Below the pieces are notes generated by a model. The model searched no databases, was not told the origin of the DNA, and was given only the letters and a program-made list of their open reading frames with translations. Positions 1 to 64,000 of a DNA stretch of 64,000 nt are shown here, in pieces (position 1 is the stretch's first letter; each line of letters opens with the position of its first letter). Origin of the DNA: Candidatus Binatia bacterium. GTDB lineage: Bacteria > Desulfobacterota > Binatia > Bin18. The stretch covers positions 1-64,000 of the forward strand of contig CAXXHG010000040.1 in assembly GCA_963666315.2 (NCBI GenBank), written 5' to 3'. The position numbers were made by a program, and so were the translations under genes.

Positions 1-19
1 AAGATGAGGTAGAGCAGGA

Positions 20-1057
20 ATGAAATTCGGACTAATCTTCGCCCTCCAAGATCCTCCTAACGGGGAGAATCTGCCTCGTCTGTATGACGAAGTCTTTGCC
101 CAAGCCGAGCTTGCCGAAGACGTCGGCTTTGACGCCTTTTTCCTGCCCGAACATCACCAGATGCCGGACGGTTATCTGCCCGCACCGCTGACGTTTGCCG
201 CGGGTTTGGCCGCTCGGACCAAGCGTACACAAATCGGCACGGGCATTCTCCAGTTGCCGCTGTATCACCCCTTGCATGTTGCAGAGCAAATTGCCGTTAT
301 CGATAATATCGCTAAGGGTCGTTTTATTCTGGGTGCCGGCTTGGGTTTGGTCGAACAAGAATTCAACGCCTTTGAAATTCCTCTCTCTGCTGCAGCCGCA
401 CGCTTTACCGAATCCGTCCACATCCTGCGGAAAGCCTGGAGCGGACAGACATTTTCGCATCACGGTGAGCATTTCAATTTTGACAATGTCACCATCACCC
501 CCCGCCCCGTCCGCCAGCCACCCATTTGGATAGGAGCCATGTCCACTATTACCCTCAAGCGTGCGGGCCGGATTGGGGACGGTTGGCTGTCAGATCCCCT
601 GCATCACTTCGATGTCATGAAGGCGTGGGCGGAGATATATCGGACTGCGGCCCAGGAAGCTGGGAATGCGCGGGTTGAGATCGGCATTCTGCGTAATGCC
701 TGGGTCGGCGAAAGCCAGGCTGATGTTGAGCGTGTATGGTGGCCGCATGTGCGCGACTTCCACCTGTTCTATTTACGCCTCGGGTTCTTCTCTTCGGGCC
801 GCTTTAACACCAAATGGGAACCCTGGATCAAAGAAGTCAAATCCGAGGACGAATGGACGTATGAACGAGTTGCGCCAAACCGTTTAATCTGTGGCACGCC
901 GGATCGGGTCATTGCCGATCTGAAACGCTACGAACAAGAAGTCGGCTGTCAGTATATGATCCTCATGCTGCGCTGCCCGGGCGGGCCCGGCCATGAGGAA
1001 ACGATGCGGTGTATTAAATTATTCGGAAAGGAAGTGCTTCCACACTTTACGTCATGA
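20..1057 (+). CDS. LLM-class (luciferase-like) flavin-dependent oxidoreductase
   Basis: MKFGL start, GFDAFFLPEHH, HPLHVAEQIAVID, PPIWIG and C-terminal LFGKEVLPHF are typical of the bacterial luciferase fold. Confidence 0.9.
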   Translation: MKFGLIFALQDPPNGENLPRLYDEVFAQAELAEDVGFDAFFLPEHHQMPDGYLPAPLTFAAGLAARTKRTQIGTGILQLPLYHPLHVAEQIAVIDNIAKGRFILGAGLGLVEQEFNAFEIPLSAAAARFTESVHILRKAWSGQTFSHHGEHFNFDNVTITPRPVRQPPIWIGAMSTITLKRAGRIGDGWLSDPLHHFDVMKAWAEIYRTAAQEAGNARVEIGILRNAWVGESQADVERVWWPHVRDFHLFYLRLGFFSSGRFNTKWEPWIKEVKSEDEWTYERVAPNRLICGTPDRVIADLKRYEQEVGCQYMILMLRCPGGPGHEETMRCIKLFGKEVLPHFTS

Positions 1058-2085
1058 AAATAGGCTATCTCTTAGACACCCACGGCGGCCCGTACGATAT
1101 GCCCGCTCCCGATAGTGCGCAGGTTACGGCGTTTATTGATCATTTATGGTGTGAGGCTGAAGCTGCAGAGCAAGCGGGCTTTGATTCGCTGCTTGTTCCT
1201 GAACGACACACCCGCACCGAATGCCTCTTCCCCTCGCCACTTGTCTTACTCGGTGGCCTTGCCGCGCGCACGACGCGCATCCGCCTCGGGACATATATCC
1301 TGATTCTGCCCCTGTATGATCCGGTCCATATTGCCGAGCAAATGGCCATGATAGACCTGATGTCAAACGGTCGGCTGATCTGCGGCGTGGCGTCCGGTTA
1401 TCATCCTGACTACCACAACGCGTTTGCTATCCCGATGAAGGGCGGACGCACTCGGTTTGAGGAAGGTTTAGAAGTTATCAAGCAAGCCTGGACCCAAGAC
1501 CATTTTTCCTTTCATGGCGAGGTCTTCAATTACGATAATGTGAGGCTCACACCCAAGCCCGTGCAGCAGCCCTATCCGGAATTATGGCTGGGCGGGATGT
1601 TTCCCTACACCATACAGCGCGCGGGGGGGAGTGCTGATGCATGGTGCAGTGACCCCTTTCCTTTAGAAAAAGAGACCTGGAAGAGCCAGGTCGCCCTATA
1701 CCGAGAAGCTGCGGCAAAGGCCGGAAAGCGGGCGAACGTTGTGCTCATGCGCGATGGTTGGGTTGCGCCAACTCGGGCCGAGGCAGAAAAGATCTTCGGC
1801 AGCATTTATGTTGAAGAGATGCTGTTTTACTTCCGGCATGACATTCTCAACCATCATCCCGACTTTGAGTCAGAGTCGGATTTTACAGTCAAGAGCTGCT
1901 TTCAGCACACGGTGGCAGGTTCGCCTCAAGAGTGCAGAGAACAGCTGGACATATACGCACAAGAATATGACGTAGACTATATGGTCATGCGTTTTCGTTT
2001 GCCGGCTGGCCCGGACCGTGAACGCGTGCTGGATTGTATTCGGTTATTCGGGGACGAAGTCTTGCCGCATTTTCATAACATGTAG
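1054..2085 (+). CDS. LLM-class flavin-dependent oxidoreductase (second, translationally coupled)
   Basis: GFDSLLVPERH, TTRIRLGT, DPVHIAEQMAMIDLMSNGRL; ATGA overlap with the upstream LLM gene. Confidence 0.9.
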   Translation: MKIGYLLDTHGGPYDMPAPDSAQVTAFIDHLWCEAEAAEQAGFDSLLVPERHTRTECLFPSPLVLLGGLAARTTRIRLGTYILILPLYDPVHIAEQMAMIDLMSNGRLICGVASGYHPDYHNAFAIPMKGGRTRFEEGLEVIKQAWTQDHFSFHGEVFNYDNVRLTPKPVQQPYPELWLGGMFPYTIQRAGGSADAWCSDPFPLEKETWKSQVALYREAAAKAGKRANVVLMRDGWVAPTRAEAEKIFGSIYVEEMLFYFRHDILNHHPDFESESDFTVKSCFQHTVAGSPQECREQLDIYAQEYDVDYMVMRFRLPAGPDRERVLDCIRLFGDEVLPHFHNM

Positions 2086-2096
2086 GAGAAAGCATT

Positions 2097-3302
2097 ATGC
2101 ACAGCAGACACCGATTCGTTGACAGTGATGCCCATATTATCGAGCCCGAAGACATGTTCGAGAAATATCTTGAGCCGAAATATCATGCAGCCATGCCCAA
2201 GGCGTGGGCCAACTACCGGGGAGAACCGCTCGGGTTTGGCTTGGAAGTCAGAATCCCGAATCCCGATGGCGGTGAGTATCTGATGCCGTTTGGTCGCGAC
2301 CCACTGAGCGATCCTGCCCAGGCCAACGGCAAGTCGCACAGTGGGGCTCAAGAACCCGGCGAACGCGTTGTTCTTCCAGGCCATGATGAAGCGTATGCTA
2401 AATACGCCAAGCAGGACTTCCCACCTGAGATCTACCCTGAGGTTATGGAACAAGTTGGCATCGACTACATGGTCGTGTATCCATCCATCGGGCTCCTCTC
2501 AGTAACCGTTCCAAACCTGGCAGCCGATACTGCCGCGGCCTATCGCCGGGCGTATAACAACTGGCTGCATGATTTTTGTTCCGCCGCAGGCGGGCGCGTG
2601 TTTGGCGCTGCTTCCATCGACCTGCGTGATGCTGAGGCGGCGGCTCGGGAAGTACGTCGATGTGTCACACAGTTTAACTTTAAGGCCGTGCATATTAACC
2701 CTGTCCCGGTGTGCAAACATCGCTTATACGATGAGTTCTACACACCCTTGTGGCAGACGCTTGAAGAGCTGGACGTTCCGCTCGCTGTCCACACCGGGAG
2801 CGGCACAGCTGCAGATGAGATGCTGTACTATTACCTACCCCGGTTGCGTTCCGCGCAGGCAACCGTTGCCTTCACCATTGGTAACATGCTGGCCAGCACG
2901 GCGCTGATTATGGGCGGCGTACTAGAGCGTCATCCCAAGTTGCGCGTCGTGCATCTGGAATCTGGCGCTGGCTGGGCCGCATTTTGGCTTGATCGGCTCG
3001 GCGCTGGCGTCCAAGGCGGCTTTCGCGGTCTTGACATTGAAGGCCTCAGTATGCCGCCGGTCGAGTATTTCAAGCGACAGTGCTATATCTCGGCTGATCC
3101 CGACGATCCAGGCATTAAGCAGGTCATTGACACTATTGGAGATGATAATATCGTGACTGCAACTGACTTCGCCCACCCCGAGGGCCGACAGTACACCTGG
3201 GCGGTCAAGGAGATGATGGCATTGCCCGGAGTCTCAGACGAGAGCAAGCGCAAAATCATGTGGGACAACGCGTTACGGCTGTATCCGATTCAGCCAGACT
3301 AA
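2097..3302 (+). CDS. Amidohydrolase family protein (Amidohydro_2 type)
   Basis: DSDAHIIEP, AYNNWL, GVLERHPKLRVVHLESG, TDFAHPE, WDNALRLY. Confidence 0.9.
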   Translation: MHSRHRFVDSDAHIIEPEDMFEKYLEPKYHAAMPKAWANYRGEPLGFGLEVRIPNPDGGEYLMPFGRDPLSDPAQANGKSHSGAQEPGERVVLPGHDEAYAKYAKQDFPPEIYPEVMEQVGIDYMVVYPSIGLLSVTVPNLAADTAAAYRRAYNNWLHDFCSAAGGRVFGAASIDLRDAEAAAREVRRCVTQFNFKAVHINPVPVCKHRLYDEFYTPLWQTLEELDVPLAVHTGSGTAADEMLYYYLPRLRSAQATVAFTIGNMLASTALIMGGVLERHPKLRVVHLESGAGWAAFWLDRLGAGVQGGFRGLDIEGLSMPPVEYFKRQCYISADPDDPGIKQVIDTIGDDNIVTATDFAHPEGRQYTWAVKEMMALPGVSDESKRKIMWDNALRLYPIQPD

Positions 3303-3316
3303 AAGGAGTAAGACCC

Positions 3317-4207
3317 ATGAGAGAGCTCACTCGTGTATCAGCGACAGCGTCGGCAAAAGATATCACCCACGCGATTGAGCGTGACGGGGCGGTTATCATT
3401 AAAAACTTGATCAGTGCAGATCAAGCCGCGGCGACACTCGATGAGCTTTTGCCTCACATTGAAACGACCCGCACAGGCCCGGATGACTTTGCGGGACACC
3501 ACACAACGCGGACGGGTGCGATCATTGCTCGTTCTCCAGCCTGTCGTGAACTCGTTATGCAGGAAAGTATCATCGGCGTATGCGATGAGTTTTTGCTTCC
3601 CAACTGCAAACGCTATCAGCTCCACCTGGCCCAAGTGATCCGCCTTATGCCTGGACAGAAGAAACAGCCCTTGCACCGTGACCGGTTGGTCTGGGGAGAC
3701 TACTTGCAAGGGATCGAGCCGCAACTCAACGCGCTGTGGGCACTGACAGATTTCACACACGAAAACGGCGCGACCCAAGTTGTTCCAGGCAGCCCTTCTT
3801 GGCCTAAGGACCGAGAGGCAAAGGACGAAGAGATCACCTATGCGGAAATGCCGCGCGGCTCGGCGCTGGTGTATTCAGGCACGGTCATTCACGCCGGCGG
3901 CGCAAATAACAGCGCTACGGATCGGGTCGGACTGAATATTACTTATTCACTCGGCTGGCTGCGTCAGGAAGAAAACCAGTACTTATCCTGCCCACCGGAG
4001 ATCGCCAAAGACTTGGATCCCGCGCTCCAAGAACTCCTCGGTTATACCATGATGAGTTACGCCCTCGGCTATTTCACTCCACCGGACCCGGCCAGTGGAG
4101 AATCGGGCCTCCGCCCGCCGGAGTTCGCGCTCGGGCGTTCGCCGCGGAAAGATAGGAAGGACATCCAGGCCCCTGCGGATTTGGCAGATTCGAGCGCTAC
4201 AGGCTGA
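3317..4207 (+). CDS. Phytanoyl-CoA dioxygenase (PhyH) family Fe(II)/2-oxoglutarate oxygenase
   Basis: QPLHRD (HxD), NGATQVVPGS, HAGGAN, WLRQEENQYL; start placed at the ATG after SD aaggag. Confidence 0.85.
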   Translation: MRELTRVSATASAKDITHAIERDGAVIIKNLISADQAAATLDELLPHIETTRTGPDDFAGHHTTRTGAIIARSPACRELVMQESIIGVCDEFLLPNCKRYQLHLAQVIRLMPGQKKQPLHRDRLVWGDYLQGIEPQLNALWALTDFTHENGATQVVPGSPSWPKDREAKDEEITYAEMPRGSALVYSGTVIHAGGANNSATDRVGLNITYSLGWLRQEENQYLSCPPEIAKDLDPALQELLGYTMMSYALGYFTPPDPASGESGLRPPEFALGRSPRKDRKDIQAPADLADSSATG

Positions 4208-4227
4208 CACTCAATTGTAAAGAAATA

Positions 4228-4521
4228 TTAAGGCTGGGATGCTTTCGCCAAGCGGCGAGTCGTATCCCGATAGATGGACACACGCGGACCGATGGCGCTC
4301 ACTTCGGGAACAGTTCGCGTTGTGCGGTAAATAATTCGGACGCGCCCGACTCGAAAACTCGACCACCCAGAGAGTTCACGCTGTAAAGGCTTTCCTGCTG
4401 ACGGATTTGCCCGGAGTGTGTCTAATGCTGCACGAATACGTGGCTTGAGTTCCGGATGCATTGTCCGGCTGGCTGCTTGTACCTCGCATGGCAACCGGAC
4501 CTGGCATACGCTAGACCTCAT
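4228..4521 (-). CDS. RelE/ParE-family type II toxin
   Basis: NPSAGKPLQRELSGWSSFRVGRVRIIY...IGPRVSIY is RelE-like; start overlaps the antitoxin remnant. Confidence 0.75.
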   Translation of the reverse strand: MRSSVCQVRLPCEVQAASRTMHPELKPRIRAALDTLRANPSAGKPLQRELSGWSSFRVGRVRIIYRTTRTVPEVSAIGPRVSIYRDTTRRLAKASQP

Positions 4522-4700
4522 CTGCAAAGAACTGGTCGAGGTCTTTATCTGTAAGCAGTTTTCCACGTTCCTGTTTGAGCTGCTTGATACCCTTGTGTAT
4601 CTCTTTGACCAACTCTTGGTCTGTGAGAACTGCCAGGGTCTCTAGCCCAAGCCCGGAGGACTCGCAATAAATCCTGTAAGACTCGTAATCAATGAGGAAT
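4511..4700 (-). pseudogene. C-terminal remnant of a Phd/YefM-like antitoxin
   Basis: Minus-strand frame reads FLIDYESY...LETLAVLTDQELVKEIHKGIKQLKQERGKLL...*; no N-terminal DNA-binding part; abuts the SDR stop at 4703. Confidence 0.6.
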
Positions 4701-4702
4701 CG

Positions 4703-5449
4703 CTATCGATCTATTATTCCACCATCAGTGGCGATGTTCTGGCGAGTAACCCACTGCCCTTGTTCACTGACCAGGAAACCTATGACTTCAGCGATTTCTT
4801 CCGGCTGCCCCAAACGCTGCAGTGGCGTCATCTCGATGACATCTCGGCGTGCGTCTTGGTCCATATTGGCGAGGAGCATGTGGGTCTCGGTGAAACCTGG
4901 CGAAACCGCGTTGACGGTGATACCGCGTGGAGCAACCTCCTTCGCCAGGGTCCGGCAGAACTGCTCTACGGCCGCCTTGCTACCGAAATAGCACGTGCCG
5001 CCTGGCATATTCAGGACGGTACCGATCGTTGACACGCAAACAATCCTGCCGTCGTCGGCCATGTGGCGCAGCGCCTCTTGCAGACAAAAGTAGGTTCCTT
5101 TGGCATTGAGCACGTAGGTCCGGTCGAAGTCCTCCTCGGTGATGTCCGCCAGCGGCTTAAAACACGAGCAGCTTGCGTTCGCCACAAGGATGTCGAGTCT
5201 GTCCAGGTGTCCTATGGTCTCTCGAAAGAGCCGCCGAATATTCTCCAACTTGGCAACGTCGGCTTGCACAGCCAGAGCCCTACCGCCCTGCGCCTCGATT
5301 CCTTCGACCACCGCGTTCGCCTCTTCAGCGCTTGTGGCATAGTTGACGATCACAGACGCTCCGTCTCGTGCCAGCCGCTCCGCAGTAGCCCGGCCTATCC
5401 CTCTGAAGGCGCCGGTTACAACAGCGACTTTCCCCTTGAGCGTATCCAT
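4703..5449 (-). CDS. Short-chain dehydrogenase/reductase (SDR)
   Basis: MDTLKGKVAVVTGAFRGIG, YFGSK catalytic motif, VNAVSPG; start after SD gggag. Confidence 0.85.
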   Translation of the reverse strand: MDTLKGKVAVVTGAFRGIGRATAERLARDGASVIVNYATSAEEANAVVEGIEAQGGRALAVQADVAKLENIRRLFRETIGHLDRLDILVANASCSCFKPLADITEEDFDRTYVLNAKGTYFCLQEALRHMADDGRIVCVSTIGTVLNMPGGTCYFGSKAAVEQFCRTLAKEVAPRGITVNAVSPGFTETHMLLANMDQDARRDVIEMTPLQRLGQPEEIAEVIGFLVSEQGQWVTRQNIATDGGIIDR

Positions 5450-5534
5450 TATTTTCTCCCGTAACAAAACATGCTCATCGGGCGTCGTGAAAGATAATGC
5501 CCAGCGTATGCCTCTACTTGCATCCCTGGCCCAC

Positions 5535-5966
5535 TCATTTTTCGAGAACGGCCCGCAGCGACTTGAACCATTGCGGCATGGCTTCCTCAAGAAGCTTCGT
5601 GCTGTTTTCCTGCTCTTCGGCAGGGCAGTCGTACTGTACGGACCATTCCATGAATGCTCCATTCCCATCCACGATCGGTGTGACGCGCCCCGTCCCCTGG
5701 TAGTAAGTGACCGCACCGAGGGGCCCGCAAGATTCACAGGTGTAGAACCGATCGAGATCTGAGTGGGCCACGAGCCGCTGGGGAATACGCGCGTCGTATT
5801 CAACAAAGTTGCGGATGGCGCCCACCGCATCGCCCGATTTACCATCCTCGATGTGGCTCTCGGTGACGCTTGCCACCCACACCGGGTAGCTGTTGAAGTC
5901 GCGGATAACGGCCCAGACTTGGTCGGCCGTCTGGTCGAACACGGTGCTGTAGGATACTTTCGTCAT
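5535..5966 (-). CDS. SRPBCC/polyketide cyclase-dehydrase (START-like) family protein
   Basis: ADQVWAVIRDFNSYPVW, GDAVGAIRNF, FMEWSVQYD; SD gagggg upstream. Confidence 0.8.
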   Translation of the reverse strand: MTKVSYSTVFDQTADQVWAVIRDFNSYPVWVASVTESHIEDGKSGDAVGAIRNFVEYDARIPQRLVAHSDLDRFYTCESCGPLGAVTYYQGTGRVTPIVDGNGAFMEWSVQYDCPAEEQENSTKLLEEAMPQWFKSLRAVLEK

Positions 5967-6026
5967 TACTTTCCCCTCCTTATTTTTCGTTGAACGATGA
6001 AAACTAATATTCGAGCGAAACTTGTC

Positions 6027-6792
6027 CTAGGTCCGATTAATCAACACTCCGCCATCAGCAAGCAGTGCTGAGCCTGTCGTGAAGCTCGACAAATCAGACG
6101 CCAGGTAGAGCGCGGATTTCGCAATTTCTTTGGGCTGGGCTAGACGTTTGAGGGCATGCAGCCCTTCCACAAATGCAAGGGCTTCTGGGGTATCGGCAAA
6201 TGTCCGACCCATGGGCGTATCCGTGCCACCCGGCAACAACGCATTGACACGAATATTCTGTAGTCCATATTCAGCGGCAAGCGCCTTCGTGAGCCCAACG
6301 AGGCCGGCCTTGCTGGCGGCGTAGGCTCCCGTTTGCGGAAAGCCAACGGTTTAGCCGACAAATGATGAGGTAAAAATCAGTGAACCGCTACCACGCTTGA
6401 GCATCGCGGGGATTTGATATTTTGCCCCGAGGAAGGCGCTACTCAGACTTGTTGCCAGTGTATTGTTCCACTCTGTAAGTGGCATGTCCTACGGACATGC
6501 GCATTTGGCCAAGCGTCCCAGCATTATTGAGGGCAATATCAAGCCCGCCGAATTGATGCACCGCCAGTTCAGCCAGCGCCTTGGCAGACGCCTAATCCTT
6601 CACATCTCCCGTACGTGCAACAGCACTTCCCCCCGCTTCAGTAATCTCTGCGACCAGTGCATCCAGCTCTGCCTGGCGGCGCGCGCCCACAACAACTTTT
6701 GCCCAGTCGCGTGCGAAGAGTTTCGCCGTTTCATAACCGATACCTGCGCTGGTACCAGTAATAATCGCGATCTTGCCTGAGAGTAACGTCAT
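6027..6792 (-). pseudogene. SDR oxidoreductase pseudogene
   Basis: N-terminus MTLLSGKIAIITGTSAGIG ends in a stop; C-terminus LPGGTDTPMG...SFTTGSALLADGG is separated from it by stops and frameshifts. Confidence 0.85.
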
Positions 6793-6873
6793 GCTCTTGA
6801 CTCCTTTCATTCTGCTTTCTCTGTGTGTAGTAGGACCCCGCACCTAAGCGAATGTGAAAAGTCCAGCTAAAAT

Positions 6874-7250
6874 TTATTGCTCAACGATTTGTAACTTTAA
6901 ACTTGTGATGAGGGTTCTGATAACGTTGCGCTATGGCTCCGGTACCGCAAACTTCTCAAGGGTAGCTTCCAGGTTGCGGGTGAACGCCGCGTATTCGTGG
7001 CTGGTGAAGCCCATGCCCGCGGGCACCGTTTCCATATCGCGGCCGGAGCCGTAAGTCGGCCCGTCGATGGCGGCGGCGATGTAATCGACCGTGAGTTGTC
7101 AGCCGTCTGTCCAAGAATGCAGCGTGCTGCGCAGTCTAGACCCGCCATACTAAGGGGTCGTTACGCAGCCGCTCCAGGAAATCCTCGATGACCACAGCGA
7201 TAGTGCCATAACCGTCAACGTGTGTGAAGAGAATCTCCTGTGCCTGGCAT
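6874..7250 (-). pseudogene. Group I truncated haemoglobin pseudogene
   Basis: Broken frames read GDSLHTR / DGYGTIAVVIEDFLERLRNDPL / RQLTVDYIAAAIDGPTYGSGRDMETV.AGMGF / LEATLEKFAVPEP*RNV..LITSLKLQIVEQ. Confidence 0.7.
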
Positions 7251-7309
7251 GAATCGTTCTCCTTTCTCGCGTTACCCCATCGAGGGAAGTTTCGTTGTTT
7301 CAACCTTGC

Positions 7310-7804
7310 TCATTTCGCGCCGTCACTCATGCGCTCGTGCCTAGGCGTCGTAACCTCCTGTGGCGCATACAGCGATTCCGGGATCTCGGCCAGGCGAGAA
7401 TGCTGGAGTTCCGGACCAAGCCCGAAAAACCGACTAAAGCTCATAATCAACGGTTGCCATTTCACCGGATCAACCCGATCCTTCTCACCAGCCATTAGAA
7501 TATTTTTCGCGACCCCCCGCACCACCCCATGCTCGGTCCCACTGTACTGAGCGCGGACCAAGCTAATGAAATGCGAGTAACGTTTGTCGTGGACACTATC
7601 GTCGACAATCAGCACAGCGTTGGGGCCATCCTCAATCCGCCCTTTGACTAGCTGCCACACCTCACCAGGCAGAAACCGTTTCTGGTGCAGGAAAGCGTTG
7701 ACCACATCGTGACTCACCCCCGCCAAGTGCTCCGCCAGATAGGTGCACGTGCAGTTCTTGGGCGTGCTGGGCAGATACTCTACATACTGCTTCTTGGTAA
7801 TCAT
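7310..7804 (-). mobile_element. IS701-family transposase N-terminal fragment
   Basis: TKKQYVEYL, TCTYLAEHLAGVSHDVVN, VLIVDDSVHDKRYS, QYSGTEHGVVRG; similarity is lost after about 7510. Confidence 0.75.
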
Positions 7805-8041
7805 GCCCGCACCATGCTACTTTTGCCCTTCCGGCGTAAGCGCTGTTTGCAAAGCGAATCTTTGATCGAGCTATGTTTTCTAATTCCCACCTGTTCATCA
7901 AAACGTGGCTCGGGAAGGATGAGTGTCCTGCCGCCAAAGACCTACCCGAGGATTGGAGAGAGCGACTTACGGAGGGTTTGAGGGTACTGGCCCGGCGGAT
8001 CCAGTCCAGCTTGGCGGACAGTGAGGAGACGAGCCCCTGAC

Positions 8042-8437
8042 ATGAGTGCCTGGCAGAGACACGTGTCACTACCCAATCCGAAGTTTGAGTTTCTCGATGG
8101 TGGTCACATCAAGCTGCTGGAGAATTTCGCGTGGGGCCTGGAACGGGTGCCAGCTGGTTTTATCTATGACGGCAGCAGTGTACCGCGGGTGCTGCATAGC
8201 TACGTCCGGCCCTTTGGAGCTGGCCTGCGAGCGGCCTTATTTCACGATCAGGACTACCGGGCGCAGCAGGTCACACGCGCAGTCGCCGATGCCCGTTTCT
8301 ACCATCGCCTGAAATTGATCGGGATGCGCAAAAGCAAAGCCTGGGTAGTGTGGGCTGGGGTGAGAGCCGGTGGGTGGGTGGCGTGGAAGAAGCATAAAGC
8401 GGTGCTGGCCGCAAAACGTCATCACGCGTCCTCCTAG
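8042..8437 (+). CDS. DUF1353-family protein (phage-associated)
   Basis: VPAGFIYDGSSVPR, AALFHDQDY, RAVADARF, WAGVRAGGW; SD gaggag. Confidence 0.8.
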   Translation: MSAWQRHVSLPNPKFEFLDGGHIKLLENFAWGLERVPAGFIYDGSSVPRVLHSYVRPFGAGLRAALFHDQDYRAQQVTRAVADARFYHRLKLIGMRKSKAWVVWAGVRAGGWVAWKKHKAVLAAKRHHASS

Positions 8438-8557
8438 GCCTCGAGGACAACGAGGGCAGGGTCAGCGCGAAAAAGCGCGATTTTTGAGCAAAGCAAAAGG
8501 CGGGGTACTGCAAGAAAAGTGCGGGCTAAAAGTAGGGGGAGGAGTGACGAGCTTTGA

Positions 8558-8618
8558 AGGCCATGAGCGGGAAAGGAAGAAGAAGGGGTGGAGCGGAGGA
8601 AGACCCCGCCCATGGCCT
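8558..8618 (-). repeat. Long-stem hairpin element, copy 1
   Basis: aggccatgagcggg...cccgcccatggcct; pairing is complete on the minus strand with one G.U. Confidence 0.6.
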
Positions 8619-8745
8619 CATAGTGCTATGTCGGCGGGATAGCCGGTTACTTTAGTGGAGTATCGCGAGCAAATGGAATGGGTGCTGGGGTTCCTGCAGA
8701 TGGCTACGCAGAGGTTCAGACCTTCGGTGACTGTCCTGGCGAGAA

Positions 8746-9261
8746 GTGTTGATGGATAGCAGCTCGCATTACACAGTGAGCCATGACGTTGAGGGCTACA
8801 CTCGCTCGACGGCGACGTTTGCCCGTGGAGGTACGCACCGCTACCAATTGTGGCGTATCTGGCAACTGGGGCCGCTGTGTCATTTCTTGATGCTGAATCC
8901 TTCAACGGCAGATGAACGCCAAAGCGATCCCACGGTGACCCGCTGCCTGAACTACGCTAAAGCCTGGGGCTACGGCGGGCTGATCGTCACGAACATCTTT
9001 GCCCTGCGTTCGACGGATCCTCAACAGCTCTATAGCCACGCAGATCCAGTCGGCGTCGAGAACGATAGATTCATTCTGGATGCACAGGCTCGATGCGCCG
9101 TGACCGTAGCGGCCTGGGGGAATTATGGCAACCATATGGGCAGAGGAGAGCAGGTGAGAGCACTGCTGGAGGCCCCGCATATGCTTGGCTTGAATGCGAC
9201 TGGGACGCCGAAGCACCCATTGTATTTGAAGGCTGATTTACAGCCCGAGCGGTGGGTATGA
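8746..9261 (+). CDS. DUF1643-family protein
   Basis: HRYQLWRIW, FLMLNPSTAD, DPTVTRC, NIFALRSTDP, AAWG, PKHPLY. Confidence 0.85.
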   Translation: MLMDSSSHYTVSHDVEGYTRSTATFARGGTHRYQLWRIWQLGPLCHFLMLNPSTADERQSDPTVTRCLNYAKAWGYGGLIVTNIFALRSTDPQQLYSHADPVGVENDRFILDAQARCAVTVAAWGNYGNHMGRGEQVRALLEAPHMLGLNATGTPKHPLYLKADLQPERWV

Positions 9262-9534
9262 ATGTATCCGCGGCTTCCACTGGAAGAGAAGAAAATATGA
9301 TTTAAACTGGACCGTATTTGGTCTGAAGATATCTACCTGGGGCTGTCTTTTTATCTGTTTGACCTCCAACAAGATGAGGCGAGGGTGGTAATCCCGCTCG
9401 TGCCATCCTGCGCATGGGCGAGACCCTGAGTATTCAAACATCCTTTGCGCACGTCATTGCTATCGAAGACTCAGAGCATATGATTGTCGTGAGGCTGGTG
9501 ACAGAGTCAGGGGAGAAGTGAAGGAGGAACGGCA

Positions 9535-9587
9535 GCCATGAGCAGGGCCAGGCACGTGGGGTAGAGGTGAGAGGCCCCGCCCATAGC
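9535..9587 (-). repeat. Long-stem hairpin element, copy 2
   Basis: gccatgagcagggcc...ggccccgcccatagc; all three plus-strand mismatches are G.U pairs on the minus strand. Confidence 0.6.
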
Positions 9588-9631
9588 ACTATCGATATAG
9601 ATCGGGAGTGAGGCGGAAGAGTTAAGGGGTA

Positions 9632-9901
9632 ATGAACGACAGTACTGATTGCATTGTGGCCACTATTGTAGGCCGACAAGCCGTTCACTACGTCACCGTT
9701 AAACCTCATGGTGCCTTGTTTAGTGCCTGCGGAGTCGAACTGGCCAAGGGCAGGAAGTGTCTGGTGACCAGTGCAGAACCAGGCGCGGTGACGTGTAAAC
9801 GCTGTCAGCGGTCACCGCAGTGGCAGTATCCCCTTTTGAGAGTGCCTGCACCTGATTCCCGACAGCGAACCTCATCCCCCTCGGGTCCTTCTGAGTCGTG
9901 A
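9632..9901 (+). CDS. Small Cys/His-rich hypothetical protein (possible Zn finger)
   Basis: VHY...SACG...VTCKRC pattern; SD aagggg upstream. Confidence 0.45.
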   Translation: MNDSTDCIVATIVGRQAVHYVTVKPHGALFSACGVELAKGRKCLVTSAEPGAVTCKRCQRSPQWQYPLLRVPAPDSRQRTSSPSGPSES

Positions 9902-10010
9902 GACTCTGCGAGCGCGTCATAGGCGTTCGCAGGAAAGAGGGCGCTTCTCCCCTTTGTCTCCGACATTTTTTCGCGTAAACAAGGCGAGCACGTTGAAAAG
10001 GGGGCTGCGT

Positions 10011-10805
10011 ATGGGACAACTTGATAATAAAATCGCTATCATTACCGGATCCGGTCGAGGACAAGGTTTGGTTGCCGCACGTTTGTTTGCCTGAGAGGGC
10101 GCACGGATAGTCGTTAATGACCTGGATGCCGGATCAGTTGATGCCGCCGTTGCATCTATTAAGGACGCTGGAGGTGTAGCGGTCGGTGCGATCGGCGACG
10201 TCTCCAAAGCTGCTGACGTGCAGGCCACCCTCCAGACGGCCCAGGATGCCTTTGGCGGATTTGACATTCTGTATAATAACGCGGGTATCGGCTACTCGGC
10301 CACGCAGCGCTTCGGCATTGCCATGAGCGATGTTGTGAATTGCACTGAAGATGACTGGCATCGCATTTTGGACATCAACGTCGGCGGGATTTTTCTGTTT
10401 TGCAAATACGGAATTCCTAAGCTGATCGAACGTGGCGGCGGGATTATTATTAATACCGCCTCTATCGCCGCTTTGCGGGGTGGCGCTGACGCGCATGCCT
10501 ACACCGCCAGTAAAGGTGCGATTCTTGCCCTGACCCGCGCCGTTGCCGTGACGTATGGACCGAAAGGCATCCGAGCGAATACCCTCTGTCCGGGCGTGAT
10601 CGATACCGAGATGATCCACGCTGCCTTGATCGACAAGAATGACATTAGTGAGACCCTCGCCCGGAGTACGCCGCTCAAACGCAATGGCAGGCCTGAAGAG
10701 GTTGCCGATGTGGCTCTCTTCCTGGCAAGCGATCAGTCACGCTTTGTCACCGGCGAAGCGTTTGCCGTAGACGGTGGCATTATCCAAAGCATTGGTCTGT
10801 CCTAA
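10011..10805 (+). pseudogene. SDR oxidoreductase with an in-frame TGA at codon 28
   Basis: MGQLDNKIAIITGSGRGQG..LFA*EGA (TGA 10092-10094); the rest is intact with NNAG and YTASK. Confidence 0.8.
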
Positions 10806-10832
10806 TCGGACTGCTGAAAAAAGGACAAGAGT

Positions 10833-11780
10833 ATGGAGCAGGAACAACTCGTCAAAGTGTTTAAGACCGCGGTCCTGGCCCGCCGCTTTGAGGCGAAGAT
10901 CGTAGAGCTGGCTATGGCGGGTGAACTCGCGCCCTCGCTGCATGTCGGCGCAGGCCAAGAGGTGGCGCAGATTGCGGCCATCGAGGCACTCAATCCGGAC
11001 GACTATATTTTGTACGGCCATCGTGGACTGGCGTATATGATCGCCCGTGGCGTCAGCTTGGCCGACATGCTGGCCGATTTTGCGGGCAAGGAAGGTGCAA
11101 CGAGTCGCGGCAAGGGTGGCGTCATGCATGTAGTGGACGTACCGAAGGGAATTCTTGGTGAGAGCGGTACCGTGGGGGGCGGTTTTGTAATCTCGGTCGG
11201 GGTAGGCATGGCCCTTAAGCGTAAGCAGCCGGGCAAGGTGGTAGTCTATTTCTTTGGTGACGGGACATCCAACCGTGGCACCTTCCACGAGTCCCTGAAC
11301 TGGGCTGCGGTACAGCAGTTACCGTGTATATACTTCTGCGAGAATAATGGTTTTGCGGTTTCCGTACCGACCAGTCGCTCGACCTCGGTGGAAAATATCG
11401 CCGATCGCGCCGCTGGTTATGGCGTGCCTGGGGTGGTGATTGACGGCAACGACCCCCTGGCTGTGCACGAAGTCATGCAGCAGGCAGTCGCACGCGCGCG
11501 CGCCGGCCAAGGACCAACGTTGATTGAAGTCAAAGTCACCCGCCTGAAGGGCCATTATGTGGCAGATCAGCAGGAGTATCGTGCAGACCGCGACACAGTC
11601 GCAGAAAAAGATCCTTTACCCAAACTGCAGCAAACGCTTCTGGACAGAGGTGCGCTCAGCCAACAAGATCTCGCGGATATTGCGGCTGATGCTGATCAGC
11701 AGATCGATGCAGCAGTGGAAACAATGCGGGGAGCGCCGCTGCTTGGACCGGAAGTGGCTCTTCAAGATCTCTATGCTTAG
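10833..11780 (+). CDS. TPP-dependent 2-oxoacid/acetoin dehydrogenase E1 alpha subunit
   Basis: GQE, HRG, GKGGVMH, GDGTSNRGTFHESLN..ENN TPP motif, RLKGHY. Confidence 0.92.
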   Translation: MEQEQLVKVFKTAVLARRFEAKIVELAMAGELAPSLHVGAGQEVAQIAAIEALNPDDYILYGHRGLAYMIARGVSLADMLADFAGKEGATSRGKGGVMHVVDVPKGILGESGTVGGGFVISVGVGMALKRKQPGKVVVYFFGDGTSNRGTFHESLNWAAVQQLPCIYFCENNGFAVSVPTSRSTSVENIADRAAGYGVPGVVIDGNDPLAVHEVMQQAVARARAGQGPTLIEVKVTRLKGHYVADQQEYRADRDTVAEKDPLPKLQQTLLDRGALSQQDLADIAADADQQIDAAVETMRGAPLLGPEVALQDLYA

Positions 11781-11791
11781 GAAAGGCGGAT

Positions 11792-11816
11792 AGGGATTAG
11801 AGGTTGGGGGTTGGGG
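11792..11816 (+). repeat. G-rich 7-bp tandem repeat array (left flank of four-helix-bundle gene)
   Basis: agggatt agaggtt gggggtt gggg. Confidence 0.75.
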
Positions 11817-11821
11817 AAGGT

Positions 11822-12211
11822 ATGGAGAAAACCTCAAAGATCAGTGGTTTCCGCGACCTCCGGGTGTGGCAAGGAGGGATGGACTTGGTGGAACAAGTAT
11901 ACCGGCTAACACGAGAGTTTCCAAAGCATGAGCTGTATGGTTTGGTGGGCCAAATGCAAAGGGCCGCTGTTTCGGTCCCTCTAAATATCGCGGAAGGTCA
12001 TACGCGCGATTCTAGCAAAGAATATCTCCGTCACCTCTCGATAGCTCGCGCATCCTTGGCTGAACTGCAAACACAACTTGAGATTGCCGAACGCCTTCAG
12101 TATTGCTCCTCTCAAAATCTTAGCCAACTGCTCAGCCAGTCTGACACGTTGGCCAGGCAACTTTCCGCATTGCGGAATGCTCTTCTAAAGGCGCTGACCC
12201 CTAATCCCTAA
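11822..12211 (+). CDS. Four helix bundle protein (23S rRNA IVS-protein family)
   Basis: FRDLRVWQ, FPKHELYGL..QMQRAAVSVPLNIAEG, HLSIARASLAELQTQLEIA. Confidence 0.92.
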   Translation: MEKTSKISGFRDLRVWQGGMDLVEQVYRLTREFPKHELYGLVGQMQRAAVSVPLNIAEGHTRDSSKEYLRHLSIARASLAELQTQLEIAERLQYCSSQNLSQLLSQSDTLARQLSALRNALLKALTPNP

Positions 12212-12223
12212 CTCTCAACCCCT
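12196..12223 (+). repeat. C-rich 7-bp tandem repeat array (right flank, inverted relative to left)
   Basis: gacccct aatccct aactctc aacccct; contains the gene's TAA stop. Confidence 0.75.
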
Positions 12224-12236
12224 TCTAGGAGTTTTT

Positions 12237-13217
12237 ATGCCGACAATTACCTATAGTCAGGCGATCAATCAGGCCCTGGCCGAAGAAATGCAGCGCGATG
12301 AGGACGTTATCCTGTACGGTCAAGATGTGGCCGTGTGGGGCGGCATCTTCAAGGTCACGCAAGGGCTGCTGGAAAAATTCGGGCCAGACCGCGTATTCGA
12401 CTCACCGATCTCAGAAAATGTGATGGTCGGTGCCGGTGTCGGCGCAGCCTCGATGGGCCTGCGGCCAGTGGTCGAACTCCAGTTTGCCGATTTTATTATC
12501 ACCGCAGGTGATGAAATATTCTTTAAGGCCGGCATGTGGCGCTATATGCATGGCGGGGCGTATACCATTCCGCTGGTTGTTCGCGGGCCGTCCGGAGGGT
12601 CGGGTTTTGGGCCCGAGCACTCGGCCTGCCCAGAGGCGTTCATCATGCACTCGCCGGGTTTGCTGTGTGCCGTGCCTTCAACGCCGGAAGATGCCAAAGG
12701 CTTACTCAAACAAGCCATTCGACTCAATAATCCGGTTGTCTATTTTGAGCATAAGCTGTTGTACCAAACGCGGGGCGAAGTGCCGGACGGCGATGTCACT
12801 ATTCCGTTTGGCAAAGCCGTGATCCGGCGCGCAGGCGAGGCTGTGACCATCGTTGCCTGGCAAGACATGCTGCGTCGCACGCTCAAAGCTGCTGATCGAC
12901 TCAGTCAAGAAGGCATTGAGGTCGAGATTATCGACCCGCGCACGCTCAATCCCTTTGACCGCGAGACCATTATTGAGTCGGTCAAAAAGACGGGGGCCTG
13001 CATAGTGGTCGAGGAAGCCTATCGGACGCTGGGTGTTGGGGCAGAAATCGGCGCCATGCTGTTGGAAGACGCGCTGCCGTATATGGATAAGCCCTTCAAA
13101 CGTTTAGCCATTCCTGACGTACCGATTCCAACCAGTCAACATCTGGTCGACGCTATCGTCCCCTCTGTGGACGATATCTACCAAGCAGTCAAAGAACTTA
13201 AAGACCTTGCCGACTGA
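12237..13217 (+). CDS. TPP-dependent dehydrogenase E1 beta subunit
   Basis: DSPISE, GLRPVVELQFADF, GPEHS, NPVVYFEHK, IDPRTLNP. Confidence 0.92.
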   Translation: MPTITYSQAINQALAEEMQRDEDVILYGQDVAVWGGIFKVTQGLLEKFGPDRVFDSPISENVMVGAGVGAASMGLRPVVELQFADFIITAGDEIFFKAGMWRYMHGGAYTIPLVVRGPSGGSGFGPEHSACPEAFIMHSPGLLCAVPSTPEDAKGLLKQAIRLNNPVVYFEHKLLYQTRGEVPDGDVTIPFGKAVIRRAGEAVTIVAWQDMLRRTLKAADRLSQEGIEVEIIDPRTLNPFDRETIIESVKKTGACIVVEEAYRTLGVGAEIGAMLLEDALPYMDKPFKRLAIPDVPIPTSQHLVDAIVPSVDDIYQAVKELKDLAD

Positions 13218-13224
13218 GGCTGAC

Positions 13225-14892
13225 GTGCCGAATACTACAGTCTTGATGCCCAAACTCGGTCAAGCTATGACCGAGGGCTCAGTCGTTCTGTGGCACCGAA
13301 AAGACGGTGAACGGGTTGAAGCCGGGGCAGTTCTGGTCACGGTTGAGACCGACAAGGCGACCTATGACCTTGAAGCTACCGCCAGCGGAACAGTCCATAT
13401 TATTATCCAAGAAGGCGAAGAGGTTCCCATCGATACCGTCATCGCCGAGATTGGAGACGCGCCAGTACAGACGGCTTCGGCGGCTCCTGTTGCCCCTCAA
13501 GCCGTCGTTCAGCACAAACAAACGTCGTCCAAGCAGCGTGTCCTGGCTTCTCCGAAGGCCAAACGACTTGCCGCTCAACGGGGCATAGACCTGTCTACGC
13601 TCACGCCCTCTGGTGCAGATGGAATTATCTCAGCCTCAGATGTAGAGAACGCGGTTGCAGCGCCAAAGACACCGGCCTTGGCTTCAGGTTCTGCTGTGAG
13701 CGGACGTATCGAACGGGAACGTCGAAAGCTCATCGGCATGCGGAAAGCTTCCGCTCGACGGGTGCAAGAAGCGTGGCAAACAATCCCGCATATCGTCCAG
13801 ATGATAGACTTGGACGCCACGGCGCTGCGCGCTATGCGAAAGCAGCTTAAGCAAGAAGCGCCTGCGATCACGCTCAACGACGTGCTCTTACACACGGCTG
13901 CTCGTGTCCTGACCGGGCTGCCGGATCTCAACGGGACGATCCAGAATGATGAGCTTGTTCTGTACGATGGCGTTGATATCGGCTTTGCCGTAGGTTCTCC
14001 GCGAGGCTTGCTCGTCCCGGTCATTCGTCGTGCAGACACGCTGTCTATGGCCCAGTTGGTAGCAGAAAGTCAGCGGCTCATCGAAGCCGGCCGTACTGGC
14101 CAGCTGGGTCCGGATGATATGGGCAACGCCAGTCTGACGGTCTCTAATTTGGGAATGTTCGGTATCCAAGCGGGAACGCCGGTGATCAATCTCGGCGAGC
14201 CGATTCTCGTTTTTGTCGGTGCTGTTGAGGATCGACCGGTGGTGGTTAACGGACAGATCGTCGTCCGGCCTATGATGACGCTGAGTATTGCCTATGATCA
14301 CCGCATTGCAGATGGCGTTGCGGCTTCTCGGTTTAGCCAGGGTTTGAAACAGGCGTTGGAGAATCTAGAGTCTGAGGTTCAAAGTTCCAAGCCTGTCCTG
14401 AGCGCAGTCGAAGGATCGAAAGTTCAAAGTCTACCCCCCAACCCCCAATCCCTAACTCCTAATCCCCAAGACAGGCTTGGAAAGCGGGAGTTGCACTCTG
14501 TTTCAGCCGGAGAAAGATATGAGGTTCAGGTCCACAGTCAAAACCATGTGTGGACGCTCGATGAGCCAAACAGCGATGGTGGAAACGACGCAGGGCCGGA
14601 TCCCGTCACCGCCTTCTTGGGCGCCTTGCTCTCGTGCATGACTATCGCGTTTAAAGCGGCCGCCCGCCGCCGCAAGGTTACGATTGATCGCATTGAGGGG
14701 CATATCAACGCGACTCCAAAAGGCCATGTGAAAGAGATTGTATTGACTTTAGAAGTCTGGAGTCCTGCGGCTGAGCAGGATTTGAAGATCTTGCTCGAAC
14801 GAGCAGAACGCGGGTGTTATGTGAGTGGGGTGCTGAAGCCAGAGATTAATTTTGCCGTTGAACTTACCATTCACTCGACGGAAGCTTCATAG
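13225..14892 (+). CDS. Dihydrolipoamide acyltransferase (E2) fused to a C-terminal OsmC/Ohr-family domain
   Basis: Lipoyl domain MPKLGQAMTEG..VETDKAT; subunit-binding domain ASPKAKRLA..GSGADG-like; catalytic YDHRIADG; then DEP..GGNDAGPDP..LGALLSCMT and AERGCYVS (two OsmC Cys). Confidence 0.88.
   Translation: MPNTTVLMPKLGQAMTEGSVVLWHRKDGERVEAGAVLVTVETDKATYDLEATASGTVHIIIQEGEEVPIDTVIAEIGDAPVQTASAAPVAPQAVVQHKQTSSKQRVLASPKAKRLAAQRGIDLSTLTPSGADGIISASDVENAVAAPKTPALASGSAVSGRIERERRKLIGMRKASARRVQEAWQTIPHIVQMIDLDATALRAMRKQLKQEAPAITLNDVLLHTAARVLTGLPDLNGTIQNDELVLYDGVDIGFAVGSPRGLLVPVIRRADTLSMAQLVAESQRLIEAGRTGQLGPDDMGNASLTVSNLGMFGIQAGTPVINLGEPILVFVGAVEDRPVVVNGQIVVRPMMTLSIAYDHRIADGVAASRFSQGLKQALENLESEVQSSKPVLSAVEGSKVQSLPPNPQSLTPNPQDRLGKRELHSVSAGERYEVQVHSQNHVWTLDEPNSDGGNDAGPDPVTAFLGALLSCMTIAFKAAARRRKVTIDRIEGHINATPKGHVKEIVLTLEVWSPAAEQDLKILLERAERGCYVSGVLKPEINFAVELTIHSTEAS
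14362..14469 (+). repeat. In-frame composite repeat forming the E2-OsmC linker
   Basis: agttcaa-type heptamers around cctgtcctgagcgcagtcgaagga, followed by aaccccc/aatccct heptamers. Confidence 0.7.
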
Positions 14893-14945
14893 GTGAGTGA
14901 AGGAGGTGTAAAGCCTTCTCAGCAAAACTGTGCGTTGTGTTATTG

Positions 14946-15032
14946 CCGTTCCCCTTCGACAGGCTCCGGGCGAACGGAAATAACGGCGCTGGACACAGCT
15001 CGTTCGTGCTGAGCCTGTCGAAGCATGAACGG
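14946..15032. repeat. REP-like palindromic repeat (CCCTTCGAC-GCTC-GG family)
   Basis: cccttcgacaggctccgggcgaacgg and the inverted ccgttcgtgctgagcctgtcgaagc; related motifs at 14392, 17389 and 40970. Confidence 0.7.
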
Positions 15033-15156
15033 GCACGAATGCACAACTTCAATAGAGACATGCCAGCAGCGTGCGCTATGCACGCGTCAAATCCCACCAG
15101 CAGTGTAGCGCAATCGAAATCGAAGGACCTGCGGCTGCGGTTGTCCGTTTAGGTCC

Positions 15157-16027
15157 TCAGCAGGTGAGAAGGCGTATCCGAAACTCCTCGTATGAATAAA
15201 CGTAGCGCTTAGCATGTCCTAAAGGTGCGATGCGCTTAAAGAGTTGTCTCTGAGGGGGATCCGCAGTGACAAAAACAAAGCCAGGAGGACCGCTGAGGTA
15301 GACAGATTGCATTACATCAACGTATCCAGGAGCTCTGCTACCGCCTCTATATTTTTTATCTTTCATAGCTCTATCGAAGATGTTTATGCCCAGGGCCCCA
15401 GAAAGAAAACGCCAAGCTTCAACTTTCTGAAGAACAGATCTGGATGATGGTTGAGACACACCAGAGAATCCACAAGCTGCAAAAAGAGGAGAAAAGAGAT
15501 TTCCTAGTCTATCGATATGAGCGAACCCGCTACGGATAAATTCACTAGAAGAATTTTTGAGTCTCGGGTCGATAGGAAGAGCCTTGGGCGAGTGAACGAA
15601 TAAGATCTGATCGGATGTTTTCAACGGTCTCACGGAAAAGTTGCTCTTTGTGCTTGTTACTGGAACGGAGACATTGTTGAGCCTCTTCGGTGATAATCCC
15701 TGGATCGTTGATAACAGTCCAGAGACCATCATTAGCAGTGCTCACGACCATCTCAGAATCACCCTGTATAAAAGACTTGAGGGATCTCTCTAAGATCTCT
15801 CCACAATGAGCGAGCGGTCTAGATCCACACGAAAGCCTTTTCGCCATTTCCAGAAGACTGGTCCGTCTGACTCCATCCGTTGTGGTAGAAATTTCGTCAA
15901 TATTGTGCTGACTAATACGTACGAGGGGGTCAGAAGAAGAAAGAAACTGGACGAGCTTATTCGACTGGGGGTCATCGTGGAGATGATTTAGGGCACTGGT
16001 GTCGAAATAGACATTCACAAGAGTCAA
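15157..16027 (-). pseudogene. AT-rich hypothetical gene with PIN-like N-terminus, split over two overlapping frames
   Basis: VYFDTSALNHL..ISQHNIDEI; ORFs 15545-16027 and 15157-15732 overlap; C-part has DVMQSVY..FVFVTAD. Confidence 0.5.
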
Positions 16028-16066
16028 ATGTACATCCTTCTCTGCCCTACCAAGTAGATGCTAATC

Positions 16067-16356
16067 TCATAACGGTCTTGCTTCTTGTAGTATCCGGTCT
16101 CGAATCCGCTGACGGAGCCCTTTTTCCGTGACAACATCTACCGGATGGCCAAGAAGCTCTTGCAGGTCCATCAACAGACCCCCCAGATTAAGGAGGCTCC
16201 GCCCTCTCTCTAGGTCGACGAGGAAGTCGATATCATTATCGGGTCTGACCTCGTCACGTGCGACCGATCCAAATGCACGAACGTTGCGAGCGCCATGGCG
16301 AGCTGCAATCTCGGAGATTGCTTCACGTTTTTTTTGACCAACTCAGAAAGACTCAT
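16067..16356 (-). pseudogene. MntA-type minimal nucleotidyltransferase, frameshifted in an A8 run
   Basis: [42 protein letters not shown]; ATG at 16356 is out of frame across the 16328-16335 homopolymer. Confidence 0.75.
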
Positions 16357-16424
16357 CAGGAGACCACTGTATCAAAGTCTGAGAGAAATTTCCTTACCTT
16401 GGCCGAGAGAAAATCCCTCTGGAT

Positions 16425-17360
16425 TTACGCAGTTAACGCTGCCTTCAACCCTGCGGCCGCCTCTTCAAGCGCCTGCCCTGCTGGTTCGATCACCTTGGCC
16501 ATTCCTATAAAGCCATGAATTAACCCTTCAAAACATTTGTATTCAACTGCTACCCCTGCTTCGCGGAGTTTAGCTGCATACGCTGCTCCCTCGTCCCGCA
16601 ATGGATCGTATTCTGCAGTGGCAACAAAGGCGGGGGGGAGAGAGCGGCATTGGTCGGTCGATGCTCGTAGCGGTGAAGCTAATGGATTTTGTCCGTCTGC
16701 ATCACTGGCGAGGTATTGATCCCAGAACCACACCATCATCTCAGTTGTTAGAAAATAGCCTTCTGCATTTTCTTTGTGTGACGGCATATCAAATGCGTGA
16801 GCCGTGACCGGGTACATGAGAAGTTGATAGACGAGAGAAGGCAGGCCACTTTCTTGCGCCTTTAGGGTAACCGCCGCTGCCAGGTTAGCACCTGCGCTTT
16901 CACCACCAACAGCAATCCGAGAGGCATCTCCGTTTAAGGCTGCCGCGTTTAACGCTACCCACCGTGTCGCAGCGTAACAGTCGTCGACCGCTGCCGGAAA
17001 CTTGTCCTCTGGTGCGAGTCGATAGTCTGCGGAGATAACCATACAGGCGGCGAGATTGGTAAACGCACGGCAGGACGCATCTACAGTATTAATGCTGCCG
17101 ACGACCCAGCCGCCGCCGTGGAAATAGACAAGAATAGGAAATGGCCCCTGACCCTCAGGCGTGTAGATACGGATGAGTTGTTTGCCTGCAACGCCGGGGA
17201 TCATCCGATCTTCGACATTGTCAACCGGCTCGGGGTCATCTGGAACGCCGCGCATCGTTTCCATGGCGCTGCGCGCTTCTTGCGGCGACATATGGTGGAG
17301 TGGCGGCCCCGCAGCGGCCATTTGCTCGATAGCTTTTTCGACTTGTGGATGCAGTGGCAT
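16425..17360 (-). CDS. HSL-family esterase/lipase (alpha/beta hydrolase)
   Basis: HGGGW, DYRLAPE, GESAG, DPLRDEG, HGF. Confidence 0.92.
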   Translation of the reverse strand: MPLHPQVEKAIEQMAAAGPPLHHMSPQEARSAMETMRGVPDDPEPVDNVEDRMIPGVAGKQLIRIYTPEGQGPFPILVYFHGGGWVVGSINTVDASCRAFTNLAACMVISADYRLAPEDKFPAAVDDCYAATRWVALNAAALNGDASRIAVGGESAGANLAAAVTLKAQESGLPSLVYQLLMYPVTAHAFDMPSHKENAEGYFLTTEMMVWFWDQYLASDADGQNPLASPLRASTDQCRSLPPAFVATAEYDPLRDEGAAYAAKLREAGVAVEYKCFEGLIHGFIGMAKVIEPAGQALEEAAAGLKAALTA

Positions 17361-17375
17361 ATGGTTTCCTTTCAC

Positions 17376-17420
17376 AGTTCAAAGTCTACCCTGAGCAGGG
17401 TCGAAGGGTTCAAGGTTCAA
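17376..17420. repeat. Composite repeat: heptamers around cctgagc..gtcgaagg
   Basis: agttcaaagtctaccctgagcagggtcgaagggttcaaggttcaa matches the element at 14375-14432. Confidence 0.65.
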
Positions 17421-17421
17421 A

Positions 17422-18204
17422 CTACGTGAGAAAATTGCGGACGAGTTGGGTAAATTCATCCGGCTTTTCTAAGGGTGGACAGTTCCCGCACTGCGGCAGA
17501 ATCTCTAAGCGTGAACCGGATATGGCTTGCTGGTATAATTCGCCACACTCGAGTGGCACGATCCGGTCGTCTTGTCCCCACACGATCAGCGTTGGCATAC
17601 GTACCCGGCCCAACAGGCCCGGCAGGCTGGGGCTGAACATATACGGCTTCCAACAGTAGCGAACGACGGTTTCCTGATTGCGTGCCCGGACTTCTCGTTC
17701 TTCCTTGGACGGCTTGTCTGCAAACAGCTCTTCATATTCGGGGATCTGCTGCAGATCGAAATAGGCAAGTTGCCGGGTCCCTTGCAGGCCGTGCAGAAAG
17801 ATATCGGCGATCTCCCCCTGCTGAGGTTGAATACCGGCGGCATCAATCAAAATAAGACCGTCAAGGCTGTGGGGCGACATGACTGCCATTTCCGCTGCCA
17901 GCCAGCCGCCCATGAAGTGTCCGGCTAGTGTGACGTTCTTGAGATCGAGTTGATCCAGGAGCCACAGGCTGAACCGAGCTAGGTCGGCAAAGGTTTCTAA
18001 CCATGGCGGGCGTTCGGACTTGCCAAAACCGGGACACGTCGGGGCGTATACAGTGAAATGCTCGGCCAGCTGTGCATGGTAACGCCGCCAACCCAGATTG
18101 CCTTCGATGCTGTGCAACATGACGAGGGGTTGCCCCCGTCCGCCTTTGAGGAAGTGGATGTTAGCTCCCGCGACCTCAACAAAGTGTTCTTCGTATGCTG
18201 TCAT
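17422..18204 (-). CDS. Alpha/beta hydrolase-fold protein lacking catalytic Ser and His
   Basis: PGFGKSERP, GHFMGGW (for GHSMGG), PTLIVWGQDDRIVP, CGNCPPLEKP (for CGH). Confidence 0.85.
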   Translation of the reverse strand: MTAYEEHFVEVAGANIHFLKGGRGQPLVMLHSIEGNLGWRRYHAQLAEHFTVYAPTCPGFGKSERPPWLETFADLARFSLWLLDQLDLKNVTLAGHFMGGWLAAEMAVMSPHSLDGLILIDAAGIQPQQGEIADIFLHGLQGTRQLAYFDLQQIPEYEELFADKPSKEEREVRARNQETVVRYCWKPYMFSPSLPGLLGRVRMPTLIVWGQDDRIVPLECGELYQQAISGSRLEILPQCGNCPPLEKPDEFTQLVRNFLT

Positions 18205-18265
18205 CTTTGTGTCTCTTCTTGTAGGCAGGCTCCGCTCTTGAGCACTGGGTCCCTACCATTCTGCG

Positions 18266-19480
18266 CTACGGCGCTTGCTCAAAAGGCCCCGGCAGATCCA
18301 GCTCTTTGCCCATTTCCTGCAGGGCGGGCAGGACGTCATGTTCCATCAACGCCAGGCAGCGCATGGTGTCCGCATGCCCGATGGTGCCGTCATTCGTCCA
18401 CACACCAAGAATGCCTGGACGGACCACACTCAGCACCGCCCGTAATTTTTTTATGACTGTATCCGGATTACCGACAATGACCCGATTGCTTTCGACTACC
18501 TTTTGCCAGCCGGCGGAATCGACGCCGCCGTACAGCGGGTCAGGCCGCAAGGCATAGCGTTTGTATTGATCCACAATGCGTTTGGCTCCTTCGCGTGAAT
18601 TATATCCAGGCGGGGCCATGAAATCGCCCGGCAAAGGCACGCGGCCGACACCGGCATTGCCTATCAAAAATCCTTTGCCGACCTCATACGCCTTTTCGTC
18701 TGTGTCCTGCACGTGTACGCGGACCAAATAGCCGAAGTTCTGCGGACCCGGCTCATAGCCGGCCTCTTTTGCCGCCTCGGTGTAGATCTCCGTCAGGTCC
18801 AAGGTCACCTGCGGGTCGGTTTCAAGGTAGATATAGGGGTAATGATGGCGGGCGCACCAGATTAATGTCTCAGGGCTGCCGACGCCGGGAACCCAGATCG
18901 GCGGATGTGGCTGTTGCAGCGGACGCACAAATGGGTTGACCACTCGAAACTGATAATGCTTGCCTTCCCAGCGAAACGGACCCGGGGTGGTCCAGGTTTT
19001 GATGATCAGGTCATGCGCCTCTTGAAAGCGCTCTCGATTATAGACTGGGTTGGTATTGGTCGCCCAGCTTTCGATGCCTGTCCCGCGCACAAAGCCGGAT
19101 ACGAGGCGTCCTCTGGAAATCATATCGATTTCCGCCAGCTCTTCTGCCAGACGCAGGGGGTTATCGAAGATCGGCAGAGGATTGCCGAGCAAGACGAGCT
19201 TGGCCCGTTTGGTCGTCCGGGCCAGAATCGCGGCTTCGAGATTCATGGCCGCGCCCATACAGGTTGGGGTATTGTGATGCTCGTTCAGCATCAGACCGTC
19301 AAAGCCGACTTCTTCGGCATACTCGTATTCGTCGAGATAGGCGTTATAGAGATCTGCACCTAAGGCCGGATCAAAATGGGAATTTGAAAATGTGAGCCGG
19401 ACGGAGCTGCGAAAGCTCTGGCGAACATCCTGTTCCGAGTAGTCCACATATGCCCGTTCCGTAAACCGCATGAGAAACAT
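18266..19480 (-). CDS. LLM-class flavin-dependent monooxygenase
   Basis: GFDGLMLNEHH, NPLRLAEELAEIDMISRGRLVSGFVRG, PLQQPHPPIW. Confidence 0.9.
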   Translation of the reverse strand: MFLMRFTERAYVDYSEQDVRQSFRSSVRLTFSNSHFDPALGADLYNAYLDEYEYAEEVGFDGLMLNEHHNTPTCMGAAMNLEAAILARTTKRAKLVLLGNPLPIFDNPLRLAEELAEIDMISRGRLVSGFVRGTGIESWATNTNPVYNRERFQEAHDLIIKTWTTPGPFRWEGKHYQFRVVNPFVRPLQQPHPPIWVPGVGSPETLIWCARHHYPYIYLETDPQVTLDLTEIYTEAAKEAGYEPGPQNFGYLVRVHVQDTDEKAYEVGKGFLIGNAGVGRVPLPGDFMAPPGYNSREGAKRIVDQYKRYALRPDPLYGGVDSAGWQKVVESNRVIVGNPDTVIKKLRAVLSVVRPGILGVWTNDGTIGHADTMRCLALMEHDVLPALQEMGKELDLPGPFEQAP

Positions 19481-19621
19481 ACCGGGGGCCCCTCCTTTCT
19501 CTACCCGGACACTATCTTGTCCTGCGCATAAGTATCAAGACGAAGATCAAGAGCGAGCAAAGCGTCAGACTTGACTCTTGGGAGCAGGCCTAGTAGGGGT
19601 AGCGGCAAAGGAGGACAGTTT

Positions 19622-20038
19622 ATGGCCAAGACATATGTGAAGCAGACGATCTCGTACGAATCCGCCGCAAAAATGGTGGCTGCCGCTGTGACAAAAGCGG
19701 CACAGCTGGGGTGTAAACAGAATGTGGCGGTGGTTGACGATGGAGGTAATCTCAAAGCGTTTGGGCGTATGGATGGTGCCGCGCTGCTTGGTCTTGAGGG
19801 CTGCCAACGCAAGGCGTTTACAGCGTTATTCGGGGTGGGAACCCAAGATCTGTACAACGCTATTAAAGAAGATCAGTCGCTGGTGATCGGTCTGTCGCAC
19901 TTCTCGCGCGCGACGATGGTCGGCGGTGGGCTCCCCATTGTCGTCGATGGCGAGGTCATTGGCGGGATAGGCGTTGGCGGTGGAACGGTTGATGAAGATG
20001 TTGCCTGCTCCCAGGCCGGACTCGATGCTCTTGATTGA
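19622..20038 (+). CDS. GlcG/HbpS family haem-binding protein
   Basis: VAVVDDGGNL..RMDGA, KAFTA, GGGLPI..GGIGVGGG..EDVAC; SD aggagg. Confidence 0.88.
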   Translation: MAKTYVKQTISYESAAKMVAAAVTKAAQLGCKQNVAVVDDGGNLKAFGRMDGAALLGLEGCQRKAFTALFGVGTQDLYNAIKEDQSLVIGLSHFSRATMVGGGLPIVVDGEVIGGIGVGGGTVDEDVACSQAGLDALD

Positions 20039-20074
20039 TACCAAGAGTACGGCCGCTGCCTGAGACCTGTATTA

Positions 20075-21905
20075 CTACGCTGCGTTTTTCTTGAACGGCA
20101 GTGCTTTCGCGAAAAAACCGAGCGCCTTTTTTAGCTTTGATGGAGAATCTTCATCCGGGCTGAGGACGGCTTCGGTACAGGCTTGATCTCGCCCCTGCTC
20201 TTTAGCGTAGTATGAAGCTTGATCGGCGCGTTCGAGAAAGGTCTCAGGGCTGTCTTCCGGACACAAGGCGGCCACACCTACACTCAGCGTCACCTGTAGG
20301 ACAGCTGTTTCATACGACAAACTGGTCCGACGGAAGAGATCACATAATTGCTGCGCGATCTGAGTGGCAGTTTCCAGCTCAGTCCGAGGCAGCAGAATGC
20401 AGAATTCATCGCCACCATAACGGGCGAGAAAGTCTGCGGGACGCAGGGTAGAGCGCACACACGTTGAGATAGTTTTCAGCACCTGATCCCCGGCCTGATG
20501 GCCGTAGGTATCGTTAATGGTTTTGAAGTGATCGATGTCAAACATGATGAGGCAACACGGCTCTTCCCTCTCCTGGGACGTCGCCAGCGTCAGACCAAGC
20601 TGTTCGTTAAAGGCGAGCCAATTGGCAATGCCGTCGAGCAATGGGTCTCGGTACACCTGCCGTTGCATATCTGAAAGGCGATCGTTTGCTTCCTGCATCT
20701 GTTGTTCGAGACTCTGAATCTTTGCCTCAAAGGCGGCCGCCTGTTTTGCATCAAACTCGCGTTTTGTTTGAACCACCACGCGCATGCGCTCGGTTTTTCC
20801 GTAATCAGATGATGCACGGCTGTCAGATCGGTGAACTGTGTCGCCTCTGTCAGAGCCGCTAAATAGCCTTCGACGGTCTGGATGAACTTGGCGTTATCAG
20901 CGCTGACTTCTTTCTGATTTACCACGAGGGAGGGTGCGAAATTGCTCTCAACCTCGGCTAATTTTGTGGCAATGTCACGCAGAACCTCGGCGGCTTTCAG
21001 ACGCTCGTCTGCATGCAGCAGAGTATATTGTTTCAGAAGATCGTCGAACTGATGGTGGAGGTCTTCGATGCGGGACAACAGGCCAGAGGGCTGAATAGTC
21101 TTTGTCACCTGAGCGATCCGTTCGGCCAGGGCCGGCTGGTTCTCTTGCGACAGATGCTCCATGGCAGAGGCAAACAGGGTACGCAGCTGTGGTTCAGCTT
21201 CGTTGTTTTTGTGCCGAACGACACTGTCCGTGTTCGACTTTCCCGCGTATTGATTTTCTTTTGTGGTATTCCGGTGTCGTGACCCAGAGGGAGGGCGAGA
21301 AGCCTCTGCGTGTTGAGAGAGCTGGGCGCTGTGTGTTGCCTGCTGCGGGTCGGATTGTTTCGTACTGCCTTCACTCCTGTGCCGTGACCCGGGCGGTTGA
21401 CTGTCTGTGTTAACACTCCCGTGTTGTGGCCGGGAAGGTTGTGACCGGGAAGAAGGACGAGAAGCATCTGGCCTGGTTTCTGGTTGAGCGAGAGAGGGGG
21501 AAGCCGGCGTCGGCGAGGTCGCTTTCTTGTGTAGCTGCTGTTCCACCTGTGTCTTGCGAACCGCTTGTAGCGCCGGCGGCTGACGCGTCGGATTCTCGTC
21601 TGCCTGCCGTGTAATACGGTCCGTCAGGTCCGTAAGAATCAGCTCCAGCGTTGGCCGGTCGATGCCCTTTTTGAGTTCTGATTTGAGACGATCGAGGATA
21701 GGAACACAGTCCGGCTCTGCAGCATCCTTTGCCAGAAACACGGGCAGGGTGACAATTTTTCGAGAGTACGTTCTTTGTCCTGAAACTCTCGTTCCTGATC
21801 ATCAAGCTCGTTCAGGGCTTGGCGCAGTCGTGTCTTGAGACGCCGTTCCTGTTGATCGAGGGTTTCTGCACGGCTAGCCAGCAATTGCTTGCGCGTCGCT
21901 CTCAC
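20075..21905 (-). pseudogene. Coiled-coil GGDEF diguanylate cyclase split by two frameshifts
   Basis: Three overlapping ORFs (21639-21905, 20590-21741, 20075-20785); DIDHFKTINDTYGHQAGD, ARYGGDEF. Confidence 0.75.
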
Positions 21906-22116
21906 GGCATGTCCTCACTTCCTCTTGGTACTTCTTGGTACTGGTATCGGCGAGAAAGTCGTGAAGATTAGGGCACGTCTCATTCGAATGTGGTCAGATT
22001 CATCTCTACACACATACGACTGGGATTCGTGTATAGGTTGGCCGATCAGGTCGCGGGACCTGGAGGATCTGCAGGTCCTGCAAGATCTGCAGGTTTTGCT
22101 CAAGCAAAGGAGCCGA

Positions 22117-22443
22117 CTATTCGGTCGTTTTCGATGGGAGCTGATCTAGGGTACAGATACCTTTTTCGATCAGGACTTTTTCAAACGAGGCAAGCCAATT
22201 CTCGTAATAGCCAGGAAAAGACGTGTCCGGGGATTGGGCTTTCGCTTTGTCCGCAGCGTCAATTTCTGCGATCAGATGGTCGCGAAATTCGTCCCACTGG
22301 TAGTGGCCTTGTTCACACAGGGCGACTGCCAGAGCAAAGGCCCGACGTTCCCAGGCATCGTGGAAAACGAGCTCGCCATTCTTACGAGGCAGGACCGCGT
22401 CCCCTTCGATATTTGAAATATTGCGGTTCGGCGTTAATTTCAT
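22117..22443 (-). CDS. Nitrile hydratase accessory protein (P14K/NhhG-like)
   Basis: [42 protein letters not shown]; coupled to the alpha subunit. Confidence 0.88.
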
Positions 22444-23102
22444 GCTACGCGAGACTCGGCCTTGGTCACGCCGAGCATTGCATCCCTGGTGACCAGAGCT
22501 ACGAGTTCTTCTTCACTCATACCCTCGGTTCCCGCTGGACGCTCGGGCAGGACCATGTAACGGATCTCGGCGCTGCTGTCCCAGACCTTAATGGCAACCG
22601 ACTCATCAAGGGTAAGGCCGAAATCGTGCAGCACTCCACGCGGATCAACAACAGACCGTGACCGATACGCGGCTTCCTTGAACCATGCCGGGGGGAGGCC
22701 TAAGACCGGCCAGGGGTAGCACGAGCACAGGGTGCAGACGACCAGGTTGTGGACACTGGGAGTGTTTTCGACCACGACCATATGTTCGCCTTGCAGGCCG
22801 CTAAAGCCCAGTTCAGCAATGGCTGGGGTGGCATCTTTGAGTAGGCGTTCCTTGTACGCCGGGTCGACCCAAGCCCGGGCAACAACCTTCGCGCCATTGA
22901 GCGGGCCGATGTCGTTCTCGTAGGTTTCCACCATCTTGTCGAGTGTCTCAGCCGACACCAGGCCCTTTTTGATCAATAAGGATTCCAGTGTTCGGACACG
23001 TTTTTCAAGCGCTTCCGTCTGTTCCGGAGTGGTGTGTTTCTCAAGATATGGATTCGGCGGTGCGCTGTGGGCGCTACTGCCGTGAGAATGTTCATTGCCC
23101 AT
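22440..23102 (-). CDS. nthA: Nitrile hydratase alpha subunit, cobalt-type
   Basis: [11 protein letters not shown] (Co-type motif), [29 protein letters not shown]. Confidence 0.95.
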
Positions 23103-23113
23103 GGTCGTTCTCC

Positions 23114-23773
23114 TTAGGCTGGATCGAGATAGTCTTCCCACAAATCGATATACAGACTGTCTGCGCCAGAAACGTCCGGGCCCCAGAGTTCATGCGCATC
23201 AAAACACACAGAATACAGAGGCTGGGGCTGCTCGCCTTTTCCGTGGGCATTGGTGTCCGGGTAGACGAAGGTGCCGTGGACCTGGGCGATCACGCCGTTT
23301 TTGCCGCGCACATAGCGTGGCAGGCGCGTATGTCCGGTCGGATTGAGATTGCGCGCTTGGACTCTGTTTCCCGCCTTGAAACGAGGGGTGAGTCTGCCTG
23401 TTTCTCGATTGGTGGGTGCACCCGCATGAACGACTGCCGAGACTGCTTCAGGCGGTAGTGGCCCTTCTGCTTCCTTGCCTGTCTCTGTTGCGGTTCCAGT
23501 CGCAAGCTCTTCTGGTGTGAGCAGGCCTTTTTCTAGTGCGAGTGTTTCAAGCGCCGCAAGCCAGTGTTCGTAATATGTTGACGACAAATAATGAGCCGGG
23601 TCCATGCGCTCGACGGCGTGCCGGAATCCGTCCAGCGTATCCAGCTGCCCCATGCCGAGCATGGTCATCGCAAACATTCGTTTTTCCCACTCGGCATGGA
23701 AGACCGGCTCATTCTCTTCCGGTTTGACCGGGCCGAAGCAGGTCATGCCGCCCATGTCATGTATGCCATTCAT
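23114..23773 (-). CDS. nthB: Nitrile hydratase beta subunit
   Basis: [42 protein letters not shown]. Confidence 0.95.
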
Positions 23774-23857
23774 GTGAATTTCCCCTCAGTTTCAGCACTT
23801 AGACAAAACCCTAACACCCGCCCTATTGAGGGTCAATGAATTTTGACTGGCATGAGT

Positions 23858-24670
23858 CTACGATTTATTGTCGGATTCCTGCAGCCACGCCTGGGCGACT
23901 TCGAGATGGGTGGCAAACCAGACACCCTCATGCCCCAATATATGTTGGATGAGGCGTTCCAACATAGCCATGCGCGAACGACGTCCAATGATTTGCGGAT
24001 GCATGACGATGCTGAGAAAGCCTCCATCGGCATATGCCCCGTCAAACTCGGCGTGCCAAATTTCGTACACCTTGTTCTGGCTCGACATGCCAGCGTAGTA
24101 GGGAGAAAAGCTAAACAGGAAATGCGCTGCGTCGTCCAGCTCCCAGCTATAGGGGACTTCGAGCAGCTGGCGGCTGGTCTGTAGAGTAGTCAGCCAGTAC
24201 GGATCGTCATCGCCAACCAGACTGCTGTCATACACAAAATCATTGTCGAGCAAGAGATCGAGTGTGTGCGGACCAGTATTGCCGGCTGGGGAGCGGTAGC
24301 CTTTGGGTGCTGTGCCGGTAATGCGTTTGAGGCTCTCCGTGCCTTTGAGTAAAACCTCGAGTTCAACTTCACGTCCCTTGTTCCCGACAAATTCGTGCTC
24401 ATAACCATGATGTCCGATCTCATGCCCGTCGGCATACATCTGTTCAACCAAATGGGGATATTTATCGGCTGACCAACCTGGCACGAAAAAGGTGGCCTTC
24501 AGGTCGTATTTTTTGAGTAGATTGAGAATGCGTGGTACCCCAGCCCGCGCGCCATACTCCCCACGTGACATCTGGCCGGGGTAGGGCTGCCGCATCGTCT
24601 TAAACCAGAGCGTCTCCGCATCAAAATCAAAACTCAGTCCAACTGCGCAACGTTTGCCGTTCGGCCACAT
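23858..24670 (-). CDS. Polysaccharide deacetylase / PuuE-like (CE4) amidohydrolase
   Basis: MWPNGKRCAV.LSFDFD, ATFFVPG, HEIGHHGYEH, GYRSP, YDSS, MHPQIIG. Confidence 0.88.
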   Translation of the reverse strand: MWPNGKRCAVGLSFDFDAETLWFKTMRQPYPGQMSRGEYGARAGVPRILNLLKKYDLKATFFVPGWSADKYPHLVEQMYADGHEIGHHGYEHEFVGNKGREVELEVLLKGTESLKRITGTAPKGYRSPAGNTGPHTLDLLLDNDFVYDSSLVGDDDPYWLTTLQTSRQLLEVPYSWELDDAAHFLFSFSPYYAGMSSQNKVYEIWHAEFDGAYADGGFLSIVMHPQIIGRRSRMAMLERLIQHILGHEGVWFATHLEVAQAWLQESDNKS

Positions 24671-24814
24671 GGAAACCTCCTTTGTTTGGAGAAACCGACT
24701 CGCTCCCGACCGGAGCAGTTGAGAATAGCGAGCTGCGATTCTCAATTAAAACATTGCAAAGCATTTAATAAAGGAGGTCCCCGCTTCTTTATTTGATGGT
24801 ATGTATACCAACAG

Positions 24815-25127
24815 ATGGCGAGGCCACGAAGAACGCGAGCGAGAGAAGTTTATCGCTTCAAAGAACCAGTAGAATCAACATCGCTCATAATTGAGGTTGC
24901 CATTTTTGAATTTTCTCCGACAAAAAAACCCGGATTGCACGGCATACCGGCTCCAGCTCTACGAGCGAGAAAGTGGAGTAACCGTTCTCCGCTATGATTT
25001 TGAACAAGGTAAGGGACATCATAGACACTTGCGGGGAAACGAACTCCCCTACGAGTGGCGAGGCGTTGAGCGGCTTCTTTTCGACTTTCGCCGGGACGTT
25101 GAGTTAGCGAAGAAAGGACGCTTATGA
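24815..25127 (+). pseudogene. DUF6516/TumE-like toxin, frameshifted in an A7 run
   Basis: YRLQLY..VLRYDFEQGKGHHRH..PYEW..LLFDF; ATG at 24815 is out of frame across 24922-24928. Confidence 0.65.
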
Positions 25128-25513
25128 AGTTAAAACGGATTAAGATTATCGTGCAGCCGGAGGAAGATTTTTTCGAGCAAGTAGGCGAGGCGTTTTCTGC
25201 CGTTTCCAAAGCCTCACGGAAAGGCGAAAAAATCTCGCGCCCTACCCCGGTTCTGTCTTTCCCCAGTATCAAGGAAATGGCTCGGATGCTTACTCCAAAA
25301 CGACTTGAACTGCTGACGCTGATCCGAAGAAACCACCCCCAATCAGTGCGCCAATTGGCCTAATTGGCCGGACGAAATATTAAAAATGTCAGTACGGATC
25401 TAAGAGTTTTGGAGAACCTTTGACTGGTCGAAGCTGAAGAGCGGGAGTCACCTCGCCATCGCAAACGTCCGGTGAGTACTTTTGATCGACTGGATATGGA
25501 GGTGTATCTGTAA
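25124..25513 (+). pseudogene. HTH antitoxin/regulator (HVO_A0114-like) with two in-frame stops
   Basis: LSFPSIKEMARMLTPKRLELL..PQSVRQLA*LAGRNIKNVSTDLRVLENL*LVE. Confidence 0.75.
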
Positions 25514-26196
25514 TCCCTGTAGGTGCTTCATACTTGGTTTACGTACAGATTGCCGTCGCTATGAAGATTTTACGGTCCCTACGTATTCATGGCCAGTAAA
25601 TTTTTAACCTCCGCTAATCCCTCCTGATTTGCAACAGGTAGGTGCCGCGTGAGTAGCACGGCTGTCTCGTAAACTTCTTGAGGGATTTGTTTCTCTGCTT
25701 TTTCTATTATCCCCTTCCACCATTTGTAGAATTCAGAGATGCGGTTTGTTTGATTGCTGTTTGCGGTCACTACGAGCATAGCGTTCAGAATTGACAGATA
25801 TTGTGCAGGTTGCTGCGCCATCTTTATCTAGGCGTCTGTCAGTTTTTCGGTAACAGCATTCTGCACGTCAGGATCTTTTGCCGCGTCAGCTCATTGAGCC
25901 AGAGCCATAAAAACAATGGAGAACTCTTTCTCCCTTTGCCACTGTGAAAGGTCCAGGAAAGTGACTGCCTGTCGAAGGGAATCGACCAAGGTAAAAAAGC
26001 CCTATTAGCTTAGGGCGAGAATGTATCCCGGAAAGATCTAGATAGCATTTCCTAGATATACCCGAATCAGATTGCGAAAAAGAGAGTAATAGAGTTCATA
26101 GCGGTGGATATATCTTAGGAAAATTCTAGTAGGTTGCGCTTGTCTAGGCTTTCCGGCAGATAGAAGCAAAGGAAAACGGAGAGCAAAGAGCAGAAT

Positions 26197-26991
26197 ATGA
26201 CCAAATTCTTCGACGGACCAAAACCCAGATTGTTTGGCCATCGTGGTGCCAGCGGCGAGGCACCGGAAAATACCATGGCGGCGTTTCAGCGGGCTGTGGA
26301 TCTAGGAGTCGAATACATTGAGCTGGATGTCCAGGCGGCTAAAGATGGTCCGATTATGGTCATTCATGATGGGACTATCGAGCGGACGACAAATGGCCTG
26401 GGTGGAGTGAGCGCATACTCCCTGGCCGCACTCCAGCAGCTTGATGCCGGCTATCGGTTTTCGCCCGATGACGGCAAGACCCTGCCCTTTCGTGCCTCTG
26501 ATGTCATTATTCCGTCGCTGAGAGAAGCGCTTGGCAGCTTCCCGAACGTGAAGTTTACGGTTGAGATTAAACAATCAGATCCGCCCATCGAAGAGCAGGT
26601 GATTGCTGTTGTGAGAGACTGCAGCAAAGCCGATGATGTGAGCCTGGCCTCAGAACATGACGCTGTTCTCGTCCGTGCTAGAGCGCTGGCGCCGGATATC
26701 CCGACTAACCTTGGCTATAGCGAGGTTGCCGATTTTATCCAGCGCGTTGCCACCGGTCAGCTAGAAGGATATCAGCCGCCTGGCCAGGCGCTTCAAATTC
26801 CACCCAAGTATCAAGACATAGCCTTGGTGACGGAACAGACCGTTGCGGCTGCACATCGGCTCGGTTTAGAGATTCATGTCTGGACGATTAATGATCCACA
26901 TGAGATGAATAGCTTACTTGATCTTGGGGTAGACGGAGTGATGTCGGACTTTCCTGGGCGGTTGTTGGAACTGGTGAAGGGGCGAGGCTGA
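26197..26991 (+). CDS. Glycerophosphodiester phosphodiesterase
   Basis: GHRGASGEAPENT, ELDV, IHD, VEIK, WTIND, GVDGVMSDFP. Confidence 0.92.
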   Translation: MTKFFDGPKPRLFGHRGASGEAPENTMAAFQRAVDLGVEYIELDVQAAKDGPIMVIHDGTIERTTNGLGGVSAYSLAALQQLDAGYRFSPDDGKTLPFRASDVIIPSLREALGSFPNVKFTVEIKQSDPPIEEQVIAVVRDCSKADDVSLASEHDAVLVRARALAPDIPTNLGYSEVADFIQRVATGQLEGYQPPGQALQIPPKYQDIALVTEQTVAAAHRLGLEIHVWTINDPHEMNSLLDLGVDGVMSDFPGRLLELVKGRG

Positions 26992-27059
26992 AAAGAAGAG
27001 GGCAGCGACATAGGGCATCAGTCACAACTTAAGCCTTAGTCGGGCTACTCGGCGTTCTA

Positions 27060-27132
27060 TCCCCTCCTTGGAGGGGTGGCCGAAGGCCGGGGTGGGTGGC
27101 CGGACAGGCCCGAAACCCACCCCGCCGCTACG
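27060..27132. repeat. REP-like palindromic repeat (CCCCTCC-GGAGGGG family)
   Basis: cccctccttggagggg-ggccgaaggcc-ggggtgggt...acccacccc nested hairpins between convergent genes. Confidence 0.65.
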
Positions 27133-27154
27133 AAGAACTTGGTGTTCGCTACCC

Positions 27155-27991
27155 TCAGCTGATTTTGGGCATCACCTCGGTTGCGAAGCGTTCAATGCCG
27201 CGGCGGAAAGTCTCTGCGTCCGTGTAGCGCCCTAGACCCAGGATATAGTAATTGGCCCCGGCTTCTTGCATGGCCGAGATGCGGTCTATCATCGGCTCGG
27301 GACTCCCTTCGCGGATCATGCCGCCGACGATCAGATCCGGCATAGACCGGTCGTGCTTTTCTGACTCCTCTTTTAAATGTGCGGCGATCCGGGCCAGCTC
27401 GCCTGACTGGAGTCCGATCGGATAATAGCCGTCGCCATATTTAATCGTCCGCTCGATTGCTTTCGGCCCCATGCCACCAATCCAGAGAGGCGGGCGGGCC
27501 GGACGCGGCGCGAAAACAAATTCCGGGAATTTGATATGTGTACCATCGTAGGAACTCACATCATTGTCGAATAATTGATGCATGACTTCGAGAGTTTCAT
27601 TGGTGAGTGCGCCGCGTTTGCGTGGATCAACTCCCAAGGCTTCAAATTCCGGTCGCAGCCAGCCTACTCCCGCACCTAGGATGATGCGTTCGCCCGATAA
27701 CTCTTGGAGTGTGGCAATTTGTTTGGCCATATATACCGCAGGACGGTAGGGAAAGACAAGGACGGAAATGCCGAGCCGGATTCTTTGGGTCAGTGCCGCA
27801 AAATACGCCAGCGTGGTCAATGGCTCAAAATAACGTCCGTCTGAGCCCTCGGTTTGATCAGGCGGAATAGCCAGGTGATCGACCACAAACGCCGCATCAA
27901 AGCCGGCTTCTTCTACCGCCTTGGCGCATGCGCCGAGCGTTTCTCGGGTTGCTGTTGGACCCATATTGCGGATGACAACACCAAATTTCAT
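27155..27991 (-). CDS. LLM-class, probably F420-dependent, oxidoreductase
   Basis: GFDAAFVVDHLAIP, EPLTTL, LGAGVGWLRPEFEALG, PPLWIGG. Confidence 0.85.
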   Translation of the reverse strand: MKFGVVIRNMGPTATRETLGACAKAVEEAGFDAAFVVDHLAIPPDQTEGSDGRYFEPLTTLAYFAALTQRIRLGISVLVFPYRPAVYMAKQIATLQELSGERIILGAGVGWLRPEFEALGVDPRKRGALTNETLEVMHQLFDNDVSSYDGTHIKFPEFVFAPRPARPPLWIGGMGPKAIERTIKYGDGYYPIGLQSGELARIAAHLKEESEKHDRSMPDLIVGGMIREGSPEPMIDRISAMQEAGANYYILGLGRYTDAETFRRGIERFATEVMPKIS

Positions 27992-28293
27992 TCGTCTTCT
28001 CCTTCTCCGTCTTGAAACAGACGTTCAGCCAAGTCCTCGGCAAGAGCCGAGCGCTCGTCTTCGTCCTCACGAAGCAGATCAAAGGACAAGTTCATTAACA
28101 TCTTTCCGAGCACTTCGCGTTGGAGAACATTGAGGCTGACGGCGTGCGGTTGCTCCTCTTCGAGCAGAGTCAAGAGCGTTTCCATAGAACGGACACCCGT
28201 GTCATTCTCCTGCCGAGCCAACCGGTCTCCAGCCATACCTGCGGCTTGATGGAGTAAAGCAGCCTCTTCAGCCGTGAGGGGATAAGAGGACAT
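27988..28293 (-). CDS. Small acidic hypothetical protein
   Basis: 101-aa ORF with ATGA overlap to the LLM gene. Confidence 0.65.
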   Translation of the reverse strand: MSSYPLTAEEAALLHQAAGMAGDRLARQENDTGVRSMETLLTLLEEEQPHAVSLNVLQREVLGKMLMNLSFDLLREDEDERSALAEDLAERLFQDGEGEDE

Positions 28294-28312
28294 GGTTAAT
28301 ATCTATTACGTA

Positions 28313-28342
28313 AGGGATTGGGGGCTGGGGGTTGGGGATTAG
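28313..28342. repeat. Solo 7-bp tandem repeat array after leuD
   Basis: agggatt gggggct gggggtt ggggatt, the same unit type as the four-helix-bundle flanks. Confidence 0.7.
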
Positions 28343-28352
28343 CCCCTTTTCC

Positions 28353-28973
28353 TTACTGTAAATCCGGAAACAGCCAGGGTGCTTTGTCTTTGCGGCGTTG
28401 CTCATACGCGGTGATATCCGCCTCGTTTTGCAGCGTGAGCTCAATTTCATCCGAGCCGTTCAGCAGACAGTCTTTCCGAAACGGATCAACGTCGAAATGA
28501 AAATTCGTCCCACTCGGCGTGGTGACAGTCTGCGCTGCTAAATCGATGGTGAGTTGATAGCCCGGCTGGGCCTCGACTTCTTTGAATAATTGATCGATTT
28601 CCTCGTTTTTTAAGACAACTGGAAGCATGCCGTTTTTGAAGCAATTGCCAGAAAATATGTCGGCAAAGCTGGGTGCGATGACGCACCGAAAGCCATAGTC
28701 TAACAAGGCCCACGGCGCATGTTCACGAGACGATCCGCAGCCAAAGTTAGCGCGTGCCAGGAGAATGCTCGCCCCTTCGTAGCGCCGCTGATTTAATACA
28801 AAGCCGTCCTGTGGATTGCCGTCGCTTGCGTAGCGCCAATCGGAGAATAAGCCTTCACGCATACCCGTGCGCTTAATGGTTTTCAGATATTGCTTAGGGA
28901 TAATTTGATCGGTATCAACATTAACTCGGTCGAGCGGGGCAAGAATGCCTGTGAGCGTCGTAAAAGCGTGCAT
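28353..28973 (-). CDS. leuD: 3-isopropylmalate dehydratase small subunit
   Basis: [34 protein letters not shown]. Confidence 0.97.
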
Positions 28974-29003
28974 AGCGTTTTCCTTTGTGTCTACAGCAAG
29001 GGA

Positions 29004-30407
29004 CTAGCTCCAGTTCCTGATGTCAACAAAACGACCTTCAATGGCAGCCGCAGCGGCCATGGCCGGGGAGACAAGATGCGTCCGGCCTCCCTTGCCCTGG
29101 CGGCCTTCAAAGTTGCGGTTGCTGGTTGAGGCGCAACGTTCGCCGGGCTGCAGTGTGTCAGCGTTCATGGCCAGGCACATCGAACAGCCGGCTTCGCGCC
29201 ATTCAAACCCTGCGTCTTTAAAGATTGTATCCAGGCCTTCGGCTTCGGCTTGCTTTTTTATTAAGCCAGAGCCCGGAACGACTAAAGCATTGACGGTTGA
29301 AGCCACTTTTTTCCCCTTGGCGTACTGGGCGGCAATGCGCAGATCCTCAATGCGTGAATTGGTGCATGAGCCAATAAAAACCCGATCTATCGTAATCTCA
29401 GTAAGTGGTGTTCCTGCGGTGAGATCCATGTATACGAGTGCTCGCTGTGTCGCCTCTTGCGTTTCTGGCGAAGGCATGTCGGAAGGACTTGGAACAATCC
29501 CGGTGATATCTGTCACCATGCCGGGATTGGTGCCCCAGGTGACTTGGGGTGCAATGTCTTCAGCTTGCAGCTCTAGAATCTTATCAAAGCTTGCGTCAGG
29601 GTCTGAGGGCAGTTGCTTCCAGGCTGCTACCGCACGCTCGAACATGTCGTCTTTGGGCGCGAACGGTCTGCCTTTGATATAGGAAAACGTCTTTTCGTCC
29701 GGAGCAACCATACCCGCGCGCGCTCCGCCTTCAATGGACATATTGCACAGTGTCATGCGGCCTTCCATTGATAATGCCCAGATGGCAGAGCCCGTGTACT
29801 CAATAACGTGACCCGTTCCGCCTGCAGTCCCGATTTTTCCAATGATGGCCAGAATAATATCTTTGGCTGAACAGTGCTCGGGTAATATTCCCTCAACCCG
29901 AATCTGCATAGTCTTGGCTTTCTTTTGCAGCAGACATTGGGAAGCTAAAACATGCTCAACCTCGCTGGTACCAATGCCAAAGGAGAGCGCGCCAAACGCG
30001 CCATGCGTGGCGGTATGGGAATCCCCACACACAATGACCATGCCGGGAAGCGTGAGTCCTTGCTCTGGCCCGATAATGTGGACGATGCCCTGGCGGATGT
30101 CGTCTATATCAAAAATTTGGATGCCCGTCGTGCGACAGTTCTCTTGTAGGGCCTCGATTTGCCTGGCGGCCACCGCATCCGCAATCGGTTTATCCCGGTC
30201 TGTTGTTGGAACATTATGGTCAGGCACGGCTATAGTGGCTCGGGTGCGGCGCACGTCACGTCCGGCCAGTCGCAAGCCCTCGAAGGCCTGGGGAGAGGTC
30301 ACTTCGTGGGTGAGGTGACGGTCAACATACAAGAGTGCGGTGCCGTCGTCTTCGGTCCGTACCACATGCGATTCCCAAATTTTTTCAAACATTGTCTTGG
30401 CAGCCAT
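29004..30407 (-). CDS. leuC: 3-isopropylmalate dehydratase large subunit
   Basis: [49 protein letters not shown]. Confidence 0.97.
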
Positions 30408-30615
30408 GATGTACCCCTTTACGCCCCTGTCTCTCTTGGGCAGCAGTCACTTGAAGACCTATACCTTTCTCAGATTTGTAACAGGCTGGCAAGATGGCAA
30501 GATGGAAGGCGGTATCTGGGTGTGGTAAGATAGCCACACCGAGTCGGGGGATATGCGTCCGCATGTCTCAGCTACTCAAAAAAGTAATGAAAACTTATCT
30601 CTCAGGGAGAATCCT

Positions 30616-31476
30616 ATGGGTGAGTGGACCGTTGATGTGAACGAGAAAGATTTTGAGCAAGATGTGCTAGAGCGTTCGTATAACGTTCCTGTTGTTCTAG
30701 ATTTCTGGGCACCGTGGTGCGGTCCATGCCGCGCCATCGGTCCGGTGTTAGAAAAAATCGCGGATGAACAGCAAGGGAAGTTCGTTCTGGCCAAGGTCAA
30801 CGTGGACGAAAACCCGGCCCTGGCCCAGTCCTTTCAAGTGAGTAGTATCCCTGCGGTTAAAGCCGTAAAGGAAGGCGCGGTTGCGAATGAGTTTGTGGGA
30901 GCCCTGCCAGAGCCGGCTATCCGGAAGTTTATTGAGGAACTGCTCCCGTCGGAGGCGGATTCTCTCGCCCAGCGGGGTCTCAGCCTCCAGGAGCAGGGAA
31001 AGGACCAGGGAGCGGAGAGCCTGTATCGCGCCGCGCTTTCTAAGGAGGCTCGACAACCCCAAGCGTTGCTGGGGCTCGCCCGTCTCTTAGCTGCTAAGGA
31101 CGAGAACGCTGATGCTCTGGCCTTGCTTGAGCGTCTTTCTCCTAATGCACGAGAATATGATGAGGCCCAGCAGTTGGCAGCTCAAGTGCGTGTCAAGCAG
31201 AGCGGGGCCCATGCGGGTGAGGAAGCCGCCTACCGGGAGAAACTTGCAGCGAACCCCAATGACCTGGACGCCCGGTTTGAGTTAGCCCAGATTCTCGCGG
31301 CTTCCACTCGTTATGACGAGGCGCTAGCAGAATATCTGGAGATTCTAAAAGAGGATCGCATATTCCGCGACGAAGGCGCGCGCAAGGCCATGCTCGAAAT
31401 CTTTGATGTGGTCGGCTCTCGGAGTCATTTGTCTGATCGGTACCGAGCGGAGTTGGCGAAGGTGCTGTTTAGCTAA
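30616..31476 (+). CDS. cnoX: Thioredoxin-TPR chaperedoxin (CnoX/YbbN)
   Basis: DFWAPWCGPC thioredoxin domain followed by TPR repeats, ending YRAELAKVLFS. Confidence 0.85.
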   Translation: MGEWTVDVNEKDFEQDVLERSYNVPVVLDFWAPWCGPCRAIGPVLEKIADEQQGKFVLAKVNVDENPALAQSFQVSSIPAVKAVKEGAVANEFVGALPEPAIRKFIEELLPSEADSLAQRGLSLQEQGKDQGAESLYRAALSKEARQPQALLGLARLLAAKDENADALALLERLSPNAREYDEAQQLAAQVRVKQSGAHAGEEAAYREKLAANPNDLDARFELAQILAASTRYDEALAEYLEILKEDRIFRDEGARKAMLEIFDVVGSRSHLSDRYRAELAKVLFS

Positions 31477-31488
31477 GAATCGATTGCT

Positions 31489-31516
31489 GTAGGGGGCGAG
31501 GTTTCCTCGCCCTTTT
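31489..31516. terminator. Hairpin between convergent genes (REP-like / intrinsic terminator)
   Basis: gggcgagg-ttt-cctcgccc followed by tttt and preceded by gtag. Confidence 0.55.
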
Positions 31517-31537
31517 GATCCGAGAACGGCTACGGTG

Positions 31538-32413
31538 TCAGACTAACGCCCACTGCTCACCATCTTGTTTGACCAGCCCTTCGGCTTTGAGCTTATTCAG
31601 GTGAGACTGCACGGAATTCCCTGCTGCGGCATGGAGAAACTTCGGCACATCGGTGTAAATACGTTTCACCATCACCGGAATTTCGGTGAGTCCCGCATGT
31701 AAAGCGTCCAGTACTTGCTGCTCCCGTAGTTCGCGGTGGGCGATATACTGGTTCAGCTTTTTGTAGGGATCGCGTATGGCCGGACCGTGGGCAGGGTAGA
31801 TCACCGCAAGATCAAGGTCGAGGAGTTTCCGGAGCGAGGCCATATACTGGATCAAGCCGCCGCCTTCTTCAGGCACCACCGTGGTACCCGCCCCAAGCAC
31901 GAGATCGCCCGTAAAGAGGGCTTTTTCTTCTTCCAGGTAGTAGCACAAGTGATCCTTGGCATGGCCCGGGGTGTGGATCGCGCGCAGTGTCACTCCATCT
32001 GTTTCGACCTGGGCACCGTCTTCAATATAAGTCAACGGAAAATCATAGGCCTGATCTTTTTCCGGCCAGATGTGCTTGGATACGGTTAACTCGCCGAAGC
32101 GCTTTTTTACATTCGGTACTCCGCCAATGTGATCCTGATGCACATGAGTCAGGACGATCTCTTGGAGTTCGTTTGCGCCTTTGGTCTCTGACAGCCCTTT
32201 TTCCAATAAGGGATCATAGACGTCTAAGCCCACGCCTGTGTCGAGCAGGATGGGCCGTTTGCCTGTGCCGACCAGATAGGTGTTTGTCCCCGGGCCGGTG
32301 AACGGGCCGGGGTTTTGTCCCAGCACGGTAGCGACCCGCTCACTCCAGATGTCGAAGTCGGGCATGGAGAGCCCAGCCATAGTGTCGGTAACAACGCGTT
32401 GTGGCTGTGCCAT
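31538..32413 (-). CDS. MBL-fold metallo-hydrolase (LACTB2-like)
   Basis: NPGPFTGPGTNTY, THVHQDH, TPGH, GD, PAHG, C-terminal winged helix. Confidence 0.9.
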   Translation of the reverse strand: MAQPQRVVTDTMAGLSMPDFDIWSERVATVLGQNPGPFTGPGTNTYLVGTGKRPILLDTGVGLDVYDPLLEKGLSETKGANELQEIVLTHVHQDHIGGVPNVKKRFGELTVSKHIWPEKDQAYDFPLTYIEDGAQVETDGVTLRAIHTPGHAKDHLCYYLEEEKALFTGDLVLGAGTTVVPEEGGGLIQYMASLRKLLDLDLAVIYPAHGPAIRDPYKKLNQYIAHRELREQQVLDALHAGLTEIPVMVKRIYTDVPKFLHAAAGNSVQSHLNKLKAEGLVKQDGEQWALV

Positions 32414-32416
32414 GTG

Positions 32417-33601
32417 TCAGCTCCTCAACAAGTTTGCGGCGATGGTTTTGAGCTGCATATTGGAGGTGCCTTCATAGATCTTGCCGATCTTGGCATCCCG
32501 GTAGTATTTTTCGGCTGGGTATTCCTTGGTAAAACCGACTCCACCAAAAATCTCCAGCGCGCGTGAGGCAACGCGCTCGCCCACCTGCGAGCAGAAATAT
32601 TTGGTCATGGCAGCCGTGTGAGCAAAGGGCTGCCCACTCTCTTTCAGGCGCGCGGTGTTATAGACCATGAGGCGCGCCGCTTCGATTTCGGTCGCTAACT
32701 CAGCCAGCTCAAATTGGACCGCCTGAAAATCTGCAATCGGGCGGCCAAACTGTGATCGCTCCTTGGCATAGGCCAGCGCGCACGCAAATGCACCCTGGGC
32801 CAGGCCAACCATCTGGGCACCAATCCCAATCCTCCCTTCGTTGAGCGTCTCAACGGCGACTTTATAGCCTTGCCCTATTTCACCGACGACCTGACTACGT
32901 GGGACCCGAACGTCTTCGAGAATCAGCTCGCAGGTTGAGCTGGCGCGAATGCCAAGTTTGTCTTCTTTTTTCCCTACGCTAAAACCGGGCATATCGCGTT
33001 CCACTACAAAGGCGGTAATGCCCTTATACCCTTTGTCTGGCGCGGCATTGGCAAAGAGCAGATACAGACCGGCTTCTCCACCATTGGTCGTCCACATTTT
33101 CCGGCCGTTGAGGACAAAAGTGTAGCCGTCGAGACGAGCGCGCGTTTTTAGGGCAAAGGCATCGCTACCGGAACCGGACTCAGAGAGCGCATAGGCACCC
33201 ACTGTGTCCGTAGCGAGACGCGGGAAAAACTTGGCTTTTTGATCCGGGTTGAGCCAACGCACCAAAGCGTTGTTTACCAGGGTGTTTTGTACATCAACAC
33301 AGGTGGCCACAGATGGATCAACGCGCGCAAGCTCTTCAATAGCCAGGATCGCCATAAAGAAACTGGACTCAGCACCGCCATAGGCGGCAGGAATTTCGAT
33401 GCCCATCACGCCAAGGACAAAGAGTTGATCGATCAGCTCACTCGGGATCTTAGCCTCGCGGTCCATGTCCATCACGCGGGGTTTGATTTGTTCCTCAGCA
33501 AACTCCCGCACCGTCTTCCGAAATAGATCCTCTTCCTCGCTGAGCGTCATCAGAGGCAGATGCAATTCTTGGTCTACAGACATCTCTCTCCCCTCTGTCA
33601 T
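32417..33601 (-). CDS. Acyl-CoA dehydrogenase (short/branched chain)
   Basis: YALSESGSGSDAF, KEDKLGIRASSTC, LNEGRIG, RDAKIGKIYEGTSN. Confidence 0.93.
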   Translation of the reverse strand: MTEGREMSVDQELHLPLMTLSEEEDLFRKTVREFAEEQIKPRVMDMDREAKIPSELIDQLFVLGVMGIEIPAAYGGAESSFFMAILAIEELARVDPSVATCVDVQNTLVNNALVRWLNPDQKAKFFPRLATDTVGAYALSESGSGSDAFALKTRARLDGYTFVLNGRKMWTTNGGEAGLYLLFANAAPDKGYKGITAFVVERDMPGFSVGKKEDKLGIRASSTCELILEDVRVPRSQVVGEIGQGYKVAVETLNEGRIGIGAQMVGLAQGAFACALAYAKERSQFGRPIADFQAVQFELAELATEIEAARLMVYNTARLKESGQPFAHTAAMTKYFCSQVGERVASRALEIFGGVGFTKEYPAEKYYRDAKIGKIYEGTSNMQLKTIAANLLRS

Positions 33602-33715
33602 ACTTGGAAATTTCCTTGAATATTTTCGAATATCTTCATTGTTGTCACGTTGCTTCTAAGATGTCTAGCCGGTATATCAACAAAGTCAGAGCGACCATTG
33701 GAAGTGCCCACAGCT

Positions 33716-34285
33716 ATGAAAATTGGACTCATTGCCGACTCGCATATCCCCGAAGCCATGCCCGAACTCCCGAGCCAGGTCCGAACGGTTTTCAAGGGCA
33801 TGGACCTGATTTTACATGCTGGCGATCTGCACTGTCTCGACGTTCTTGACTGGCTCGAAGAAACTGCACCCGTTCTCGCCTGTCGCGGTAATGGCGACGA
33901 AGGTTCGGGCGGACGCGCAGTCGTGCCGGACGATCCTCGGCTCCACGAGACCGCCGTGACCCAGTGTGCCGGCTACACGCTCGGCCTGGTTCACGATGTA
34001 TTAGACCCGAACGAATATCCCCAGTGGCCCATTCAGCGGACTATGGATCAGTATTTTGATCGCCGGCCTGACATCATCGTGTGTGGCCATACACATGTCG
34101 AGCGTATCCGGCGCTACGATGACGTGCTAGTCATCAATCCCGGTAGCCCGACCTATCCACACAATTATTCGGCTCAACCAGGAACGGTTGGTGTACTGAC
34201 GCTTGAAGAAAATCGAGTCGGGTCGGTCCAGATCTATGACCTCAAGACGCTAGCGGTGCTGCCTGAGTTGTCCACGACTTTTTGA
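33716..34285 (+). CDS. YfcE-like metallophosphoesterase
   Basis: ADSH, HAGD, RGN, CGHTH, INPGS. Confidence 0.88.
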   Translation: MKIGLIADSHIPEAMPELPSQVRTVFKGMDLILHAGDLHCLDVLDWLEETAPVLACRGNGDEGSGGRAVVPDDPRLHETAVTQCAGYTLGLVHDVLDPNEYPQWPIQRTMDQYFDRRPDIIVCGHTHVERIRRYDDVLVINPGSPTYPHNYSAQPGTVGVLTLEENRVGSVQIYDLKTLAVLPELSTTF

Positions 34286-34341
34286 TAAGGAATCCCCCAC
34301 GAGTTGTGTAAATTCAATAGCCTAGCGGACTTAGAGAAAGT

Positions 34342-34605
34342 ATGAGCCTTCAGGCCATGAAATATCCAGCCTTAAATGTCTCTGCCGCCACGGCAGAACT
34401 GGTTAAAGGGGTGCTGGCGCTTTATCCGCAGGCGCAAATTGTTCCTCGTGCCACTCCGCTGGAAGACGAAGATATCAGTGTGGAGGTTCGACTTCCCCTG
34501 AATACAGAAGAAATCTACCAGGCCCGGGATCGAGTCCACGAACTCGTCATTCGACTGCAGGAACAGTATGAGGTGCTGATCCTCGCGTCGGCAGTTCCTG
34601 CGTGA
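34342..34605 (+). CDS. Hypothetical protein
   Basis: 87-aa ORF with plausible composition; no motif recognised. Confidence 0.55.
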   Translation: MSLQAMKYPALNVSAATAELVKGVLALYPQAQIVPRATPLEDEDISVEVRLPLNTEEIYQARDRVHELVIRLQEQYEVLILASAVPA

Positions 34606-34747
34606 CGGGTAGCTTCTTCTGTACATGATGAGGCCGAGTTCATATAAGATCTTCCCCCGCAACAATCCGCAACCAAAACCAGAACGGGCGCAGTTGGTAG
34701 AGCAGGCGAGATGAAAAACCCCCCTGCAAATACAGGAAGTTAAAGAG

Positions 34748-34794
34748 AGCTACCCATCGGAGTCGAACCGACGACCTACTGATTGCAAACCAGA
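34748..34794 (-). pseudogene. 3'-half tRNA fragment (probably degenerate tRNA-Thr); att-site-like
   Basis: Minus strand tctgg-tttgcaa-tcagt aggtc gtcgg-ttcgact-ccgat gggtagc-t gives anticodon arm, T-arm and 3' acceptor strand; no D-arm or 5' strand upstream. Confidence 0.7.
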
Positions 34795-34819
34795 GGAGGT
34801 GTCCCACGCACCCGAAACT

Positions 34820-35836
34820 CTACCCGCCCAAACTAATCATCTCAATCTTCTTGTGTTCTTTGGGGTCGTAACCGGTCGCGGAGTGCAAGGCGGCCAGGCG
34901 TTCTTCTGAATAACGATCTTTGCGCTGCAACCAGATGCTGCGCAGGACATCGAGCAGCTTCTCGTCCGTCATGCCGCCGCGCAGCAGTACTTTAAGATTG
35001 TGGCCTGTATTGGCGAAGAGGCAGGTCACGAGTCTGCCGTCAGCTGTGAGCCGGGCACGCGTACACGACGAACAGAATGGCTCAGTGATCGAGGCGATCA
35101 CCCCAATATCTCCTCCCGCACCGTCTACGTACTGATAATCCACTGACGGGGCGTTGCCGCCCTTTCGGCCTATTTCCTGTAATGGGAAGCGCGTGTTGAT
35201 CGTGTGTATGATTTCTTGTTTGGACACAATTTTGTCCGACTGCCAGTGATTCGCATTGCCGACATCCATAAACTCAATAAAACGTATGGCAAAACCATGC
35301 TCACGCGAGAAGGTAACCAAGTCAATTATTTCGTCGTCATTCACGCCACGTTCGATCACCGCGTTGATCTTAATCGGAGAGAAACCTTCCTCTTTGGCAG
35401 CAAACAGTCCGTTGAGGACTTTCTTGAGGTCGCCGCGTTTTGTGATCTGTCGGAAACGATCAGGTTTGAGGCTGTCCAGGCTGACGTTAATCCGGCGCAG
35501 ACCGGCAGCTTTGAGGACGGCGGCTTTCTCCGCCAATGTTGAACCATTGGTGGTGAGACAGATGTCGCGCAGCCCGTCGATTGCCGACAGGCTTGCCACG
35601 AGCCGTTCAAGATCCCGGCGAGCCAGCGGCTCTCCGCCTGTCAATCGGATCTTCTCGACCCCGAGCTGAACGAATAAATGCGCGAGGCGAGTAATCTCTT
35701 CAAACGTCAGGATCTCGCTCTTTGCCAGCCAGTCATAGTCGTCCAACGGCATGCAATATGTGCAGCGGAAGTTACACCGGTCTGTCACTGAAATGCGCAG
35801 GTCTTTCACCGGTCGCTGAAAGGTGTCGAGCAACAT
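34820..35836 (-). CDS. moaA: GTP 3',8-cyclase (molybdopterin biosynthesis)
   Basis: LRISVTDRCNFRCTYC, LTGGEP, FCSSCTRARLTADG..C, C-terminal MISLGG. Confidence 0.96.
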   Translation of the reverse strand: MLLDTFQRPVKDLRISVTDRCNFRCTYCMPLDDYDWLAKSEILTFEEITRLAHLFVQLGVEKIRLTGGEPLARRDLERLVASLSAIDGLRDICLTTNGSTLAEKAAVLKAAGLRRINVSLDSLKPDRFRQITKRGDLKKVLNGLFAAKEEGFSPIKINAVIERGVNDDEIIDLVTFSREHGFAIRFIEFMDVGNANHWQSDKIVSKQEIIHTINTRFPLQEIGRKGGNAPSVDYQYVDGAGGDIGVIASITEPFCSSCTRARLTADGRLVTCLFANTGHNLKVLLRGGMTDEKLLDVLRSIWLQRKDRYSEERLAALHSATGYDPKEHKKIEMISLGG

Positions 35837-35911
35837 GCAGCCTCCTCAAGGCTCCTTATTATAATGATTTTGAGCGTTGAGCCAAGGTGATTAGGCGACC
35901 TAAATTTTTTG

Positions 35912-35940
35912 TTGACATATTGATGCTCTCCTTTTATGTT
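35912..35940 (+). promoter_or_regulatory. Sigma70-type promoter for vapBC (probably leaderless)
   Basis: TTGACA-17 nt-TATGTT with the ATG 8 nt downstream; ttgatg repeated in the spacer and at the start. Confidence 0.55.
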
Positions 35941-35947
35941 TTGATGT

Positions 35948-36199
35948 ATGCGTACGACCATCCGTCTTAATGATGAATTACTCGCCGCAACCAAACAATT
36001 TGCTTTACAGACCGGTCGAACTCTCACGGCCGTTGTCGAGGACGCGCTGCGAGAAGTTCTTTCCAGGCATCAGCAAAAGCAGAAAAAAGCCCCCGTCCAG
36101 CTAACAACCATTAAGGGAAAGGGGCTCTTGCCAGGCGTCGATCTCGATGACTCCGCAGCGCTAGCCGACTTGATGGGGCAGGGCAATGCTCCTCGCTGA
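35948..36199 (+). CDS. vapB: VapB/CopG-type RHH antitoxin
   Basis: MRTTIRLNDELL..GRTLTAVVEDALR..PGVDLDD. Confidence 0.85.
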   Translation: MRTTIRLNDELLAATKQFALQTGRTLTAVVEDALREVLSRHQQKQKKAPVQLTTIKGKGLLPGVDLDDSAALADLMGQGNAPR

Positions 36200-36614
36200 T
36201 GTGAATGTGCTGGTATATGCCCACCGTGAAGATGCACCTGGCCATGTAAAATACCGAGCGTGGCTAGAAGACCTTATGAACAATGACCAGGCGTACGGGG
36301 TCACAGATCTTGCGCTGAGTGGTTTTCTCAGAGTTGTCACGCACTCTCGGATTTTTAATCCTCCAAGTCCGCTTGACGCTGCATTACGATTCGTTAATGA
36401 AGTGAGGCAACAGCCCCATTGCGTAGTCATTAGTCCTGGTCCACGACATTGGGGGATTTTCACTCGTCTGTGTCAGACTGCAAACGCGAAAGGGAATCTT
36501 ATTCCAGACGCATACTTTGCTGCGCTTGCAATCGAGTCTGGTAGTGAGTGGATAACGACTGATCGTGATTTCAGCCGCTTCCCCCAGCTCCGCTGGCGGC
36601 ATCCCTTGGACTAG
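36186..36614 (+). CDS. vapC: VapC PIN-domain toxin
   Basis: DVNVLVYA, GFLRVVT, DAYFAALAIE, TTDRDFSRF. Confidence 0.92.
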   Translation: MLLADVNVLVYAHREDAPGHVKYRAWLEDLMNNDQAYGVTDLALSGFLRVVTHSRIFNPPSPLDAALRFVNEVRQQPHCVVISPGPRHWGIFTRLCQTANAKGNLIPDAYFAALAIESGSEWITTDRDFSRFPQLRWRHPLD

Positions 36615-36681
36615 AGCGGGCTGCGCATAGGCGTTGAATCTGTTTTTCATCTTCACAAGTTTTTCAGAGGAGGATCAGCAC

Positions 36682-37443
36682 ATGCGCATCAAAGACAAAG
36701 TCGTGCTTGTCACCGGGGGCAGTCGAGGCATAGGCCGGGCGATTTGCCTGCGCCTGGCCGACGAAGGGGCAAAAATTGCCATTGCCGATATCTTAGAGGA
36801 AGAGGCCCAGAAAACGGCGGCGCATATTACGGATACAGGCGAGCAAGCGTTGGCCATCAAGACTGACGTCACTCAACTCGACCAAGTCCAAGCCTGTGTC
36901 AAACAGATCACCGATACCTGGGGGCCGATTGACGTGCTGGTCAATAACGCTGGCTGGGACAAGATGGAACCCTTTCTCCAGAGTCAACCGGAAACCTGGG
37001 ACAAGGTCATCGGGATTAATCTGCGCGGACCGATCAATTTTTGTCACACCGTTGCCGCCCAGATGGTCGAACGCGAGCAGGGAAAGATTATTTCCATTAG
37101 CTCTGATGCGGGTCGCGTGGGTTCAACCGGGGAAGCCGTCTACTCGGCGTGCAAAGCGGGCATTATCGGCTTCTCAAAAACGCTCGCGCGTGAACTGGCC
37201 CGCGCCAAAATCACGGTCAATGTCGTGTGTCCCGGTCCCACGGATACTGCGCTGCTGCAACAAGTGACTGCGGGGGAAAAAGGCGCGCGGATTATTGAAG
37301 CCATGACGCGTGCGGTCCCGTTCCGTCGTTTGGGACAACCGGAAGAGATTGCTAATGCCGTAGCGTTTTTTGCCTCACCGGATGCGGACTTTGTGACCGG
37401 CCAGGTGTTGTCCGTGAGTGGCGGGCTGACTATGGCAGGGTGA
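36682..37443 (+). CDS. SDR, 2-hydroxycyclohexanecarboxyl-CoA dehydrogenase (BadH)-like
   Basis: TGGSRGIG, NNAGWD, SSDAGRVGSTGEAVYSACK, VCPGPTDT, LSVSGGLTMAG. Confidence 0.8.
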   Translation: MRIKDKVVLVTGGSRGIGRAICLRLADEGAKIAIADILEEEAQKTAAHITDTGEQALAIKTDVTQLDQVQACVKQITDTWGPIDVLVNNAGWDKMEPFLQSQPETWDKVIGINLRGPINFCHTVAAQMVEREQGKIISISSDAGRVGSTGEAVYSACKAGIIGFSKTLARELARAKITVNVVCPGPTDTALLQQVTAGEKGARIIEAMTRAVPFRRLGQPEEIANAVAFFASPDADFVTGQVLSVSGGLTMAG

Positions 37444-37546
37444 ACTCTCTCCCCTAGGGCCGGGGAAACCCACCCCGACACTATGTGTCGCTCCTCTCAA
37501 GAGGAGATCTGATTATGGAGAAACTGCGAAACGAAAGGGGAACAGT

Positions 37547-38335
37547 ATGCAATTTGAAGATATTGTGTATGAAAAAAACGAGGGCATTGCGACCATGACC
37601 ATTAACCGTCCGCAGGTGCGCAATGCCTTCCGGACCCTGACCGTTGATGAACTCATCGCAGCATTCCAAGACGCTTGGTGGGATCATTCGGTTGGCGTGG
37701 TGATTCTCACTGGTGAAGGAGACAAAGCCTTTTGCGCTGGAGGCGATCAAAGTGAACGCAGTGCCGAGGGCTACGATACCAGCTCGGCCGGGCATGAGAT
37801 GAATGTTGAAGCACTGCATAATATTATTCGCAACATTCCTAAGCCGGTAATCGCGGCAGTCAACGGCTTTGCTATCGGCGGTGGACACGTGCTGCACGTC
37901 TTGTGTGATATTTCTCTTGCCGCTGATACGGCACGCTTTGGACAGACGGGGCCTCGGGTGGGCAGCTTTGACGCGGGCTATGGCAGTGCGTATCTGGCAC
38001 GAGTTGTTGGGGAAAAGAAAGCGCGTGAGATTTGGTATTTCTGCCGCCAGTACACGGCTGAAGAAGCCAAAGATATGGGACTTGTGAACGCGGTATTCCC
38101 CGCCGATACGCTCATGGACGAAGCTCGCTCATGGGCGAATGAGCTATTGCAGAAAAGTCCCACCGCGCTCAAGTTCCTCAAATATTCATTTAATGCGGAC
38201 ACCGCCCATATTGGTGGCATCTCGAATATGGCCATGAGTGGGCTTGAGCTGTACTACAACACGGATGAAGCCGTTGAGGGCGTGAATGCCTTTAACGAAA
38301 GGCGTCCGGTAGATTTTTCCAAGTTTCGGAAGTAA
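37547..38335 (+). CDS. Crotonase of the MenB/BadI group (probably BadI-like ring hydrolase)
   Basis: MQFEDIVY, INRP..NAFR, FCAGGDQ, LARVVGEKKAREIWY, SFNADT, LYYNTDEA; follows a BadH-like gene. Confidence 0.8.
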   Translation: MQFEDIVYEKNEGIATMTINRPQVRNAFRTLTVDELIAAFQDAWWDHSVGVVILTGEGDKAFCAGGDQSERSAEGYDTSSAGHEMNVEALHNIIRNIPKPVIAAVNGFAIGGGHVLHVLCDISLAADTARFGQTGPRVGSFDAGYGSAYLARVVGEKKAREIWYFCRQYTAEEAKDMGLVNAVFPADTLMDEARSWANELLQKSPTALKFLKYSFNADTAHIGGISNMAMSGLELYYNTDEAVEGVNAFNERRPVDFSKFRK

Positions 38336-38340
38336 AGATA

Positions 38341-39126
38341 ATGCGGTTCACAAACAGAGTGGCTCTTATCACTGGCTCCTCTCGTGGCATAGGCCGGGCT
38401 ATTGCTCTGCGGCTGGCCTCGGAAGGCGCAAACGTCATCGTCAATTATCGTCGCAATATTGCTGAGGCCGAGGCCGTTGTGGCCGAGATCAAAAAGCTCG
38501 GCTCAGATGCGCTTCCCATACAGGCTGACCTGAGCGATGGCGATGCCGTACGCGCGATGTTTCAGCAGGTGAAAGTCTCATTCGGGTATCTCGATATTCT
38601 TATCGCCAATGCCGCAGCCACGGCATTTCGTCCACTGCTGCAACAAGGTGAACACAACGTGACGCGCACGTTTGATCTTACCATCAAGGGCTTCCTGGTC
38701 GCGACCCAAGAAGCTGTTCCGCTTATGGCAGGCCGCAGGGGCAAGATCGTTACTATCTCAGGGATTGATTCACTCCGGATGCTGTCAGGTCACGGCTTGC
38801 TCGGTGCTGCTAAGGCCGCGTTGGAAAACATGACGATGTATCTGGCCCACGAATTGGGGCCGCGTGGGATTGCCGTCAACGGGATTAACCCCGGCCTGAT
38901 CGAAACCGACTCTGCCAAAATGTATGCCGGCGGTGAGGATGGGTATGCGCAGTATGTGCGTGATGTGGTGCCGAACACACCGGCAGGCCGTGCAGGACGA
39001 CCAGCGGATATTGCGGCAGTCGCCGCGTTTCTGTGTTCTGAGGACGCGGAGTTTATTCGTGGCCAGACGTTGCTTGTGGATGGTGGGTTACTCTCATCGT
39101 CTATTGCGAGTAGAGCCTATGAATAA
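38341..39126 (+). CDS. FabL-like enoyl-thioester reductase (SDR)
   Basis: TGSSRGIG, ANAAATAFRP, H-x6-K (HGLLGAAK) in place of Y-x6-K. Confidence 0.75.
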   Translation: MRFTNRVALITGSSRGIGRAIALRLASEGANVIVNYRRNIAEAEAVVAEIKKLGSDALPIQADLSDGDAVRAMFQQVKVSFGYLDILIANAAATAFRPLLQQGEHNVTRTFDLTIKGFLVATQEAVPLMAGRRGKIVTISGIDSLRMLSGHGLLGAAKAALENMTMYLAHELGPRGIAVNGINPGLIETDSAKMYAGGEDGYAQYVRDVVPNTPAGRAGRPADIAAVAAFLCSEDAEFIRGQTLLVDGGLLSSSIASRAYE

Positions 39127-39235
39127 ATGGGCAAAGACCGGCCACCTCTGTTCTGAGGTCAGACGCTTTGCTACGCTACGGGTTTCTGAGAAAAAATCCT
39201 GATGTGTATTGATGTGTACTAAGGAGGGTCCTTCG

Positions 39236-39775
39236 ATGGGAGAAACAGTCAAAGTCAAGATAAGACCATTGACGTCTGAAGCTTTTCAAGCCTACGGGGA
39301 AGTCCTGGAACGCAAAAAGCTGATCTACCCCGAAACTGAAGAAGGCAAGGTAGCCATGGAATTGCTCTCTTTTCACTATCGCCCGAATGCCAAAATCATG
39401 GACCAGATGGCCATTCACTTTTCTTACAATCAAACCTTTATTCCCGTACAAGGCTCTTTAATCCTGGTTGTTGCGCCACCGCCGAGCAGTCGTGACGGTG
39501 GGCCTGAGACGTATGAGCTTGATTACGACAAGGTTGCGGCCTTCAACGTTGATGCTGGCCAGGCTGCCTTCATTTATAAAGGCACGTGGCATAACGCCCT
39601 GACCCTGGGCACAGAATGTTCGTTTATTAACATCACTCGCAAGAACGAGGGCGAAGGCAATAGTCCCGCCGGCGAAATGGAAGGTAAAATTGAGCAGGCG
39701 CATGCCGTGCGATCGTATGTGGAATTTGTGGATATGAAGAAGCGGGACGGGCGGGTGATTGAACTCGAAGTGTGA
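39236..39775 (+). CDS. Ureidoglycolate-lyase-like cupin
   Basis: PLTSEAFQAYGEV, HFSYNQTFIP, YKGTWH. Confidence 0.7.
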   Translation: MGETVKVKIRPLTSEAFQAYGEVLERKKLIYPETEEGKVAMELLSFHYRPNAKIMDQMAIHFSYNQTFIPVQGSLILVVAPPPSSRDGGPETYELDYDKVAAFNVDAGQAAFIYKGTWHNALTLGTECSFINITRKNEGEGNSPAGEMEGKIEQAHAVRSYVEFVDMKKRDGRVIELEV

Positions 39776-39787
39776 GGAGGGCTCCTT

Positions 39788-40903
39788 GTGACGTATAAGA
39801 TCGTTTCGGCCGACTCCCATATGTGCGAGCCGCCCAAGCTCTGGGTGGACGGTATTGATAAACAGTTCAGTGACCGTGCCCCGCGCGTGGTCAAAGACCC
39901 CGGAGATAAGAAGGGCCATTTCTTTGTATGCGAAGACCTGCCTCCTTTCCGAGTCTCAGGGGCATTTGCGGCTGGGCAGACATTTAATAAAGATTTTATG
40001 GAAACCGGCCTGGAAGATGCCCTTCCCGGCGGCTGGGACCCCGCCGCGCGGCTCAAAGATATGGAGATGGACGGCGTCCAAGCCGAAGTGCTGTACACGA
40101 CTTGTGCCTTTGTCCTGTTCTGGCTCGAAGATGCTGTGCTGCAGGAAGCCTGCTTTCGGGTGTATAACGACTGGCTGGCTGAGTTTTGTCGTTACGATCC
40201 GAAGAAGTTCGCCGGTCTGGGGCTCATCTCTCTGTTTGATATTGAGCAAGGCCGCAAAGAACTTGAACGCTGCAAAAAGATGGGGCTCAAGGGCGCGATG
40301 ATCTGGGCCTCACCGCCGGACGACCAACCCTATGGTTCCTCTGCCTACGACCCTTTTTGGGCAACGGCTCAGGAACTCGACATGCCGCTGTCTCTGCATC
40401 TGGCAACCGGGCGCAGTAAAGATAGCCAGCAGGATGAAACCGACATTGCTGAGTTATATGTGCGTATGATTATCCGACCGAGTGAAATGCAGCACTCTTT
40501 CCTACGGCTCATCTTTAGCGGGGTTTTGGAACGATTCCCTACTCTCAAGTTTGTGTCGGCGGAAGGTGATATTGCCTGGGTACCGCATCTTTTGGAGCGA
40601 GCGGATAAGTATTATCGCCGCTTTAAAGAAGGCTATGGGGTTCAGCTCTCACTCAAGCCGAGTGAATATTTCCAGCGCCAGATGTACGCGACCTTTATTG
40701 ACGATCCGATGGGCCTCAAGACGTATAACCTGGCGGGTGGAGCGGATCATTTTATGTGGTCTACCGACTATCCGCACCAGGCATCAACGTTCCCGCATAC
40801 CCAGGAAGCGCTGGAAAAAGCCTTTCAGGATGTTCGGTTAGCGGACAAGCAGAAGATCGTGCGTGATAACGCGTCAAAATTGTATGGATTACCGCTGGAG
40901 TAA
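39788..40903 (+). CDS. Amidohydrolase family protein
   Basis: SADSHMCEPP, YNDWLAEFC, GVLERFP, WSTDYPH. Confidence 0.9.
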   Translation: MTYKIVSADSHMCEPPKLWVDGIDKQFSDRAPRVVKDPGDKKGHFFVCEDLPPFRVSGAFAAGQTFNKDFMETGLEDALPGGWDPAARLKDMEMDGVQAEVLYTTCAFVLFWLEDAVLQEACFRVYNDWLAEFCRYDPKKFAGLGLISLFDIEQGRKELERCKKMGLKGAMIWASPPDDQPYGSSAYDPFWATAQELDMPLSLHLATGRSKDSQQDETDIAELYVRMIIRPSEMQHSFLRLIFSGVLERFPTLKFVSAEGDIAWVPHLLERADKYYRRFKEGYGVQLSLKPSEYFQRQMYATFIDDPMGLKTYNLAGGADHFMWSTDYPHQASTFPHTQEALEKAFQDVRLADKQKIVRDNASKLYGLPLE

Positions 40904-40929
40904 GGTATCGAAGAATTATCTTCCCCTTT

Positions 40930-41016
40930 TCTGTCATTCTGTGTAGCGCGAAGAATCTCTCTGAGAGACCCTTCGCGGAGTTTATCCTGAGTGCAATCGA
41001 AGGGCTCAGGGTGGCA
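40930..41016. repeat. REP-like palindromic repeat cluster
   Basis: tgtcattctg..gcgaagaatct..cccttcg..cctgagtgcaatcgaagggctcagggtggca. Confidence 0.6.
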
Positions 41017-41058
41017 AGGCTGTCGCATTCGGCATACAATCTTTTTTGAGGAATACCC

Positions 41059-42315
41059 ATGCAAACCCAACACACCGGCAACGGGAGTAACGGAACATCC
41101 TTTTCCTGGCCTAGCGAGGGTGTAGCGCGGGTGCCGTATCAGGTTTTTTTTGATCCGGACATTTACGCCCAAGAGCAGGCTAAACTCTTTCGGGGCCGGA
41201 CGTGGAACTATGTCGCGCTCGAAGCTGAGGTTGCCCAGCCCGGCGATTTCAAATCGACCTTTATCGGTGACACGCCCATTGTTGTCACGCGCGATAAAGA
41301 AGGCGGGCTGCAGGCGTTTGTGAATCGTTGCGCACACCGGGGCGCACTGGTCTGTCGCGAGCTGTCCGGCAATCGTCCCACACACACCTGCATCTACCAC
41401 CAGTGGAGTTATGATCTCAAGGGTAATCTTATTGGCGTGCCGTTTAAGAGAGGTATAGGCGGGGTGGGTGGCTACGGCCCAGATTTTGATCTCTCCCGGC
41501 ATACCCTCCAAAAGCTGCGGGTTGCAGCCTACCGCGGACTTGTCTTTGCAACTTTCAGTCAGGAAGTTGAATCGCTTAAAGACTATTTGAGTCCTGCCAT
41601 GTGTGAGTGGCTGGATCGGCTCTTTGACCGGCCTGTGCAGGTGCTAGGGTACACGCGTCAATGGGTAAACGCCAACTGGAAGCTGTATTTCGAGAATGTC
41701 AAAGACCCGTACCACGCGAGCCTGTTGCATCTATTCCATGCTACGTTCGGGCTCTATCGTTCGTCTCAAGCTGGCGGCGTGATCCTGGACGCGCACTCTC
41801 GACACGACGTGCTGCACGCTGAGCCTAGGGCGCAAGAGGACCTGTCTGCGTATGAATCTGGGCTGCACAGCTATCAGAAGGGCTATACGCTGGCGGATCC
41901 GTCTGTCCTACAAGGCCGACCGGAGTTTGAGGGCCTATTCATCCAGACAATTTTTCCGTGCCTCGTCGTTCAGCAGATCTCGAATACATTGGCCGTCCGG
42001 CAGCTCCTGCCCAAAGCGCCGGATCGGTTCGAGTTGATCTTTACCTACTTCGGGTATGAAGACGATGATGCGGAGTTGCGCGAGATCAGGCTGAAGCAAG
42101 CCAATCTGGTAGGCCCGGCCGGACTGATTTCTATGGAAGACGGGTACGCCGCTGAGATCGTGCAGCAGTCGGTTACTGGTGACTGCAGCGCGGCCTCGTT
42201 TGTTGAAATGGGTGGAACCGGCGTCGCGAGCGAAGAGAGCCTGATAACAGAAACCGCTATTCGTGGTTTTTGGGGCTATTACCGCGATGCCATGGGCTTT
42301 CAGTCCGGAGCATAA
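41059..42315 (+). CDS. Rieske aromatic ring-hydroxylating oxygenase alpha subunit (salicylate/anthranilate/terephthalate group)
   Basis: NRCAHRG..CIYHQWSY Rieske motif; NWKLYFENVKDPYHASLLH; ISMEDG. Confidence 0.92.
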   Translation: MQTQHTGNGSNGTSFSWPSEGVARVPYQVFFDPDIYAQEQAKLFRGRTWNYVALEAEVAQPGDFKSTFIGDTPIVVTRDKEGGLQAFVNRCAHRGALVCRELSGNRPTHTCIYHQWSYDLKGNLIGVPFKRGIGGVGGYGPDFDLSRHTLQKLRVAAYRGLVFATFSQEVESLKDYLSPAMCEWLDRLFDRPVQVLGYTRQWVNANWKLYFENVKDPYHASLLHLFHATFGLYRSSQAGGVILDAHSRHDVLHAEPRAQEDLSAYESGLHSYQKGYTLADPSVLQGRPEFEGLFIQTIFPCLVVQQISNTLAVRQLLPKAPDRFELIFTYFGYEDDDAELREIRLKQANLVGPAGLISMEDGYAAEIVQQSVTGDCSAASFVEMGGTGVASEESLITETAIRGFWGYYRDAMGFQSGA

Positions 42316-42339
42316 TCGCCAAGTATAATCGGAGGAGTC

Positions 42340-42834
42340 ATGAGCGTGATGAATGCCATTGAAACACGCTTTGCGGTCGAAGATCTGCTGTATGCCTATG
42401 TCGATTGCCTGGACCATAACCGGCTTGAGGAATGGCCGGATTTTTTTGTCGAAGACTGTCTGTACCAGATCATCCCGCATGAGAATGCATCTCAGGACCT
42501 GCCGATCTCACTCATCTATTGTGACAGTCGGGGTATGCTGCAGGATCGCGTGACCGCCCATCGCACAGCGAACTATTATGCACCGCATTTATACCGACAC
42601 ATCGTCAGCGGTGTACGGATTCTTGGTGAAGAAGATGGCGTGGTCTCCGCCCAGGCAAACTACGTCGTACTTCAGACGCATCTTGATCCGATCGACTACG
42701 GCAGCACCGAAGTCTATAGCGCGGGCGAGTATCGAGACAAAATTATTTTCAAGGATGGCTTGGCGAAGCTGAAAGAGAAGATCGTTGTCGTTGACACGAG
42801 TCGCATTTCGTCGCTGTTAGCAACGCCGCTGTAG
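42340..42834 (+). CDS. Ring-hydroxylating oxygenase beta subunit
   Basis: LEEWPDFF, SRGMLQDRV, YRHIVS, GEYRD, LLATPL. Confidence 0.9.
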   Translation: MSVMNAIETRFAVEDLLYAYVDCLDHNRLEEWPDFFVEDCLYQIIPHENASQDLPISLIYCDSRGMLQDRVTAHRTANYYAPHLYRHIVSGVRILGEEDGVVSAQANYVVLQTHLDPIDYGSTEVYSAGEYRDKIIFKDGLAKLKEKIVVVDTSRISSLLATPL

Positions 42835-42880
42835 ATGCCATATTGTTTGGTTGTTTGGAGGGGTGGCTGGCCGGTCACCG

Positions 42881-43540
42881 CTACGTCTGTAGTACTGCCC
42901 GTTTCCCTGCCATCCAGACTATCCCCAGCGAAATCACACTCCACAGTCCCGCCCACACAAACGCTGGCACGGCTGTTATCTCCGCCAGAATAACGGCGTC
43001 CGTCCGCGTACCGATAAACAGAAAATCGGTTAGATCGTATACCGCATACAGCGCACTCGTCACTGCAAGGATGTCGACAATGTAATGGCTGCCAGGAAAA
43101 GGTCGGCGCGATAGAAAAGCGAAGGCCACGGCTGTGCCCAGACCAAAAGCTAACCCAAATCCGTTGCGAACAAAAAAGATCGTGACCAGGCCGAAAAAGA
43201 TCGCCAGCCCAAAGAAGACGGCCGAAGCCCACTCCTGCCGCGTTGAGAGCAATAAGAGAAATCCACCGAAGAGCGCGCTCCCGATATAGCCCGCTGCGGC
43301 GATGAAGAGCGAATTCCCGCCGGCATGCTGGACATAGCCCGACTGCCACGGCGTCACGACCATAGCGATGACTTGGCCTCCAGTGAGAATTGTTGTCAGG
43401 GCATGGCTTGCTTCGTGGATGAAGACCACAAAAATTTTTACCGGATAGAGCAAAGGCGTATGCCAGAACACGAGAGACAGGAAGCCAATGCTGAGGAAAA
43501 CAATGAGCTGGCGGATATTCAAGCGTTGCTTATTCTGCAT
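42881..43540 (-). CDS. Peptidase M50B-like membrane metalloprotease
   Basis: HEASH, AGYIGS, TDA motif, several TM helices. Confidence 0.85.
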   Translation of the reverse strand: MQNKQRLNIRQLIVFLSIGFLSLVFWHTPLLYPVKIFVVFIHEASHALTTILTGGQVIAMVVTPWQSGYVQHAGGNSLFIAAAGYIGSALFGGFLLLLSTRQEWASAVFFGLAIFFGLVTIFFVRNGFGLAFGLGTAVAFAFLSRRPFPGSHYIVDILAVTSALYAVYDLTDFLFIGTRTDAVILAEITAVPAFVWAGLWSVISLGIVWMAGKRAVLQT

Positions 43541-43702
43541 AGGCGTACTGTTCCTAAGCGGTTCTCATGAAGATAGATCCTCTGATGTAGGCATAGGATA
43601 TGTTCTCGAGCGAGGCAGGTGAACCACCAGGACGAATCGGACAACCCAGTGCTGTTTCGTGCGCTTGGTCTACGTCACCAGACTGAAGGAGGGAACAATC
43701 GG

Positions 43703-44725
43703 ATGGTCTTAAGCTGGGGACAAGAGATGCTGAGAAAGGCTCCCTTGAAGTCGGTGCTGCCAGGAGCCTTCCTACAGCTCTGTTTTCTCCTCATAGTGAC
43801 CGGCGGGTTTGCTGTTGCTGAAGAGAGTAGAACAACACAGAACCAAACGGAAAAAGCTCCTTCTTCATCAACCCTTTTGTACTATTCAGACTACTTCTCC
43901 TTTATCGGAAAGGATGAAAAAGGGCGAGTCGCTTTTGCGCTGGATAATAACCGTGGACAGGATGGCAATTCCTGGCAGGCCGAGCATTTTGTGGTGCTGC
44001 ATGCCGAGCAGGAAGGACGACAAGGTTGGGTCACGGTGGCTGGCAATGGCTCTTATAAGAATCAGAAGCATGAATTGCAGACGATTCCGGACTCGGATTT
44101 CTTTCAGTTCGAAGGGAAGCCGTCTCAAGGCATTGTCATTCGGAGTGCAAAGAATCAGCTGACCTTACAGTTAGAACCGATTCCCGTTCGGCTCACGCGT
44201 ACCCATAACGGTGGACAGTTTCTCATGGGTTCCGCTCCAGGAGTGCTTAAGTGGAAAGGCCGGACACTCAAAGGACGCGTGATCTACGAGTATTTGCACA
44301 TGCCGAACTTTAACCGCCTCACCAGAAAATATCCTGGTATGTGGAAGGACTTTCACGGGCTGTATGCATGGGTTGAAGGCGGAGGCGATCTATATGTCCA
44401 TGACCAACAGGGCGAACTCTTTAAGCCCCTTGTCGGCGAACTGGTTGGCTTCACGGTTCTGGATGGGAAAGATATAGCTCTTGAGGACTTGCGCGTCGAA
44501 GTCCTTGAAACACAACAAGCCAAGGGTATGTATCGTTGGCCTATCCATTGGCAGGGCGGCTGGACGATGCATACTAAGCCCGCCACTTTTGAGCTGCGAT
44601 TGTCCGAACTCGAGGTGATTAGTAATTGGGTCGTAGGCGGTTTTTCCATGGGGGTTATCACCGGCGAGCTGAGCGTCGGTGGGCGGGAAAAAGCGCTGTA
44701 CGGGTTGGGGGAGCTATTGATTTAG
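43703..44725 (+). CDS. Exported hypothetical protein
   Basis: Hydrophobic signal-like segment ending AVA-EE; beta-rich, aromatic-rich body; start codon uncertain. Confidence 0.65.
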   Translation: MVLSWGQEMLRKAPLKSVLPGAFLQLCFLLIVTGGFAVAEESRTTQNQTEKAPSSSTLLYYSDYFSFIGKDEKGRVAFALDNNRGQDGNSWQAEHFVVLHAEQEGRQGWVTVAGNGSYKNQKHELQTIPDSDFFQFEGKPSQGIVIRSAKNQLTLQLEPIPVRLTRTHNGGQFLMGSAPGVLKWKGRTLKGRVIYEYLHMPNFNRLTRKYPGMWKDFHGLYAWVEGGGDLYVHDQQGELFKPLVGELVGFTVLDGKDIALEDLRVEVLETQQAKGMYRWPIHWQGGWTMHTKPATFELRLSELEVISNWVVGGFSMGVITGELSVGGREKALYGLGELLI

Positions 44726-45760
44726 ATAGTCGATCAGACAGACAGACAGACCGTCAATCGATTTTCGCTTGTTCCTGCAGCCACTGCCCAATAGCGTCGT
44801 GTGCCCGAGCAGGATGCCCAGATGTTTCTCATTCGGGAGAATGGCAGATTCGGAAGACTCCTGCAGGTGAGGAGGCGCGAAATCTCTGTACCCGATCACG
44901 GCTTTCGGGAGAAATAATTCATCCTCAGATCCAATCCACAAACCGAAGGGTCGGTCGAGTTGTGCAAACTGCTCTTGTGGAGCGTACGGGGTAATGGCGA
45001 TCGCCATATTCCGGGTCAGGCTACCCGTCATGCCGGGATCACTGGCGAGGAGTTCTGCTGGATAGTTCAAAAACACGGCAGGCGTATTGCCAAATAGTCT
45101 TCCGCCCGTCATCCCTGACAGAATGAAAACCCAGGTGCGGACGGTAACAAAGGTGTTTATCTCATCACTCGGTCGCGCAGTCTGTGACAATCGTCCCAAC
45201 TGCGGGGCAAGCAAGACATAGCCATCAACTGCTTCCCTTTTTTCCCAGGTCGCATAATTAAGGCTGAGGCCGGCTCCAGAGGAGTGGCCGCCGACAAACA
45301 AGGGTACGTCCGGCTGCTGGCGTCGAAAATGCTGAACAAAGGAGCGCACGTCTTCCCAGACTTGTGCAACACTGGGGGCATCTCCTTTTGCCCCTTTGGA
45401 CGCACCATGGCCACGAATATCAACCAGGATGGTGGAGATCTGACATCTGTCACGTAAGTGCGTCGCCAAATGAAGATAGCTTGCAGTACTATGCGCTCCT
45501 CCGCCATGATAGAAAAGCAGTTGAGCCAGCGCTGGCTGGTGCGGAACATACGCGTAATAGGCGAGCCCAGTCCCATCTGTGGCTTCAAGGTATTGTGGCT
45601 TGACACTGTCAGCTGGTCCGGCCGTACTCAGTGCAGTGAGGAAAGCTTGTAACATATGTGGACTTTCTGATGGCTGAGAATTGTGTCGGATGAAGAGAAA
45701 GAGCCCTATCCCCAAGAGGCCGGCGAGTATGCCGAACGTGGCAAGCGGACGACCTCGCAT
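44714..45760 (-). CDS. Membrane-anchored alpha/beta hydrolase (lysophospholipase-like)
   Basis: N-terminal TM, HGGG, DIRGHG, GHSSG, EDELF, KHL; likely 1-nt deletion near 44805 (alternate frame HDAIGQWLQEQAKID*). Confidence 0.8.
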   Translation of the reverse strand: MRGRPLATFGILAGLLGIGLFLFIRHNSQPSESPHMLQAFLTALSTAGPADSVKPQYLEATDGTGLAYYAYVPHQPALAQLLFYHGGGAHSTASYLHLATHLRDRCQISTILVDIRGHGASKGAKGDAPSVAQVWEDVRSFVQHFRRQQPDVPLFVGGHSSGAGLSLNYATWEKREAVDGYVLLAPQLGRLSQTARPSDEINTFVTVRTWVFILSGMTGGRLFGNTPAVFLNYPAELLASDPGMTGSLTRNMAIAITPYAPQEQFAQLDRPFGLWIGSEDELFLPKAVIGYRDFAPPHLQESSESAILPNEKHLGILLGHTTLLGSGCRNKRKSIDGLSVCLIDYLNQ

Positions 45761-46044
45761 TGCATTACCCTTCACATCTGTCAGCACTCGCCCATGCGAA
45801 TGATACTCCGACCTGGGATGAAATCTAAGAGTTCACGTACATCTACGTCAGTCGGTTGTATGGGTCTATCCAATCAAAATGATTGAGTGCTGTATCAAGT
45901 TGAATGCTTTTAGCAATCATGTTTAAAAAAAGATCAACGATATCAATATCTTATCGATAGTCGAGCCTGGCATGTATTTTGGTCTAGAGTAAGGCTAGTA
46001 AAATAGGCGAGAAAATTGCCATTATCAAGAAAGGAGCAGAAAAA

Positions 46045-46992
46045 ATGGATGTAATCAAAGGCCATCACCATATTACGTTGTGCGTCGGGGGAGCGCAGGA
46101 AGACTATGACTTTCATACGCAGCTGCTCGGACTACGGAGTGTGAAGAAGACCGTCCTCTTTGATGGGACCGCGCCAATTTACCACTTGTACTATGGAAAT
46201 GAGACCGGAGATCCGAGCACCCTGGTGACCACTTTTCCGATGCGTCAGTCGGGTCGAAAAGGACGCAAGGGAAGCGGTCAAGTAAAAATCCTGGCTCTTT
46301 CAGTTCCCAGTGCGTCGCTCGATTTTTGGTCAGAACGACTGAACACTTTCGGTTATCAGAATACGCGACTGGCTCGCTTTGACGAACAGCGGGTGCATTT
46401 CGAGCATCCGTGCGGTATTGAGTACGAGCTTGTTGGGGATGATGCTGATGAGCGAAAACCGTGGACGACGGAAGACACGCCGGCGGCGGTCGCGGTCCGC
46501 GGAGTGCATAGCATCACGGTCTCAGTGCAGGACCTGACCCATCAGGCTGAGTTTATGGACGATGCGTTTGGTTTTCGGAAAACGGTACAGGACGGGCCAT
46601 ATACGCGTTCTGAAGTCAAAGACGGTGGGGCCGGTCGGATCGTTGAGCATGTCCTTGAGCCTGACGTCGGTCAGGGGAGCTGGACGTTTGGTGAAGGCAT
46701 TGTCCACCACTGTGCCTTTCGCGTTGATGGAAATGAGCCCCAGCTTGCGTTTCGGGATTATGTCGAGGGCATGGGCTATACTGATGTTTCCGATGTCAAA
46801 GATCGCAAGTATTTCTACTCGGTCTATGTCCGGACCCCGGGTGGAACATTATTTGAAGCCGCGAATTCTGTGGCCGATGGCTTTATGATCGATGAACCCA
46901 AGCAGGATCTCGGCAAAGACTTCCAATTGCCGCCCTGGTATGAGGATCGTCGCCAAGAGCTTATTGGTGCGCTTGAACCGATTGAGTACTAA
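46045..46992 (+). CDS. VOC-family ring-cleaving dioxygenase, PcpA/LinE (hydroquinone 1,2-dioxygenase)-like
   Basis: HHITLC, PIYHLYYG, TTFP..GRKG, QGSWTFGEGIVHHCAF, YVRTPGGTLFE. Confidence 0.85.
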   Translation: MDVIKGHHHITLCVGGAQEDYDFHTQLLGLRSVKKTVLFDGTAPIYHLYYGNETGDPSTLVTTFPMRQSGRKGRKGSGQVKILALSVPSASLDFWSERLNTFGYQNTRLARFDEQRVHFEHPCGIEYELVGDDADERKPWTTEDTPAAVAVRGVHSITVSVQDLTHQAEFMDDAFGFRKTVQDGPYTRSEVKDGGAGRIVEHVLEPDVGQGSWTFGEGIVHHCAFRVDGNEPQLAFRDYVEGMGYTDVSDVKDRKYFYSVYVRTPGGTLFEAANSVADGFMIDEPKQDLGKDFQLPPWYEDRRQELIGALEPIEY

Positions 46993-47020
46993 ACTCTTGC
47001 CTATTTGATGAGGAGGTCTA

Positions 47021-47614
47021 ATGGTGCGCTTTACTGGAGTTAATCATCTTGCCTTCGTGACTGGAGACATGGATAAAACTGTCCGCTTTTGGCGTGACTT
47101 GCTTGGCATGCGGCTGGTTGCCACGATTGGAGAGCAAGGCTTTCGACATTATTTCTTTGAGCTGTCTGAGACTGATACGGTTGCCTTTTTCGAATGGGAC
47201 GGGGCGGAGCCTGTGCCAGAGAAACGCCATGGGGTGGCTTTCCGTGGTCCGATTGCGTTTGACCATGTGGCGTTTGGTCTAGAATCAGCAAACGAACTAT
47301 GGGAACTCAAAGACAAATTGGCGGCAGCCGGGTATGAAGTCTCCGGCCCTATTGATCATGGATTTATCCATTCGATCGATGCGTTTGACCCCAACGGCAT
47401 TCCCATCGAGTTTACCTATAACGTGCCAGGTATTGATATCCGCAAGACGCCTGTCTTTGGCGACAAAGATCCCGCAGCAACCGCGCAAGAAGGCACCGAG
47501 CCACAACCGGACGTGTGGCCTGCCGTCTTACGACCGACCCCAGCCGCACAACGGACTATTAAGAAAGGTGCAGGGGGTGAGTTAGGATCGTATCGTCAGA
47601 AAGAAGCGCAGTAG
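47021..47614 (+). CDS. VOC/glyoxalase family protein
   Basis: GVNHLAF, RHYFF, DHVAF, DHGFIHS..DPNGIPIEF. Confidence 0.88.
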   Translation: MVRFTGVNHLAFVTGDMDKTVRFWRDLLGMRLVATIGEQGFRHYFFELSETDTVAFFEWDGAEPVPEKRHGVAFRGPIAFDHVAFGLESANELWELKDKLAAAGYEVSGPIDHGFIHSIDAFDPNGIPIEFTYNVPGIDIRKTPVFGDKDPAATAQEGTEPQPDVWPAVLRPTPAAQRTIKKGAGGELGSYRQKEAQ

Positions 47615-47659
47615 ATCCGGCTCTTCAGGAGTAGAGAGGCATGTTTCCTGCGGAACGGA

Positions 47660-48259
47660 CTACAATGCCGCGATCGGCGCGGCGAGCTCTTCCTCAGCCT
47701 GCGGATTAACAATCGGATCCGCACTGAGGTCCATGTCTTTGGCCGTCCGCATTGTCCCAATGATCCAGTCTGCCAGCACGTTCACCACATTGAGGTTCTG
47801 GTAGGGATAGCGGTGGTGAATATAGTGATGCGTGTTCACGAATTTGAAGGCGCGGGTGTGTTCGATCCAGCGGTTACTCGGGACATGCATACAAAAGTGC
47901 ATATATTCATACAGCATATAATCGCCCGTCAGCCCAAGGAGGCCGCCAACAAAGACCGGCCAGCCAAACAGCCAGCCCAGGCCCAGTAACAGCGGTAAAT
48001 GCAGTCCGATGAGCAGCGGAGCATTCCACCACGCAAACTTGACTTTTTTTTCATCAACTCCAGGTTGGATATGGTAGGTGGGGTCCGCCCGGAAGAGGCC
48101 GTGGTGAACCAATGCATGCGCGTGGAAAGAATAGGGCAAAGTCAGCGTGTGCATCAAATATTTATGCAACGCCCATTCAAAAAAACTGGCATACAAAACA
48201 ATTCCAACAAACCCAGCCGTACCTGTTGCCAGTCCCCAGAGGAAGAGTTCAAGAGTCAA
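47660..48259 (-). CDS. Fatty acid hydroxylase/sterol desaturase-family membrane protein
   Basis: His boxes HKYLMH, HALVHH, HFCMH, HHYIHH with TM segments. Confidence 0.8.
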   Translation of the reverse strand: MTLELFLWGLATGTAGFVGIVLYASFFEWALHKYLMHTLTLPYSFHAHALVHHGLFRADPTYHIQPGVDEKKVKFAWWNAPLLIGLHLPLLLGLGWLFGWPVFVGGLLGLTGDYMLYEYMHFCMHVPSNRWIEHTRAFKFVNTHHYIHHRYPYQNLNVVNVLADWIIGTMRTAKDMDLSADPIVNPQAEEELAAPIAAL

Positions 48260-48363
48260 TGTTTGCCGCCTTTCCCGTATGACGTCCCGCTCCTCATCTC
48301 CCGGCTCCTAGCCGAGAAACGACTCCGTGGGGACGCTATTTTTCTAATATGGATCCTGTTGAG

Positions 48364-48397
48364 TATGAAGTCCTGCTTGTTATGAAGTCCTGCTTGT
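48364..48397. repeat. Perfect 17-bp tandem duplication in a divergent promoter region
   Basis: tatgaagtcctgcttgt x2. Confidence 0.8.
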
Positions 48398-48577
48398 ATA
48401 GAGAAAAGCCGCCTGCCTGGCAATAGCCTATTTTGTAGGCATGCAAGATTGCAGTGCGACAAATTTCAGTGTAACTGATTCCCTTTCCTAAGTCCCGTCC
48501 GGGATGATACTTGACGCTGAAAAACAACTTGCCTAAAGGATGGAGACGCTTCATACGTCTCGTGGAGGTATATTATT

Positions 48578-49720
48578 ATGTCCGCACCAGATGCCGCTTC
48601 ATCATCAATACCAATGCACGACTACTTTATTGTCTCAGCAGACTGCCATGTGCTTGAGCCGCCGGATCTGTGGGAGAAGCGGATTGAGGCGAAGTTTCGC
48701 CACCGGATTCCGCGACTGGAGGTTGATGCGAACGGTCGGAAATGGCTGGTGGTTGAAGGTCAGGGGAAAAAGGGTATCCGTGACTTCACTCTGGACGGGG
48801 AAGATTTAGAACGGGCCAAAGGTGGCAGCTTTGATCTTGCCAAGCGCTGCCAGGATCTGGATCGGGATGGCATTGATGCGGAAGTCATCTACCCAAACCG
48901 TGGTCTTTTGATGTGGACGTCGCCTGATACAGCCATGCAAACCGCCATGTGTCGGGTCTGGAATGACTGGGCGATTGAAGTCTTTGGGCCGTCCCAACAG
49001 CACTCGGTGCCGACTGCGGCAATCGCCCCGCAAGACGTTGATGCTGCCGTGCAAGAAGTGCAACGTGTGGCCAAAAAGGGTTATAAGACCGTCTTCTTAC
49101 CAGTTACCGTCCCGGAGCAGCCGTATAATCTGACACTATACGATCCGCTGTGGGCAGCCATACAGGAGACCGGCATGCCGATTAGTTTCCATGTCGGGAC
49201 GGGCAAAGACCCACGCACGGCAACCGGGAATGGTGGCGCAATCATCAACTACGTCGTGCACGCCTTGTCTACGGCTATCGATCCGGTTGTCCACCTGTGT
49301 GCGTCCGGCGTCTTGGAACGCTTTCCAGACCTCATGTTTGTAACGGTCGAGGCCGGCATAGGCTGGCTCGCCTGGACGCTGTGGGTCATGGACGAAGGCT
49401 TCAAAAAGCATCACTTCTGGATTTCCCCTAAGCTACCGATGCTGCCGAGCGAGTATTTCAGACGCCAAGGCTATGCAACCTTTCAGGATGATCCGATTGG
49501 ACTGGAGACGCGTAAATGGATCGGTACGGACCGTCTGTTGTGGGGCGATGACTATCCTCATCATGAAGGCACCTGGCCGCGATCTCAGGAAGCAATAGAT
49601 CGGACCATGGGCGATCTCACTACAGCAGAACGACGTCAAGTTCTGGGCCTTAATGCGGCTAAGCTGTACGGTTTCGATATCCCCGCCGACAAACGTAACG
49701 CCGAGGGGGCGGAGGCATGA
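48578..49720 (+). CDS. Amidohydrolase family protein
   Basis: SADCHVLEPP, WNDW, FHVGTG, GVLERFP, WGDDYPHHEG. Confidence 0.9.
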   Translation: MSAPDAASSSIPMHDYFIVSADCHVLEPPDLWEKRIEAKFRHRIPRLEVDANGRKWLVVEGQGKKGIRDFTLDGEDLERAKGGSFDLAKRCQDLDRDGIDAEVIYPNRGLLMWTSPDTAMQTAMCRVWNDWAIEVFGPSQQHSVPTAAIAPQDVDAAVQEVQRVAKKGYKTVFLPVTVPEQPYNLTLYDPLWAAIQETGMPISFHVGTGKDPRTATGNGGAIINYVVHALSTAIDPVVHLCASGVLERFPDLMFVTVEAGIGWLAWTLWVMDEGFKKHHFWISPKLPMLPSEYFRRQGYATFQDDPIGLETRKWIGTDRLLWGDDYPHHEGTWPRSQEAIDRTMGDLTTAERRQVLGLNAAKLYGFDIPADKRNAEGAEA

Positions 49721-50052
49721 GTGCTGCAGACATTGAAACACTCCGTATGGACTGGGGCGAAGCCGATAAGGCCCCTGCGGATCGTAAACGCTGGCTTGGG
49801 GCGTGGCTGGTCTCGCGAGATGGAGAAGAAGGCGATTATTTCTACGACGGCCCCGGCGGGCAGGAAACCTCACATGCGGTCCCATCCGAGGCGATTGGAT
49901 TCCGCCTGCGTTGGTATCCAGGTGAGAATGAGGTCGTCGTCAACCTCGAACTCGGTCCCATGGCCAGTGTCGTAGACGACTATTTCTTTGGTGATCCGGC
50001 TGGCCCAATACTCGCTATCGCTGCGCTCGATTTGTTGCCTGAGCAACGCTAG
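49717..50052 (+). CDS. Hypothetical protein coupled to the amidohydrolase
   Basis: ATGA overlap and SD ggagg. Confidence 0.6.
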   Translation: MSAADIETLRMDWGEADKAPADRKRWLGAWLVSRDGEEGDYFYDGPGGQETSHAVPSEAIGFRLRWYPGENEVVVNLELGPMASVVDDYFFGDPAGPILAIAALDLLPEQR

Positions 50053-50085
50053 AGCGACCGTACGAGTGATGTGGGGCTTTAAGGG

Positions 50086-50367
50086 TTACTGCAGATTGCG
50101 CTCCAGATATAGTTCGAGCGCCAGTTCATATGCAGCGGGAATTGTTTGTGCCGCGTTCCCCTCTTCAACCTCTCTTTCGGCCGTCAGCTTACACTGATCA
50201 AAACACTCGGTGCAGATTGCGCCGAGACACGGCACTACGGTCTTTCGTCGTGACCCACAACGCGGACACGGATCGAGAGTAGGATAGCGGACTTCGTACA
50301 GGACGGCGGTGCGCGTTGGCTGTTCCAGCTCTTGCTGGCTCTCCTGGGGTTTACGACGATCTTCCAT
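50086..50367 (-). CDS. Small Zn-ribbon-like protein
   Basis: CPRC..C..CTEC..C; SD aagga. Confidence 0.55.
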   Translation of the reverse strand: MEDRRKPQESQQELEQPTRTAVLYEVRYPTLDPCPRCGSRRKTVVPCLGAICTECFDQCKLTAEREVEEGNAAQTIPAAYELALELYLERNLQ

Positions 50368-50656
50368 TCTGTTCCTTTTCTCCTCTTGCCTCGACTAGAT
50401 GGGTATGAGAACTAAACAAGATTCATGCCTCTTTAGGCGGTGAGCTTAATTTTCTGCTCGCTAAGCAAAAAAGAGAAAAAATCCAGCAATTCTCCTGGTT
50501 TTGGCTTCGTCTCAATCAATTACGCCGAAAGGTTGAATTGTGGGTGGCTCAAAAAATGTCGGGAGTTTGACATTTGTGCCAAAGAATCCCGAGGTTTGTC
50601 CTGGCCTAGCGCTTCTGGTAGGAGGAGGGCCGGTTCAGTAGCCAAAGGAGGCTATC

Positions 50657-51628
50657 ATGTCGGATATCTCGAAATTGCCGAAATTTTCAGACCTGCCACA
50701 GGTAGGCCAGACTGAAGAACGGCATACGTGGGAGGTGTTTGGTCCGGATAACCAACTCGGGTCTGTAAACTTGCTCACGCCGGATCGGGTCAAGCGGGCT
50801 GCGACGCTTGTTCGTACTGGGCGGGTATTCAATTTGAGTCTGCCACTCAACTTCCCGATTACGTTGTACGGCGGGTTTCGGGGTGAAGGCTATCGACATC
50901 ATATCGAAGTCGGTCGCGGTGGCCGTGACGACTATGTAGATAATTTTGCTATGCAGGGCTCCAGCCAGTGGGACAGCCTGCGTCATATTCGGTTTCGTGA
51001 GTTTGGTTATTACGGTGGGCGTCAAGATGCAGACCTGGATAAAAAGGGCGAGCTGGGCATTGAACACTGGGCGCAGCACGGCATAGTCGGTCGCGGGGTG
51101 TTGATGGACACGGCGCAGTATATGGAACAGCAAGGCACCCCGCTAGATATGACAAAAAAGTTTGAGATGGATGGTGGGTTTCTCGAACAAGTCGCCCAGG
51201 CGCAAAAGGTCGAGATCCAACCCGGTGATATTCTTGTGCTCCGGACCGGCTGGCTAGACTGGTACAAAGGCCTTGACGACGCGGGGCGTGAGGCATTACG
51301 CGGAAGCCTGGAGCCTGGAGAAGCTGGCCATGCATGCCCGGGACTCGCAGCGTCGCAAGACACCGCCGCCTGGCTGTGGGATCGGCAGATTGCCGCCATT
51401 GCATCAGACAATGTGGCCTTAGAGGCTCTGCCGGTGGACCCAGCAGTCGGCTTTCAGCATCGTCGGCTGATTGCCCTCCAAGGCATGCCGATTGGCGAGA
51501 TGTGGGATATGGATGAACTCGCCCAGGCATGTGCGCAGGACGGGAGGTATGAGTGTATGCTCGTCTCCATTCCGCTTAATTTACCCGGGGGAGTGGGCTC
51601 GCCAGCAAATGCGTACGCGATAAAGTAG
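50657..51628 (+). CDS. Cyclase family (kynurenine formamidase-like) protein
   Basis: WEVFG..QLGSVNLL, SSQWDSLRH, IVGRGVL, GDILVLRTGW, IGEMW, GGVGSPAN. Confidence 0.88.
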   Translation: MSDISKLPKFSDLPQVGQTEERHTWEVFGPDNQLGSVNLLTPDRVKRAATLVRTGRVFNLSLPLNFPITLYGGFRGEGYRHHIEVGRGGRDDYVDNFAMQGSSQWDSLRHIRFREFGYYGGRQDADLDKKGELGIEHWAQHGIVGRGVLMDTAQYMEQQGTPLDMTKKFEMDGGFLEQVAQAQKVEIQPGDILVLRTGWLDWYKGLDDAGREALRGSLEPGEAGHACPGLAASQDTAAWLWDRQIAAIASDNVALEALPVDPAVGFQHRRLIALQGMPIGEMWDMDELAQACAQDGRYECMLVSIPLNLPGGVGSPANAYAIK

Positions 51629-51676
51629 CGCGATGTGATGTGGGCTTTACTCTTCGCAGGGACGCAGTACGCGGCA

Positions 51677-51712
51677 CCCCTCCATCCCCTCCATCCCCTC
51701 CATCCCCTCCAT
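51677..51712. repeat. 9-bp tandem repeat
   Basis: (cccctccat) x4. Confidence 0.9.
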
Positions 51713-51740
51713 TGTCCATCTGACCTTAAGGCGTGACTCG

Positions 51741-52493
51741 ATGCTCAACATTCTGACCATCCCCCCTACGAAACTCCTCCTCAGCCTTGTCTATGTCGAC
51801 TTCCTGGCCGTTTTGCTCGCCATTGGTCTCGGCTTCGCGCTACACCAGAGCCCCACCGCCTATACGGGCGAGGGCGAGCCGATTACGTGGCTGTCGTTTG
51901 CCCACCTCCTTGTCACCAGTGCACTTGCCTGGGAAGTATTCTCGCGCCGAACGGGAGGCAGCCTCCGGAGCAACGTGTGGCGCAGTCTCACTTTTGTTTG
52001 GCTCCTGATTGCGCTCGGATTTCTTTTCTTGGCGATAGACGAAATTGTCGGGATTCATGAGTCGTTTGACCATCTGTTCCACCGAACCTTTCAGATCCAA
52101 GAGACAGGTCTGACGGATCGACTCGATGACGTCATTGTGTTGGGCTATGGACTGATTGGAGTGGGGGTCTTGTATGCCTACCGCGGCGAGCTTGTTCGGT
52201 ATAAGTCAGTCCTGCCGCTGGTGATGTGCGGGCTTGTTCTTTTTGTGTTCATGGGTCTGCTTGATGCCATAGTCAACCGTGACGATGTGTTCCTGTTCTT
52301 GGGCATAAGCCCAGAAGGCAGCTATGCTCTTGCATTATGGATAGGTGCAGTCGAAGAGGGCTTGAAAATCTTGGCAGAAGCCGCCCTGCTTGGAGCAACG
52401 TATACCTGTGTCTTTCTGACACAGATATACGGTAAGGCAAGCCACCGCGGGGCGGATGCCCCGGAGGGCGATGAGGGCGGGCGTCGCGATTGA
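51741..52493 (+). CDS. Multi-pass membrane hypothetical protein
   Basis: About 6 hydrophobic helices; FLAIDE..IHE and EEGLK motifs. Confidence 0.7.
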   Translation: MLNILTIPPTKLLLSLVYVDFLAVLLAIGLGFALHQSPTAYTGEGEPITWLSFAHLLVTSALAWEVFSRRTGGSLRSNVWRSLTFVWLLIALGFLFLAIDEIVGIHESFDHLFHRTFQIQETGLTDRLDDVIVLGYGLIGVGVLYAYRGELVRYKSVLPLVMCGLVLFVFMGLLDAIVNRDDVFLFLGISPEGSYALALWIGAVEEGLKILAEAALLGATYTCVFLTQIYGKASHRGADAPEGDEGGRRD

Positions 52494-52604
52494 CAAGCCT
52501 CACCCTTCCAGAGTAGCTTCCTCGTGCTGACTGAAGTGAGAGGAACGCTCCGGGATAGAGTATTTTCCTTCAGACTTCTGAAAGGGAGAACAAAGGAGGT
52601 TGTC

Positions 52605-54415
52605 ATGCATAGACCACGGTTGAGAGGGATTTCTGTTGTCGTCCAGACAACGTTTCTGATTACCGGACTCCTGCTCTTGCCTCGTGCGGGGTATAGCGGG
52701 CAGGATTTGCTTGACCTGCAAAAACCCCCAGACCAATGGGTCATGCCGGGCAAAGACTATGCACTCACCCGTTATAGTAGTCTGAGTCAGATTTCGACAG
52801 AAAACGCGAAGAATCTGAAAGTTTCCTGGACCCTCTCTACGGGGGTACTGCGGGGACATGAAGGGACACCGCTGGTGATTGGGGACATGATGTATATCGT
52901 GACCCCGTTCCCCAATATTGTGTATGCAATCGACCTGTCAGACCCTGCTCATTCCGTCAAATGGAAATATGCGCCCATCCAGGATGAGGATGCCATTCCT
53001 ATTGCCTGCTGCGATGTGGTGAATCGGGGTGCAGCCTATGCGGATGGCAAGATCTTTTTCAATCAGCTCGACACGCATACGGTCGCACTCGACGCCGAGA
53101 CCGGCAAAGAGCTGTGGAAGGTCAAGCAGGGCGACATCAAAAAAGGCCAGACCATTACCATGGCGCCCTTGGTTGTCCGAGACAAAGTCATTACTGGAGT
53201 CAGTGGTGGCGAGTTCGGCGTGCGTGGATTTGTGACCGCCAACAACGTCAACACGGGCGAACAAGTCTGGCGGGCGTATAGCACCGGGCCGGACGCTGAG
53301 GTGCTGATAGGCGAAGATTTTTCCTCTCCGTATGCGTCCCATCAAGGCAAGGACCTGGGAGTGTCAACCTGGAAAGGCGAAGAATGGAAACGCGGCGGGG
53401 GCACGACCTGGGGCTGGTATAGCTATGATCCGGAACTCGATCTTTTTTTACTACGGCACCGGCAATCCGGGCGCCTGGAACCCTGACCAGCGGCCCGGCG
53501 ATAACAAATGGTCGATGACGCTTTTTGCGCGTAATCCAGACACGGGCCAGGCTAAATGGGCATATCAAATGACGCCGCATGATGCCTGGGATTACGACGG
53601 TATTAACGAGAGCGTCCTCATCGACCTGCAGACAAACGGCAAGGTCCAGCAGGTCTTAGTCCATTTTGATCGTAACGGCTTTGCCTATGTGGTCGACCGG
53701 ACCAGCGGCAAGGTGCTGTCGGCGAAGAAGTTTGGTCATGTAAACTGGGCCAAGGAAATCAACCTAGAGACGGGGCTGCCGGTTGAGAATCCTGACAAGC
53801 GGACAAAACAAGGCACAAACATCGAAGGCATCTGTCCCGGTTCTATGGGCACCAAGGACCAACAGCCGGTATCCTATTCGCCACGAACGAAACTTTTTTA
53901 TGTCCCCACGAATCATCTGTGCATGAACTATGAAGGCATGAAAGTGCGCTACATCGCTGGTGTGCCGTACGTCGGAGCCATTGTGAAGATGTTCCCAGGG
54001 CCGGGCGGGCACCGGGGCGAGTTTATTGCCTGGGACCCGGTCGCGGGCGAGAAAAAATGGGGCATTAAAGAAAAATGGTCGGCCTGGAGTGGCGCCCTCT
54101 CGACCGGGGGAGACGTGGTCTTCTACGGCACCATGGAAGGCTGGTTTAAGGCGATCCATGCCGTAACCGGAGAAGAGTTGTGGAAGTTCAAGACCGGCTC
54201 CGGCATTATTGGTGCGCCTATGACCTATATCGGACCGGACGGCAAACAATATGTCGCGATTATGTCCGGCATCGGTGGGTGGTCGGGCCTCGTCGTGGCC
54301 GGTGATCTCGGCACCGACCGATCCCACCGCAGCGTTGGGAGCGGTGGGTGCCTTTAGCGAGCTTGGAAAAGATACTAATAAGGGCGGTATGTTATACGTC
54401 TTCGCGCTTGAGTAG
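52605..54415 (+). CDS. xoxF: Lanthanide-type PQQ methanol/alcohol dehydrogenase (XoxF-like), two 1-nt frameshifts
   Basis: Signal peptide, GHEGTPL, ACCDVVNRG, GTGNP, WDYDGINE (extra Asp), C-terminal DPTAALGAVGAF..GGMLYVFAL; extra T at about 53443-53449 and extra C at about 54318. Confidence 0.85.
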
Positions 54416-54427
54416 TGTTGTGCTTCT

Positions 54428-55741
54428 GTGGTGAGTGCTGCGTATCTTCTGCGTATGTTCAAGCAAGGTGAAGGGGCGCCGCGTACTGCGCCCCTTTTCT
54501 TCATGAGCCTAGGCCTCCCCCTCCTGCTTTTCTCTGCCCTCTTCCTTTTGGGAACATTCCTCTCGGGAACAACGTGGGCAAACGAGGAGTCCGCATCCGC
54601 CCAAGCGTTCCGGGTGTGTGCAGACCCCAACAACCTGCCGTATTCAAACCAAGACCAAGAGGGGTTTGAGAATAAAATTGCCGAAGTCTTAGCGCGTGAG
54701 TTGGGACAAGTCGTGGACTACACTTGGCGGCCCCAGCGCCGCGGCTTTCTGCGCAATACGCTGAATGCAGGCAAATGCGATGTTGTGATGGGTATTCCCG
54801 CCGACTTGGACTCCGTGCTGACGACTCGGCCGTACTACCGTTCGTCGTATGCCTTTGTGTATCCCGAAGAGGCTGCTTACCGGCTCTCGTCCCTTGATGA
54901 TCCGGTTCTTAAGTATTTGAAGATCGGCGTGCATCTTATTGGCGATGACTATATCAACAGCCCACCAGCCCATGCACTGAGCAGTAGAGGCATTGTGGAG
55001 AACGTGGTCGGCTATAGCGTCTTTGGGGATTATGCACAAGACAGCCCGCCGGGCAAAATTGTCGAAGCCGTGGCGAGTAAAGAAATTGATACCGCCATTA
55101 TCTGGGGTCCGATTGCCGGCTATTTCGCCAAAAAGCAAGCAATTGCGCTGCATGTGAGTCTAGTCCCCGCTGATGCAGATTCCGGATCTTTTCTGTTTGC
55201 GTACGATATCGCACTTGGGGTCCGACCGGACGATGAGGAGCGGAGAAACACGCTGAATACACTCTTAGATCAGCACTCAGAGGAAATCCACGCTATTCTG
55301 ATCCACTACGGCGTCCCTATGACTGCTGCCCAGCGGACTCAAAGTCCGTCTGACGAGCAGACTCAAAGTCCGACTAACGAAACGGCTATTCAGCCCCAAG
55401 TTCACAATGTTGAATCATCCCCAGAGGCTGGCGCAGAACCAGTCAAACTCAACCCCTATACCGGCAACCCTGAGGCTATTGCAGAGGGCGAAGAACTGTA
55501 TAAGCTACTGAATTGTTATAGCTGCCATGGACTGCGCGGTGGCGGGGGGATGGGACCCAACTTGACCGATGAACAATGGAAAGAAGGTACGGGCAGCGAC
55601 ATACGGGTGATGGCGCAGGTCATGACCGGGCGGAACAAAATGCCTGGATACGAAAGGGCGATTACAGAAGATGAAGCGTGGAAGGTCATCGCCTACGTGC
55701 GGACCCTGTATAAGGGAGATCCCTCGACCGTTGAGTGGTAG
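54428..55741 (+). CDS. xoxJ: XoxJ/MxaJ-type periplasmic binding protein fused to C-terminal cytochrome c (XoxG-like)
   Basis: RVCADPNNLPYSN, GFENKIA, RRGFLRNTL, YYRSSY, WGPIAGY; then NPY..CYSCHG..GGGMGP..MP; start codon uncertain. Confidence 0.85.
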   Translation: MVSAAYLLRMFKQGEGAPRTAPLFFMSLGLPLLLFSALFLLGTFLSGTTWANEESASAQAFRVCADPNNLPYSNQDQEGFENKIAEVLARELGQVVDYTWRPQRRGFLRNTLNAGKCDVVMGIPADLDSVLTTRPYYRSSYAFVYPEEAAYRLSSLDDPVLKYLKIGVHLIGDDYINSPPAHALSSRGIVENVVGYSVFGDYAQDSPPGKIVEAVASKEIDTAIIWGPIAGYFAKKQAIALHVSLVPADADSGSFLFAYDIALGVRPDDEERRNTLNTLLDQHSEEIHAILIHYGVPMTAAQRTQSPSDEQTQSPTNETAIQPQVHNVESSPEAGAEPVKLNPYTGNPEAIAEGEELYKLLNCYSCHGLRGGGGMGPNLTDEQWKEGTGSDIRVMAQVMTGRNKMPGYERAITEDEAWKVIAYVRTLYKGDPSTVEW

Positions 55742-55889
55742 GAGAGGAAGGGCTGTAATGCTCGCGGAAAGGGTGTGAGGAGGGGTACGGGTGACCGTGC
55801 CCCTTTTGTTTTTGCTAGACGGAGTCAGTCTCTCGTACGAGCAATTAGGCCATGGAGCACATACAAGCCGGGGACAGGAGATAAAGGGT

Positions 55890-56840
55890 ATGCAGTGCCC
55901 GAATTGTGGGCAAGACAACCGTGGGGGAGCAAAGTTCTGCGATGAGTGCGGGACTCCGCTGTCGGCCCAGCCTGTTCAGACTGATCCGGTGCAGACACAC
56001 GACGGGCGACGGCAGTTGACGGTCATGTTCTGCGATGTAGTTGGCTCGATCGCACTGGCAGGTCGGCTCGATCCTGAGGAGTGGCGCGACATCATTCAGG
56101 TCTATCAAGAGACCTGCGCCACTGTCGTGCGACGTTTCAGTGGCTATATCGCCCAATATCTGGGAGACGGATTGTTAGTCTATTTCGGATATCCCATTAC
56201 ACACGAGGATGACGCCGTCCGTGCCATCAAAACAGGTCTCGGCATCCTGGCTGAACTCCAAGCGATGAACGCGCGTCTCAAAGAGCCTGGACGCGCACGC
56301 CTTTTTCCAACAGACGGCAAAGAGTCACAAGGGATACGGCTCCGTATCGGTATTCATACTGGTCAAGTTGTTGTCGGGAATATGGGCGCAGGCGAGCGAC
56401 ACGAACAACTTGCTCTTGGCGAGACGCGCAATATTGCGGCCCGTCTCCAATCAATTGCCAAAGCAGACACGATGGTAATAAGTGCGGCAACCTTCCGTCT
56501 GGTCGAAGGCTTCTTTGAATGTCATACCTTGGGACCACACGCGCTCAAAGGCATAACAACGCCCCTCTCGGTTTACCATGTCATTGCTGAAGGGAGTGCC
56601 CAGAGTCGGTTTGGAGGTTGTGCTCGAAGCGGGTCTGACTCCGCTCGTCGGACGGGTAAAAGACCTCCAATTTCTCCAAGAACGGTGAGACGAGGCCAGA
56701 GCCCGACACGGCCAGGTCGTTCTCTTAGACGGGGACCCGGGCATTGAAAAATCTCGATTAGTGCAAGAGCTCAAAGATCAAGTGGCAAAAGCTGGTGAAG
56801 CCAGACGGGAATTTCGCTGCTCGTCGTTTGCGCAAAACAT
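55890..56840 (+). pseudogene. Zn-ribbon + class III adenylate/guanylate cyclase, truncated in the AAA domain
   Basis: CPNC..FCDECG, RRQLTVMFCD, YLGDG, RIGIHTG, NIAARLQ; frameshift at about 56612, then TPLVGR..ER*..GDPGIEKS; ends abruptly at the next gene. Confidence 0.85.
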
Positions 56841-56851
56841 GGAGGGACGTA

Positions 56852-57946
56852 ATGCAGAAGATTTTCATGGTGTTATTCATCGTTACTGGAGTGCTGCCGC
56901 ATATGGTGTGGGCAGCAGAGATACTAGAGACAAACGTGCCACAGGCAGACCTGCTAGAAGCGGACGTGCCCCCAATCGCAGGGGAAGAACAGGGTACAGC
57001 CTTCAAGGCTTGGGTGTACACCCAGTTGCCCGATACCCCTGAGGGGCTCGGCGTGGATTCTCAGGGCAATCTGTATGCGTCTCTGTTTCATACCGGAGAG
57101 ATCGTGCAACTGAAGGAGGATGGACAGTATGTCCATATCGCTTGGATTCCATCTGAAGAAGACAGCGGCAAGGGGCACGTCCTGGGTATTGAGTCCGACA
57201 AAGATGACAATTTGTATGTGGCCTATAAAGCCCGCTCCAAATATGACCGCGTCGGAGATCCGCGTCATCCCGCGTGTCGGGATGCGACTGATGTCACCAG
57301 TGGTGTGTATCGGATAGATGCTGAGACTCGTGAGGTGACACCCGTGGCAACGCGCGGAGACGGCTGGCCGTTTTGTTTTCCTGACGATGTGGACATAGAC
57401 GATGTGGGCAATATTTATCTGGCCGATTTGACATATGCCGGCATCTGGAAGATCACGCTAGATGGTCAAGTCACCTTGTGGTCGGAGCATCCACTCCTGC
57501 ACTGGACTGCGACGCCCTATTCCGGGTTCCCGCTTGGGGTGAACGCGCTTGTCCTCGACCCGGGCCAACGGAATATATACGCAGCCACGAGCGGCGATCC
57601 ACTCATACTGCGCATTCCCATTCAGGCCGATGGCAGTGCCGGGGAACCCGTCGTCATTTCCCGTGGGCATACCCTGCTCGATGGGATGGCTTTGGATGAA
57701 GCCGGCAATATCTACGTCTCGGAGATTTTCCGCAGCGAGATCATTGGTGTATCTCCAGACGGCAGCCGCCGAGTGGTGGTTGCTAACACAGACTCTACGC
57801 CGCTGGATGGTAATGCCAGTCTTGTGATTCGAGATGGCATCCTATATGTGGCAAACTTGGGCTTTGCCCATGCGCGTTGGCAGGATGCGAACAAAACCGT
57901 TGTGGCGATACAAGGGTTTACAAAACCCATTCAGAAGCAAGAGTAA
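56852..57946 (+). CDS. SMP-30/gluconolactonase-family beta-propeller, exported
   Basis: Signal peptide, PEGLGVDSQGNLY, FPDDVDID, GVNAL, DGMALDEAGNIYV; SD ggaggg. Confidence 0.82.
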   Translation: MQKIFMVLFIVTGVLPHMVWAAEILETNVPQADLLEADVPPIAGEEQGTAFKAWVYTQLPDTPEGLGVDSQGNLYASLFHTGEIVQLKEDGQYVHIAWIPSEEDSGKGHVLGIESDKDDNLYVAYKARSKYDRVGDPRHPACRDATDVTSGVYRIDAETREVTPVATRGDGWPFCFPDDVDIDDVGNIYLADLTYAGIWKITLDGQVTLWSEHPLLHWTATPYSGFPLGVNALVLDPGQRNIYAATSGDPLILRIPIQADGSAGEPVVISRGHTLLDGMALDEAGNIYVSEIFRSEIIGVSPDGSRRVVVANTDSTPLDGNASLVIRDGILYVANLGFAHARWQDANKTVVAIQGFTKPIQKQE

Positions 57947-58010
57947 AAAATCTGACCGGAGAGGCTCGGCAGGAGAGACTCAGAGAGAAGAATCATACGC
58001 GGAGGAAGAC

Positions 58011-58871
58011 ATGTCCGAACACGTCACAGGAATAGAAGGCCAGGAAAATGGGCACCAGCTCATGAGTGCCTCTGAAGAAGACGTTGAACGCGGCTCCAGA
58101 GAATATGAGCGGGAACGCGACGTCCAAACGGCTAAAGATGTTATGCTTCGGTTGCAGGAACGCAACGGACGGCTGCGCGGCAAAATTTCGGCTGTAGAAG
58201 ATCGCGTCCAACGCGGCTTGTTGATCACGGGAGGGATCGGAGTAGGAGGCGTCGCGCTGCTCATGCTGATCCTCTTTACCGTTGTGCTGCCGCTCAAAGG
58301 GCAGGTTGCCGAACTCCAAGCCTCTCTGGCTTTGCTGCAAACAGGAGAAGGGCAGGCGGCAGAGCAAGCAGCAGTCGCTGCGAAGCGATCCATGCAGCGG
58401 GTAGAGGCCGACCTCAGGCAATCAGTCCAGGCATTGGCTGCGGATGCCATTGCTGCAGCTCTGCACGGCGCGATTCGTGTTGATACCGCCGGCAACGTTG
58501 ATATTGGCACTGCGGGCTCGGCAACACAGGTCAAGATCCTGGGTGATCTGATTGGTGCCGTGCGTGGTCCCGAGGGGCAGCCGCTACGCATGGTGATGGG
58601 TAAAACTAATCCACACCGGACGAACTGGGTCTTATACACACCAGGCGGGGTGTATACCGATATTGATACCTCTGCTGCCGGCTTTTCAACGACGCCGCAG
58701 TATTTCACCAGTCTGACCGGCGAGCTGCGACACAATCTGGCGCGTGGTGCGACCAGTATTTACGAATCCACGGCCCAGGGCTTTCGAGTCTATGTCAGGC
58801 GCAGGGGACTCACTCCAGAGAAGGCCCAAGAGTGGGGCTGGTCGATTAGTTGGATTGCGGTTGGGGAGTAG
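58011..58871 (+). CDS. Membrane-anchored coiled-coil protein with a fibre/lectin-like C-terminal domain
   Basis: Coiled coil, TM helix, coiled coil, GNVDIGT, then DTSAAGFSTTPQYFTSL..SIYESTAQGFRVYV..WSISWIAVG; SD ggagg. Confidence 0.65.
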   Translation: MSEHVTGIEGQENGHQLMSASEEDVERGSREYERERDVQTAKDVMLRLQERNGRLRGKISAVEDRVQRGLLITGGIGVGGVALLMLILFTVVLPLKGQVAELQASLALLQTGEGQAAEQAAVAAKRSMQRVEADLRQSVQALAADAIAAALHGAIRVDTAGNVDIGTAGSATQVKILGDLIGAVRGPEGQPLRMVMGKTNPHRTNWVLYTPGGVYTDIDTSAAGFSTTPQYFTSLTGELRHNLARGATSIYESTAQGFRVYVRRRGLTPEKAQEWGWSISWIAVGE

Positions 58872-59189
58872 GGAACGGTCCCCTCCGGTCCCGTCATTGC
58901 CTTGGAATTCTTGTAGGGTGCAGCCTCACCGCCCGGACTCGACGAACTGACTTAACCCAAAAGTCCCTTGCACCTTTCTTCATTTTCCCTTTTGCCCTCC
59001 TTCGTGCGAATGGAACAATTCAAACCTGGCCAACCTGCAACACAGCCTGGATTTTGGGGCTCTATCCGAGAAGCGCTCCGGGGCAGCCGTCTTCTGGGCA
59101 ATTGCGATTTCTTATTCCATATCAGCAGTGGTGGGAACGGTCTTGTTTCGTCGTGGCGGTCGGAAGACTCGTCAGATTTAACCATCTGG

Positions 59190-59221
59190 TGTCGGATTAC
59201 GCTACGCTAATCCGACCTACG
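59190..59221. repeat. REP-like palindrome (GTAG-type)
   Basis: gtcggattacgctacgctaatccgacctac. Confidence 0.65.
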
Positions 59222-59232
59222 GGATAGACAAT

Positions 59233-59264
59233 AAAAAAGGGGCAGGAAAAATCCTGCCCCTTTT
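59233..59264 (-). terminator. Intrinsic terminator of the 59295-61019 gene (bidirectional shape)
   Basis: aaaaaa-ggggcagga-aaaa-tcctgcccc-tttt. Confidence 0.85.
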
Positions 59265-59294
59265 CGGTTCGTGCGTTATGAACGGGTATGCGGC

Positions 59295-61019
59295 TTAGTC
59301 TCTGCCGTGGCGCAGCAGGTGGCCTGGGGTTGCGCCCGTGCATTTGCCGTCTTCAAAAGTGACGTCGCCGTTCACCATGATCCAGCGATAGCCTTCAGCG
59401 TATTGTACGCGCCGCCATTCGCCACCTGGGAAGTCGTGGACGACTTTCGGCTTCTCTGGGGTGAGCTTCAAGTTCTCAAGGTCGTAGACGACCACATCTG
59501 CCGGTGTACCTTCACGCAGGATGCCACGACCTTCGAAGCCGGCGCACTCGGCAGGCATACCGCTCAGCCGATAGTGGGCTTCTTCCAGGCTCATAAAGCC
59601 GGCATCGCGAACCATCCAGGTCAACATATCAGTCGGGTAGGCACCCAGGGTGATGAACTTGGTATGGGCGCCACCGTCTGACACGCCGGCCATACTGTAC
59701 GGGGAGGCCATCAGCTCGGACACATAGTCTGCGCGTACGTTGCGAGCTGGAGTGAGGAATTCGGTTCCCAGCTTATCCTCAACAGCAATATCGAACATCG
59801 CGTCCATGGGATGCTTATTCTCCATTTTGGCGACTTCTTCGATCGTCTTGCCAATAAATTTTTCGAACTTCTTATTCACCACGGATTCAATCGTGAAATT
59901 TTTGAACGATCCGGTCACGACCGGCGTATGTCCGGTATCATATTCTGCGACCAGAGCCTGGCGAATAGCAGGATTTTTGAGCTTTTCGAGACGTTCGGCT
60001 GGGGTGCCCAAGGTCACTTCACGTACGACATCATTTCCGTCGAAGAGTCCCGTTATTTCACCAAAATTGAAGTACAACCCTTGGCGCATGACTGCGGTCT
60101 GGTTGTAGATTTTGCGGCCGGCTTTGTTCGTCTTTTCCATCCAGCGCAAGATGCGGCGGTGTATGCTCGGCCGGTCGTCACGCGTAGCCGTGGCATTAAA
60201 CAAGATGGGACGGCCACAGTCATCGGCCAGGCGATCGTAGAATTTCATATCGGCTTCAAAGTCCGGGCTGGCTTGGGTGAGCTGGATGAAGCCTTCTCCA
60301 CGCTCCTTCAACACCCGGCCAAAGGCCAGTACGTCTTCGTCCGCCATAGTGTCCGTCACCATCGGGGTGCCATCGTAGTCGCGCTGGACAGAGATAAAGC
60401 CATCACCCAAACGCTGAGCCGAGAATCCACAGCCACCGGCATCCAGGGATTCACTCAGAATCTGAGCCATAGCTTTCTTTTCTTTGTCTGTAGCCGGACG
60501 ACTCTTGGCCGCTTCGAGCCCCATGGTCCAGATCATAATCGGCGCAATAGGCACAAAGCTGAGGACGTTCACTCCTTTGGGCAGCTTATCAAGGGAGTCC
60601 ATCCACTCTGGGAAAGTGACCCAGTCCCACTTCATGCCAGCCTTCATAGACTCGTACGGAATGGCTTCGACGCGTGACATGGACAACATAGCCCGTTCGC
60701 GCATCTCGGGTTTCACCGGAGCGAAACCAAATCCACAGTTGCCGATTACAATCGAAGTTACCCCGTGCCAGCCAGACAGGGTGACGTAGGGGTCCCAGTT
60801 AATCTGGGCATCGTAGTGGGTGTGTAGATCAATAAAGCCCGGTGCAACGACTAACCCATGCGCATCAAGCGTTTTTTTGGCATCGCTCGGGCTGAGTTTG
60901 CCATTCGGCTCGATCTTGGCAATCTTGCCGTCTTTAATACCGACGTCACCCAGGTAACGCGGGGTGCGGGAACCATCAACGATGGTGCCGCCTTGGATAA
61001 GAACATCATATTCAGCCAT
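59295..61019 (-). CDS. N-acyl-D-amino-acid deacylase-family amidohydrolase
   Basis: PGFIDLHTHYDAQ, GNCGFGFAP, SDGGAH, ADVVVYD. Confidence 0.9.
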   Translation of the reverse strand: MAEYDVLIQGGTIVDGSRTPRYLGDVGIKDGKIAKIEPNGKLSPSDAKKTLDAHGLVVAPGFIDLHTHYDAQINWDPYVTLSGWHGVTSIVIGNCGFGFAPVKPEMRERAMLSMSRVEAIPYESMKAGMKWDWVTFPEWMDSLDKLPKGVNVLSFVPIAPIMIWTMGLEAAKSRPATDKEKKAMAQILSESLDAGGCGFSAQRLGDGFISVQRDYDGTPMVTDTMADEDVLAFGRVLKERGEGFIQLTQASPDFEADMKFYDRLADDCGRPILFNATATRDDRPSIHRRILRWMEKTNKAGRKIYNQTAVMRQGLYFNFGEITGLFDGNDVVREVTLGTPAERLEKLKNPAIRQALVAEYDTGHTPVVTGSFKNFTIESVVNKKFEKFIGKTIEEVAKMENKHPMDAMFDIAVEDKLGTEFLTPARNVRADYVSELMASPYSMAGVSDGGAHTKFITLGAYPTDMLTWMVRDAGFMSLEEAHYRLSGMPAECAGFEGRGILREGTPADVVVYDLENLKLTPEKPKVVHDFPGGEWRRVQYAEGYRWIMVNGDVTFEDGKCTGATPGHLLRHGRD

Positions 61020-61254
61020 ATTTTCCCTCCCTTTTGGGTAACAAAATGAACCAGAAAAATTGAACGCTCACTCAGGATCTGTATCGAACCATGCCACAGG
61101 CCAACTAGCGGTGTCAACACAGCAGTATTTGTTTTTCTGATTGTTTCATACAAAGTACGAGCAAAGCATGAGAAAGCAAAGAGGTCTGCTAAGAATGGGC
61201 CGAAGGAGCGGCAGCGAATGCGGTTTCCCTCCCGCCGTAGTATCGTCCGTCCTC

Positions 61255-62355
61255 CTACTGAATGCCGTATAGTTCGGCGGCATTCCCGCCAACAACCTTT
61301 GCTAGGATGTCTGCCGGCGCTAGGAAGAAGTGTTCAGCGATATACTCCTTGGAGCGCGGCCAGGGCGAGTCGGTATGCGGATAGTCTGACGACCACATGA
61401 TCTTGTTCATGTCGAAGCGTTTCTGGGTGTCGATCCACACATCCTCAAATTGGAACGTCGCCCAGACTTGGCGTTTAATATACTCGCTGGGCATCATCGA
61501 CAGTTGGACATTTTCGAAGTGGCGCAGCCGATCATAGCCGTGGTCGAGTCGGTACATAAAATGCGGCAGCCAGGAGACGTCGTTCTCAGCCGAGACGATT
61601 TTCAGTTTGGGATGGCGCTCAAACACACCACCGTAGACCATGTCCGCCAAGGTGATCTGAATTTCCTGCGGCAGGCTCATATAGGAGCGCAGGATCTTAC
61701 TGAAGTCGATGCCATGGCCACGTCGGGAGGTCAGGATATGGAGCGAGAGCGGCATATTGAGGTCAGCCGCCGCAGCCCAGAAGGGGTCGTATTCTTTGCT
61801 GCTATACGGACGATCGTCAGGCGGTGCACCCCAAATGAGAGCGCCTCGCATGCCCATTTTGGCGATCCGTTCAAGTTCTCGAATACCGGCGGGAATGTCT
61901 TCAAGCGTCACTGCGCCAAGGCCGATAAGCCGATTCGGAGCGTGCGTGCAATATTCAGCCCCCCAGTTGTTGAAAGCGCTGAAGGCGGACGCCCGCAGCT
62001 CAGCGTCTTCCAAGCCAAACAGCAACATGCCCATCGAAGTATACATCGCTTCGGCAGTCACCCCATCGCGTTCTTGGTCTTTGAGGCGTTCCGCAGGGTC
62101 CCAGACACTCTTGGGCGCGACCTCGAAGCCTTTTTGCATATGCCCAGGCAGCTCTTCCGCGCTTTTGCCCGAGCCAAAGAAGCCGGCCACAGGAACTGGA
62201 GTGATGTTTTCACACACAAAGAATTCACCGTCTTTTCCATCGTGTCCGTGTATAGTGTGCGGGGCACGGTCACGGAACTTCTTGTCCATGCGTTCCGCCC
62301 ACATATCAGGGGGTTCGACAAAATGTGAATCGCCGGAAATGATACGATATGCCAT
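61255..62355 (-). CDS. Amidohydrolase family protein
   Basis: SGDSHFVEPP, FNNW, GVFERHP, WSSDYPH. Confidence 0.9.
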   Translation of the reverse strand: MAYRIISGDSHFVEPPDMWAERMDKKFRDRAPHTIHGHDGKDGEFFVCENITPVPVAGFFGSGKSAEELPGHMQKGFEVAPKSVWDPAERLKDQERDGVTAEAMYTSMGMLLFGLEDAELRASAFSAFNNWGAEYCTHAPNRLIGLGAVTLEDIPAGIRELERIAKMGMRGALIWGAPPDDRPYSSKEYDPFWAAAADLNMPLSLHILTSRRGHGIDFSKILRSYMSLPQEIQITLADMVYGGVFERHPKLKIVSAENDVSWLPHFMYRLDHGYDRLRHFENVQLSMMPSEYIKRQVWATFQFEDVWIDTQKRFDMNKIMWSSDYPHTDSPWPRSKEYIAEHFFLAPADILAKVVGGNAAELYGIQ

Positions 62356-62655
62356 GCGCTGACCCTCCTTTAGTCAAAGCTAACCGACTGCCTAGTGAAC
62401 TGTTTGGATGCGTCGCATTTCTACTTGGTCCTCATGAGGCTGCCCTGTCGGGTCGGTGATGTATGACTCGTAGGGTGGGCTCTTATTGCTGATGCGGGCG
62501 GGCATCGCGTGTTTCCCCGTTGCAGCGCTACTTGTCTCATCCCAATTGAGGAGACTGCCGGAGTTGGATACTGGCCGCTTCGCTATGTAATGTTGAGAAT
62601 GTAGGACCGTTGCATAAAGAAAGTCAAACGGCCAACGGCCCGCGGCCAACGGCCG

Positions 62656-63066
62656 CTAGGCCCCGTCCATATGTACTTTCCTGCTGGTAAACAGCCACCG
62701 GCCGTTGTGTTTGACCAGATGGTCCTCATATTCCCCTGTAATCATCATCTTGGTGTCTGTTTCTTTGGTCGTTGACGTCATCATGAGGAAGCGGCGAGAG
62801 TGCGCGCTCTCTCCGTCAACCTCAGTCATGATGTTCGTCACGTAATGACGCAGATTTGGGGTATCGGCGGTCAGCCGTTTGACCTCTGCGGTAAAACGGT
62901 CGAGTTCGCTGTGGGCGGCAAGCCGACCGATCATACCGTCAAAAACGCCATCCGGGGTAAAGCAGTCAGCCCAGCCCTGAAAATCGTTATGGTCAATCGC
63001 AAAATTGTAACGTGCAATCAGCTCAGCAATAGCGGCCTTTTCGCTCGCAAGCATATCTGGTGTCAT
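62656..63066 (-). CDS. SnoaL/NTF2-like protein
   Basis: IARYNFAID, WADCFTPDG, RHYVTN, GEYEDHLVK..GRWLF. Confidence 0.85.
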   Translation of the reverse strand: MTPDMLASEKAAIAELIARYNFAIDHNDFQGWADCFTPDGVFDGMIGRLAAHSELDRFTAEVKRLTADTPNLRHYVTNIMTEVDGESAHSRRFLMMTSTTKETDTKMMITGEYEDHLVKHNGRWLFTSRKVHMDGA

Positions 63067-63351
63067 AGGGCATTCCTCCTAGAAGTTTTCTTAAGCATTC
63101 CGCATAGCAAGCTTCACGCTCGGCGACAAGGAACGATCCTTGGACACTGCTGTTTACCGACTCTGTTTGGCAATATTTGACAGCATGGGCCTCCCCAGAG
63201 TAATCAAATGCGTACAGAATAGAGCGCATGTGTAGCGCTGCAGTCAGGACAGGGACGCCGGACTACACCGCTGCTGATCAAGAGCGCCACAGTGGTCGAT
63301 AGCTCGGTGCCCCGCATTCGCTGACCACGATACTACGTTAAGGGGAGAAAG

Positions 63352-64000
63352 ATGGATAAAGAGATGAGTAAAGAAATGGGTGTACGAGAGGTGGGGCTGG
63401 TCTTGTGTCTGGTCTTGGGCATGACTCTCAAGCCCGTCTGGGTTCAGGCTCAAGAGCAAGCGCAAGAAGCGGTGCAAGAAATGACACAAGCAGTAGCCCT
63501 AGCGGCTGCTGAAGATGCCAATCCGGAGCCGGGTCCAGAGCAGTCGTCCGCCCAAGAGTCTGCAGAATCAGCGCAGCAAGCAGAATTAGCAGAACTTGCA
63601 GAACCCGCAGAACCCGCAGAGCTAGCAGAACTGGCAGAGCCATCTGGGCAAGCAGAAGCAGCAGGACCTGCAGAACCTACGCAATCAGTGCCGCCAGCGA
63701 AAACCATGACTCTCGCATTGGCTGAGCATATTCTGGATGCCGCTCGGGCCCAAGCACAGGCTGAGGGATGGCGGATGAGCTTGGCCGTTATGGACGCCGC
63801 GGGCAATCTAGTGGCAATGATTCGGATGGACGGGGCACGCTGGATGACTGCGCAAGTGGCACAGGCCAAAGCCTTTACTGCGGTAACTTTCCGCCGGCCT
63901 TCGGCAGCAGTAGAAGAGCTGGCAGAGCAGCGACCGGATTTGTTTAAGAGTCTGGTGACGTTGATCGATCGGCCGCTTTTGCTCGCTGGAGGGGGCTTGC
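63352..64000 (+). CDS. Exported GlcG/HbpS-family haem-binding protein with an acidic low-complexity linker (runs off the window)
   Basis: SD ggggag; signal-like VGLVLCLVLG..VQA; AEL/AEP repeats; LAVMDAAGNL..RMDGA, KAFTA, GGGL. Confidence 0.8.
   Translation, partial: MDKEMSKEMGVREVGLVLCLVLGMTLKPVWVQAQEQAQEAVQEMTQAVALAAAEDANPEPGPEQSSAQESAESAQQAELAELAEPAEPAELAELAEPSGQAEAAGPAEPTQSVPPAKTMTLALAEHILDAARAQAQAEGWRMSLAVMDAAGNLVAMIRMDGARWMTAQVAQAKAFTAVTFRRPSAAVEELAEQRPDLFKSLVTLIDRPLLLAGGGL

What the first reader, a model, noticed from the sequence alone, without database searches (positions are those of the whole stretch)
10833..14892. E3-less TPP dehydrogenase operon whose lipoylated E2 is fused to a two-Cys OsmC/Ohr domain: a possible self-contained substrate-driven peroxidase
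Seen: E1alpha, E1beta and an E2 with intact lipoyl Lys (ETDKA), subunit-binding domain and DHRxxDG catalytic motif. E2 continues in frame into an OsmC-type domain with both Cys (LSCMT, RGCYVS). No dihydrolipoamide dehydrogenase (E3) gene lies in the operon or the window, and I see no separate SD/ATG for the OsmC part. Known: Ohr and OsmC peroxidases are re-reduced by dihydrolipoyl groups on E2-type proteins. Inference: the fused domain could replace E3 by re-oxidising dihydrolipoamide while reducing organic hydroperoxides or another acceptor. That would couple acyloin/2-oxoacid cleavage to peroxide removal instead of NADH formation.
Basis: partly seen in the sequence, partly recalled or inferred. 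Interest (0 to 1): 0.85.

Follow-up and report, generated by a model that had tools for sequence, protein, structure and literature searches.

The report
Lipoylated E2 fused to OsmC domain
A 2-oxoacid dehydrogenase operon encodes its lipoyl-carrying E2 subunit fused in frame to a two-cysteine OsmC-like redox domain. The fusion is real and conserved, and it probably hands electrons from the lipoyl arm to peroxides, but nothing shows that it replaces the usual E3 enzyme.

Summary
Window 10833-14892 encodes E1alpha, E1beta and one open frame of 561 aa (555 aa from the GTG at 13225). That frame holds a lipoyl domain (Lys50), a subunit-binding domain, an acyltransferase domain (DHRxxDG) and an OsmC domain with two Cys (C477, C537).

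The fusion is not an assembly artefact:
- 23 of 24 related loci carrying both parts in full have one uninterrupted frame.
- 29 of 32 genomes with the fused-type domain have an open frame of 500 aa or more.
- Representatives only 25-61% identical keep the lipoyl Lys, the catalytic His and both Cys (21 of 21).

No E3 gene lies within about 10 kb in any lineage examined. This carries little weight. The genome has a single true E3, placed beside another E2, and its other E1ab-E2 operon and the unfused sister operons also lack an adjacent E3.

The OsmC domain is YhfA-like. Only the two Cys are invariant, and the Arg and Glu of Ohr/OsmC peroxidases are not conserved.

Best reading (confidence about 0.5): a dithiol redox domain, most likely a hydroperoxide reductase, tethered to its own dihydrolipoyl reductant, with E3 supplied in trans. 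The "replaces E3" reading stands at about 0.15. I found no paper describing the fusion. I file it as a new variant of a known kind.

The parts
10011..10805 (+). Short-chain dehydrogenase (SDR), first gene of the conserved cluster. In this genome it is interrupted by an in-frame stop at 10092-10094.
   Evidence: Pfam adh_short_C2. The window reads ARLFA*EGARIVV where the relative L016 reads ARLFAKEGARIVV. Syntenic in 24 or more loci.
10833..11780 (+). E1 alpha subunit (TPP-dependent; PDH/acetoin-type heterotetrameric E1)
   Evidence: E1_dh, 1.9e-70; best NCBIfam model TIGR03182, 260.7 bits, below its cut-off of 393.85.
11791..12222 (+). Inserted cassette: four-helix-bundle / 23S_rRNA_IVP gene (11804-12211) flanked by inverted repeats (11791-11816 and 12197-12222)
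   Evidence: PF05635 4.8e-38; TIGR02436; inverted repeat pairs I1, I5; direct repeat family D1. Present in 7 of 32 related loci. Absent in variant contigs of runs X1 and X19 (joint 11773->12237).
12237..13217 (+). E1 beta subunit
   Evidence: Transket_pyr + Transketolase_C. NF006667, 335.6 bits, above its cut-off of 321.
13207..14892 (+). E2::OsmC fusion gene (561 aa from the TTG at 13207; 555 aa from the GTG at 13225). It overlaps the end of E1beta.
13237..13452 (+). Lipoyl domain, with the lipoyl-Lys K50 at 13354-13356
   Evidence: Biotin_lipoyl, 2.6e-16. K50 is invariant in 30 of 30 and 21 of 21 distant relatives.
13540..13647 (+). Peripheral subunit-binding domain (E3_binding/PSBD)
   Evidence: 4.1e-11. 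Retained in distant relatives.
13714..14370 (+). Acyltransferase catalytic domain, with the DHRIADG motif (H365 at 14299-14301)
14371..14502 (+). Pro/Gln-rich linker. It contains a repeat-derived insert: inverted repeat arms at 14385-14400 and 14467-14482, and a copy of the cassette-end repeat at 14436-14466.
   Evidence: The linker length varies between relatives. A variant strain replaces 79 nt with 34 nt, which is 45 nt shorter and still in frame.
14503..14892 (+). OsmC-family (YhfA-like) domain with C477 (14635-14637) and C537 (14815-14817)
16425..19480 (-). Conserved divergent neighbours: LipP1-family hormone-sensitive lipase-type esterase (16425-17375), alpha/beta hydrolase (17422-18204) and luciferase-like monooxygenase (18266-19480)

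Best explanation
The operon encodes a working E1alpha-beta/E2 acyl-transferring dehydrogenase. Its substrate is unknown: a PDH-like 2-oxoacid or an acetoin-like acyloin.

The E2 chain carries at its C-terminus a YhfA-like OsmC-family domain with a redox-active Cys pair.

Proposed cycle:
1. E1 reductively acylates the lipoyl-Lys50.
2. The E2 active site (His365) passes the acyl group to CoA, leaving dihydrolipoamide.
3. The tethered OsmC domain, once oxidised to a C477-C537 disulfide (most likely by an organic hydroperoxide or H2O2), is re-reduced by that dihydrolipoyl arm.

The peroxide (or other oxidant) sink is thus wired in cis to its reductant.

Bulk re-oxidation of the arm is still done by the genome's single dihydrolipoyl dehydrogenase, supplied in trans. 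That E3 could also feed NADH electrons backwards to the OsmC domain.

Shown here: the architecture, its conservation, the invariant Cys pair, the intact E2 catalytic residues, and the availability of E3 in trans.

Inferred: thiol-disulfide exchange between the lipoyl arm and the OsmC domain, and the identity of the oxidant.
For: 1. The single frame is conserved.
- 118 of the 120 best relatives have Biotin_lipoyl + E3_binding + 2-oxoacid_dh + OsmC.
- 23 of 24 complete loci have an uninterrupted frame.
- 29 of 32 genomes with the fused-type domain have an open frame of 500 aa or more.
- A co-occurring strain variant changes the linker by 45 nt and stays in frame.

2. In 21 of 21 representatives at 25-61% identity, the lipoyl Lys, the DHR His and both OsmC Cys are all kept.

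3. In 47 fused and free members of the OsmC subfamily, only the two Cys are invariant.

4. The fold is OsmC-like: pLDDT 96.8, Foldseek probability 1.00, TM up to 0.83. The profile matches OsmC, Ohr and OsmC-like structures.

5. Published biochemistry.
- Ohr/OsmC disulfides are reduced by lipoylated proteins and not by thioredoxin or GSH (passages read).
- A Trichomonas OsmC lacking the Arg and Glu was reported active with lipoylated H/L proteins.
- A GcvH-like lipoyl protein encoded near an osmC gene has been proposed as its electron donor.

6. E3 is available in trans.
- One true E3 in the genome.
- A true E3 in 4 of 4 other fusion-bearing genomes.
- The subunit-binding domain is retained.

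7. The free paralogue of this OsmC subfamily in the same genome sits next to a TlpA-like thiol-disulfide oxidoreductase, which is a thiol-redox setting.

8. Conserved neighbours include a luciferase-like flavin monooxygenase. From general knowledge, this enzyme class forms flavin hydroperoxides.
Against: - The domain lacks an invariant Arg or Glu. Structurally it is nearest to E. coli YhfA (1ml8), a group whose activity is undescribed.
- The esterase-OsmC fusion family showed no peroxidase activity with DTT on H2O2 or cumene hydroperoxide.
- Three Biotin_lipoyl-like + OsmC two-domain proteins lack the lipoylatable Lys, so they do not give clean Rosetta-stone support.
- Dimeric domains engineered onto the C-terminus of an E2 60-mer were designed to lie inside the cage. 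The lipoyl arm approaches the E2 active site from outside (recalled). Access would then depend on the 25-45-residue linker.
- No enzymatic or expression evidence exists.
Confidence: 0.5

Rival explanations
1. The OsmC domain replaces E3. The complex is a self-contained substrate:hydroperoxide oxidoreductase whose every turnover needs a peroxide (or another OsmC-linked acceptor) and makes no NADH.
For: - No E3 hit within about 10 kb in any of the 32 Binatia-type and alphaproteobacterial loci.
- None in the 20 metagenome loci of a very distant 63-66% GC lineage, 5 of which show E1beta/E1alpha next to E2::OsmC.
- The fusion is kept together with intact E1/E2 catalytic features.
Against: - Lack of an adjacent E3 is uninformative here. 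There is one true E3 in the genome for three E2 genes. The other E1ab-E2 operon is followed by SthA (601 bits), not E3. The 4 unfused sister operons also have none.
- A true E3 is present in 4 of 4 other fusion genomes.
- The PSBD is kept and sometimes doubled.
- The cluster looks catabolic (SDR, esterase, hydrolase, monooxygenase). Peroxide supply could not match a catabolic flux (reasoning).
- The domain lacks the Arg/Glu of fast peroxidases.
Confidence: 0.15
2. The Cys pair is redox-active, but the domain is not a peroxide-detoxifying enzyme. Three options:
- a redox switch or sensor that gates the complex;
- a repair or protection module for the lipoyl arm;
- a disulfide relay to another thiol partner (CoA-linked disulfides, a thioredoxin-like protein).
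For: - The YhfA-like subfamily has no known activity.
- No peroxidase activity was found in the esterase-OsmC family.
- This OsmC subfamily is fused to many unrelated enzymes: alpha/beta hydrolase, glyoxalase, BLH-phosphatase and Lys-less lipoyl-like domains. That fits a general regulatory or relay module.
- The free paralogue lies beside a TlpA-like oxidoreductase.
- The C-terminal position may place it on the CoA side of the core (plus recall).
Against: - All biochemically characterised OsmC-superfamily members named in the papers I read are hydroperoxide reductases.
- Nothing in the locus encodes an obvious alternative thiol partner.
- No regulatory precedent is known to me.
Confidence: 0.2
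3. A purely structural role: a dimeric C-terminal domain that locks neighbouring E2 trimers, like engineered locking domains, with no chemistry of its own.
For: - Engineered dimeric domains fused to the E2p C-terminus were designed to stabilise the 60-mer from inside.
- PDB 8eqn is an E2p construct with about 84 residues after the core.
- OsmC-family proteins act as homodimers.
Against: The only invariant residues in 47 subfamily members and in 21 distant fusions are the two Cys. That is not expected of a mere scaffold.
Confidence: 0.05
4. Artefact: two separate genes (E2 and osmC) joined by a sequencing or assembly error, or by a recent loss of the stop codon in this genome only.
For: - One related locus (L039) has a broken frame.
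- One genome (G224) has a TAG inside the match.
- Free-standing relatives at 50-53% identity exist.
Against: - The same frame occurs in dozens of independent assemblies and in three distant lineages.
- Identical contigs of public runs bridge the junction, though they may come from the window's own source sample.
Confidence: 0.02

Closest known systems
Lipoyl-dependent Ohr/OsmC peroxidase systems (Xylella Ohr with lipoylated SucB/PDHB and Lpd). Cussiol et al. 2010, as cited in the passages read.
   Same: A two-Cys OsmC-superfamily protein whose disulfide is reduced by a dihydrolipoyl group on an E2-type protein.
   Different: - There the peroxidase is a free protein and electrons come from NADH through E3. 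Here the domain is covalently part of the E2 chain.
- The domain here is not of the Ohr or OsmC subfamily: it has no invariant Arg or Glu.
Trichomonas vaginalis OsmC with the H and L proteins of the glycine cleavage system (Nyvltova et al. 2016, as cited). Also the GcvH-like/OsmC gene pair of Hyphomicrobium (preprint).
   Same: An OsmC lacking the canonical Arg and Glu that works with, or is proposed to work with, a lipoylated carrier protein.
   Different: Separate proteins, with no acyltransferase and no E1. Activity was disputed between laboratories.
E. coli YhfA and the YhfA-like OsmC subfamily (PDB 1ml8, 2egt, 1lql, 1vla)
   Same: - Best structural matches, TM 0.78-0.83.
- Two conserved Cys, and lacking the Arg and Glu.
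   Different: These are free-standing proteins of about 135 aa with unknown function. Sequence identity is 14-21%.
Esterase-OsmC fusion family (PMC5113044). PDB 9wo1, a 400-aa 'Osmotically inducible protein C'.
   Same: - The OsmC domain sits at the C-terminus of another enzyme.
- 9wo1 is the best sequence match among solved structures (E 1.2e-29 with the profile).
   Different: - The partner is an alpha/beta hydrolase, not a lipoyl protein.
- No peroxidase activity was detected with DTT.
- That 9wo1 belongs to this esterase family is my inference from its length and from the position of the match.
Mycobacterium tuberculosis AhpC/AhpD/DlaT(E2)/Lpd peroxidase relay
   Same: The lipoyl arm of an E2 serves as electron donor for peroxide reduction.
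   Different: It uses a peroxiredoxin and an AhpD adaptor as separate proteins, and it depends on E3 and NADH.
Gram-positive-type PDH and acetoin dehydrogenase (AcoABCL) complexes
   Same: - E1alpha + E1beta + E2 with one lipoyl domain, a PSBD and a DHRxxDG core.
- An SDR resembling butanediol dehydrogenase and a hydrolase resembling the AcoC hydrolase part lie nearby (both below cut-off).
   Different: - E1alpha scores below every NCBIfam equivalog cut-off.
- No E3 in the cluster.
- An extra C-terminal OsmC domain.

Membership tests
2-oxoacid dehydrogenase E2 (dihydrolipoamide acyltransferase) | N-terminal lipoyl domain with the lipoylatable Lys in an E-T/S-D/E-K motif | tested here: met
   Biotin_lipoyl, 59.6 bits. 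ETDKA with K50, invariant.
2-oxoacid dehydrogenase E2 (dihydrolipoamide acyltransferase) | Peripheral subunit-binding domain | tested here: met
   E3_binding, 43.3 bits (cut-off 23.7); present in 7 of 8 distant relatives by Pfam.
2-oxoacid dehydrogenase E2 (dihydrolipoamide acyltransferase) | CAT-like catalytic domain with the DHRxxDG His/Asp | tested here: met
   227.4 bits; matches solved E2 cores, E down to 6e-54. DHR kept in 21 of 21.
2-oxoacid dehydrogenase E2 (dihydrolipoamide acyltransferase) | Works with E1 and with an E3 (dihydrolipoyl dehydrogenase) | tested here: inconclusive
   E1alpha/beta are adjacent. E3 is not in the cluster in any lineage, but one true E3 lies elsewhere in the genome and in 4 of 4 other fusion genomes. 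Actual use of E3 cannot be tested with these tools.
OsmC/Ohr superfamily (Pfam PF02566) | Sequence match above the curated threshold, and the OsmC fold | tested here: met
   50.4 bits (cut-off 27.5); pLDDT 96.8. Foldseek probability 1.00 to many OsmC/Ohr structures.
OsmC/Ohr superfamily (Pfam PF02566) | Two conserved Cys at the peroxidatic and resolving positions | tested here: met
   C477 and C537 are the only invariant columns in 47 sequences and are kept in 21 of 21 distant fusions. They align with the Cys of solved OsmC-like proteins.
Ohr or OsmC subfamilies (proven hydroperoxide reductases) | Conserved catalytic Arg and Glu next to the peroxidatic Cys (as described in the passages) | tested here: not met
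   No Arg or Glu column is invariant or nearly invariant in the subfamily alignment or among the distant fusions. TM to Ohr/OsmC is only 0.59-0.68, against 0.78-0.83 for YhfA-like structures. I did not make a residue-by-residue alignment to an Ohr of known structure.
Ohr or OsmC subfamilies (proven hydroperoxide reductases) | Lipoyl- or dithiol-dependent hydroperoxide reduction | not testable with these tools
   Needs an enzyme assay.
YhfA-like OsmC subfamily | OsmC fold, two Cys, no catalytic Arg/Glu | tested here: met
   1ml8 TM 0.83, rmsd 2.0.. The subfamily definition is taken from the passage read.
NCBIfam NF041052 OsmC-related (seleno)protein | Score above the curated cut-off (95 bits) | tested here: not met
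   60.0 bits for the domain alone and 54.6 bits in the whole protein. It is the best NCBIfam model for the domain, but below cut-off.

The most novel reading that the evidence does not exclude
The complex runs a complete catalytic cycle without E3. OsmC dimers sit at the two-fold contacts of the E2 core and re-oxidise the dihydrolipoyl arms at the expense of hydroperoxides. A 2-oxoacid or acyloin is then burnt specifically to destroy peroxides (a substrate:hydroperoxide oxidoreductase). On this reading the uncharacterised YhfA-like OsmC clade is in general a lipoyl-dependent oxidant sink.
Probability: 0.15. Interest if true: 0.8.

Novelty: new variant of a known kind. Interest (0 to 1): 0.58.

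Why it matters
Lipoylated E2 proteins are the accepted but indirectly supported reductants of Ohr/OsmC peroxidases. A natural, long-conserved fusion of an E2 with an OsmC-family domain is independent genomic evidence for that partnership.

It also extends the partnership to the YhfA-like branch of the family, whose function is unknown.

It offers a compact experimental system: one polypeptide carries reductant and acceptor. That system can test:
- whether substrate oxidation can be coupled directly to peroxide removal;
- whether E3 can be bypassed;
- where a C-terminal passenger domain sits in an E2 core.

If the domain proves not to be a peroxidase, the fusion still marks an unrecognised redox accessory of 2-oxoacid dehydrogenase complexes.

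Tried and rejected
Complex prediction. OsmC domain x2 plus the lipoyl domain returned "no answer" (score 0.00). This is no evidence either way.

Full-length AlphaFold model. Mean pLDDT was 63.9 and the lipoyl domain was below 50. It was not usable for domain arrangement and I did not use it.

RNA evidence. The look-up of sequencing runs listed no RNA holder. Run X19 is only guessed to be RNA, so its contig across the junction is not counted as expression evidence.

Mis-binning of the window's contig. I considered this after the phylum sample found the fusion only in the window's genome. I rejected it for three reasons:
- The contig's tetranucleotide profile is typical of the genome (rank 28 of 43).
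- The genome's housekeeping E2-E3 region is 88-94% identical and syntenic to that of a genome holding the closest fusion locus.
- 30 of 36 other genomes of the family carry the fused type.

Rosetta-stone support from the Biotin_lipoyl + OsmC two-domain proteins. I downgraded this because their lipoyl-like domains lack the Lys.

The idea that the linker is a footprint of the four-helix-bundle cassette.
- The cassette-end repeat does recur in the linker.
- Only 2 cassette-gene homologues exist in the genome.
- The fusion long predates this lineage.
- So the repeat is an in-frame passenger in a tolerant linker, not the cause of the fusion.

The label "haloarchaeal-like" for the acidic, 63-66% GC forms is my guess and is not used as evidence.

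Literature. Searches found no paper describing an E2-OsmC fusion. The library does not cover most subscription journals. I opened no supplementary files.

Full report
WHAT IS THERE

The region holds, on the + strand:
- an SDR gene, 10011-10805
- E1alpha, 10833-11780
- a 135-aa four-helix-bundle gene, 11804-12211
- E1beta, 12237-13217
- one long frame, 13207-14892

Pfam places four domains on that last frame, all above the gathering scores: Biotin_lipoyl 11-82, E3_binding 112-147, 2-oxoacid_dh 170-388 and OsmC 459-551.

The two parts are joined by a Pro/Gln-rich linker of about 44 residues with no stop. An in-frame TTG at 14491-14493, behind a purine-rich stretch, could in principle allow a separate start. 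The ATG at 14519 is out of frame.

The whole-genome search for dihydrolipoyl dehydrogenase finds nothing on the window's contig. The one omission is the inserted four-helix-bundle gene.

THE FUSION IS REAL AND OLD

- Of the 120 best database relatives (61-100% identity), 118 carry all four Pfam domains.
- A scan of one genome per species returned 32 loci, most titled Candidatus Binatia and one titled Phenylobacterium.
- In 23 of the 24 loci that hold both parts in full, the stop-to-stop frame runs through E2 and OsmC. The exception, L039, has several frame breaks.
- Among 61 relatives of the window's genome, the fused-type domain (58% identity or more) is in 32 genomes, counting the window's own. 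That is 30 of 36 other genomes of the family, 1 of 1 of the sister family, and 0 of 23 from other families of the class.
- The open frame is 500 aa or more in 29 of the 32. The three short cases are G213 and G237 (which I take, without checking, to be contig ends) and G224, which has a TAG inside the match.
- Six family members of 2.3 to 4.4 Mb lack it; one of them, G214, is only 65% complete. It therefore looks like an accessory operon.
- A sample of 201 genomes of the phylum and a sample of 301 alphaproteobacteria found it only in the starting genomes. Its distribution is patchy.
- A search of 1.84 billion representatives with the OsmC part alone gave 393 hits at E 0.001 or better. Among the best 150, 21 were full-length lipoyl + PSBD + catalytic + OsmC proteins. 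About 11 were catalytic + OsmC pieces that I take to be fragments.
- The 21 full-length proteins are 25-61% identical to the window's protein. All keep the lipoyl Lys, the catalytic His and both Cys.
- Contigs of public runs identical to the window bridge the junction, though they may come from the window's own source sample. A co-occurring variant replaces 79 nt of the linker with 34 other nt. That is 45 nt shorter and keeps the frame.

Selection therefore maintains the single polypeptide while the linker drifts.

WHAT KIND OF OsmC DOMAIN

- The AlphaFold model of the domain is confident: pLDDT 96.8.
- Foldseek matches OsmC-superfamily structures only. TM is highest for E. coli YhfA (1ml8, 0.83), Aquifex AQ1549 (0.82), Mycoplasma MPN625 (0.80) and Thermotoga TM0919. 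TM is 0.59-0.68 for Ohr and OsmC proper.
- By sequence profile the best solved relative is the C-terminal part of a 400-aa protein, 9wo1 (E 1.2e-29). Structural-genomics OsmC-like proteins follow, then Ohr and OsmC.
- In an alignment of 47 fused and free members, the only invariant columns are the two Cys. No Arg or Glu is conserved. The same holds among the distant fusions.
- The review passage read describes exactly this pattern for the YhfA group, and says that its biochemistry is unknown.
- The esterase-OsmC fusion family showed no peroxidase activity with DTT.
- By contrast, a Trichomonas OsmC lacking the Arg and Glu was reported active with lipoylated H and L proteins, though another laboratory could not reproduce activity with other reductants.

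The invariant Cys pair argues strongly for thiol-disulfide chemistry. The oxidant is inferred, not shown.

DOES IT REPLACE E3?

No E3 is found near the fusion in any lineage examined:
- none of the 32 genome loci has a hit of 60 bits or more to the genome's own E3 within about 10 kb;
- none of the 20 metagenome loci of a very distant, 63-66% GC lineage has one. In 5 of those loci E1beta and E1alpha lie 1.2-2.3 kb downstream on the opposite strand.

The baseline, however, removes most of the force of this:
- The genome has three E2 genes and only one E3 above the curated cut-off. That E3 sits directly after the E2 on contig C8.
- The other E1alpha-E1beta-E2 operon, on C18, is followed by a soluble transhydrogenase (NF003585, 601 bits), not by an E3.
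- The four unfused sister operons (E2 37-54% identical by segment) have neither E3 nor OsmC nearby.

Sharing one E3 in trans is therefore the rule in these organisms, as it is in many bacteria (general knowledge).
- All four other fusion-bearing genomes tested have a true E3 elsewhere. In one closed chromosome it lies about 2 Mb away.
- The subunit-binding domain is retained in all, and doubled in several relatives.
- The conserved neighbours look like a catabolic route whose flux peroxide could hardly carry. They are: an SDR; a LipP1-type esterase; a hydrolase whose best model is the hydrolase part of AcoC; and a luciferase-like monooxygenase that is 92-96% identical in the eight loci printed (22 loci pass the 45%-identity filter).

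I therefore rate E3 replacement at about 0.15. I rate an accessory, arm-coupled redox (probably peroxidase) domain, with E3 in trans, at about 0.5.

TOPOLOGY

Published protein engineering fused dimeric domains of up to 100 residues to the C-terminus of the Geobacillus E2 60-mer, intending them to stabilise the shell from inside (passages read). PDB 8eqn is such a construct.

OsmC-family proteins act as homodimers. The natural domain may therefore sit at two-fold contacts, possibly inside the core, where CoA rather than the lipoyl arm has access (recalled). The 25-45-residue linker might let it reach outside.

This is unresolved and bears on all the readings. Cryo-EM would settle it.

COMPARISON AND NOVELTY

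The system works like the known lipoyl-dependent Ohr/OsmC systems, and like the mycobacterial AhpC/AhpD/DlaT/Lpd relay (recalled). It differs in two ways: donor and acceptor are one chain, and the domain belongs to the uncharacterised YhfA-like branch.

Automatic annotations call these proteins E2 subunits. Some JGI names appear to add a second, truncated label.

Seven full-text searches found no paper describing the fusion.

I file it as a new variant of a known kind, of moderate to good interest.

Noticed in passing
window 11791-12222: A four-helix-bundle (23S_rRNA_IVP/Avd-like) gene sits as a cassette between E1alpha and E1beta. It is flanked by 14-26-nt inverted G-rich repeats. It is present in only 7 of 32 related loci and absent in co-occurring strain variants, where 16-17 other letters stand in its place. 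Only 2 homologues exist in the genome.
   Followed up: partly
window 10092-10094: The SDR gene heading the conserved cluster has an in-frame stop where the relative L016 has Lys. It is either a pseudogene or a sequencing error. The table of differences from the laid contigs was cut short, so I could not check it there.
   Followed up: partly
window 14385-14482: The E2-OsmC linker contains a 66-nt segment between 16-nt inverted repeats, including a copy of the cassette-end repeat. It encodes SAVEGSKVQSLPPNPQSLTPNP. Contig depth over this bin is about 7 times that of its neighbours, which suggests a dispersed repeat translated in frame.
   Followed up: partly
window 14893-16424: About 1.5 kb lies between the OsmC stop and the esterase gene, where relatives have about 50 bp. 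It holds two overlapping minus-strand ORFs with no Pfam match. It begins with a very high-copy repeat around 14843-15000 (summed contig depth 652 in run X1).
   Followed up: partly
proteins P0162, P0201, P0161 (one search hits): Two-domain proteins, Biotin_lipoyl-like + OsmC (241-258 aa), whose lipoyl-like domain lacks the lipoylatable Lys. This OsmC subfamily is also fused to alpha/beta hydrolase, glyoxalase and BLH-phosphatase domains, and occurs in tandem.
   Followed up: partly
G000 contig C18, locus L051 4768-9503: The genome's other E1alpha-E1beta-E2 operon is followed by a Si-specific NAD(P)+ transhydrogenase (SthA, 601 bits) in the place where an E3 gene might be expected.
   Followed up: no
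G000 contig C5, locus L004 426-1803: A free-standing paralogue of the same OsmC subfamily (155 aa, 41% identical) lies directly after a membrane-anchored TlpA/AhpC-TSA-like thiol-disulfide oxidoreductase. A similar paralogue is present in most genomes of the family.
   Followed up: partly
locus L047 8383-10258: In one Binatia chromosome the operon looks decayed. E1alpha is split over two frames, only the first 88 residues of E2 match, and there is no OsmC part.
   Followed up: no
window 18266-19480: The neighbouring luciferase-like monooxygenase (404 aa) is 92-96% identical in the eight related loci printed, where E2 is only about 70% identical; 22 loci pass the 45%-identity filter. It is much more constrained than the dehydrogenase genes.
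   Followed up: no
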